A stretch of DNA of 32,676 nt from an uncultured Methanosarcinales archaeon (lineage in GTDB: Archaea; Nanobdellota; Nanobdellia; Woesearchaeales; CAXGTL01): positions 1 to 32,676 of the forward strand of contig CAZHVK010000016.1 of NCBI GenBank assembly GCA_964535955.1, given 5' to 3'. The notes under the pieces are model-generated. The model saw only the letters and a list, made by a program, of their open reading frames with translations. It searched no databases and had not been told where the DNA came from. Below are positions 1 through 32,676 of the stretch, one piece after another. The position numbers were made by a program, and so were the translations under genes. Position 1 is the stretch's first letter. Every line of letters begins with the position of its first letter.

Positions 1-227
1 GTTTGAAATATGAATGGAAACTTTGTCTTGCTCCACAGAATACCATTTTCATCTTGTTCTAATTCTTTTTCTATATCTTTTGACCATACAGGATGTTGAA
101 AATCTCCTGTTCCTAATAATTGTAAACCTTTTATTCTTGCATACTTTTCTAAGTTCTGCAAAGTGATTTGTTTACTGCACGCCATTGCAAACCTGCTGTG
201 TATATGTAAGTCTGATATTATCTTCAT
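1..227 (-). CDS. Endonuclease Q family PHP-domain protein, 5' part (runs off the window edge)
   Basis: Manual translation (not in ORF track): MKIISDLHIHSRFAMACSKQITLQNLEKYARIKGLQLLGTGDFQHPVW...; DLHIHS and GTGDFxHP are hallmark motifs of the EndoQ/TIGR00375 family. Confidence 0.85.
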   Translation of the reverse strand, partial: MKIISDLHIHSRFAMACSKQITLQNLEKYARIKGLQLLGTGDFQHPVWSKDIEKELEQDENGILWSKTKFPFIFQ

Positions 228-322
228 TTTATATAACCAAGAACTAGGTAGTATAAAAAGATTGTTTATTACTGAGGGAATACTATTCATTTCATTACAC
301 AAATCCTTATAAACTACAATCC

Positions 323-538
323 ATGACATTATCTAAAATGGACAGAATATTACAACTAACATTAGAACACATAGCACAAGACAAGAAAGAACAAGGACAA
401 AAAAAGAATCAAATTCTTAGAGATAAATTAGACAAGGAAAAACACAAAAGATATACATCTAAACAAAAACTCAATTCTAGGAGAAATAATTACTCGCATA
501 ATTCACAACAGAAAAGATATATGGTCAAGAAACCCTAA
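323..538 (+). CDS. Small basic hypothetical protein (start may be ATG 338)
   Basis: 71-aa ORF with TATA-like CTTATAAA at about 306-313; no recognisable motif. Confidence 0.5.
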   Translation: MTLSKMDRILQLTLEHIAQDKKEQGQKKNQILRDKLDKEKHKRYTSKQKLNSRRNNYSHNSQQKRYMVKKP

Positions 539-591
539 AATATAATAGATTACACAAAACCTTATAAACTCTTTTTCTTTCCTTTGTTTTC

Positions 592-954
592 ATGAAAACA
601 AAACCAATTGCAATATTATTAATAATATTTTCAACTTTTATTACAGCTACTGCTCAGTTCTTTCTAAAGATAGGCGCTGATAAACTATCACCAAACATAA
701 TTCAAATAATCACAAACTATTCTTTAATAACAGGCTTAGTTTTGTATGCAATCGGAGCAGTTATCTTGATATTTGCATTGAAGAATGGTGAACTTAGTGT
801 TCTTTTTCCCATTTACTCAACAAGTTTTATTTGGGTAATTCTTATTTCATATTTTTATTTTCATGAAATAATCAATACATGGAAGATCTTAGGAATAATA
901 TTCATAATAGGTGGTGTTAGTTATATTGGAATTGGATCAAAGGTGAAATCATGA
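592..954 (+). CDS. Small DMT/EamA (SMR/ArnE-F-like) 4-TM transporter subunit
   Basis: 120 aa, four hydrophobic helices, AQFFLKIG, ALKNGELSVLFPI, FHEII...GIIFIIGGV. Confidence 0.85.
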   Translation: MKTKPIAILLIIFSTFITATAQFFLKIGADKLSPNIIQIITNYSLITGLVLYAIGAVILIFALKNGELSVLFPIYSTSFIWVILISYFYFHEIINTWKILGIIFIIGGVSYIGIGSKVKS

Positions 955-1298
955 ATCTGTTATTAGCATCAATTATTGTAATAATTGGAAACTTTATAGC
1001 CGCTTTTGGTAGTTTATTTCTTAAAAAAGGTTCTAAAGAGTTTTCATTAAACCCATTCAAACTAATCAAAAACTATCAGATAATTAGTGGAATTATGTTT
1101 TATGCAATTGCAGCAATCATGTTTATAATTGCATTAAAAAACAACCCATTATCAATATTATATCCATTAGTATCAACTCAGTATATATGGGTTGCTTTTT
1201 TCTCAGTAAAATTCTTAGGAGAAAGAATGAATTCTATGAAATGGATGGGTATTATAAGTATAATACTAGGCATTGTATGTATAGGAATTGGAAGCTAA
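951..1298 (+). CDS. Second small DMT/EamA subunit, likely heterodimer partner
   Basis: Paralogous to the preceding gene (LFLKKG, LSILYPL, FLGERM..KWMGI); ATGA overlap. Confidence 0.85.
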   Translation: MNLLLASIIVIIGNFIAAFGSLFLKKGSKEFSLNPFKLIKNYQIISGIMFYAIAAIMFIIALKNNPLSILYPLVSTQYIWVAFFSVKFLGERMNSMKWMGIISIILGIVCIGIGS

Positions 1299-1361
1299 AT
1301 TTACCATTAAATAGTGTCTAATACCACAACCTTTATATATTATCACTTATTAGTAATATAT

Positions 1362-1850
1362 ATGGACAAATACTTAATAAGCTTATTTATATGTATTTTC
1401 TTACTAGGCATTGTAACTAGTTCAGCATATAGTAATTTTGTCCCAGAAGGCTTAGAAACACCATATTCAGGGTTTTCAGCAGATGAAGTGATCTCTCCTT
1501 CAGACCATATTTCAGAAGAAAATATAATTGTTCTTGATGACAGAGTAATAATCAAAGTAAAGGATCCAAAATGGGCATCTTTTGTTGATACAAATTCAAT
1601 GGATCCAATAATAGATATAAATGCAAATAGTATAGAGATAAAGCCTACTCAAAACAACCAAATTCAGCCAGGAGACATCATCTCTTACCAATATAAAGAT
1701 GTTGGCTTAGTAATACATAGAGTCATAAAAATAGGGTTTGATGAAGATGGGTGGTATGCCATTACAAAAGGAGACAATAACCTATTCAGAGATCTTGACA
1801 AAGTAAGATTTAGTCAAATAAATGGTGTTGTGATAGGAGTGATCTATTAA
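1362..1850 (+). CDS. Signal peptidase I (S26, archaeal/ER Ser-His type)-like protein
   Basis: N-terminal TM, TNSMDP (catalytic Ser), GDIISY, VIHRV, TKGDNN; ATG 1362 lies about 30 bp after TTTATATA. Confidence 0.8.
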   Translation: MDKYLISLFICIFLLGIVTSSAYSNFVPEGLETPYSGFSADEVISPSDHISEENIIVLDDRVIIKVKDPKWASFVDTNSMDPIIDINANSIEIKPTQNNQIQPGDIISYQYKDVGLVIHRVIKIGFDEDGWYAITKGDNNLFRDLDKVRFSQINGVVIGVIY

Positions 1851-1851
1851 G

Positions 1852-2280
1852 ATGGACATTGTTGAGTTAACTAAAACATTATATGAAAAAGCTCTTACAA
1901 ATTATTATAAGGAAAAGAATAATGATAAGAAAGATGTAAGAATCAATGTTGATATTGTGCTTGATTCTAAGCTTAGTTCATCTGTATTTGCAATCATTGC
2001 TTACAAACAAGGTAAAGAAGTGGCACATTCAACTGGATTTATGCAGAAATTAAATGGAAATATTTGTTATTTTAGTACTGGAAAAAATGGTATTAGTTTA
2101 ATTGCTTCTGAAATTCTTGAACAAGGTGGTTATCTTATGGTTATTCCACCAAATTATGGAAACGGGGGACACAAAAACACCTACAGGATTGATTCTAAAG
2201 GTGTTGTTAGTAAGTATGATTTGGGGAAAAAGTGTTATACAGAATTAAAAAATAAAAAAAAGATACAAAAACAGAAATAA
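1852..2280 (+). CDS. Hypothetical protein
   Basis: 142-aa ORF starting 1 bp after the previous stop. Confidence 0.65.
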   Translation: MDIVELTKTLYEKALTNYYKEKNNDKKDVRINVDIVLDSKLSSSVFAIIAYKQGKEVAHSTGFMQKLNGNICYFSTGKNGISLIASEILEQGGYLMVIPPNYGNGGHKNTYRIDSKGVVSKYDLGKKCYTELKNKKKIQKQK

Positions 2281-2712
2281 TTACTCCTCTTCTTCTTTAC
2301 CACTTTTGTCAGAAACTTGTTTCTGATCATCATCAGAGCCCTGCTCTGAGATCTCTTCACCAGGTTCTTCTGTCTGTGGCTGTTTAGCTTCTTGTTCTTT
2401 ATCAAGGTCAGAGATCACTTCATCAACTTCTCTTACTTCTCCTTTATGTTCTTCTCCTTCATGCTCACCAGCACTTGCTTCTGTGATCAATTGATCTGTT
2501 TCAACATCTTTTATTCCTTTATCAACTTCCTTCATTTGTTCTGCTTCTGTTTGTGGTTTTGGTTCTAGCTCTGTTTTTTTTTCTTCTAAATCAGACATCT
2601 TTGATGTCATTTCTTCAACACCTTTGCCTAAAGCATTGATTTCTGTTTTTTCAACTTGTTCATCTTCATCAGATTCTTTGATTTCTTTAAATTTTAGTTT
2701 TTCTTCTTCCAT
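2281..2712 (-). CDS. Highly acidic, probably disordered hypothetical protein
   Basis: 143 aa, Glu-rich; AGGTGA Shine-Dalgarno-like site upstream. Confidence 0.7.
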   Translation of the reverse strand: MEEEKLKFKEIKESDEDEQVEKTEINALGKGVEEMTSKMSDLEEKKTELEPKPQTEAEQMKEVDKGIKDVETDQLITEASAGEHEGEEHKGEVREVDEVISDLDKEQEAKQPQTEEPGEEISEQGSDDDQKQVSDKSGKEEEE

Positions 2713-2789
2713 TTATTTTCACCTGCATTATTGTTTTTTTAATAAAAATGTTTTATTTTAATTAATATATTTTCTATGGTTTATAAACT

Positions 2790-3269
2790 TTACTTGTTTG
2801 TTTTATTCTTTTTCTCTTTAGCTTTTGCATCTCTAACCATGTCTGATGAACTTCTTGTCTTTTCTCCGCCAATATTAAACACCATTCTTATGCCTAGTTC
2901 ACCACAAACAGTGTATTCAGGAACATCATCATCTTCAAAAGAACCAGCTTTTTTCCTGTCACCACCATTTGCAAAAATATCAGGATGTAATTTTCTTAAT
3001 GCATCACAAACAGACATATCTTCAGGGTTTTCAGGATGTTCTGTAAGAATTGCATCATCAACACATTTTAATGCTTTTATTATCTCTACTCTATCATCTT
3101 GTGGCATAAAACAAAAACCTTTTTTCTTCATAAGCCAATTATCATTATTAATTATAACTACCAATCTATCACCTAATGCTTTTGCTTGCTCCATTAATCT
3201 AACATGCCCAAGATGTATTGGATCAAATCCTCCGCTTACAGTAACTGTGATTTGTTTTTGTTCTTCCAT
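2790..3269 (-). CDS. Cytidylyltransferase-family (HxGH) nucleotidyltransferase, RibL/TagD-like
   Basis: SGGFDPIHLGH, GDRLVV, RVEIIKALKCVD, PDIFANGGDR, SSS motif. Confidence 0.85.
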   Translation of the reverse strand: MEEQKQITVTVSGGFDPIHLGHVRLMEQAKALGDRLVVIINNDNWLMKKKGFCFMPQDDRVEIIKALKCVDDAILTEHPENPEDMSVCDALRKLHPDIFANGGDRKKAGSFEDDDVPEYTVCGELGIRMVFNIGGEKTRSSSDMVRDAKAKEKKNKTNK

Positions 3270-3370
3270 TTTCTATTCCTCCGATATTTAGTATAAATAT
3301 TTAAACCTGTACAATAAAATACGAGAATTAGACTCTAAATATAAAGATTTCTGTTGTTTTTTGGTGATTT

Positions 3371-3769
3371 TTATTCATACCTACTCTGTAACTCTACTTC
3401 ATATTCCTGAAAAGCTTGTTTGATTATTGGTGTTATCTTGTCTTCATTATTTATTGGCAATGAAATTGTTGCATGATGTACTTGTGCCATTAATATTGGT
3501 GTTGGGCATTCAATATGTTCTAATGATACTTTATATAATACATTATCTATGGATCCTTTTATGATATAATTTGTGTTTTCTTTTCTGTGTTCACCAAACA
3601 TTTCTTTTTCAAATGTGAATGTTCCTGTATCAAACTTTGTTTCTATACTAGATTTTAGTTTATCTAGTTTGTTAGTTACTGCTCCAACGTGTAATACTTT
3701 TACATCTATTCCTTTAACTTGTTTTGTAGGTTCTTGTCTAAAAATTGTATAATTGTCTTGTTCATCCAT
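3371..3769 (-). CDS. Hypothetical protein
   Basis: 132-aa ORF with TTTAAA box about 25 bp upstream. Confidence 0.65.
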   Translation of the reverse strand: MDEQDNYTIFRQEPTKQVKGIDVKVLHVGAVTNKLDKLKSSIETKFDTGTFTFEKEMFGEHRKENTNYIIKGSIDNVLYKVSLEHIECPTPILMAQVHHATISLPINNEDKITPIIKQAFQEYEVELQSRYE

Positions 3770-3820
3770 TGTAATAATAAGAATTTAGTGTAAATTTAAA
3801 AGCTTTATTGTGATACAGTA

Positions 3821-4684
3821 TTAAAATTGGCTTGACATTGTTAAATCTTTGAAAACTTGAAGTGCTGTTTGCCCAGACCTTATCAATGTAACAACAAACT
3901 CAAACGCAACATCATGAAAATTATTCTTAGCAGGATTGATCTGTATAATATTCTTACCAATACCACCAACATTATGGTCTCTGATTGTCTGTAACCATGC
4001 TAATTCAAATGCAAATGCTTTTGCTTCTTCTTTTCTCGGTGATAGCTTGCCACCTAAAACATGCCCTATTTCATGCCCAATTGTTATCATTACTTTATCA
4101 AGATCATCTTGTTTAACAAAGATTTCATTAGGATGGTTTTGTTTATTTCTGTTTAATGCAAAACCAACAATACCCTTATTCCATTTACCGCCAAACTTTT
4201 CATGAATCTTCATCATTTCATATTCTTCACAGATCCTTATTATAATATTATCAGGAATCTTTTCACCGAGTGTTTTTTGAAAGCATTCTTCTACCATTTC
4301 TTGAACTTCTGAAGCTTTGCCAACAAACATTGTAGGAAATCTGTAAGATGATAAAAAATTACCAGGATCAAAAAAATCAGAACAAACATTATTATTTATT
4401 TTACAAGGTGAATCATCAACAACAAGTTGCTGACTATACTGGCTCACAACATGTTCAGGTTGTCTTGACATGTACAAGTTAACCTTGTCACCAAGATCAG
4501 TACCATATCCACTTACACTTATATCACTAACCTTATTAGGTGAAAAAAAAACAGAATCATAAGAACCAAAATCCATTGGAATATAACCTGAAGACCCGGC
4601 TGAATTAGAACCCATAGATGAATATCCACAAGAGCTAGAACCTCCACCACAATTCGAACCTGTTCCTGACATTGATGAATACAT
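3821..4684 (-). CDS. HExxH zinc-metallopeptidase-like protein with Ser/Gly-rich N-terminus
   Basis: TIGHEIGH followed by EEAKAFAFE (third-ligand Glu); low-complexity N-terminal ~35 aa. Confidence 0.7.
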   Translation of the reverse strand: MYSSMSGTGSNCGGGSSSCGYSSMGSNSAGSSGYIPMDFGSYDSVFFSPNKVSDISVSGYGTDLGDKVNLYMSRQPEHVVSQYSQQLVVDDSPCKINNNVCSDFFDPGNFLSSYRFPTMFVGKASEVQEMVEECFQKTLGEKIPDNIIIRICEEYEMMKIHEKFGGKWNKGIVGFALNRNKQNHPNEIFVKQDDLDKVMITIGHEIGHVLGGKLSPRKEEAKAFAFELAWLQTIRDHNVGGIGKNIIQINPAKNNFHDVAFEFVVTLIRSGQTALQVFKDLTMSSQF

Positions 4685-4926
4685 TATTGTGTAACCTCTT
4701 GAGTATCATAATCTAAATTAACAAATTGCGCATAATGTCTAAAAACACTTTTAGGCATTGTTCTTTTTTTAAATAAATCAATTGCTTTTATTGGTTTTTG
4801 ATCTTGACCTAATACAAACAAATATCCAGCACCAGAGTTAGGTGATTTTGCAAAAACCTTATTATCATATATTCTTACTTCTTTACCAATATCTAATTCT
4901 GCAGATTTATATTCATCTTTTTTCAT
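4684..4926 (-). CDS. Small hypothetical protein
   Basis: 80 aa; overlaps both neighbours (ATGA and TAATG couplings). Confidence 0.7.
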   Translation of the reverse strand: MKKDEYKSAELDIGKEVRIYDNKVFAKSPNSGAGYLFVLGQDQKPIKAIDLFKKRTMPKSVFRHYAQFVNLDYDTQEVTQ

Positions 4927-5672
4927 TTTTTTCCACCTCCAGATGATGCTGATTTTCCACCATAACTAATTCCTGGTTTACTTCCACTTTTACCAGCACC
5001 AAGATAACCACTACCTAAACCTTTTCCACCATACAATGGTCCCATCTTATTACCATACATAGATCCAATCTTACCACCATACATTCCACCTAATGCTTTA
5101 TTTCCATACATTCCAGCATGTGCTTTGTTTCCATAAAGACCTTTATTCAAACTTTTAGAACCACCATACATAGGTGCTGATGCTCTGTCACCATAATTAC
5201 CTAACTTACCCACATTATTTCCTAAACTAATATTATACACAGCTTTAATACTAACACTATTAACAGGTGCTGATGCCTTGTCTCCAGGATTACCAAAACT
5301 AATATTATACATAGCTGTTATCTTAATATTATACATAGGTGACCCTACATTACCATAATTACCTAAACCTTTACTACCTACATAAGCACCAAGTTTACCA
5401 CCTAGACCACCTTTAGAATAGCTAGTACCACCAATTTGAGCATATTTAGGAAACTCAAGATCAGATATTTTCATCTGATTTGGGCTTTGTTCAGGCACTT
5501 CAAAATACTCTGATTCTTCATATGGTTTTTCAGGTTCTGATTCATCATCTTCTTGTTTTTCTAAATACTTTTTTCTTTTTTGTGACATTTGATCTACTAA
5601 TTCATCAAGAACTCCATTATTTTGGTTTTCCATATCAATTGCAGGGTTTTTAAAGTATGTCATTTTGATCAC
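4923..5672 (-). CDS. Gly/Tyr/Lys-rich low-complexity repeat protein (start may be ATG 5663)
   Basis: Charged N-terminal ~75 aa then (M/L)YG(N/G)K repeats; GGTGA upstream of ATG 5663. Confidence 0.75.
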   Translation of the reverse strand: MIKMTYFKNPAIDMENQNNGVLDELVDQMSQKRKKYLEKQEDDESEPEKPYEESEYFEVPEQSPNQMKISDLEFPKYAQIGGTSYSKGGLGGKLGAYVGSKGLGNYGNVGSPMYNIKITAMYNISFGNPGDKASAPVNSVSIKAVYNISLGNNVGKLGNYGDRASAPMYGGSKSLNKGLYGNKAHAGMYGNKALGGMYGGKIGSMYGNKMGPLYGGKGLGSGYLGAGKSGSKPGISYGGKSASSGGGKK

Positions 5673-5760
5673 CTATACTCTAGTAGGTAAACCAAGTTTA
5701 TAAAGAAAATTGGGTTGAATTGGCTAAAAGTGAGACATTTTTATCAGTTTTGTATAGTAT

Positions 5761-6972
5761 TCACTGCTTCTTCTTAACACCAATCTTTATCTTAAAATAC
5801 TTCTTTGGTATAAATAAATAAACAACAAACCAAGCACCAAGCAATATAGTACAAATAATACCAAACATGAATATTGCTTGTAATAATGTAAATGCATCAA
5901 TCATATAACCAAATACAGGACCAATTAAAGCAAAGCTAATTCTGTAGACCAAGCTTCTGATTGACAATACAGTTGCTCTTTTATCAGCAAATGTATATTC
6001 TAATATTGCATGGTTAAGTATTGGGTTAAGCAGACCTCTTACTAATTGGTGAAATAATATGAACAAAAACCCTAATTTGACTGCAAAGAATGGCAGTGTG
6101 AAGTATGGAATTATTATGAATAGTGATATGATTATCAGTGAATTGAATCTTCCAAATGTATTTTCAAACCTGTCACTAAGTGTTGAACCAAGTGCTGCAA
6201 AAATATTAAATATCACAAATATAAAACCAAATTGATAAACTTCCCACCCAGACATTATTAAAAAAGGCTGATAAACCCAAAACATGATGTGCGAACCAAA
6301 TGCTAAAGCTGTAAATACAACATACCATCTGATAAGTTTATGTTTTGAAACAAATTTAAAAGATTGAAAAATAAGCTCCCAGTATTTAGGTTTTTTTACT
6401 TGCATAAAATGTTGTGGTTCTTTAAACCAAAAACTAAATATAAAACAGCATGCCATTGGAATTGCACTGTAAATCATTGCATATCTTAATTTTATTGCAC
6501 CAATAAATGCTCCTATTAATGCACCTAGTCCTGCAAAAATCATTAACAATGCCTTTGCCCTTCCTTCATGCTTTTTAAATTCATTTTCTCTTTTTAATAT
6601 TTTCAATGTGTCAAATAATAATGCTGAGTCTGCTCCTGATATTAATGACAAACCCATTGCCCATGTAAGTTCTGCAATCATAAAATGATAAAATGAAAAA
6701 GCTGAACCATAAACTATTGCTCCTAAAACTAAAGATCCGCTTCCATATATCAAACTTTGTCTTCTTCCTATCTTGTCTGCAACAGCACCTGTTGGCACTT
6801 CTAACAAGACAATGCATATGGAAAAAAAAGACTGTAAGATCATGATCTGTGTAAAACTTAAACCATTTTCTTGTAAAAATAAAACAATGATCGGTGCAAA
6901 GAACAAGAGCTCTCTAAATGCATTAAATACATAATATTTCCAGATGTTTGATTTGTAGTCTGATGCTTTCAT
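5761..6972 (-). CDS. MFS transporter
   Basis: LEVPTGAVADKIGRR (MFS motif A), SGADSALLFD, about 12 TM segments. Confidence 0.92.
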   Translation of the reverse strand: MKASDYKSNIWKYYVFNAFRELLFFAPIIVLFLQENGLSFTQIMILQSFFSICIVLLEVPTGAVADKIGRRQSLIYGSGSLVLGAIVYGSAFSFYHFMIAELTWAMGLSLISGADSALLFDTLKILKRENEFKKHEGRAKALLMIFAGLGALIGAFIGAIKLRYAMIYSAIPMACCFIFSFWFKEPQHFMQVKKPKYWELIFQSFKFVSKHKLIRWYVVFTALAFGSHIMFWVYQPFLIMSGWEVYQFGFIFVIFNIFAALGSTLSDRFENTFGRFNSLIIISLFIIIPYFTLPFFAVKLGFLFILFHQLVRGLLNPILNHAILEYTFADKRATVLSIRSLVYRISFALIGPVFGYMIDAFTLLQAIFMFGIICTILLGAWFVVYLFIPKKYFKIKIGVKKKQ

Positions 6973-6974
6973 AA

Positions 6975-7109
6975 TTATTCTACTTTTGGCAGCTTCAACC
7001 TATTACCCCAATTCAAGTTTCTATCAAACCTTTTTTGTTGTCTTATGTCTTTGTTTCTGATAAATTTTTTTATTAAAAAACTTTGTTTCAGATTTTCTGT
7101 GAAATTCAA
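6975..7109 (-). CDS. Possible 44-aa basic small protein (TTG start)
   Basis: Manual translation MNFTENLKQSFLIKKFIRNKDIRQQKRFDRNLNWGNRLKLPKVE; fills the lrp-MFS gap almost exactly, with GGGGTGA SD just upstream. Confidence 0.4.
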   Translation of the reverse strand: MNFTENLKQSFLIKKFIRNKDIRQQKRFDRNLNWGNRLKLPKVE

Positions 7110-7113
7110 TTTA

Positions 7114-7560
7114 TCACCCCAGTTTTATATTTTCTTCTTTGATTGTGTTTAAGATAAGAATTGTTTGAGTTCTTTCAATGAAATCATATGTTTGTGTTTT
7201 TTTCAGAAATGCGTCTAATGATCTTCTTGACTTAAACTTAGCAATAACAATAGAATCAAAATCCCCTGTTATATCATATACTGCAAACACATTTGGATGT
7301 TTTGCTACTTTTTTCTCTATTTCAAACAATTTACCTTTAGAGATTCTCATCTTGATTATTACAGAAACATCATAACCAAGTTTTTCATAATTCAGTTTGT
7401 TTGTGTATTTTTCTATTATACCTTGTTTTTCTAATTGTTTTACTCTTTTCAGTATGGTGACTACTGATACACCGACTTTTTTAGCTATCTTTCTGTATGA
7501 AAGCTTAGAATTATCCAGCAAAACATTCAGTATTTTCTTATCTGTTTCATCTATTTTCAT
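7114..7560 (-). CDS. Lrp/AsnC family transcriptional regulator
   Basis: IDETDKKIL..L..NSKLSYRKIAKKVGVS HTH; VYDITGDFD RAM domain. Confidence 0.95.
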   Translation of the reverse strand: MKIDETDKKILNVLLDNSKLSYRKIAKKVGVSVVTILKRVKQLEKQGIIEKYTNKLNYEKLGYDVSVIIKMRISKGKLFEIEKKVAKHPNVFAVYDITGDFDSIVIAKFKSRRSLDAFLKKTQTYDFIERTQTILILNTIKEENIKLG

Positions 7561-7561
7561 G

Positions 7562-7678
7562 TTAACATATGTTAATTTTGTTAAAGTATTTTGTTATTTA
7601 GATTAACTAATATATAAACTTTTTGGTTATTTATTAACATTTGTTAACTAAAATGGGGAAAAGGTTAATATATGTAAA
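7562..7678. promoter_or_regulatory. Divergent lrp/lysE promoter with TTAACA-N2-TGTTAA palindromes (candidate Lrp operators)
   Basis: Palindromes with perfect 6-bp arms at 7562-7575 and 7634-7647, degenerate copy at 7665-7678; TATA boxes on both strands. Confidence 0.65.
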
Positions 7679-7702
7679 GTAGTTTACTACTTATTGATAA
7701 CA

Positions 7703-8311
7703 ATGCTAACACAAATAACAACAGGACTTGTACTTGGTCTGTCTTTGGCAATGCCAGTAGGACCAGGAAGTATTGAGATAATCAAAAAAGGCTTGAGCAA
7801 AGGTTTTATGTCAGCTTTATTAGTAGGCCTTGGTTGTCTTAGTGCTGACTTAGTCTATATTGCATTGGTTTACTTTGGATTAGCTAGTTTTGTAAAAATA
7901 ACTTTAGTAAAGATAATAATGTTATTATTAGGTGGACTAATTCTCATCTACATTGGTGTAAAAGGTTTTAAGAAAAATACCAAACTAGGAATGGCTGGGT
8001 TGGGTGAGAAAAGTTCATATTTGTCTGGATTCATGATAGCTGGTGTCAGTCCGTTCACAGCTTTGTTTTGGATAAGTGTGTTTGGATCAATGTTAAGTAC
8101 ATTTGTTTCACCAATTATTGTTTTAGTTGGCATTATTATTGGTATTTTGAGTTGGTTTGTTATTTTGTCTGGTTTGAGTTGTATTGGTAAGAAATTTGTT
8201 TCGCCGAGATTCCTCAAACTAATAACAGTAATCGGAAGTGTGTTTATAATTGGGTTTGGTGTTAGGTTTTTAGTTTTAGGTTTTACAGAAATGTTAAGAT
8301 TTATATATTAA
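7703..8311 (+). CDS. LysE/RhtB family amino acid exporter
   Basis: GLSLAMPVGP, GL..G...AD, SYLSGF...SP..ALFW; divergent from lrp. Confidence 0.9.
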   Translation: MLTQITTGLVLGLSLAMPVGPGSIEIIKKGLSKGFMSALLVGLGCLSADLVYIALVYFGLASFVKITLVKIIMLLLGGLILIYIGVKGFKKNTKLGMAGLGEKSSYLSGFMIAGVSPFTALFWISVFGSMLSTFVSPIIVLVGIIIGILSWFVILSGLSCIGKKFVSPRFLKLITVIGSVFIIGFGVRFLVLGFTEMLRFIY

Positions 8312-8329
8312 TCTTAGTTACTTTTGTTT

Positions 8330-9397
8330 ATGATCAAACAAAAAGAACAAAACACAGAATTTTACACACTAGAAACAGACAAACCAGGTAAAAGACCAGG
8401 CTTTTACAATCCTGTGATGAAGTTTAACAGAGACATCAGTATATTGTTATTAAAAGCAATAGGTAGAAAGAACCTCAACATAGCACTGCCATTAGCAGCA
8501 ACAGGCATAAGAGGACTTAGATTCTTCAATGAATTGAATGAATTAGTGGAAATGATAAATTTTAATGATAAAGATGAACAAGCTGTAAAATTAATTAAAA
8601 AAAACCTAGAACTAAACAAAATCCCAGAAAACAAATACACAATCAGTAACAAAGAAGCAGACCAATTCATCTTAGACCAAACAGGTTTAGATTATATTGA
8701 CATAGATCCATACGGATCTCCACTCAAATTCTTAGAAACAGCAATCAAAAGAATGAAATCTGAATCAATAATAGCAATAACTGCAACTGATTTAGCAGCA
8801 CTAACATCAAACACAAAATCATGCAAAAGAAAATATGATGCAATACCTTGCAATAATGAACAAAGACATGAACTTGGAATCAGAATCTTGATAAGAAAAG
8901 CACAACTAGCAGCAACATTATATGAAAAAGCATTAATACCAATACTTTGCTTTTACAAAGACCACTATTATAGATGTTTTTTTAAGGTTATAATAAATAG
9001 AAAAAGTGTGTGTAATGAATTATTACAACAACACAAGTATTTTCTTTATTGTGACAAGTGTTTACAAAGAAAAACCAGAAATCTAAATAATGAAACATGC
9101 AAATGTGGATCACCTTTTACTTATTTTGGTAAAATGTTTTGTGGTAGTCTTTTTGATCATGAATTAGTTAAGAAAATGCATTTAATAAATAAGAACAATG
9201 AATTGATTGATTTTCTGCAATTAATATTAGAAGAAAGTAGGTGGAATGTTGTAGGGTTCTATGATATGAAAACAATAAATAAAGTGTTTAAACTGCAAGG
9301 TGTTAAGATGAATAGCCTTATCAAATTGAACAAAGGAATTAGAACACATTTTTCTGTTTCTGGTTTTCGGGCTGAGAATTTCACGATAAACAAATAG
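8330..9397 (+). CDS. trm1: tRNA (guanine26-N2)-dimethyltransferase
   Basis: FYNPVMKFNRDIS, AATGIRGLR, IDIDPYGSP, TATD, HELGIRIL, DHYYR, Zn ribbon, RTHFS. Confidence 0.92.
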   Translation: MIKQKEQNTEFYTLETDKPGKRPGFYNPVMKFNRDISILLLKAIGRKNLNIALPLAATGIRGLRFFNELNELVEMINFNDKDEQAVKLIKKNLELNKIPENKYTISNKEADQFILDQTGLDYIDIDPYGSPLKFLETAIKRMKSESIIAITATDLAALTSNTKSCKRKYDAIPCNNEQRHELGIRILIRKAQLAATLYEKALIPILCFYKDHYYRCFFKVIINRKSVCNELLQQHKYFLYCDKCLQRKTRNLNNETCKCGSPFTYFGKMFCGSLFDHELVKKMHLINKNNELIDFLQLILEESRWNVVGFYDMKTINKVFKLQGVKMNSLIKLNKGIRTHFSVSGFRAENFTINK

Positions 9398-9457
9398 AAT
9401 ATTTTATAAATTAGGTTGTATTCTCTCTAACCATCAAAACTATAAAGGTGATATAAC

Positions 9458-10528
9458 ATGACAAACGCAAAACAAGAACTAATAAAATTAACAAGTGATT
9501 TGGTTAAATTCCAATCATCAAAAGACAAACCACAAGAAATCAGAAAATGTATTGATTTTATTAAAGATTACTTTTCAGATGGTTTCATAGTAAAAGAATA
9601 TGAAAGCAATGGGAAGCTTTCAGTAGTAGTTTCATATGAAGACAAAAAACAATTTAAATTCATACTAAGCGGGCACATAGATGTTGTTGAAGCAGATGAT
9701 AAAGAATTTATACCAAAAGTAGAAGGAAATAAATTATTTGGCAGAGGATCTCTTGACATGAAATCAGGTGTAGCAGCTTGCATGTTATTGATGAAAGAAT
9801 TTAAAGATAAAAAACCAGACATGGCACTACTGTTTACAGGTGATGAAGAATCTGGTGGTTTTGATGGAACTGGTTATTTAGTAAAACAAGGATATAAAGC
9901 AGACTTGGTTATTGCAGCTGACACTTTTACAGGAACAATCCAGACAAAGCATAAAGGAATCTTGTGGGCAAAAATAATTGCAAAAGGCAAAGGATGTCAT
10001 GGTTCAACTCCTTGGAAAGGAGAAAATGCAGCTGAAAAATTATTTCAAAAATATTTTGAAATAAAAAAATTATTCACACCAACAACAGAAAAAGACAGAT
10101 GGAAAACTACTATTAATCTGGGTAATGTCAAATCAGGAGATGCACCAAACAAAGTTCCTGACAAAGCAGAAATGATCTTAGATATTAGATACACAGAAGC
10201 AACAGATCCAGATAAACTAGTCAAAGACATAAAAGCAATTGGTGACATAGAAGTAAAAGTCTTGGAAAAAGAACCAATGTTTATTAACAAAGATGATACA
10301 ATGGTTAATAAATTAAAACAAGTGGCTGGCGAGGTTTCTGGAAAAGAAATTGAAATAACAAAAGGACATGGTGCTTCTGATGTTAGGTTTTTTTCTGCAA
10401 AAGGCATTCCTTGCACAATATATGGACCAACAGGAGCAAATTATCATGGTATTGGTGAATATGTTAACATAGACAATCTAGAAATATTTTATAATATTTT
10501 AAAGGAATTTATTGAAACAGAATCATGA
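9458..10528 (+). CDS. M20 family metallopeptidase (DapE/ArgE-like)
   Basis: SGHIDVV, GRGSLDMKSG, GDEE, HGSTPW, GASD, HGIGE. Confidence 0.92.
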   Translation: MTNAKQELIKLTSDLVKFQSSKDKPQEIRKCIDFIKDYFSDGFIVKEYESNGKLSVVVSYEDKKQFKFILSGHIDVVEADDKEFIPKVEGNKLFGRGSLDMKSGVAACMLLMKEFKDKKPDMALLFTGDEESGGFDGTGYLVKQGYKADLVIAADTFTGTIQTKHKGILWAKIIAKGKGCHGSTPWKGENAAEKLFQKYFEIKKLFTPTTEKDRWKTTINLGNVKSGDAPNKVPDKAEMILDIRYTEATDPDKLVKDIKAIGDIEVKVLEKEPMFINKDDTMVNKLKQVAGEVSGKEIEITKGHGASDVRFFSAKGIPCTIYGPTGANYHGIGEYVNIDNLEIFYNILKEFIETES

Positions 10529-11187
10529 TATACACAATAAAACAAAAACCTGACAAATTTTTAGAAAACATATATGATCAAGCTATGAAAGATTTCAATG
10601 AATTTTTTGGAATTAAATGGGTGAAAAATCTTCCAAAGCTTGTCATTATTGATGAAAGAAAAACAATAGACTCATTACTAAATAAAAAAACACAAGATTG
10701 GCAAGTTGGCTGGGCTCAAAAAGGAAACATAATATTATTATTAAACAGAAAACATTATGACACACAAAGTATGCATACTTATTCTGATGAAGAATATACA
10801 GGATTAGTCAGACATGAAATTTGTCATTGTTTTTATAGTGTTTTATCACCAAACACAAATAATCCAAGATGGCTGGATGAAGGTGTCTGCATTTATTTAT
10901 CAGGCCAACTTAAATTAGAAAAATACTCTCCTTACAAAAACAAGAAATTCAAAAGTTTTTTAAGATACTACAGTAAAGGTGGCAAAGGAATTTATAGAGA
11001 AAGCGGTTTTGTTGTAGAAATACTAATTAATGAATTTGGTAAAAACAAATTATTAGAACTGATTAAATCCTCAGCAAATATAAATTCTAATAAAGATTTT
11101 AAAAATCAGTTTTGTGATATCTATAATTTTAAATTAAATTATAATAATTTTAATAAGTTTTTAGAAAAAGTTTCATCTAATTCCTAA
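10525..11187 (+). CDS. Gluzincin-like (peptidase MA) HExxH protein
   Basis: RHEICH ... PRWLDEG ... Y..S...V..L...FG; ATGA overlap. Confidence 0.75.
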   Translation: MIYTIKQKPDKFLENIYDQAMKDFNEFFGIKWVKNLPKLVIIDERKTIDSLLNKKTQDWQVGWAQKGNIILLLNRKHYDTQSMHTYSDEEYTGLVRHEICHCFYSVLSPNTNNPRWLDEGVCIYLSGQLKLEKYSPYKNKKFKSFLRYYSKGGKGIYRESGFVVEILINEFGKNKLLELIKSSANINSNKDFKNQFCDIYNFKLNYNNFNKFLEKVSSNS

Positions 11188-11832
11188 ACTCTTCAACTTC
11201 CTAATCAAAGTTTCATACCTAATTTTTATTCTTTTTGCAGTTATAGAAATATTATGACCATTTTCTTCCAATGCTTTCATCAGATAACGTCTTTCAAATT
11301 CATCTTCAGCTTCTTTTAATGTTAATTTCTTTGTCGGTATTTCGTTTAATATTTCTTTTGAAAAGTCAGGAACTTTTTCATATGCTTTTTGCAATGCTTC
11401 TTCTCTTATAACATCTTTATATTCATCTAAAGCATCTTTTACTCTGTTTCCAACAACCATTTTTTTATAATGATCAGGGTTAAGAAGTTCAGACCTTAGT
11501 TTTTTTACATCAATCCCAAGTTCTTTGACAATTCTATGTATTGTTCTTCTGTCAACATCTGTAAAATCAGCTACTTCTGAAATATTTCCATAATGTGTTT
11601 CAATTAATTGTGAAAAGAATTGTTTTTTAAATATTCTTTTTGCTTGTTTAAAAGGAATTGATGTGTCTATTGTAAAATGTATCAATGGTTTGCCTAGTTT
11701 ATCAAGCAATGTTTCATTCAATTCTTGTATAGAAACACCTATCAGTTTTTTTGTAGCTTTTGCAACTTTTTCTGAAACTAACTGCTTTTCAAGTGCTGAT
11801 TCTTTAGATTTTTCTTTAGGTTTTTCCTTCAT
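11173..11832 (-). CDS. Protein with two Fis-type (HTH_8) DNA-binding domains
   Basis: FKKQFFSQLIETHYGNISEVADFTDVDRRTIHR and FERRYLMKALEENGHNISITAKRIKIRYETLIRKLK. Confidence 0.8.
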   Translation of the reverse strand: MKEKPKEKSKESALEKQLVSEKVAKATKKLIGVSIQELNETLLDKLGKPLIHFTIDTSIPFKQAKRIFKKQFFSQLIETHYGNISEVADFTDVDRRTIHRIVKELGIDVKKLRSELLNPDHYKKMVVGNRVKDALDEYKDVIREEALQKAYEKVPDFSKEILNEIPTKKLTLKEAEDEFERRYLMKALEENGHNISITAKRIKIRYETLIRKLKSLGIR

Positions 11833-11948
11833 ATATGATATTTTTGTCGCACATGTTTATAAATGTTATTATTCATCTTGCTCTTCAGACAGATCATTTT
11901 AAATGCAAAGTTTTATAATATAGCAAATCACCCAAATCAGAACATAAA

Positions 11949-12494
11949 ATGAAAGCTATTAAAAAAATATCTGGATTGTTTAAAAGAAAAGAAAAATTAG
12001 TTGAGACTCCAAAACCAAAAGAACACAAGAAAGGAGCATATTACATGTGGAAACCTATAAAAGAAGATCCTAGTTTCAAAAATAGTGAAATAGTAAAACT
12101 CATTGACAAGCTATATGATACTATAGAAGGTTTTGAACTTCATACATATAATTCTTATGCAATATTAGCAAACAAAAGATTGGACAAAGTGCCTGAAGAA
12201 GAAACCTATTTGCTTGGGCAAAACAAAGAATGGGTGAAATACCTAATTAGTCTATCAATGGAAAAAGGATTTAGAATAAGGTTTGATTATACAACAGATT
12301 ATGAGAGCATAGTTAAAGAACTTAATAAAGTTATAAAAATTTTTGGAGATATAAAAAAACAAATAGGATCAGAAAACAAAAAACCACAAACCAAAGGAAA
12401 AGAGTGGTGGAAATTTGCAAAGAAATCAATTATATTAATGGAAAAAAAGGGAGACAAACCTGCAGGAGTAGGTATTCTTTTTCCACAGATTTAA
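11949..12494 (+). CDS. Hypothetical protein
   Basis: 181-aa ORF with TTTTATAA box about 30 bp upstream. Confidence 0.7.
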   Translation: MKAIKKISGLFKRKEKLVETPKPKEHKKGAYYMWKPIKEDPSFKNSEIVKLIDKLYDTIEGFELHTYNSYAILANKRLDKVPEEETYLLGQNKEWVKYLISLSMEKGFRIRFDYTTDYESIVKELNKVIKIFGDIKKQIGSENKKPQTKGKEWWKFAKKSIILMEKKGDKPAGVGILFPQI

Positions 12495-12511
12495 CATTCA
12501 AACAAGACTTC

Positions 12512-13180
12512 TTATTTTTTACAAACAACAATAATCCTCTGAGCTAAACTCGGAAACATCTTTCCACCGAGTTTTGTGTGCCATCCACTTTTCCAAGAAT
12601 TAGGATTAAAATAAACTTCAGTGCCAATGACTTTGTCAATAGAAAACTTATTACGTTTTAACACAGTCTTCAAAGTTGGCAATGTAAAAAGCCTATAATG
12701 ATTACCAAAATGCCATTTATTGCAAGGCCCTAGTTGAAGCGGATATAGTCCAACCAATAATCTCAAACGTGAACCAAGTGAAGCTAAGTTTGGTGTTGAT
12801 AATATCAAAATTCCACCTGGTTTCAAGATCCTATACATTTCTTTTACCAAATGCTCAGGATTTGTCAGATGTTCAATCACTTGCAGACATGTAACAATAT
12901 CAAAATAATAATCATGATAAGGTAAACTCTTACCAAGATCATGTTTCTTCATGTTAAACCCTTGCTCAGACAAAACCTTGACAATATTATCAGAAATATC
13001 AATACCATACACATCATAATCAAGTTCTCTTGCTTTATCTAAAAGATAACCGTCTTTGCATCCTAGATCTATATATTTCTTACTGAGATTAATGCCAGCT
13101 TTTGTGTATTGTTTTATGATATTGAATACTATGTTTAGTCTGTATAATTTTTCTTTGCTGATTCTAAAGTTTGGTATCAT
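12512..13180 (-). CDS. Class I SAM-dependent methyltransferase (type 11-like)
   Basis: IDLGCKDG, GIDIS, FDIVTCLQVIEH, RILKPGG..ILSTPN. Confidence 0.92.
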   Translation of the reverse strand: MIPNFRISKEKLYRLNIVFNIIKQYTKAGINLSKKYIDLGCKDGYLLDKARELDYDVYGIDISDNIVKVLSEQGFNMKKHDLGKSLPYHDYYFDIVTCLQVIEHLTNPEHLVKEMYRILKPGGILILSTPNLASLGSRLRLLVGLYPLQLGPCNKWHFGNHYRLFTLPTLKTVLKRNKFSIDKVIGTEVYFNPNSWKSGWHTKLGGKMFPSLAQRIIVVCKK

Positions 13181-13254
13181 ATGTAGGTGGGAATGAGTGT
13201 GTGTTTTTAAATATTGACGTTAGGTTTATAAACTAGTTTTGTATAAACAAGAAC

Positions 13255-13776
13255 ATGATAATCAAAACAAAACAATTCATACTAAGACCAATAAGAATGT
13301 CTGATGCAAAATTATATCTTAAGATAATGCAGGATCCTGTTACAAAAAAAGGTTTTATAACAACACCAAAGACATTATCAGAAGCTAAGAAAGAGATAAA
13401 AGAAAAACTAATACAACATAGAAGAAAAAAACCAGAATCAGAAACATTAGCAATTGAGATTAATGGTGAGTTCGCAGGTTATGTTGAAATAAACCATCTT
13501 AACAGAAGACACCACGAACACCAAGGCAATGTAGGTTATTGTCTGCACCCTAAGTACAGAGGCAAAGGCATCACAACAAAAGCACTTAAGATATTTACAA
13601 ATTATGCATTCAAAAAATATAAATTAAAAAGAATTGACGGCTGGTGCAGGACATTTAACAAAGCTTCTGCAAGGGTTTTAGAAAAAGCAGGATACAAATT
13701 AGAAGGAATATTAAGAAAAAACAAAAAGATCCGTGGAAAATACCTAGATGATATGATCTGGGCAAAGGTAAAATGA
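13255..13776 (+). CDS. GNAT acetyltransferase, RimJ/RimL family
   Basis: VGYCLHPKYRGKGIT, NKASARVLEKAGYKLEG. Confidence 0.92.
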   Translation: MIIKTKQFILRPIRMSDAKLYLKIMQDPVTKKGFITTPKTLSEAKKEIKEKLIQHRRKKPESETLAIEINGEFAGYVEINHLNRRHHEHQGNVGYCLHPKYRGKGITTKALKIFTNYAFKKYKLKRIDGWCRTFNKASARVLEKAGYKLEGILRKNKKIRGKYLDDMIWAKVK

Positions 13777-14480
13777 AAAAACAACTAAAACCAAGAGCAA
13801 AGAAAATAGTCAACTTACTTAAAAACAAGTTTGGTGCAAAAGCAATCATATTAACAGGTTCAAGACACGTTGGTGATTATGAACAAGACAGTGACTGGGA
13901 CATGTTTGTGTTTACAACAAAACTAAAAAAAGGTGAAGAAAGGATAAAAGTACATGAAAGATGCGGCCCTACAAGAATATCAGGTGAAACAAAACTAGAT
14001 TGTTATTGGTTGCCAGCAGATGCTAAATTTAGGTGGGAAAATTTTAAACTAAAACTAAGATTTTGTGAGATAATGTATGATACAAAAGGAATTGCTAAGA
14101 AAGTTATCAAAGATGCTTACAAGATTTATGACAAAGGCCCTGACTGGTCAAAGACAAAATGGTGGGGAGAAAAACAAAGATCTTGGGGCTATCTAAAAAA
14201 AATGAATTATTTGTTAAAGAAAAGACAACATGGTGCTTTGTTTAAAAGAATATGTTTTTATTATGCAGAATATTTGTTTGGCTGGTGGTTTTCATTAAGA
14301 GATGAATGGCCTCTTAGACCACAGCAAGCTTTTGATTATATTAAAAAAAAAGATCCTAATTTCTTTAAATTATTAAGAAGAGTCTATGGAAACACAACAT
14401 TAGAACAAAAAGTAAAAGCATGTGAAAAAATACACAATCATATATTTGAGAGCCTTAAATTCAAAAAACTAACAAAATGA
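13773..14480 (+). CDS. Pol-beta-type nucleotidyltransferase with helical C-terminal domain
   Basis: ILTGSRHVGDYEQDSDWDMFV (GS...DxD motif). Confidence 0.8.
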   Translation: MKKQLKPRAKKIVNLLKNKFGAKAIILTGSRHVGDYEQDSDWDMFVFTTKLKKGEERIKVHERCGPTRISGETKLDCYWLPADAKFRWENFKLKLRFCEIMYDTKGIAKKVIKDAYKIYDKGPDWSKTKWWGEKQRSWGYLKKMNYLLKKRQHGALFKRICFYYAEYLFGWWFSLRDEWPLRPQQAFDYIKKKDPNFFKLLRRVYGNTTLEQKVKACEKIHNHIFESLKFKKLTK

Positions 14481-14845
14481 ACAAAAAAATTCTCTGCATA
14501 TGTGCAGCAGGAATCAACAGAAGCAAATACTTAGCAAAATACCTAAAACAAAAAGGATATAAAACAAGATTTGGTGGTGTTGAAACAGAAAAAGGAATAA
14601 GACCAAACTTAGCAACACAAAAAGACATTGATTGGGCAGATGTAATAATAATTGTCAGAAAAAGAATAGTTCCTATATTTAATAAAAAATTTAAAACAAA
14701 AGGCAAAAAGATAATCAAGTTCGATGTTTCTGATTCAAGAAGATTGGCACCAAAAGAATACCAAAACCTTGGTTATGAAGAATTCCAAGAACAATGGACG
14801 AGGCCTAAGTTAAGAAAAGCTATTGAAAAGTATTTGCCTTTATGA
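14477..14845 (+). CDS. Low-molecular-weight protein tyrosine phosphatase-like protein
   Basis: KILCICAAGINRS (CX5RS), IDWADVII. Confidence 0.8.
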   Translation: MNKKILCICAAGINRSKYLAKYLKQKGYKTRFGGVETEKGIRPNLATQKDIDWADVIIIVRKRIVPIFNKKFKTKGKKIIKFDVSDSRRLAPKEYQNLGYEEFQEQWTRPKLRKAIEKYLPL

Positions 14846-15328
14846 TTTAAAATACTTAACTAATTCTCTTTCAGTCTTAAACTTATCAAACCTTATTTTT
14901 AAAGTAACTCCTTCTGATTCTTCATCATCAGGATCTGTAAAAACTTCAAAATGCAGATGTGGACCATCACTATCTCCAGTATTACCAGAATATCCTATTA
15001 ATTGTCCTTTCTTAACTTTTTGACCAACTTTGACAATTGCTCCCTTATATCTTAAATGTTCATAAGCAGTATATTCATTATTTTTATGTTTGATTACAAT
15101 TCTATTCCCATCATCATGATATTTTTTACCAAGCCCTCTTATTTTAGAATCATTCTTTAACCAAACAACTGTACCACCTAATGCTGCATAAAGAGGACTT
15201 CCTTCTTCACATTCAAAATCAACAGAATGTTTAAGTTTGCCAATGTGTGCATCTGATGCATTACTCCCCCAGAATTTAATTACATCCTTTTTTTTGATTG
15301 GTGGTCTGTATTTGTTTTTGCATTTCAT
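14840..15328 (-). CDS. M23 family metallopeptidase
   Basis: HSVDF, YAALGGTV, GNRIVIKH, YEHL, VKVGQKVKKGQLIGYSGNTG, GPHLHFEV. Confidence 0.93.
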   Translation of the reverse strand: MKCKNKYRPPIKKKDVIKFWGSNASDAHIGKLKHSVDFECEEGSPLYAALGGTVVWLKNDSKIRGLGKKYHDDGNRIVIKHKNNEYTAYEHLRYKGAIVKVGQKVKKGQLIGYSGNTGDSDGPHLHFEVFTDPDDEESEGVTLKIRFDKFKTERELVKYFKS

Positions 15329-15360
15329 TGTTCATCCTTATGATATAGATCTAAAAACAT
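15325..15360 (-). pseudogene. 11-codon mini-ORF MFLDLYHKDEQ, probable remnant of a RelE/ParE-type toxin C-terminus
   Basis: TGATG overlap with the upstream antitoxin-like ORF and ATGA overlap with M23; resembles RelE-like C-termini (recalled, unverified). Confidence 0.35.
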
Positions 15361-15488
15361 CACCATTTTTTCATTTCTTTAATAAAATCATCAAAATCCA
15401 TACTAATAAATTCCCCTTTTTCATATCTTTTCCAAGCTTCCTCAGTTCTTCTTGCAAATTCTAGGTCTTGTTTTTGTTTTGATTTCAT
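15360..15488 (-). CDS. 42-aa antitoxin-like peptide
   Basis: Manual translation MKSKQKQDLEFARRTEEAWKRYEKGEFISMDFDDFIKEMKKW; resembles the toxin-binding C-terminal tail of archaeal AbrB/RelB-type antitoxins; ATGA-coupled to the upstream GNAT. Confidence 0.6.
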   Translation of the reverse strand: MKSKQKQDLEFARRTEEAWKRYEKGEFISMDFDDFIKEMKKW

Positions 15489-15955
15489 CTCAACCTTTTC
15501 CACATCTCTGCCCTATAATCCTTATATCCTTGTTTTTTCCAGATTTCATGAGCTTTTTTATTACCAGTCTGAACACAAAGTTTGACATAATCTAGTTTAT
15601 GATCTTTAAATATTTCATAAGCTTTATTCAACAATAATTTAGAAATACCATTACCTCTGTGCTTTTTATCAACAACAATAAGATCAATATAGCCTGCTTT
15701 TTTTACTTTCCACCATCTTTTTCTATTCTCTATCTCAAACAATATAAAACCAACAATCCTTCCACCTAACTCAGCAACATAGCACCACTTAAGTTTACCA
15801 TAAACAAACCTTTCATAATAGTTTCTTTCACCTTTCTTTGGTTTAGCTTTAGAATCTAGCTTGTCCAAAGGTGAACATCTATTGAGTATTTCACCTAAAC
15901 AATCTATTTTCTTTATTTGTTTTACATCTTTTTGTTTTGCTTTTCTTATTATCAT
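15485..15955 (-). CDS. GNAT acetyltransferase
   Basis: IVGFI, YIDLIVVDKKHRGNGIS, N..A...W...GY. Confidence 0.9.
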   Translation of the reverse strand: MIIRKAKQKDVKQIKKIDCLGEILNRCSPLDKLDSKAKPKKGERNYYERFVYGKLKWCYVAELGGRIVGFILFEIENRKRWWKVKKAGYIDLIVVDKKHRGNGISKLLLNKAYEIFKDHKLDYVKLCVQTGNKKAHEIWKKQGYKDYRAEMWKRLR

Positions 15956-16377
15956 CTTACTTTTTTAGCTAATACTGCAGTCTCTTTGCAATATTTATAT
16001 CCTAGTTTTTGATAAATCTTGAATGCAAGTGCATTTTTTGCAGCCATTATCCAGATCTTCTTATTCTTACAAACCTTTTCTGCTTTTTTGATCAAAGCTT
16101 TGCCAATTCCTTTGCCTTGATTATTAGAATCTACAATAAGTTCTTCTATACAAGTGACTTTGCCAACATTATAATATTCATATCTTAAGAGTATAAATCA
16201 AACTACTTTTCCATCAATAACAGCAACAAGCATTTCACCTACTTTAAGACAATGTTTGAGAGATTTAAGTGCAGCCTTAATAGTCCATTTTTCTTTGTAT
16301 GGTGGTTTGATGAATTCTTTTTTAATTAATTCAGCTATTCTTTTGTAATCTTTTTTAGTTGTTTTGCGTATTTTCAT
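15952..16377 (-). pseudogene. GNAT acetyltransferase interrupted by one in-frame TGA
   Basis: Manual translation MKIRKTTKKDYKRIAEL...DGKVV*FILLRYE...IEELIVDSNNQGKGIGKALI...YQKLGY...KKVR; TGA at 16198-16200 where Gly (GGA) is expected. Confidence 0.85.
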
Positions 16378-16383
16378 ATTGAT

Positions 16384-17061
16384 TCACCTTAAAAAATCAA
16401 AAAAACTTTTAATAAAAATCTTATTGTTTTTGTTATTCAAAAAACCATGATCACAATTAGGAATCTTGACTAATTTTTTCTTTGTCTTAAAATTTTTGTA
16501 AAACATTTCTGAATTTGTAATTGGTTCTACTTCATCTTGTTTACCATGAACTATTATTACCTCATTCTTGAACTTCTTTATTTTTTTTAATATATTTCTT
16601 AAATCTTTATTTGTTTGATATGCTGGAGCCAATAATAACATCTTTTTAAAATTGTACTTGTTGCAAACATTCATACAGACTCCTGCCCCTGCTGAAAAAC
16701 CTGTAAGTATAAGTTCAGGGTTGCTTGAACCACAAATTTCTTTAGATCTTGAAATAATAAATTTAATTACTTGTATTAAGTCTTGTGAATAAGTAGTTAT
16801 TAGCAGATTTTTATCCTTTTTTAGTTTCCAAAGTTTAGATTCAGTAAATCTAATAAAAGATCCAATATTCTCTTTTGCTAATAAATCACCAATAATCTTA
16901 TGTCTATGCTTATAACCATCTTTATCGCTACTAAAACCATGGCAATAAAATATTAATCTTCCAGTATTGGTTTTATTGATTTCAATAGGGATTGTAAGTT
17001 TTGGATAATGTTTTTTCTTAAGATTCCATTTTAAATGTGTTATTGTTCTATTTTTTGTCAT
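16384..17061 (-). CDS. Alpha/beta hydrolase
   Basis: CHGF, GFSAG nucleophile elbow, HGKQD, CDHGF. Confidence 0.88.
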   Translation of the reverse strand: MTKNRTITHLKWNLKKKHYPKLTIPIEINKTNTGRLIFYCHGFSSDKDGYKHRHKIIGDLLAKENIGSFIRFTESKLWKLKKDKNLLITTYSQDLIQVIKFIISRSKEICGSSNPELILTGFSAGAGVCMNVCNKYNFKKMLLLAPAYQTNKDLRNILKKIKKFKNEVIIVHGKQDEVEPITNSEMFYKNFKTKKKLVKIPNCDHGFLNNKNNKIFIKSFFDFLR

Positions 17062-17064
17062 ATC

Positions 17065-17601
17065 CTACTTCCTCTTCTTATAAAACCTAATCAAATGCTT
17101 TGACACATCTTTGTTCTTAACCATTCTTTTCACTTTATCTTCTACTGTTAAGAACTCCCTAGTTCTAAAATGATGCTTAGTCAAATCCTTAACAGCATCT
17201 TTTACTGATTTTTCAACAGTGTGCCATCCTAATAATTTACCAAGTTTTTTCATCTTCCTAGCTTTGAGAAAATCTTGATCACCTTCTAACACAAGCACTG
17301 GAAGTTTTTTATGTGCTAATGTTGCAGCAGCTGACTTATGTCCTCCGTCAAGTAAGAAATATTCTGCTCTTGGATTTTTTTTAAGATATTTTTTTAACAA
17401 AGTATTGTATGCTTTTGTTTTAGAGCTTAAACCCTCTACATAAGGAGCACCAACAGATTTATGTATTACAGGACATGGTGCTAATATCTTGCCTTGATTA
17501 TTCTTAAAAACCTGAAAATATATCTTAAGAATTTGCTGATTATACACAGGATAATCTCTTAGAGTTATTATTTGGCTTGGATGGAGTAGTTTTCTTTTCA
17601 T
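17065..17601 (-). CDS. ParB/sulfiredoxin-like domain protein
   Basis: PCPV ... YFLLDGGHKSAAA ... LPVLV, a variant of the DGHHR motif. Confidence 0.55.
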   Translation of the reverse strand: MKRKLLHPSQIITLRDYPVYNQQILKIYFQVFKNNQGKILAPCPVIHKSVGAPYVEGLSSKTKAYNTLLKKYLKKNPRAEYFLLDGGHKSAAATLAHKKLPVLVLEGDQDFLKARKMKKLGKLLGWHTVEKSVKDAVKDLTKHHFRTREFLTVEDKVKRMVKNKDVSKHLIRFYKKRK

Positions 17602-17654
17602 ATTATCAAATTACAGAAACCCTTATATAAAGTTTTGTCTTTTTCTCATATATA

Positions 17655-18149
17655 ATGACATACTACATAATAATAAGAGGACCTTTAGCAATAGGTAAGA
17701 CAACAATTGCACTAGAACTAGCTAAAAAACTAAAAGCAGAATACATATCAATGGACAAATTATTAAAAGAACTTAACTTAGATAATATTGATGAAAAACA
17801 AGGTTGTATTTCTGCTAAGAATTTTATAAAAGCAGACGAATTTATCCTACCAAAAATTACAGAGGATCTAAATAATGGAAAAATAATGATCATAGACGGC
17901 TGTTTTTACCACAAAGAACAAATCAATCACCTAATTAACAACCTAAACTACAAACATTACATCTTCACACTAAAAGCATCATTAGAAACATGCATTGATA
18001 GGGATAAAGGCAGAAAAAAACCACATGGTGCAGGTGCTGCAACAGCAGTACACAACCTAGTGAATAGATTTGATTATGGAATAGTTATTGATACTGAAGA
18101 CAAAGATATTAATAAAACAGTAGAGGAAATAATAAAAAACATAAAATGA
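17655..18149 (+). CDS. P-loop nucleotide/small-molecule kinase
   Basis: IIRGPLAIGKTT, IIDG, LKASLETCIDRDKGR. Confidence 0.85.
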   Translation: MTYYIIIRGPLAIGKTTIALELAKKLKAEYISMDKLLKELNLDNIDEKQGCISAKNFIKADEFILPKITEDLNNGKIMIIDGCFYHKEQINHLINNLNYKHYIFTLKASLETCIDRDKGRKKPHGAGAATAVHNLVNRFDYGIVIDTEDKDINKTVEEIIKNIK

Positions 18150-18403
18150 CACTCTTAGCAACCTTAGCAACAATATTCGGAACAATTGGTGCTCTAGCTA
18201 ATATTCCGCAAGCAATCAAGATCTTCAAAAGAAAAAGTGCAAAAGACATCTCAATAATAATGTACATAATGCTTATAACAGGTGCATTTATCTGGATCTT
18301 GTATGGTATAGAGATAAGAGACCCACCATTAATAATCGTAAACACAGTTGCATGCATAAACATGGCAATCGTCATGTTTGGCTGGTACTTGTATGGAAGA
18401 TAA
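18146..18403 (+). CDS. SemiSWEET / PQ-loop transporter
   Basis: IPQAIKIFKRKSAKDIS, WILYG, PLIIVN; 3 TM segments. Confidence 0.9.
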   Translation: MTLLATLATIFGTIGALANIPQAIKIFKRKSAKDISIIMYIMLITGAFIWILYGIEIRDPPLIIVNTVACINMAIVMFGWYLYGR

Positions 18404-18442
18404 ACAGTAACATTTATATTCTACTTATACATAAACCAATAT

Positions 18443-19147
18443 ATGAAAAAAGAGACACAACCTAAATGGCCAAAACTATTAGTAATAGTCAGACACGGTG
18501 AGTCAGAACAAAATGTTGTAACAGACCTTCTTGAAAAAGACCTCATACATAACTTAGGTGAACTAGAAAAGATCAGAAACATGGACATAAGACTGACAAC
18601 AAAAGGGATTAGACAAGCAAAAAAAGCAGGAAAATATCTTAGTAAAAAATTCAATAGGTTTGACATGTGCTTTTGTTCACCATACAAAAGAACAAAACAG
18701 ACTTCAAAAGCAATTATTTCTAAACTACCATACAAACTAAAGATACATTATGATAATAGGCTAAGAGAAAAAGAATTTGGCAGATTCAGCCACATACCTA
18801 AAAAACAAATAAAAATATCATACCCAGAAGAATGGAAAGACAGAAAAAGAGAAGGCAAGTATTGGTATAGACTGCCAAGAGGTGAAAACTATCCAGATGT
18901 TGAGATGCGTGTCCATAGTTTTTTAGACAAATTAATAAGAGACTGCAGACAAAAAAATATTTTAATAGTAACACACCAAGTAACATACAAATCATTCAGA
19001 ACATTGTTCCAGCATTTATCAGAAAAACAAGTTCTCAATCTACCAAAGACACCTAATTGTGGCATACAAGTATATGAACTAGAAACAAAGAAGTCTAAGA
19101 CAGGTAGAATGAAGTTAAAGTTGTATGATAAAGTCGTACATAGATAG
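18443..19147 (+). CDS. Histidine phosphatase (phosphoglycerate mutase family)
   Basis: VRHGES, LTTKG..QA, SPYKRTKQT, LREKEFG, GEN, VTH. Confidence 0.92.
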   Translation: MKKETQPKWPKLLVIVRHGESEQNVVTDLLEKDLIHNLGELEKIRNMDIRLTTKGIRQAKKAGKYLSKKFNRFDMCFCSPYKRTKQTSKAIISKLPYKLKIHYDNRLREKEFGRFSHIPKKQIKISYPEEWKDRKREGKYWYRLPRGENYPDVEMRVHSFLDKLIRDCRQKNILIVTHQVTYKSFRTLFQHLSEKQVLNLPKTPNCGIQVYELETKKSKTGRMKLKLYDKVVHR

Positions 19148-19154
19148 AAAGTAA

Positions 19155-19916
19155 TTACCAATAAATACCTTTTTCTCTTAACATTGATTTCTTATAAAAG
19201 ATTTCATCTTTACAATCAAGACACAACCAAGACTCATTATCAAAGATTAATGCAGCTTGTTCATCTATACTTCTTGCATCTTTAACATTTACTTGTTCCA
19301 TAAGGCAAGCTCCTTCTTCACCATTACAATGTCCTCTCTTATATCCACTTTTACCAATATTAAAGTTTCTATTAACAAGATCAAGATTATGACCAAACTC
19401 ATGCGCAGCAATAATTGCTAAACTCTTTTGTCTTAACACAGGATCTCTTATCCACTTCATAAACCTGTTTACAGAAACAATATTATTAGGATAAGGCCCA
19501 TAACCAAATAAAAATCTATTTTTAGTATCACCTTCAACAGTTGTTAAATCTTTATCAATAACAATTACATCAAAGTGAGGCTCTGTTTTTTGATAAGGAT
19601 CATTTCTTAACAATGCATCAAGATCATATGCACTAACTTGTTTTCCAAATTTATCTTTTTTATTAGTCAAAGCTTGTTCCTGATACCAATCAGCAGAACC
19701 AAAAGCATTATTATTCCAAACATAATTATCAAGATCAACAAGTTTTATCTGTCTTCCTGTCTCAACTACAATCTTTTCAAAACCATATTTAATAGCATTA
19801 TATTCTTTATCTAGAACACCACTAGTCCTACAAAGATGTAGTACAGATCTAATTATACCTTGCCTATAGTCTTTCATATATGCACGATTTCTATGAAAAT
19901 ATCTTCTTGATTCCAT
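19155..19916 (-). CDS. Archaemetzincin-like Zn-dependent protease
   Basis: AAHEFGHNLDL ... GHC ... CLM ... LCLDC. Confidence 0.7.
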   Translation of the reverse strand: MESRRYFHRNRAYMKDYRQGIIRSVLHLCRTSGVLDKEYNAIKYGFEKIVVETGRQIKLVDLDNYVWNNNAFGSADWYQEQALTNKKDKFGKQVSAYDLDALLRNDPYQKTEPHFDVIVIDKDLTTVEGDTKNRFLFGYGPYPNNIVSVNRFMKWIRDPVLRQKSLAIIAAHEFGHNLDLVNRNFNIGKSGYKRGHCNGEEGACLMEQVNVKDARSIDEQAALIFDNESWLCLDCKDEIFYKKSMLREKGIYW

Positions 19917-20033
19917 GTATATTTGGGTTATTCATCCCTTTATAAATCTTGTCATTTTTATCACTAAATAATGATGAAAATATCACTAAAAACAGCAAAA
20001 TTTATATATGTTCTTGAATATCTATACTATAAT

Positions 20034-20315
20034 ATGACAAGTATTGATTCATTTATACAATATGTTCCAGAGAAAGAAATTCTTACACCTAATGATAAAT
20101 CTTATTTAAGAAATCAAGAAAAAAAAGGTAAAAAAGTAAAGATTGACGCAAGAAACCTTGAACATGTAGATGGTGGAACTGCAAAAGATATCAGTAACAA
20201 AGGACATGTTTTTACTAATTTGAATCCTGATTTAACTCAAATGTTTGACACTTATAGCAGAATTGGTATTAAAGTTAATTATATACCTGGTCAGAAGTTT
20301 GATGATATTGCTTGA
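20034..20315 (+). CDS. Small protein, possibly a degenerate STAS-like fold
   Basis: ATG 20034 follows TTTATATA at 20001-20008; VKIDARNLEHVDG...FTNLNPDLTQMF resembles the STAS pattern. Confidence 0.5.
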   Translation: MTSIDSFIQYVPEKEILTPNDKSYLRNQEKKGKKVKIDARNLEHVDGGTAKDISNKGHVFTNLNPDLTQMFDTYSRIGIKVNYIPGQKFDDIA

Positions 20316-20320
20316 ACATT

Positions 20321-20356
20321 AAAAAATAAAAAAAAGTTCCATCAAAAGATGGAACT
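20321..20356 (-). terminator. Hairpin plus T-tract terminator after thrS
   Basis: AGTTCCATC-AAAA-GATGGAACT (20335-20356) followed on the minus strand by a T-rich run. Confidence 0.65.
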
Positions 20357-21783
20357 CAACCAAAAAAGATTATTCTCTTGCTCAACAACTTAGGCAATGG
20401 CAATGATTCATATGGCATGTCTTTACATTTCTCATTAATCATTTGTTTTAACTCATCAAAAGACATTGAAACCTTGCTTCCACTAAACCTATCATTAACC
20501 ATTAGATTACCAGATTCAATCTCTTTATCACCAACAACAACAATGTAAGGCACCCAATCTTTGCCAGCTTTTGCAATCTTTTTACCTAAACTATCATCAC
20601 TATCATCTATCTCTACTCTAACATTTCCAAATTCTAGTTTTTGACAATATTCAAGATGTTTTTCAGATACTGGTATTAATCTTATCTGTGATGGTGATAC
20701 CCACAATGGTAAAACAGGTTTTTCTCTTTTCAAAGCTTCTTCTAGTATTGAATACATCCATCTTTCAATTGAACCAATACTTGAATGACATATGATGCAA
20801 CCTTTTTTTTCACCATCCTGATCAACATAATTAATACCATAAACTTTAGCATCTTTTATGTCAAGTTGCACAGTTGACAATTGCAAATTACCATTAACAC
20901 TGTCAATACCTTGGAACTCATGTTTCACAACCCAATAATGTTTCATGTCTGACAAAAGCTCGATAAACACAGGCTTGTTAGAATACCTTGCCAATTCTAA
21001 TATCTTATCTTTGTGATCTTTATAGAATTGGTCAACTATCCTAAAACCAATAGCATACTTGACACCAACACCATCTGCAAGATCAGCATAATTTTTATAC
21101 AGGTACTGATACTCTTTCCAACCTTGGTCTAAGTCTTTGCAAAAACAATGTATATCAGGCATATGAAATGCACGCAATCGTTTAAAACCAGAGAGTTCAC
21201 CACTTTTCTCATATCTAAAACTTTTTGAAAATTCATAAACCCTGATTGGCAGCATTTTATAACTAAATTTAGCTTGTTTCATTATCTTGAACAAGCCAAA
21301 GTCACCTGCAAACCTTAGTATAAATTCCTTACTAGGGTTATCAGGCACCTTTACCATATAATGCCTTTCATGAAATGATCCTGCTTGCGCTCTGATCTCT
21401 TTATCAGCCCAATCATAGATCAATGGTGAATCTATCTGTATTGCATTCATTCTATCAACAGCAATATACCTGGCCCATTTCTTTAATAAACTAAAGATCA
21501 TATGTCCTTTTGGATATAATCTAAAGTTTCCAGAGTCACTTGCTGGTTCATATCCTACTAGCTCATGCTTTTGCATTGCTTTGATTGATGGTGGTTCTTG
21601 CTTTGGTTGTCCTTTGACTTCTTCTGACAAAACATATGCTTTTAATTCTTTGTCACCTATCTTATCCAAGATCTCTTTAATCTTATCAACATCTTCAAGA
21701 TCCAAAACAATCTCTTTTCCATCTGGCATTAACACTAGATATTTGCTTTTAATTGATTTTACAATTTGTTCTCGATTTTTCAT
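20356..21783 (-). CDS. thrS: Threonyl-tRNA synthetase, archaeal type, lacking the N-terminal editing domain
   Basis: YEPASDSGNFRLYPKG, SFRYEKSGEL..RLRAFHMPDIH, STVQLD, HSSIGSIER, LPLWVSPSQIR, WVPYIVVVGDKE. Confidence 0.95.
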   Translation of the reverse strand: MKNREQIVKSIKSKYLVLMPDGKEIVLDLEDVDKIKEILDKIGDKELKAYVLSEEVKGQPKQEPPSIKAMQKHELVGYEPASDSGNFRLYPKGHMIFSLLKKWARYIAVDRMNAIQIDSPLIYDWADKEIRAQAGSFHERHYMVKVPDNPSKEFILRFAGDFGLFKIMKQAKFSYKMLPIRVYEFSKSFRYEKSGELSGFKRLRAFHMPDIHCFCKDLDQGWKEYQYLYKNYADLADGVGVKYAIGFRIVDQFYKDHKDKILELARYSNKPVFIELLSDMKHYWVVKHEFQGIDSVNGNLQLSTVQLDIKDAKVYGINYVDQDGEKKGCIICHSSIGSIERWMYSILEEALKREKPVLPLWVSPSQIRLIPVSEKHLEYCQKLEFGNVRVEIDDSDDSLGKKIAKAGKDWVPYIVVVGDKEIESGNLMVNDRFSGSKVSMSFDELKQMINEKCKDMPYESLPLPKLLSKRIIFFG

Positions 21784-21825
21784 TTTTCATTTCCTCCCTG
21801 TTTAGAGCCCAGGCGGCTATTATTA

Positions 21826-21947
21826 AAGCACTGGTGTAACCCGCCAATTGGCTAGTGAGCCAAGGTTATTCATCGTCAGAATACCTTGGTGCTCTATTTG
21901 GCATATCAGCACATTAGAGCAGGCGAACGAGGGTTGCACCAGTGCTT
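21826..21947 (+). repeat. Structured element, long form, copy A
   Basis: 17-bp terminal stem (21826-42/21931-47), GCC-AATT-GGC hairpin, AGTGAG (21854-59), two internal stems, CGAACGA (21924-30). Confidence 0.8.
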
Positions 21948-22172
21948 ATTAGTTTTGTAGTTAAAAGTCTTAACCAAGAACAATCATATCCCAGAATCAT
22001 CTATAAGGTTACCAACCCCAGACAAAGCAAGGACAATAATCACATAAAATAGTTAAGAAACAATGACTGCTTATGCAGTAATAGATAGGGTAAGAGCTAG
22101 AGAAATCATATACATGTTTTGTTTTATGTTTATTCTATTCATAATACCACAATATTATATACGCAATACTAA

Positions 22173-22187
22173 TATATAAACCTTTCG
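22173..22187 (-). promoter_or_regulatory. BRE-TATA promoter facing thrS
   Basis: Minus strand CGAAAGG-TTTATATA. Confidence 0.6.
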
Positions 22188-22247
22188 GTTGTCACCACAA
22201 CAAAGTACTCAACAAATTTAATAAACCCTCCTCATATAAACAGATAT

Positions 22248-23051
22248 ATGAAGTTTAATATAAAGAAAACAATGAATCCTAATACAAAACATTATTCTCA
22301 TAAAGATATGGAGTTAGCAAGAGAATTTGCTAAAAACATGTACAAAGAATTTTCATTTTTCTTAAAAGCAGTTATTATATTTGGCAGTGCTGCAAGAGGA
22401 CAAGAAAGAGGTAGTGGTGATGTTGATATCATGATTGTTGTTGATGATGTTTCAACATTACTTTCACCTGAAATAGTTGAAACATACAGGATTATCACAG
22501 AAAAAATAATAGGAAAAGTTTCAACAAGACTTCATGTTATCACACTAAAATTAACAGCATTCTGGGATTATATAAGAAACAGTGACCCTGTTGCAGTTAA
22601 CATACTTAGAGATGGTGTTGCACTTATAGATACTGGGTTTTTTGAACCATTGCAAGCTTTATTACAGCGTGGAAGAATAAGACCAACAGGAGAAGCAGTT
22701 TGGGCATACTTTTCAAGAGCACCAAGAACATTAACAAATTCTAGATGGCATCTTTCCCAAGCAACTATTGACCTGTACTGGGCTGTTATTGATTCTGCAC
22801 ATGCTGCTCTGATGAAGCACAATGTTATTCCACCTTCACCAAGCCATGTTGCTAACATGATGATAGAAACATTAGTCAAAAAAAAACTTGTAAAAAAGAA
22901 ATATGCAGACACAATGAACTTTTTCTACAGACTGATGAAACAAATAACACACAGAGAAATAAAATTCATATCAGGGCACCAGTATGAAAAATACAGAGCA
23001 CAAGCAGAAGACTTTGTCAAAACAATGAGAAAGATTGTTGAATCTAAATAG
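22248..23051 (+). CDS. Minimal nucleotidyltransferase (MNT)-HEPN fusion protein
   Basis: IIFGSAARG...GDVDIMIVVDD, then HEPN-like DLYWAVIDSAHAALM..PPSPSH. Confidence 0.82.
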   Translation: MKFNIKKTMNPNTKHYSHKDMELAREFAKNMYKEFSFFLKAVIIFGSAARGQERGSGDVDIMIVVDDVSTLLSPEIVETYRIITEKIIGKVSTRLHVITLKLTAFWDYIRNSDPVAVNILRDGVALIDTGFFEPLQALLQRGRIRPTGEAVWAYFSRAPRTLTNSRWHLSQATIDLYWAVIDSAHAALMKHNVIPPSPSHVANMMIETLVKKKLVKKKYADTMNFFYRLMKQITHREIKFISGHQYEKYRAQAEDFVKTMRKIVESK

Positions 23052-23131
23052 TCATCACACATAAGTAGTTCTTTCCCACAATATTTATATATAGATAGGG
23101 CTTTCCCTATATATAATTAGGGGGATGAATA

Positions 23132-25318
23132 ATGAAAAAACAATTACCAACATGGATTGATATTGCTGTAAAAACATTGCTAGACATGCCTGAACAATTA
23201 GGTGAATTATATGAATCTGCTCAGAATATTAATTCTAAAACAGATTATGAAAATCTGGAATCAAAGATTCTTGATAATGAATTTGTTGAAGGCACTGTAT
23301 TAAGAAAACCAAAGCAAGACATTGATCCATTTGTTGCTAATCTTTGTAATTATGCAAGAATAATCAAGAAAAATAACAGAAGAAAACTATTATGGCAAAA
23401 AGCACAAGCAAAATTTGGAATCACTAATGTATATGATTTTGAACAAAAAACCAATTATCTAGGTAAAAAGAAATTAAATTCATCTACTTATTGTACTTGT
23501 GGAAGAAAATTAACCAAAGAAGGATATGAAATAACACACATTGATGATTCTTCAATTTCACAGACAATTGGTGTAAAATGTTTCCAAGGACTGTATCAAG
23601 AGTTTAAAGAAGTTCTTCAGATGGATGAATACTATGAAAATCTTGGTAAGCAAGAAATTGCTAGACAAATAAGAGAAAATTCTAAAGTATTAAGAAAAGA
23701 AAAACCAGACTTTAAAAAAGATGAAAAAAAATTACAAGAGATATTAGATGATAAAGAAAATCTTGAAAATATTCTTGATCAAGTAAAGAAAATGATTAAA
23801 GATAAAAACAAAGAACAAAAGATATCATCTGAAACAATTGCAAAATATATCTTAACATTAAGAAGCATGGATTCACCTGGAAATCTTTCTGTTCTAATGC
23901 CGGATTTTGAACCAAATGGTAATTTATTTCAATCAATGTATAAAAGAAAAGACCTAGATTCAAGATCAAGAGATATTCTATCAAGAATTGCTTCACCATA
24001 TGGCAAAGTCACTGATGCAGAGATAGTAAGATTAGCATTTATTGAAGCTTTGTACACAAGAATTCCTACAAGTATCTTTATTGAAAGGTTTAGAGACTTA
24101 TTATACTGGGAACAGAATAAAGAATTAGACGAAACTCAGGTAAAATGTTTATCATTGATCAAAGAACACTTGTTTGATGAAAAAGAACTTGATTTAGATA
24201 AATTTAAACAAGGACTTAAAAAATATAAAAAACAGCATGTAACATTTGACTGGCTTGTACAAACTCAGTTCATAATGGGAGACATTATTGAAAAAAGGAA
24301 AAAAGAAAATTTAGAATATATGAATAAAATTCAAACACAAAAAGGTCAAGTATTAAAGATAATAAAGAGTGTTACAGATTTATTAGAAAAAGAAAGCTTT
24401 GACAAATTATCAGACAAAGAAAGAGAATATTGTTCAGAACTTTTCAAAGGAAGAAAAAGAATGATCTCAACAATGCATAATAATTATTCTGCTAATTATG
24501 AAAAAAACAGATTATTCAATGTTGAATCAAAAGAATATGCTGAAAATGTTTTATCTGTATACTCTGTTGACCAAACAATAGATTTTATTGATAATGTATG
24601 TGACATAAATGCAAAAATATTGTCTAGAAGATTCATAGATAAATATGAAACAAAGTTTAACCAAAAACAAGAAAACCACCTTACTCTTTTTGGAGAACAG
24701 TACAATTTACCTAAATCCTGTAGACAAAATCTTTTTGAAGAGTTTATAAAAACACAATGTATAACTTCTTTAGATGAATTAGTCATAGGTTTCCAAAAAA
24801 TAATGGAAAAAATGGTCTATTACAAAGATAAACAAGTAATAGAAAAAGCTAAAAAAGGTGCAAAATTCACTTATTTTTCTGTTGATAAAGACAAAAAAAT
24901 TGTTAGAAGATGGAACTTATGGACAAATAGTTTAGGTAGGTTCTTTGATTTTCAGTTAGGAATGTTGAATTCTGAAAACAAGATAAGACTAAGACCACAG
25001 TATAAAAAACCACAAGACCTGCTTTGTGATAAAGAAAGTAGAGATGTGTATAAATGGTTAGAGGAGAATCCTGATAAGAGGGTACCTGTATTCAGAATAA
25101 ATGGATGGAACAAACCTGTATTAGAAAAAAATGAACTTTTAAAAACTTATATTGAAAAAGGAAAATTAGCACCTTATGTAAAACCATTCAAGCTCCATAA
25201 TTTTATTAGAATGAAGAAACAAGAGATTGATAGAAGATTACAGACTTATTATAATCGAAATATCGAGCATAATGAATCAACAGAAATAAAATTAACAATA
25301 TTTAAAAAAAAGAAATAG
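23132..25318 (+). CDS. Large hypothetical protein with a putative Zn-binding motif
   Basis: 728 aa; CTCGRKL..YEITH...IGVKC; GGGGA SD-like site upstream. Confidence 0.75.
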   Translation: MKKQLPTWIDIAVKTLLDMPEQLGELYESAQNINSKTDYENLESKILDNEFVEGTVLRKPKQDIDPFVANLCNYARIIKKNNRRKLLWQKAQAKFGITNVYDFEQKTNYLGKKKLNSSTYCTCGRKLTKEGYEITHIDDSSISQTIGVKCFQGLYQEFKEVLQMDEYYENLGKQEIARQIRENSKVLRKEKPDFKKDEKKLQEILDDKENLENILDQVKKMIKDKNKEQKISSETIAKYILTLRSMDSPGNLSVLMPDFEPNGNLFQSMYKRKDLDSRSRDILSRIASPYGKVTDAEIVRLAFIEALYTRIPTSIFIERFRDLLYWEQNKELDETQVKCLSLIKEHLFDEKELDLDKFKQGLKKYKKQHVTFDWLVQTQFIMGDIIEKRKKENLEYMNKIQTQKGQVLKIIKSVTDLLEKESFDKLSDKEREYCSELFKGRKRMISTMHNNYSANYEKNRLFNVESKEYAENVLSVYSVDQTIDFIDNVCDINAKILSRRFIDKYETKFNQKQENHLTLFGEQYNLPKSCRQNLFEEFIKTQCITSLDELVIGFQKIMEKMVYYKDKQVIEKAKKGAKFTYFSVDKDKKIVRRWNLWTNSLGRFFDFQLGMLNSENKIRLRPQYKKPQDLLCDKESRDVYKWLEENPDKRVPVFRINGWNKPVLEKNELLKTYIEKGKLAPYVKPFKLHNFIRMKKQEIDRRLQTYYNRNIEHNESTEIKLTIFKKKK

Positions 25319-25325
25319 GTGAAAG

Positions 25326-25892
25326 ATGAGTTTTGAAAACCAGAAGAAAGTATTTTTAAATAAAGATGATAAGAGTAAAAAAGGAGGCATAGATGATAGG
25401 ATTCTGCCACTTGTCACCCTAATCAATTCTAAAGAAGAATATTATACTACTTCGTCTTGTTCTGGCCGTATTCTTGTTTTTAGTTTTGGTGAGAGGAAAA
25501 ATGAATGTAAATGGTTATTTGTGAGCCATGATAAGGTTGATAAAAAGAGCAACCTACTTAACAATATAGATCTAAACAACCAAACAAGCGAGACATATTT
25601 TGGCATGCAAGGTGCAATCATACATGTCTGCTGCAAAGACTTAGGTTGTGCAAAAACATTACTTGATCTAGGCAAAAGTGCAGGATTCAAAATAGGCGGC
25701 ATAATCTCAATTGAGCCAAAGATCATAGTAGAACTAAGAAGTGTTGATTTTTTAGAAACAATTATTGCTAAAGGTGAGAAGTTATTGATTGATGAGAATT
25801 ATATACAGGTTTTGATTAAGGAAGCTAATTCTAAATTAGAAAGAACATGGAAAAGAGTTAGTAAATTATCTGATGAAATAGAAAAAATATAA
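25326..25892 (+). CDS. taw3: tRNA wybutosine-pathway methyltransferase Taw3/Tyw3
   Basis: DKSKKGGID..I..L...IN...YYTTSSCSGRI, WLFVSH, IIHVCC, AGFK..G, IVELRS. Confidence 0.92.
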   Translation: MSFENQKKVFLNKDDKSKKGGIDDRILPLVTLINSKEEYYTTSSCSGRILVFSFGERKNECKWLFVSHDKVDKKSNLLNNIDLNNQTSETYFGMQGAIIHVCCKDLGCAKTLLDLGKSAGFKIGGIISIEPKIIVELRSVDFLETIIAKGEKLLIDENYIQVLIKEANSKLERTWKRVSKLSDEIEKI

Positions 25893-25916
25893 AAAAAATA
25901 AGTGAAACACTTATTC
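25883..25916 (-). terminator. Hairpin plus T-tract between convergent genes
   Basis: AATAAGTG-AAA-CACTTATT (25898-25916) overlaps the stop of the minus-strand ORF and is followed by T runs on the minus strand. Confidence 0.55.
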
Positions 25917-26084
25917 TGTCATTGCTATTAAGATTGTTAATAATCCAATTCCAATAACAACTAGTCCAAATGCTCCTTTAAATAAGACCCATAATGCTGG
26001 ATACCACCATGCATAAGATACAGCACCTAGTACAATCAGAACCAAACCAATCAAAATTTTAATGAATTTTGCTAATCCTCCCAT
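25911..26084 (-). CDS. 57-aa two-TM membrane protein
   Basis: Manual translation MGGLAKFIKILIGLVLIVLGAVSYAWWYPALWVLFKGAFGLVVIGIGLLTILIAMTE; GGAGG SD and TTTATAA box upstream. Confidence 0.8.
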   Translation of the reverse strand: MGGLAKFIKILIGLVLIVLGAVSYAWWYPALWVLFKGAFGLVVIGIGLLTILIAMTE

Positions 26085-26298
26085 ATATATCCCTCCAAAT
26101 TTTTATTATTGTGATATACTCATTTGAAAATAGTTTTATTTATAAATATTTATTGAGTTTAATATATGGGTTATAAAATAAGTATTGATTTTAACCAAAA
26201 GATTTAAAAAGAGTAGTTTATTGCTCAATATTGTTAAATAGTACTAGAAGTAAAGTTTGATCTTTCTTCTTTGTATTATTGATTAGGAGGTTAAAAAC

Positions 26299-26658
26299 AT
26301 GGAAGGAACTGTTAAATGGTACAACAGAAAAAAAGGCTTTGGATTTATCATAGGCGAAGACAATGTTGAATACTTTGTGCATTACACAGGATTGACACAA
26401 GGAACATTTATTCGAGACAATGATAAAGTTGGCTTTGATGCTGTTGAAACAGAAAAAGGTAAACAAGCACAAAATGTTGTTCTACTGCAAAAAGCAAGTG
26501 AAATGGCTCAAGGCGGAGCACCACAAGAATCATTTGGTGAAGAAGAACCAAAAGAAGAATTTGGTCAAGAACCAGCAGAAGAACAAAAAGAAGAAGCAGC
26601 TGCTGAACAACCAGAAGAGCAAAAAGAAGAACAACCAGAAGAAGCAAAACAAGAGTAA
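26299..26658 (+). CDS. Cold-shock domain protein with acidic C-terminal tail
   Basis: GTVKWYNRKKGFGFI, YFVHYT, GKQAQNV; GGAGG SD. Confidence 0.95.
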   Translation: MEGTVKWYNRKKGFGFIIGEDNVEYFVHYTGLTQGTFIRDNDKVGFDAVETEKGKQAQNVVLLQKASEMAQGGAPQESFGEEEPKEEFGQEPAEEQKEEAAAEQPEEQKEEQPEEAKQE

Positions 26659-26725
26659 AAGTAAGAATAATAATTTCTTATTATCTTGGGGTTTTTTTTG
26701 TTTTTATTTTTTTGATTTTGATAAT

Positions 26726-27229
26726 TTACACACCTTTCTGCTTACCAAACTTACCCCTATACTTAGCTTTGCCCTCTGTTCTACAGAAAATGATCTGACA
26801 AATCTTAACACCAGCATGTAATTTAACAGGCATTTCACCTAAATTCTTTATCTCAAGTACTTGAACATTGTTAATATTAGGCTGCACAAAATTAGCAGTT
26901 ACATGAACAGCCAGACCTAAACGAGCAAACCTGCTTCTACCAGAAAGAAAACCGCAAACATTTCCAGGCAATTTGATCTTTTCTTTTGTCACACCAAGGA
27001 TAAATTCACCAGGATTTATAACATGCGATTTTGCAGTAAACAGCTTTGTATGCTTTTTATAATTGGTTCTTTCTTTGATATCAATGATCTTATCACATTT
27101 AAACTCTCTAAACTTATTATCCAATGTAAGGTCATAAGAAGCTCCACCTAGGTTCTTCTTAGAAAAAGGAGTAATTTTAATTCTACCAAGATAAATTTCT
27201 TTTAAAACCTCTTTTTTTGTTAATATCAT
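26726..27229 (-). CDS. dcd: dCTP deaminase (trimeric dUTPase superfamily)
   Basis: ASYDLTL, PGEFILG.T.E, GRSRFARLGL, LEIKN, KICQIIF, YRGKF..Q. Confidence 0.88.
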   Translation of the reverse strand: MILTKKEVLKEIYLGRIKITPFSKKNLGGASYDLTLDNKFREFKCDKIIDIKERTNYKKHTKLFTAKSHVINPGEFILGVTKEKIKLPGNVCGFLSGRSRFARLGLAVHVTANFVQPNINNVQVLEIKNLGEMPVKLHAGVKICQIIFCRTEGKAKYRGKFGKQKGV

Positions 27230-27291
27230 AAATTATCCACCTATTTATATATAATTTTGATGTATTACTATTTAATTCTTTTGTATAAATG

Positions 27292-27401
27292 TATGTGCAT
27301 AGTGTCTGTAAGACCAGTGAGTACCTTGCAGATTGTACAACTGTCAGGGCTTTCTATTAAAAGTTATTGTACTTAGAAAGTACGAACGAACTATGCACAT
27401 A
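27292..27401 (+). repeat. Structured element, long form, copy B
   Basis: 12-bp perfect terminal IR TATGTGCATAGT/ACTATGCACATA, GTC-TGTAA-GAC, AGTGAGTA, two stems, TACGAACGA; flanked by TGTATAAAT direct repeats. Confidence 0.88.
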
Positions 27402-27428
27402 TGTATAAATAATGCCAAAACCAAAACA

Positions 27429-27467
27429 TTTATATATAACCTTTACTATTTTTAATAAATATTAAAA
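27429..27467 (+). promoter_or_regulatory. TATA box with downstream inverted repeat (candidate operator of the GbsR/MarR regulator)
   Basis: TTTATATA at 27429-36; TTTTAATA-AA-TATTAAAA at 27450-67. Confidence 0.45.
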
Positions 27468-27520
27468 GTAATGAAAGTATTGAATATACTAAAAGTTAAA
27501 TTAATATACAAAAATCCAAA

Positions 27521-27982
27521 ATGAGTCAAATAGACCAACAATTCATAGAATTTTATCAGAATATTGGTAGGTCGCAAGGTTTCAATGACAGTTTATTGAC
27601 CACCATAATGGCTATGCTCTTTTTAGAGCCAAAAGATGTAGCAATGGATGATCTGGCAAAAAAGACTGGTTACAGCCTTGCATCTATCAGCAATAAAGTA
27701 AAGATGCTAGAAGCCATAGGTTTTGTCAAAAGAAAAAGCAAGCCAGGTACAAGAAAGGTGTTTCTATATGCTGAAAAGGATTTTTTAAAAGTCTTTAAAC
27801 AAGCTTTAGTAAAAAAACAAGAAAATGTGATTAACCTTGCTAAAACAAGACTTCCTGAAATAGTAAAACAAAACAAATCAGGTGATAAACAAAAAATAAA
27901 AATGATTGAAAACTATTATAATCAAATGTTAAAACTAGAAAAAGCTATACAACATTTTATAGTGGAGATTGATAAGATATGA
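27521..27982 (+). CDS. GbsR/MarR-family winged-helix regulator
   Basis: MDDLAKKTGYSLASISNKVKMLE..GFV...KPGTRKVF.YAEKD. Confidence 0.88.
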   Translation: MSQIDQQFIEFYQNIGRSQGFNDSLLTTIMAMLFLEPKDVAMDDLAKKTGYSLASISNKVKMLEAIGFVKRKSKPGTRKVFLYAEKDFLKVFKQALVKKQENVINLAKTRLPEIVKQNKSGDKQKIKMIENYYNQMLKLEKAIQHFIVEIDKI

Positions 27983-28668
27983 AAAGACCAATAATCGAAC
28001 TGAGGCAAGTATGGAAAATTTACAAAATGGGTGAAGTAGAGGTCCCTGCAGTTAGAGGTCTTAATTTGCAAGTCAAAAGAGGAGAATTTGTAGCAATACA
28101 AGGTCCAAGTGGCTCAGGCAAATCTACTTGTGTAAACATGGTTGGTTGTTTAGACATACCTACACAAGGCGAAATATTCCTCGAACATCACAATATTGCT
28201 CATCTAGAAGAATCAGAACTAGCACAAATCAGAGGAAAAAAAATAGGATTCATATTCCAACAATTTAATTTAATCCCAAGCCTAACAGCTCTAGAAAATG
28301 TTATGCTTCCTATGATGTTTCAAAAAACAACAAAACATCACAGAAAACAAAGAGCAACCAAACTATTGAATATGGTTGGTCTAAGTGAAAGAATGCATCA
28401 TAAACCAACAGAATTATCTGGTGGACAACAGCAAAGGGTTGCGATCGCAAGGTCTCTAGCAAATGACCCAGAAGTAATACTTGCAGATGAACCAACTGGA
28501 AATCTTGACTCAAAAACAGGAGAAGAGATGATATATTTCCTAAAAAAATTAAACAAAGAAAAAGGAAAAACAATTGTTATGGTCACTCATGATGATAAGT
28601 TAGCTAAACAAGCTGACAGAATCGAGTTTTTAAAAGATGGATTAATTGTTGAAAAAAAAACAAGATAA
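27979..28668 (+). CDS. ABC transporter ATP-binding protein (LolD/MacB type)
   Basis: [46 protein letters not shown]. Confidence 0.96.
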
Positions 28669-28697
28669 AATAAAAAAATAAAATGTGGTGGTAAAAA

Positions 28698-29957
28698 ATG
28701 ATTAAAAAAAAGAATATAAAAATAAAAAAAATCTTATTATTTGTATTAGTTGTAATAACATTAGCTGTGGCTGTTAGTTTAAGCAGTGCAAGGGTTAATA
28801 ACGAGGAAAATATTCAAATATCCTTAGTAAGCCAGTCTCCTTTTCCTGTTGAGCCAGGTAATACTATGGATGTAAGGGTAAGTGTTGAGAACACAGGAGG
28901 TGATCCTGCCAAAGATTTCATGATTGAGATGATTGATGACAACACATTTTCATTAATTGATGAAGCCAATAGAATTAGAAAAATAAGCAGTCTAATTTCA
29001 GGAGGCAATTATGCTATTAAATACAAATATACAGTTAAAGTTGATGAAGATGCTGTTGAAGGAACAAAAAAATTAAAATTAAGATTTAAATACAACAATC
29101 ATGAATGGACAACTATTGAATTAAACATTGATATACAATCATCAGATGCAATTGTCTGGATAAAAGAAGTAAAAACAGAGCCAGAGATTGTTGCACATGG
29201 TGAAAAAGCAATATTAAAATTCACATTAAAAAACATAGCAGATTCATTATTAAAAGATGTTAGTATTGATCTAGACCTTGCATCAGCAACTTTGCCAATT
29301 TCACCACTTAATACAGGCAGTGAAAGAAAGATTAAATCAATAAAAGCAGGTGCTGAAGAAGAAATTAGTTTTGAGATAGTAGCACTTACAACAGCAGATT
29401 CAAAAATACACAAAGTTCCTTTGACTTTATCTTATCAAGATGAGATAGGAATGAATTATACTAAAAAAGATGTTGTAAGTATAATTGTTTCATCAAAGCC
29501 AGACCTAAGTTATTATGTTGATGACACAGACATACTGCTATCAGGTACAAATGGAAAAGCAACTGTTAAAATTGTTAACAAAGGTTCAGAAGATATTAAA
29601 TTTGTAAACATAAAATTAAAAGATGACAATGATTTTGAAAAATTATCAAATGAAGAAATTTATGTTGGAAATATTGACTCAGATGATTATGAAACAGCAG
29701 ATTTTGATATATATGTTAAAAAGAAGGTGTCAGATCTTAAACTTCCAATGATAATAGAATACAGAGATTCTATAAACAGAGAATATAAAGATGAAGTAGA
29801 CCTACCATTAAAACTTTATAATGCAAAAGATGCTAAAAAATATAATTTGATCCAAGCAAATGGTATTACTGGCTGGATTGTTATGATTGTTATTATTGGT
29901 GTGGGATATTTTATTTATAGAAGATACAAGAAAAAGAAGAAGAAACATAGGAAATAA
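28698..29957 (+). CDS. COG1361-like S-layer/Ig-fold membrane-anchored protein
   Basis: Signal peptide, P.PVEPG repeats of beta-rich domains, YVGNIDSDDYETADF, C-terminal TM and basic tail; typical position in this operon type. Confidence 0.8.
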   Translation: MIKKKNIKIKKILLFVLVVITLAVAVSLSSARVNNEENIQISLVSQSPFPVEPGNTMDVRVSVENTGGDPAKDFMIEMIDDNTFSLIDEANRIRKISSLISGGNYAIKYKYTVKVDEDAVEGTKKLKLRFKYNNHEWTTIELNIDIQSSDAIVWIKEVKTEPEIVAHGEKAILKFTLKNIADSLLKDVSIDLDLASATLPISPLNTGSERKIKSIKAGAEEEISFEIVALTTADSKIHKVPLTLSYQDEIGMNYTKKDVVSIIVSSKPDLSYYVDDTDILLSGTNGKATVKIVNKGSEDIKFVNIKLKDDNDFEKLSNEEIYVGNIDSDDYETADFDIYVKKKVSDLKLPMIIEYRDSINREYKDEVDLPLKLYNAKDAKKYNLIQANGITGWIVMIVIIGVGYFIYRRYKKKKKKHRK

Positions 29958-29975
29958 ATCAAAACAAAATGAACA

Positions 29976-31202
29976 ATGGTTGCTACAGATTATTTTATTT
30001 TTATTTTGAAAGGTTTGATTAGACGTAAACTTAGAAGTTGGCTTACTGTAATTGGAATCTTTATCGGAATTGCAGCAGTTGTTTCTTTGATTGGTTTAGG
30101 AGAAGGTTTAAGAGAATCTATTAATGCTCAGTTTGGATTTGTAGGAGCAGATGTTATGGTTGTTACTGCAAGTGGTGGACTTGGTCCTCCTGGTACAGGT
30201 GTTGTTGATCCATTAACAGAAAAAGAAATCAAAGCAATAAAGACTATTCCTGGTGTTGAAGGAGTTACAGGAAGAATAATTGAATCTGGAAAAATTGTTT
30301 ATAATAATAAAGCTGGTTTTGGTTTTGCTGCCAGCATGCCTAGTGGTGAAGGCAGAGAATTAGTACAAGATGTTCTTAACATGAAAGCTATAAAAGGCAG
30401 ATTTCTTAAAGATGGTGATTCAGGTGTTGTTTTCTTAGGATATGCATTTTATGAAGATGATGAAGCTTTTGGTAAAATAATTGATGTCAGCTCAAAAATC
30501 AAAATATTAGATAAAGAATTCAAAGTTATAGGAATTCAAGAAAAAAAAGGAAACTTCCAATTTGATGGAGCAGTATTTATGAATGAAGATGATTTAAGAG
30601 ATTTAGTTGATAGGCAAGGTGATGATTATGACTTAGTTCCTGTAAAATTCAATACAAATCTTGATGTTAGCAAGATACAAGCAGACATTGAAAAAAAATT
30701 AAGAAAAGTAAGAGATGTTGATATAGGTGAAGAAGACTTTTCAGTACAAACACCTGCTTCTGTTATTGAAAATGTAAATAATACATTACTTGGTGTCCAA
30801 ATATTTATTTATATAATTGCAAGCATATCATTATTAGTAGGAGGAATTGGAATAATGAACACTATGTATACATCTGTTGTTGAAAGAACAAAAGAGATTG
30901 GTATAATGAAATCAATAGGTGCAAAGAATGGGACAATATTTACATTATTTTTTGTAGAATCTGGTTTACTTGGATCTGTTGGAGGCATTGTTGGTGCAAT
31001 TATGGGTTATATTGGTGCAACATTATTAGCTTATATTGGAAGCATTGCACTTGGATCTGATCTTATAAGTGCTCATATATCTTGGCAATTATTTATTGGT
31101 GCAATATTTTTTTCATTTGTTGTTGGTTCATTTTTTGGAACAATGCCTGCTTATAAAGCATCTAAACTTCACCCAGTGGATGCTTTGAGGTACGCGAAGT
31201 GA
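29976..31202 (+). CDS. ABC transporter permease (MacB/FtsX family)
   Basis: RKLRSWLTVIGIFIG, GGIGIMNTMYTSVVERTKEIGIMKSIGA, PAYKASKLHPVDALRY. Confidence 0.95.
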   Translation: MVATDYFIFILKGLIRRKLRSWLTVIGIFIGIAAVVSLIGLGEGLRESINAQFGFVGADVMVVTASGGLGPPGTGVVDPLTEKEIKAIKTIPGVEGVTGRIIESGKIVYNNKAGFGFAASMPSGEGRELVQDVLNMKAIKGRFLKDGDSGVVFLGYAFYEDDEAFGKIIDVSSKIKILDKEFKVIGIQEKKGNFQFDGAVFMNEDDLRDLVDRQGDDYDLVPVKFNTNLDVSKIQADIEKKLRKVRDVDIGEEDFSVQTPASVIENVNNTLLGVQIFIYIIASISLLVGGIGIMNTMYTSVVERTKEIGIMKSIGAKNGTIFTLFFVESGLLGSVGGIVGAIMGYIGATLLAYIGSIALGSDLISAHISWQLFIGAIFFSFVVGSFFGTMPAYKASKLHPVDALRYAK

Positions 31203-31278
31203 TATTGATAGTCTCGTACCTTAAAGCTACGAACGAAATGCAATGTAGTGAGTATACTTTGAGGTACGCAAAGTGATA
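31182..31278 (+). repeat. Structured element, short target-matched form, copy D
   Basis: Gene end (31182-204), inverted copy CGTACCTTAAAGC (31215-27), core TACGAACGA-N10-AGTGAGTA (31228-54), direct copy 21/22 identical (31257-78). Confidence 0.88.
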
Positions 31279-31280
31279 GA

Positions 31281-31385
31281 GTGCATGGTTCGTTCGTACT
31301 TTCCATTCTTAGCAAGAAGCACATGGAAAGGCCTGATAGTTTTACAACCTGTTAGGTACTCACTGGTCTTACAGACACCATGCAC
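31281..31385 (-). repeat. Structured element, long form, copy C (inverted relative to B)
   Basis: Reverse complement aligns to copy B, with compensatory changes in the terminal stem and the CTTTC stem. Confidence 0.88.
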
Positions 31386-31403
31386 ATAATATAATACAAT
31401 AAA

Positions 31404-32624
31404 ATGATATTAGACATATTAATATATTCAATAAAGAATTTATTTAACAGAAGACTTAGAAGTTTTCTTAGTATATTGTCTATTTTAATAGGTGTAACTG
31501 CAATCTATGCATTAATCAGTTTTGGTCAAGGAATAAACTCTTATATGGATGGATTTGCACAAGAGATGGGAACAGATAAAGTATTTTTAATGCCTGGTGG
31601 AGGTATTACAAATGCTCCAGGAACAAGTAATATTTTGTTTTCTGAAGATGACTTGGATTTTATTAGAAAGATAAAAGGAGTTGATGAAGCAAGCGGAATG
31701 ATGATCACAACAGGAAAAGTAAAGTACAAAGATTATAAAGAAAAATATCCTTTTATAATGGGAATGTCTACTGAGGTAAAAGAAAAAAAATTAATAGAGG
31801 AAATGTTTGCTGGGATAGAGGTTATACAAGGAAGATCTTTAAAAAAAGGAGATACATTAAAAGCAACTGCAGGATATTCTTATATTATTCAAGATAGAAT
31901 GTTTAAAAAAAAAATTTCTATAGGAGATAAAATCGAAATAAATGATGTAACTGTAGAAATAGTAGGATTTTATGAAGAAGTTGGAAACCCAACAGATGAT
32001 TCAAATGTTTATTTATCCAAAGAAGGATTCAAACAGATATTTGATATTGAAGATTATGAATATATTTATGTAAGGACTGTTTTTGATCAGAATCCTACAG
32101 ATGTAGCTGAAAAAATAAAAGAAAAATTCAGAAAACATAGAAATCAAAAAGAAGGTGAAGAAGATTTCACAGTACAGACTTTTGAAGATATGATGGCAAT
32201 ATTTTCTAATATAATTCTTGTTCTAAATGGAGTCTTAGTAATAATAGCTCTGATCTCAGTAGTTGTAGCAGCTATTAACATAACAAATACTATGTATACT
32301 TCAATTTTAGAAAGAACGCAAGAGATTGGTGTGATGAAAGCAATTGGTGCTAAAAATAAATACATTTTGATTATATTTGTTATAGAATCAGGACTTCTTG
32401 GACTTTTAGGAGGTTTGGTAGGCATTGGTCTTGGCTATGCAATTGCTAAATTAGGAGGTATGATAGCTGCAATGAATGGTCTTTCAATGCTAAGACCAGG
32501 ATTTCCTTGGTGGTTGACTGTTGGTTGTTTATTGTTTGCATTTGGTGTTGGTGCTGGAGCAGGTTATTTTCCAGCTAGGCAAGCTAGTAAGATGCAAGCA
32601 ACAGATGCTTTGAGATGGGAATGA
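31404..32624 (+). CDS. Second ABC transporter permease (MacB/FtsX family)
   Basis: RRLRSFLSILSILIG, NTMYTSILERTQEIGVMKAIGA, PARQASKM...DALRWE. Confidence 0.95.
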   Translation: MILDILIYSIKNLFNRRLRSFLSILSILIGVTAIYALISFGQGINSYMDGFAQEMGTDKVFLMPGGGITNAPGTSNILFSEDDLDFIRKIKGVDEASGMMITTGKVKYKDYKEKYPFIMGMSTEVKEKKLIEEMFAGIEVIQGRSLKKGDTLKATAGYSYIIQDRMFKKKISIGDKIEINDVTVEIVGFYEEVGNPTDDSNVYLSKEGFKQIFDIEDYEYIYVRTVFDQNPTDVAEKIKEKFRKHRNQKEGEEDFTVQTFEDMMAIFSNIILVLNGVLVIIALISVVVAAINITNTMYTSILERTQEIGVMKAIGAKNKYILIIFVIESGLLGLLGGLVGIGLGYAIAKLGGMIAAMNGLSMLRPGFPWWLTVGCLLFAFGVGAGAGYFPARQASKMQATDALRWE

Positions 32625-32676
32625 AACGAGCATCTTAAAGCTACGAACGAAACAAAGTGTAGTGAGTATGCTTTGA
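32605..32676 (+). repeat. Structured element, short target-matched form, copy E (cut by the window end)
   Basis: Gene end GCTTTGAGATG (32607-17), inverted copy CATCTTAAAGC (32631-41), core TACGAACGA-N10-AGTGAGTA (32642-68), direct copy ATGCTTTGA (32668-76). Confidence 0.85.

Follow-up and report, generated by a model that had tools for sequence, protein, structure and literature searches.

In this study, we describe a family of short, non-coding repeats (about 50-120 nt) in an uncultured archaeon of the Methanosarcinales with an AT-rich genome, in which a junction of AGUGAG and CGAACGA recurs among helices that change in sequence and stay paired. The DNA analysed, called the window below, is a stretch of 32,676 nucleotides. 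Judged from the sequence, we tentatively interpret the repeats as mobile elements of a family not described before, on which selection acts in the form of a folded single strand, most likely RNA.

The sequence-only reading had placed three elements, A, B and C, in the window and had assigned them a common architecture, and we read both the positions and the fold in the same way. Specifically, a terminal stem P1 is followed by a 3-bp hairpin P2, AGUGAG, the stems P4 and P5, CGAACGA and the closing strand of P1, an arrangement that we call type 1. The coordinates of all elements and their parts are collected in Table 1. Element A folds with a minimum free energy of -59.6 kcal/mol (z -7.8). As had been stated, the elements are GC-richer than their surroundings (0.37-0.49 versus 0.29-0.34 in the 500-nt flanks). 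CGAACGA is present five times in the window, whereas shuffled sequences contain it 0.02 times on average and none of 100 has five. AGTGAG alone shows no enrichment (7 matches, 11.7 expected in the window), but 5 of the 7 stand 10-64 nt away from a CGAACGA on the same strand. Five cores had been counted in about 11 kb; the five CGAACGA indeed span 10.7 kb, but two of them belong to the permuted elements D and E, which lack the architecture of A, B and C.

Table 1 Elements of the family in the window and their parts (positions counted from the first nucleotide of the window)
Feature	Position	Strand	Remarks
Element A, type 1	21826..21947	+	sequence, fold, covariance-model match
A, P1	21826-21842 with 21931-21947		17 bp, one U.G
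A, P2 hairpin	21843-21852		
A, AGTGAG	21854-21859		
A, P4 hairpin	21860-21889		
A, P5 hairpin	21890-21921		
A, CGAACGA	21924-21930		
B, direct repeat, upstream copy	27282..27290		TGTATAAAT, 9 bp, flanks B
Element B, type 1	27292..27401	+	122.6 bits as training sequence
B, P1	27292-27303 with 27390-27401		
B, P2	27304-27314		
B, AGTGAG	27316-27321		
B, P4 region	27322-27349		
B, P5	27350-27380		
B, CGAACGA	27383-27389		
B, direct repeat, downstream copy	27402..27410		9 bp
Element D, permuted	31182..31278	+	sequence, pairing
D, P5	31182-31204 (T) with 31212-31227		T is the last 7 codons and stop of ORF 29976-31202; stop codon in loop
D, CGAACGA	31230-31236		preceded by TA after P5
D, mini-hairpin	31237-31246		2 bp
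D, AGTGAG	31247-31252		followed by TAT
D, T2 (second gene-end copy)	31256-31278		21/23 positions match T; own hairpin
Element C, type 1	31281..31385	-	106 bits as training sequence
C, P1	31385-31377 with 31289-31281		
C, AGTGAG	31364-31359		
C, CGAACGA	31296-31290		
Element E, permuted	32607..32676	+	cut by window end
E, P5	32607-32624 (gene end) with 32630-32641		
E, CGAACGA	32644-32650		
E, mini-hairpin	32651-32660		
E, AGTGAG	32661-32666		
E, second gene-end copy	32670-32676		first 7 nt of the copy

Relatives of these elements occur in other genomes. Three further type-1 copies (L002, L003 and L005) were found in two archaeal metagenome-assembled genomes (MAGs), and a similar permuted unit (L001) is repeated in tandem (2.1 copies) downstream of a tRNA-Glu gene in a MAG of the Actinomycetaceae, the single bacterial locus. 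The bacterial unit adopts the same module fold, with a 7-bp P1 lying exactly between CGAACGA and AGUGAG; it has an 11-12-nt repeat and a GC content of 0.42 versus 0.54 in its host region. One P1 sequence is common to four of the six type-1 copies (four of five B-type), and the P1 stems of A and L005 are unrelated to it. These relatives, including the one in a bacterium, the lack of conservation in the terminal-stem sequence and the permutations at gene 3' ends had gone unseen in the sequence-only reading. The whole sample comprises only six type-1 copies and four permuted instances.

The pairing is well supported by covariation. The compensatory changes reported earlier between B and C (GCATAGT/ACTATGC versus GCATGGT/ACCATGC and CTTTCTA/TAGAAAG versus CTTTCCA/TGGAAAG) are correct, and across the six type-1 copies 18 of the 25 modelled pairs change on both sides, a value that none of 500 shuffles reaches, in agreement with the claim of a structured, covarying motif. 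In the same six copies, 93.3% of the pairing cells are paired, versus 22-41% with a slid partner. P1 changes two-sidedly in 11 of 12 pairs and P5 in 4 of 7, with 100% of P5 cells paired; one of three P2 pairs covaries (U-A in three copies, C-G in three) and the other two are invariant, while P4 is poorly supported, with 72% of its cells paired. A covariance model trained on the five B-type copies only, with A left out, recovers A at 44.9 bits (E 3e-9), and its P1, P2 and P5 pairs are all compensated. A covariance model had been proposed earlier, and this outcome bears out the view that A shares topology and core with B and C despite largely unrelated stems. The search, run with filters off over the 79,236 nt analysed, gave no further copy beyond the six, the next best match being the reverse strand of B at 16.4 bits.

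Thirteen core bases are the same in A and the B-type copies, and unpaired columns outside the core are about 30% identical; the core invariance beyond the window is partly ascertainment, because the three extra archaeal loci were retrieved with a search pattern in which the core was fixed. B and C share a genome and are 76% identical, no closer than copies across MAGs (76-77%), which fits a maintained structure and not a recent burst. Additionally, we observed a strand asymmetry of 3 G.U versus 1 A.C in 150 modelled cells, with additional G.U pairs at the base of P5 in four copies and in P5 of both D and E. G.T wobbles are tolerated in DNA hairpins too, and the folded strand may be RNA or single-stranded DNA.

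Elements D and E are circular permutations that begin the core with CGAACGA and have AGTGAG 10 nt behind it, and the AGUGAG/CGAACGA module is kept. Each lies across the stop codon of a MacB/FtsX permease gene. The two genes are paralogues, ORFs 29976-31202 and 31404-32624, whose 3' ends are overlapped by D and E, and the coding end of each gene forms one strand of P5. Between D and E, P5 carries two compensatory pairs and the mini-P1 one. The inverted gene-end copy may be a guide-like arm, or may reflect selection after insertion or co-evolution in situ. D also contains a 23-nt repeat (T/T2) in which T2 has A at both positions where T has G; a diversity-generating retroelement was considered here and dropped because the repeat has 23 nt and two differences, no reverse transcriptase is present, and the target is a permease tail.

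Several features point to mobility, and the earlier description of the elements as MITE-like holds for their flanking repeats and varied intergenic contexts. Significant direct repeats flank two of the six type-1 copies, B (9 bp, as long in 2 of 2000 shuffles) and L003 (15 bp, readable as 10; 0 of 2000); the 6-bp repeat at L002 is marginal, and none was found at A, C or L005. The repeat around B is a probable target-site duplication, and with the permuted loci the lengths range over 6, 9, 11-12 (L001), 15 and 23 nt (D). The copies stand in both orientations beside unrelated housekeeping genes. Divergent genes flank both A and B, which are upstream of plus-strand genes, B being also upstream of a likely promoter and ending 120 nt before the start codon; C and L002 are antisense to their flanking genes, C to the permease operon; L005, D, E and the L001 units are sense and directly 3' of genes. 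Within the ABC-transporter operon the elements fill intergenic spacers and overlap two stop codons. As had been claimed, no mobilising enzyme was found in the window: none of the 42 ORFs scanned there is a transposase, an integrase, an HUH enzyme or a reverse transcriptase. Among the 28 ORFs that neighbour the other-genome loci there is likewise no transposase, and neither set yielded a candidate mobilising or binding protein. By eye, B and L003 show no complementarity to their own flanking repeats.

Under the reading we prefer, the selected form would be a single-stranded fold, most likely RNA made by read-through of adjoining genes, and the functional part would be the invariant purine-rich module, (Y)AGUGAG opposite CGAACGA. 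The module can be drawn as a short irregular helix consisting, in order, of a closing UA/UA or CC/GG, C-G, tandem G.A/A.G, A-U, C-G and a further G.A. It has P1 on one side and, on the other, a helix or branch that lies distally (P4, P5), and the archaeal type-1 form adds the conserved 3-bp side hairpin P2. The helices would serve as scaffolds, free to change while paired, and the module would accept any strand connectivity: P1-open (A, B, C), P1-closed (D, E and the L001 tandem unit), or a third form in which flanking host sequence supplies one helix strand. We infer that the module is the site of a processing or mobilising step, performed either by a trans-acting factor encoded elsewhere or by the RNA's own chemistry. 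New copies would be formed via an intermediate that is single-stranded and might be circular or multimeric; it would insert at staggered breaks and leave target duplications of variable length.

The repeats could instead be ordinary DNA-level non-autonomous transposons (MITEs) or ssDNA hairpin elements mobilised by a transposase encoded elsewhere, in which P1 may be the terminal inverted repeat and the core may belong to the sequence that the enzyme binds. The elements have several copies, all intergenic and in either orientation, terminal inverted repeats are present with the same P1 in four of five B-type copies, and the flanking repeats of B and L003 are both readable as 9-10 bp, which would suit an ordinary DDE transposase. 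We nevertheless regard this explanation as somewhat unlikely. Conserved terminal inverted repeats, by which a DDE-transposon MITE would be recognised, are not found, the P1 stems of A and L005 being wholly different from the other four; interior or core is kept in both, which is not predicted for a transposase that reads terminal repeats, and a terminal-stem sequence unconserved across subfamilies argues against this type of MITE. Moreover, the permutations and the repeats at D and L001 seem to misfit a single staggered-cut length, compensatory changes lie inside the internal hairpins P2 and P5, and no transposase was found among the 42 window ORFs or the 28 ORFs beside the other loci. To our knowledge, HUH/IS200-type elements make no target duplication, which we also count against this explanation.

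A cis-acting RNA used by the host, REP/ERIC-like and now largely immobile, might bind a protein or stabilise or process transcripts and be kept by selection at gene ends. The sense units directly 3' of genes (D, E, L005, L001) agree with such a role, as do the apparent co-evolution of D and E with two diverged paralogous gene ends and the age of the within-genome copies (76% identity), whose structure is kept. However, C and L002 run antisense to the genes beside them, A and B have divergent genes on their two sides with B ahead of a likely promoter, no binding protein can be named, and the intact flanking duplications at B and L003 indicate recent insertion. We consider this role unlikely.

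Also unlikely is a small ribozyme of a new class, self-cleaving or self-ligating, with the junction as active site, whose copies may spread as hammerhead and twister do, tandem or read-through transcripts being cut to unit length. About 13 invariant junction nucleotides amid freely covarying helices, natural circular permutations, a tandem array predicted to be co-transcribable with tRNAs (L001), occurrence in archaea and one bacterium, and no associated protein gene in the window or beside the other loci are all consistent with it. We take the tandem G.A of UGAG/CGAA beside a helix to correspond to the stem-II side of the hammerhead core. However, no cleavage site can be named, and since the permuted forms lack P2 and P1 of D and E has only 2 bp, the common part is a single internal loop, a slender basis for a catalytic fold. 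None of the known ribozyme models gives a match at E<=10, the naturally permuted tandem included, and many motifs with comparable traits have turned out to be non-catalytic. A further step would make the module the active site of a new ribozyme class that cuts RNA, joins it or does both, and drives a retrozyme-like, RNA-mediated mobile element of prokaryotes. RNAs of unit length (50-120 nt), which might be circular, would be copied into DNA again, at sites picked by base-pairing of an element arm with the target. This would account for the permutations, for the tandem units that follow a tRNA gene and for the variable target duplications, and D, E and L001 fit such a choice of site because the flanking gene end supplies the helix strand next to the core. 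From the sequence evidence we consider this scenario quite improbable. Least probable by far is a riboswitch or other 5'-leader regulator: A and B are upstream of plus-strand genes and an invariant junction with variable helices is aptamer-like, but position, orientation, neighbours and downstream gene class differ from copy to copy, C, D, E, L002 and L005 lie outside leaders, B ends 120 nt ahead of its start codon, and no Rfam riboswitch matches.

Comparison with described families supports the earlier claim that the motif is uncharacterised. Rfam 15, the comparison proposed earlier, gives 0 matches over the window at the gathering threshold and no match on A-E at E<=10; on L001, L002, L003 and L005 the gathering score returns four tRNAs only, and on the L001 tandem, in all circular permutations at E<=10, only a 13.6-bit snoRNA chance match. 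ARAGORN finds 0 tRNA genes in the window and none of the elements is matched by the tRNA model of Rfam, so a tRNA-like fold was dropped, neither method having found a cloverleaf. Searching phage and plasmid collections by blastn with B and the L001 unit gave only a 35-nt chance match (E 0.9). No description of the motif was found in the literature on new ribozyme classes, DPANN/archaeal MITEs, compensatory change and structured RNA; passages of a 2026 bioRxiv ribozyme survey concern mainly human ribozymes.

Definitions of known motifs were compared with the elements directly, and five were ruled out. The hammerhead has three helices around a CUGANGA ... GAAA core and an unpaired cleavage nucleotide; here the junction strands are (Y)AGUGA and GAACGA, no nucleotide stands between P1 and P2, and none of the hammerhead models scores at E<=10 on A-E or the L001 tandem. 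A kink-turn has a 3-nt bulge followed by G.A and A.G, with the opposite GA abutting a Watson-Crick C-stem; the tandem G.A here has Watson-Crick pairs on both sides and no 3-nt bulge in every drawing, and no pairing is possible between the bases 5' of AGU and the ones 3' of GA. REP/REPIN elements are 20-40-nt palindromes that have a conserved head, GTAG, and are accompanied by a RAYT gene; GTAG is missing from six of six type-1 elements on both strands, and the window ORFs contain no Y1/HUH domain. Integron attC sites carry R'' (RYYYAAC) and R' (GTTRRRY) at their two ends; neither box is at an end in nine of nine elements on either strand, C having one internal chance match. The archaeal bulge-helix-bulge has two 3-nt bulges on opposite strands with a 4-bp helix between; here the unpaired triplets, UGA and GAA, stand opposite one another at one and the same side of a GUAC/GUAC helix as a 3x3 loop, not offset by 4 bp, and the motif is present also in a bacterium.

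If real and functional, the family would be a new class of structured RNA or folded single strand in archaea with small genomes, and it would have a relative in at least one bacterium. Prokaryotic repeats do not usually combine a junction that is invariant with helices that vary freely, occur in natural permutations or borrow a strand from a host gene 3' end. These traits would provide a concrete candidate for a new small ribozyme or for RNA- or single-strand-mediated mobility in prokaryotes, both rarely testable from sequence. Even as a merely selfish repeat, the family would be of value for annotation, given the operon spacers and the two overlapped stop codons.

ERIC, Correia and REP/REPIN are structured intergenic repeats and MITEs of bacteria. 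The present elements are likewise short, non-coding, palindromic and GC-richer than their surroundings, are scattered between genes in both orientations with (here predicted) read-through transcription, and show some target duplications and compensatory changes. Unlike them, however, the family leaves the terminal repeat unconserved between subfamilies and keeps a 13-nt internal junction, has permuted forms and flanking repeats of 9 to 23 nt, and has no RAYT or transposase nearby. With attC sites the family shares conservation of structure over sequence in a folded single strand, the order of stem, unpaired central bubble, stem and variable branched tip, and a position at 3' ends of ORFs; in contrast, the bubble is the conserved part here, flanking duplications occur, and no integrase or cassette array is present. 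Hammerhead and twister ribozymes likewise have few invariant junction nucleotides amid covarying helices and natural circular permutations, occur in more than one domain of life, multicopy or in tandem, and need no linked protein gene. Apart from the stem-II side, the hammerhead core is absent here (there is neither CUGA nor an unpaired cleavage nucleotide flanked by two stems), CGA is added on the 3' side, and the side hairpin is missing in the permuted forms. Eukaryotes carry retrozymes and SINE-like retroelements with a ribozyme, all of them small, non-autonomous and based on structured RNA; we know of no retrozyme-like element in prokaryotes and found none in the literature searched. The present family differs from them in having no hammerhead motif and no reverse transcriptase in view, and in being known from DNA alone. 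Like retrozymes, it shows target duplications and tandem or multimeric copies, and the circular RNA intermediate implied for them would explain the permutations seen here.

The type-1 elements A, B and C consist of a terminal stem P1, a 3-bp hairpin P2, the string AGUGAG, hairpins P4 and P5, the string CGAACGA and the closing strand of P1, and their sequences match the architecture described in the sequence-only reading. Specifically, A is predicted to fold into exactly the four-helix junction proposed there (-59.6 kcal/mol, z -7.8), with both core strings unpaired, and the elements are, as described, GC-richer (0.37-0.49) than their flanks (0.29-0.34). CGAACGA occurs five times in the window against 0.02 expected, a count reached in 0/100 shuffles, while AGTGAG by itself is not enriched there (7 observed vs 11.7 expected); CGAACGA adjoins it on the same strand at five of these seven sites. 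The earlier count of five cores has to be divided: A, B and C share one architecture, but D and E, which overlap the 3' ends of permease ORFs, are permutations.

Coordinates, settings and flanking direct repeats of the elements, with other features of the window
Feature	Positions	Strand	Setting	Direct repeat (shuffles)
A, type-1	21826-21947	+	between divergent genes	not found
B, type-1	27292-27401	+	between divergent genes	9 bp (2/2000)
P4-loop string of B	27331-27345			
C, type-1	31281-31385	-	antisense, between co-directional genes	not found
D, permuted	31182-31278	+	sense, just 3' of a gene	23 nt
Gene-end copy of D	31256-31278			
E, permuted	32607-32676	+	sense, just 3' of a gene	
L001, tandem array	5945-6124 (own locus)		sense, just 3' of a gene	11-12 nt
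L002, type-1			antisense, between co-directional genes	6 bp (20/2000)
L003, type-1				15 bp (0/2000)
L005, type-1			sense, just 3' of a gene	not found
Permease genes	29976-31202; 31404-32624			
Cumulative GC skew minimum	21000-23000			
EamA-domain ORFs	592-954; 951-1298	+		
253-aa ORF	19155-19916	-		
728-aa ORF	23132-25318	+		
Cold-shock-domain protein	26299-26658	+		

A pattern scan with 20 fixed bases from B and C, and hence biased towards B-type copies, returned five loci (L001-L005) among 185,579 species-representative genomes. The full type-1 architecture is present at three of them, L002 and L005 in one archaeal MAG and L003 in another, with GC contents (0.27-0.30) similar to that of the window; these MAGs carry the record label 'uncultured Methanosarcinales archaeon'. 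L001, from an Actinomycetaceae MAG (GC 0.55), is a relative with a different topology. L004, from Shouchella, has no stems and is ordinary sequence, and was treated as a chance match. In the B-type copies (B, C, L002, L003 and L005), the P4 loop keeps a TTGTAAAAC-like string, which in B is the 8-nt palindrome TTGTACAA; A is without this string, and ATTGTAC and GTAAGAC in the L001 unit resemble it.

A covariance model was trained on the B-type copies only, with A left out, and 79,236 nt were searched with filters off. The training copies (n=5) score 104-123 bits. A, untrained, scores 44.9 bits (E 3e-9) with different bases forming all P1, P2 and P5 pairs, which bears out the proposal that A keeps the topology on unrelated stem sequences; the best hit after the type-1 copies is the reverse strand of B, at 16.4 bits. 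Of the 25 hits at E<=10, the six with E<=1e-5 were aligned and 19 were discarded. In this alignment, which is fitted to the model's structure and so favours pairing, the independent part being the result for A, standard pairs fill 93.3% of 150 cells vs 22-41% with the partner slid by 1-3 columns, both sides change in 18/25 pairs, and 0/500 shuffles match any of five measures. Among the six copies, covarying pairs make up 11/12 of P1, 4/7 of P5 and 1/3 of P2, whose remaining two pairs are invariant; P4 is weakly supported, with 72% of its cells paired.

B and C, although from the same genome, are only 76% identical, and L003 is no more distant from either (76% to B, 77% to C). Between A and the B-type copies identity is 43-48%, and ~30% in unpaired non-core columns; the core bases are nevertheless identical at 13/13 positions. 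For copies outside the window, the pattern used in the scan accounts for part of this invariance, and the whole family numbers ten instances. These sequence comparisons point to a core and a pairing that are under constraint rather than to copies made in a recent burst. Additionally, the modelled cells contain three G.U vs one A.C wobble pairs on the given strand, and a G.U lies at the P5 base in four copies and also inside P5 of D and E. This bias shows that one strand matters, and is compatible with RNA or single-stranded DNA alike.

The order of D and E is P5, TA-CGAACGA, a 10-nt mini-hairpin, AGTGAG-TAT and a gene-end repeat. The 5' strand of their P5 is formed by the last codons of MacB/FtsX-type permease genes, and the P5 loop contains the stop codon. 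As predicted by RNAalifold, D and E have in common an 11-bp P5 with a G.U and two compensatory pairs, a mini-hairpin with one compensatory pair, and a core of UAC/GUA, a 2x2 G.A loop and AC/GU, with which the single-sequence folds concur. The gene-end copy after D is 23 nt long (21/23 positions matching), and only 7 nt of the one after E lie within the window. The spacer separating the two permease genes, which belong to one operon, is fully occupied by C and D. D and E each also carry an inverted copy of their own gene's end, which may be a guide-like arm, may have been selected after insertion because it stabilises P5, or may have co-evolved in place.

L001 has 2.1 tandem copies of an 86-nt unit with the same core in the tRNA-Glu/tRNA-Asp spacer of a Glu-Asp-Phe tRNA cluster, the array beginning 3-4 nt within the 3' end of tRNA-Glu. 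The unit comprises GUA-CGAACGA, a perfect 7-bp P1 hairpin, UU-AGUGAG-UAC and one long hairpin, of which the repeated flank is the outer 3' strand. Its GC of 0.42 vs 0.54 in the host region and flanks suggests a foreign or constrained origin. Together, the type-1, D/E and L001 layouts indicate that the module accommodates P1 open, P1 closed, or a host flank as a helix strand.

Within the window, the finding concerns the final 11 kb. The window (GC ~30%) encodes the archaeal markers TYW3 and Trm1 amid ordinary housekeeping genes, and contains no tRNA genes. The cumulative GC skew reaches its minimum at the position of A, and all long ORFs are plus-strand from 22248 to the window end, which could mark a replication-related switch or merely gene orientation; an orc1/cdc6-like domain was not seen among the scanned window ORFs. 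Elsewhere, the neighbouring, overlapping half-size ORFs with one EamA domain apiece represent a small drug/metabolite transporter whose gene is split or which is encoded by two paired genes. The 728-aa ORF directly downstream of a nucleotidyltransferase-domain gene and the 253-aa ORF, which has a HEFGH zinc-protease-like motif and several Cys further downstream, have no Pfam match at E<=0.001, and the cold-shock-domain protein has a C-terminal tail that is long, acidic and rich in E, Q and P.

The junction is invariant, the helices vary freely, any connectivity is tolerated, the copies are old yet maintained, and the insertion footprints differ in length. This combination fits a mobile element on which selection acts as a folded single strand and whose putative functional site is the core. 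A candidate self-cleaving ribozyme would also fit the conservation pattern and the permutations; one internal loop is the sole feature common to all forms. The common P1 and the repeats of ~9-10 bp in the B-type subfamily are explained by an ordinary transposase-driven MITE, which leaves unexplained the unrelated P1 sequences of A and L005, the compensated changes in internal hairpins, and the permutations. The sequence-only reading saw no mobilising enzyme in the window, and the 42 scanned window ORFs indeed include neither a transposase or integrase nor an HUH enzyme or reverse transcriptase; the same holds for the 28 scanned locus ORFs. Searches of phage and plasmid collections and of the literature yielded nothing relevant to this motif, and no Rfam family matches, including on the L001 tandem that presents every permutation. 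Compared with the known systems considered, the hammerhead, kink-turn, bulge-helix-bulge, attC, REP, tRNA-like and riboswitch assignments each miss a defining feature.

Follow-up and report, generated by a model that had tools for sequence, protein, structure and literature searches.

Here, we describe a very small DNA element that follows two permease genes in a 32,676-nucleotide stretch of archaeal DNA (hereafter the window, which is the whole stretch analysed) and that recurs beside a tRNA gene in a bacterium. As judged from the sequences compared, its core is constant while its arms follow unrelated neighbouring genes. The reading that we place first, although we hold it tentatively, is that of a small palindromic DNA repeat, kin to a MITE residing in the same window, with arms made from adjacent DNA; with the same reserve, we consider that the repeat is not a device specific to the permease operon. 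Three cores, from two genomes, were seen.

The core, TACGAACGAAA-N5-TGTAGTGAGTAT, is present at 31228–31255 and 32642–32669. Its 23 fixed bases have these two matches in the window, with no mismatches, against 0.00 expected from 100 shuffles. The core is itself an imperfect palindrome, a property overlooked by an earlier note made from the sequence: half A (TACGAACGAAA) stands opposite half B (TGTAGTGAGTA) in an invariant imperfect hairpin of 27–28 nt, with Watson–Crick pairs at 7/11 positions, purine-purine oppositions at 4/11, and N5 as the loop. The loops are almost wholly different between the copies. Around it, both copies show the succession claimed by that note, namely gene end, stop-bearing loop, inverted arm, core and direct copy, the direct copy of the second being represented by 7 visible bases. 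The stretch common to the two copies spans 43 nt at 88% identity, and their repeat periods are 74 nt (copy 1) and 63 nt (copy 2).

In copy 1, all parts of which are given on the + strand, arm X (GCTTTGAGGTACG, 31182–31194) consists of the native last codons of permease 1 and is followed by a 20-nt loop (31195–31214) that holds the stop codon TGA (31200–31202) and more in-frame TGA and TAG codons. Arm X′ (CGTACCTTAAAGC, 31215–31227), found by repeat search, is the gene end copied in inverted orientation, with T in place of C at one position, and faces the permease 1 end with 12 Watson–Crick pairs and one G:T. This gene-end hairpin (31182–31194 with 31215–31227) folds as DNA at −10.4 kcal/mol (z −4.75). 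Core 1 (31228–31255), whose pairing was read from the sequence, comprises half A TACGAACGAAA, the loop TGCAA and half B TGTAGTGAGTA(T). A direct copy (31254–31278), of which the first 13 nt form arm X2, then repeats 31180–31204 at 23 of 25 positions (92%) and reads T-L-R-Y-A-K-stop; within it, 31257–31278 is identical to 31183–31204 at 21/22 positions and still reads L-R-Y-A-K-stop, exactly as had been noted before. Both differences in the direct repeat are A downstream and G in the gene, and two sites prove nothing.

Copy 2, also on the + strand, is built in the same way from arm X (GCTTTGAGATG, 32607–32617, the native last codons of permease 2), a 13-nt loop with the stop codon TGA at 32622–32624 (32618–32630), arm X′ (CATCTTAAAGC, 32631–32641), core 2 with halves A and B as in core 1 and the loop CAAAG (32642–32669), and the first 7 bases of a direct copy, GCTTTGA (32670–32676), up to the end of the window. 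The inverted arm matches the gene end at 10/11 positions, with the G:T at the same position as in copy 1, which bears out the earlier claim that the arms track their cognate gene with a single common wobble. The T-for-C mismatch in CTTAAAGC that both copies have in common favours a partly fixed or inherited left arm over two independent copying events, and the truly gene-specific part of the arms is restricted to their outer 5 nt and 3 nt. No continuation of the element was found at the start of the window. In a relaxed scan for further diverged cores in the window and in the bacterial contig described below, we recovered the three known sites and two chance-level rows, while shuffles gave 0–10.

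The two host genes, permease 1 (29976–31202, + strand; MacB_PCD and FtsX domains in Pfam) and permease 2 (31404–32624, + strand; FtsX and MacB_PCD domains in Pfam), end in DALRYAK-TGA and DALRWE-TGA, respectively. Their proteins are 35% identical, and the 78 coding bases preceding the shared stretch are identical at 46 positions (59%). The in-gene arm at the permease end is native coding sequence. For the permease searched, an identical protein is present on 6 contigs (the longest of 158 kb), and there are relatives at 96% and 88% identity. In the best 120 permease relatives listed, the commonest C-termini were VDALRYSK (n = 22) and VDALRYAK (n = 18), and a D/E-A/S-x-R/S motif lay near the C-terminus in all 40 of the 40 ending types listed. 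When the 42 ORFs were ranked by the hairpin beginning in the gene end, permease 1 came first and permease 2 third. The spacer between the two genes measures 201 nt, the remaining operon junctions being −4, 29 and 18 nt, and this length is consistent with inserted material.

The core pattern was then scanned across 185,579 genomes, a check already envisaged in the earlier note, and one further core was found, in the bacterial contig L001, identical at 22/22 fixed bases and spaced by N5 as in the window; by our own arithmetic, about 0.4 chance matches are expected in such a scan. The contig is bacterial by its MnmA, UppP and TruA proteins and has a GC content of about 0.50, versus 0.30 for the Woesearchaeota-like window. 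The core is immediately flanked by an 11-nt inverted repeat (10/11 complementary), and the element folds as DNA at −13.6 kcal/mol (z −4.55). It adjoins an unrelated gene, tRNA-Gln(ctg), and its arms match that gene, being copies of the first 11 nt (5′ end) of the tRNA. The order is Arm-loop-Arm′-core-Arm, as in the archaeal window, with two 44-nt units and a gene-proximal full core; the two distal junctions are degenerate and match half B at 8/11 positions each. Each of the three cores is situated downstream of an ORF and on its sense strand; the ORF upstream of the L001 core stops about 60 nt ahead of that core, and the arm there is antisense tRNA, while a transcript of tRNA-Gln would carry the core complement with pyrimidine mismatches. 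The presence of the same bases in an archaeon and a bacterium, without covariation, points to spread as DNA or to sequence-specific recognition rather than to a selected RNA fold.

Both halves of the core also recur in a larger repeat of the window, E, in swapped order, where they form its inner junction. E27 (27292–27401, + strand) is a 110-bp structured, transposon-like repeat with 12-bp terminal inverted repeats (TATGTGCATAGT/ACTATGCACATA), half B at 27316–27323 and half A at 27381–27390. It sits in an ordinary intergenic site between the two copies of a 9-bp direct repeat, TGTATAAAT(G) on the left (27282–27291, + strand) and TGTATAAAT(A) on the right (27402–27411, + strand). The second copy, E31 (31279–31389, − strand), starts right after element copy 1, has no flanking duplication and carries on the + strand the complements of half A (31289–31298) and half B (31357–31364). 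Neither this continuation of copy 1 nor the third related unit at 27292–27401 had been recognised in the earlier note. TACGAACGAA occurs four times in the window, versus 0.21 expected, and AGTGAGTA four times; all eight sites fall inside the two cores or the two E copies. Between E27 and E31 there are two compensatory pairs, and one loop is identical at 5/18 positions, against 80/92 elsewhere. With nhmmer, only E27 and E31 were detected at E < 0.6 in the window and L001, a weak match to E at 8541–8608 of L001 being rejected as it falls within an ORF; a search of other genomes with the 60-aa translation of E31 as a spurious-ORF query gave no candidate.

Classical MITEs have terminal inverted repeats common to all copies, a short target-site duplication whose length is fixed, and an autonomous relative that encodes a transposase. 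Like MITEs, these elements are short, non-coding, hairpin-forming and repeated, and E has constant terminal inverted repeats in both copies (TATGTGCATRGT/ACYATGCACATA). The core elements differ from classical MITEs in that their inverted arms are not constant among permease 1, permease 2 and L001 and copy the neighbouring gene. Flanking repeats measure 9 bp at E27 and 25 nt at core copy 1, where the repeat includes the gene end, and are absent at E31. No parent transposase, reverse transcriptase or integrase domain was found in the 48 window ORFs scanned.

According to the palindromic-repeat reading, the constant hairpin would belong to a mobile family as a module that an enzyme encoded elsewhere recognises, and the DNA beside the hairpin would be copied to its far side, both inverted and direct, wherever the hairpin sits. 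Such copying would produce a periodic arrangement of Arm, small loop, Arm′, core and Arm, for which the simplest route may be a switch of strands at the hairpin (fold-back synthesis) while the DNA is replicated or repaired. Template switching in replication is described in PMC8794818 as producing reverse-complement copies of neighbouring sequence, and a single event can create or mend a stem. The adjacent reverse-complement copy that is typical of such quasipalindromes is found here, with inverted arms at 12/13 (permease 1), 10/11 (permease 2) and 10/11 (L001). The arm being a copy, the original end and stop codon of the host gene would be retained, and the competing pair of 3′ hairpins on the mRNA would probably be a by-product. 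However, template-switch mutations are a process and not an element; they neither bring in a constant 28-nt core nor account for the same architecture at three loci. A plain template switch accounts for the inverted arm, but not for a 10-nt filler, for the 25-nt direct repeat or for the position of the core between the two arms.

Other observations also weigh on this reading. Neither an empty site nor a polymorphism nor an enzyme was found. The absence of a flanking duplication at E31 counts against the reading, the 25-nt direct repeat at core copy 1 is far longer than the 9-bp repeat flanking E27, and the two compensatory pairs and clustered loop differences between E27 and E31 are also how a functional RNA would look. 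Of the three options put forward in the earlier note, that of a non-autonomous element armed from its target nonetheless fits best; the tRNA-Gln arms in L001 and the core halves in E speak for it, and the CTTAAAGC mismatch found in both copies speaks against it.

REP sequences and REPINs, which occur in high copy number and are mobilised by RAYT, offer another comparison. In PMC3733652, REPs are described from bacteria as imperfect palindromes of 20–40 bp, mostly just downstream of coding regions and often in clusters of alternating orientation; the palindrome is constant and bears an unpaired tag, GTAG or CGTC, at one of its ends. The element reported here is likewise an imperfect palindrome just downstream of coding regions. 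It differs by having a constant inner stem and an outer stem of local sequence, whereas the REP stem is constant, and by its GTAG (31245–31248 and 32659–32662), which lies inside the paired half B and is not an unpaired tag. The 32.7-kb window is archaeal, unlike the bacterial sources of REPs in that description, and holds no Y1 transposase domain.

The strongest of the competing explanations, which we nevertheless consider unlikely, is a cis-acting RNA switch at the 3′ end of the mRNA, in which the middle arm would pair with the coding end or, if a terminating ribosome covers the latter, with the downstream copy. Equally doubtful, in our opinion, are an effect of such a switch on mRNA stability, on processing or on expression of the next gene, and a role of the conserved purine-rich helix as a protein-binding or catalytic motif. 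The two alternative folds anticipated in the earlier note do exist, at −25.9 and −23.7 kcal/mol (2.2 apart), and the second forms at −18.4 kcal/mol when the gene end and loop are blocked. Moreover, none of 200 shuffles folded better than the 241-nt region (−73.2 kcal/mol, z −4.34); all three cores are on the sense strand behind an ORF, and the related E unit has its two compensatory pairs and variable loop. The translation-coupled switch proposed in that note is thus physically possible, but it has no terminator signal: among intrinsic terminators (G+C-rich hairpins with a T tract behind them) predicted in 31100–32676, two sites lie within permease 2 and none at the elements, and no T run follows either element hairpin. 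With Rfam 15, self-cleaving ribozymes included, no family reached its gathering score in the window and the relaxed mode gave only chance-level matches apart from two tRNAs of L001; the window has no tRNA or tmRNA. Furthermore, coupling to translation is impossible in L001, with its distant stop codon and antisense-tRNA arm, and the tRNA's own transcript there bears the core complement with its pyrimidine mismatches. The 7 Watson–Crick positions of the core do not covary, and a switch leaves unexplained the need for a 25-nt copy that includes the stop codon.

A bolder version of the mobile reading, to which we give somewhat less credit than to the RNA switch, is a minimal mobile element common to bacteria and archaea, in which a hairpin of about 28 nt would travel as a folded single strand (dumbbell) with a stem written from the target. 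If so, it could insert at any gene terminus and leave the gene intact, Arm-loop-Arm′-core arrays would grow at the gene-proximal end, and the 110-bp E would be a larger member or a carrier of the same recognition module. IS110/IS1111 elements also have short stretches identical and complementary to their target. In these elements, the bridge or seek RNA guides lie in a 100–200-nt RNA beside the gene of a DEDD transposase and are already set when insertion takes place, and IS110 has neither terminal repeats nor flanking duplication; here, no DEDD transposase gene is present, and E has both. In diversity-generating retroelements, a reverse transcriptase gene lies nearby, and a variable repeat, which differs at adenines from the template repeat, sits at the 3′ end of a gene; our element does not correspond to this arrangement, with no reverse transcriptase domain in the window and a repeat of only 25 nt.

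It is less probable still that the core is a recombination site and the unit an integrated, tiny, folded single-stranded dumbbell circle whose arms copy the target duplex. A single exchange of strands between the stem and its target would, once replicated, yield target, rest of the circle, inverted arm, core and target, and we infer that this exchange predicts the succession X, loop, X′, core, X that we observe. The tandem L001 units fit repeated integration or unequal exchange, and the core is laid out as a pair of inverted half sites of 11 nt, symmetric at 7/11 positions, with a short spacer between them that varies. CTX phage (attP) and integron cassettes (attC) provide known examples of folded single-strand attachment sites: a hairpin stem imitates or rebuilds a duplex recombination site with defined consensus boxes, bound by XerCD and IntI, respectively. 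The likeness extends to integration at or next to gene ends and to the order of the product, but no recombinase gene or consensus boxes were found in the window and the units measure only 44–74 nt, circles of which size have, to our knowledge, never been seen. Dif-like sites have two inverted arms of about 11 bp around a 6–8-bp spacer and a cognate recombinase, and tyrosine recombinases usually require spacers of 6–8 nt that are identical between partners; in the 11-5-11 layout found here, the 5-nt spacer differs between copies, and the window has no integrase domain. How the arms would come to match a new target is also left unexplained.

Very little credit can be given to an ancestral element that stood behind a single permease gene, was duplicated with it and was kept paired by compensatory change or intra-strand conversion. 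The identical position relative to the DALR codons in both paralogues and the G:T mismatch common to both arms agree with it, and template switching can repair stems according to PMC8794818. However, 22 core bases are identical and the loops unrelated in host genes whose coding DNA has diverged to 59% identity and whose proteins are only 35% identical, the same core stands at 22/22 and without covariation beside an unrelated gene in another domain of life, and the core halves are common to a repeat with a flanking duplication. This third option of the earlier note is consequently weakened.

An assembly or library artefact (fold-back chimera or adapter) is hardly credible. The window stops 7 nt past the second core, both sources are metagenome assemblies, and 22 bases are identical in two unrelated organisms. 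Nonetheless, copy 1 lies inside its contig between coherent flanks, the short and imperfect arms differ from those of fold-back chimeras, and the core halves are also present in E27, at an ordinary intergenic site with its own flanking repeat. In addition, a protein from another assembly (P0120), which ends in ...RYAKWYW (TGA read as W), gives the same reading of the 12 bases after the permease 1 stop. No adapter was named among the literature matches listed for these sequence strings, and a comparison with sequencing adapters gave no convincing match, the natural copy in E27 arguing against this origin.

The least credible explanation is translational recoding (stop read-through, frameshift or bypass into the core): the copy 2 core is in frame behind the TGA (…DALRWE*NEHLKATNETKCSEYAL) and in copy 1 this peptide frame (…LKATNEMQCSEYTLRYAK*) can be read as an open +2 frame, but the copies differ in frame (periods of 74 versus 63 nt), copy 1 has three frame-0 stops within 12 nt, TGA closes 17 of the 42 ORFs, on which ground it was also rejected as a sense codon, and the extension would merely repeat the native end.

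Several other candidates were rejected. The CGAA/UGAG of the core resembles the tandem G.A part of a hammerhead, but on reading the sequence CUGANGA and a permissible cleavage site are absent. A group I or archaeal bulge-helix-bulge intron was rejected on account of the exon-side G in the wobble, the lack of 3-nt bulges and the conserved codons, which would be spliced out. Comparison with plasmid (6 records) and phage (68 records) DNA gave only chance matches of 24–38 nt, with E values of at least 2.

If the arms are truly written from the target, the palindromic repeat would adapt to each insertion site while leaving the host gene intact, a behaviour that we do not know of in prokaryotic MITEs or REPs. 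Literature searches by sequence strings gave nothing relevant among the matches listed, and those by topic yielded no more than general work on template switching and REPs. That an archaeon and a bacterium have an identical module of 22 bases would point to the horizontal spread of a minute element or, alternatively, to a sequence-specific enzyme that the two have in common. For annotation, the element would explain the unusually long spacer within a conserved ABC-transporter operon, and it calls for caution, in that short duplicated gene ends past stop codons can arise as by-products of a repeat instead of serving as regulatory devices.

The window has a G+C content of 30% and encodes, as judged from Pfam domains, TYW3, Trm1 and a class II aminoacyl-tRNA synthetase (tRNA-synt_2b with HGTP_anticodon), a gene content that looks archaeal in character. 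Among the relatives listed, the named closest relatives of permease 1 are Candidatus Woesearchaeota. The elements lie at the end of an operon composed of a MarR-like gene, an ABC ATPase, a CARDB-domain protein, permease 1 (29976-31202) and permease 2 (31404-32624). The spacer between the two permeases measures 201 nt, against -4, 29 and 18 nt at the remaining operon junctions, and consists of a core unit and of E31, one of two window copies of a 110-bp repeat (repeat E). Elsewhere in the window, two neighbouring ORFs at 592-1298, of 120 and 115 aa and sharing 4 nt, carry one EamA domain each and could be a split or a naturally two-part transporter, while a 728-aa ORF at 23132-25318 and several further ORFs of 130-290 aa within 1314-5672 have no Pfam match.

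The earlier note had described, behind each permease, a fixed core bordered by copies of the gene's own end, and this was borne out. The core, TACGAACGAAA-N5-TGTAGTGAGTAT, is found exactly at 31228-55 and 32642-69, where none is expected by chance, and both copies have the same order of parts: gene end, stop-codon loop, inverted copy, core and direct copy. The gene-end arms are 13 or 11 nt long, the stop-codon loops 20 or 13 nt, and both inverted arms share one T-for-C change. The direct copy behind permease 1 is identical to the gene end at 23 of 25 positions, stop included, and that behind permease 2 can be followed over 7 nt, where the window ends. The finding also extends further than the coordinates given earlier. 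When hairpins reaching into the gene end were ranked over 42 ORFs, the two permeases came first and third.

The arm within the gene is native coding sequence, since the C-termini of relatives keep the same motif: VDALRYSK (22) and VDALRYAK (18) are the commonest endings among the 120 closest relatives listed, and a D/E-A/S-x-R/S motif is present near the C-terminus in 40/40 of the ending types listed. The left arm may be partly fixed or inherited, because its truly gene-specific bases are only the outer 5 nt and 3 nt and because both copies carry the same mismatched CTTAAAGC. One relative of permease 1, P0120 (386 aa), is 100% identical to it over its last 158 residues and about half identical upstream, and derives either from chimeric assembly or from recombination; its C-terminus reads ...RYAKWYW, the two TGA codons 3′ of the gene having been translated as Trp by some pipeline. 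A 140-nt stretch also contains three copies of the hexamer TGATAG, one in the loop past the permease 1 stop (31206-11), one where the direct copy ends (31274-79) and one inside E31 (31336-41), which hints at further hidden repetition.

The core itself is predicted to be a hairpin in its own right. Read by eye, its two halves face each other as U-A, A-U, C-G, G.A, A.G, A-U, C-G, G.A, A-U, A.G and A-U, a stem of 7 Watson-Crick and 4 purine-purine positions with the five variable bases as its loop, prolonged outwards by the arms. Nearest-neighbour folding reproduced the pairing only in part.

A scan of a 185,579-genome collection with the 22-base core pattern at six spacings returned a single locus, L001, on a bacterial contig, for an estimated 0.4 or so chance matches. 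This match is not fortuitous, because its spacing is 5, as in the window copies, 3/5 of its loop bases are common with the permease 2 copy, and an inverted repeat with 11-nt arms, complementary at 10/11 positions, directly flanks the core. One arm is the first 11 nt of tRNA-Gln(ctg), a gene called by both ARAGORN and Rfam, so that the prediction that arms match the neighbour at unrelated genes came out positive once. Upstream lie two 44-nt units, in each of which the tRNA 5′ end is copied once directly and once inverted around a TGAC loop; the junctions separating the units look like a shortened core and each match half B at 8/11 positions. Both genomes display one periodic order when read in the half A to half B direction of the core: Arm, small loop, Arm′ (the inverted copy of Arm), core, Arm; the gene contributes Arm in the window and Arm′ in L001.

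The genes of L001 are bacterial (MnmA, UppP, TruA) and its G+C content is about 50%. The contig is labelled Prevotella sp. and the nearest named UppP relatives are Clostridia MAGs (72-77% identity); the bin label may be wrong. The tRNA-Gln(ctg) leader with its two hairpins is long (4903-5040), and the paralogous tRNA-Gln(ttg), 290 nt off, has a plain, promoter-like upstream region (TTTACA-17-TATAAT in appearance). A 201-aa ORF without Pfam match (5089-5694, minus strand) overlaps the tRNA-Gln(ctg) 3′ end by 12 nt and, within a lower-GC stretch, adjoins an Xre-type HTH gene; an integrated element may have its edge here.

Within the window, the half-A 10-mer occurs at 4 sites (0.21 expected) and the half-B 8-mer AGTGAGTA at 4, and all 8 sites fall in the two cores or in the two copies of repeat E, where the halves are in the order B...A. 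E27 (27292-27401, plus strand) lies about 120 nt upstream of where the operon begins, in the divergent spacer that separates the MarR-like gene from a dCTP deaminase-like gene, and may influence the promoter. It has perfect 12-bp terminal inverted repeats with the 9-bp direct repeat TGTATAAAT on both sides (27282-27411 overall), as after transposition. E31 (31279-31389, minus strand) starts directly past the permease 1 direct copy and has inverted repeats without a flanking duplication. The two copies are identical at 85/110 positions, with 80/92 outside one hairpin loop and 5/18 within it, and show compensatory pairs in the closing stem (one) and in the inner hairpin (one). With its inverted repeats, the E27 flanks, divergence concentrated in one loop and compensatory pairs, repeat E is therefore a structured, transposon-like repeat.

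The 22 core bases are identical in the archaeon and the bacterium, paired positions lack covariation, loops are unrelated and the two permease proteins are 35% identical. For these reasons the pattern points to a core spread as mobile DNA or recognised sequence-specifically by a protein, and not to an RNA fold retained since the permease duplication. As its halves are shared with a repeat bearing transposon hallmarks, we read the core as a putative module of a mobile repeat family, on the basis of three copies only. Searches found no Rfam match to the core, to the L001 array or to repeat E, nothing terminator-like at the elements, no transposase, reverse transcriptase or integrase domain among 48 window ORFs, and only chance-level matches in plasmid and phage collections.

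The arms would then have been copied from neighbouring DNA when the element arrived or later. Strand switching at a hairpin, a described route to reverse-complement copies (PMC8794818), could have produced the inverted ones. A plain template switch leaves the 25-nt direct repeat, the 10-nt filler and the presence of a core between the arms unaccounted for. Alternatively, the integrating form could be a single-stranded, folded circle with a stem copied from the target, entering by one strand exchange; this neatly accounts for the order of parts, but has neither enzyme nor intermediate in its support. A cis RNA switch, proposed earlier as coupled to the stop codon, is possible: the alternative folds are close in energy (-25.9 and -23.7 kcal/mol) and 3/3 cores lie on the sense strand downstream of ORFs, but the geometry of L001 rules out stop-codon coupling there. 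Recoding is unlikely, since the core shares its reading frame with permease 2 and stands in +2 relative to permease 1, and since TGA is a common stop.

For the core as a mobile module, MITEs and REP/REPIN are the nearest classes; their stems are constant, whereas the outer stem of the core elements is local. REP elements also bear an end tag (PMC3733652), which is not in the right place in the core elements. We file the core elements as a new variant among small palindromic prokaryotic repeats, belonging neither to MITEs nor to REP/REPIN.
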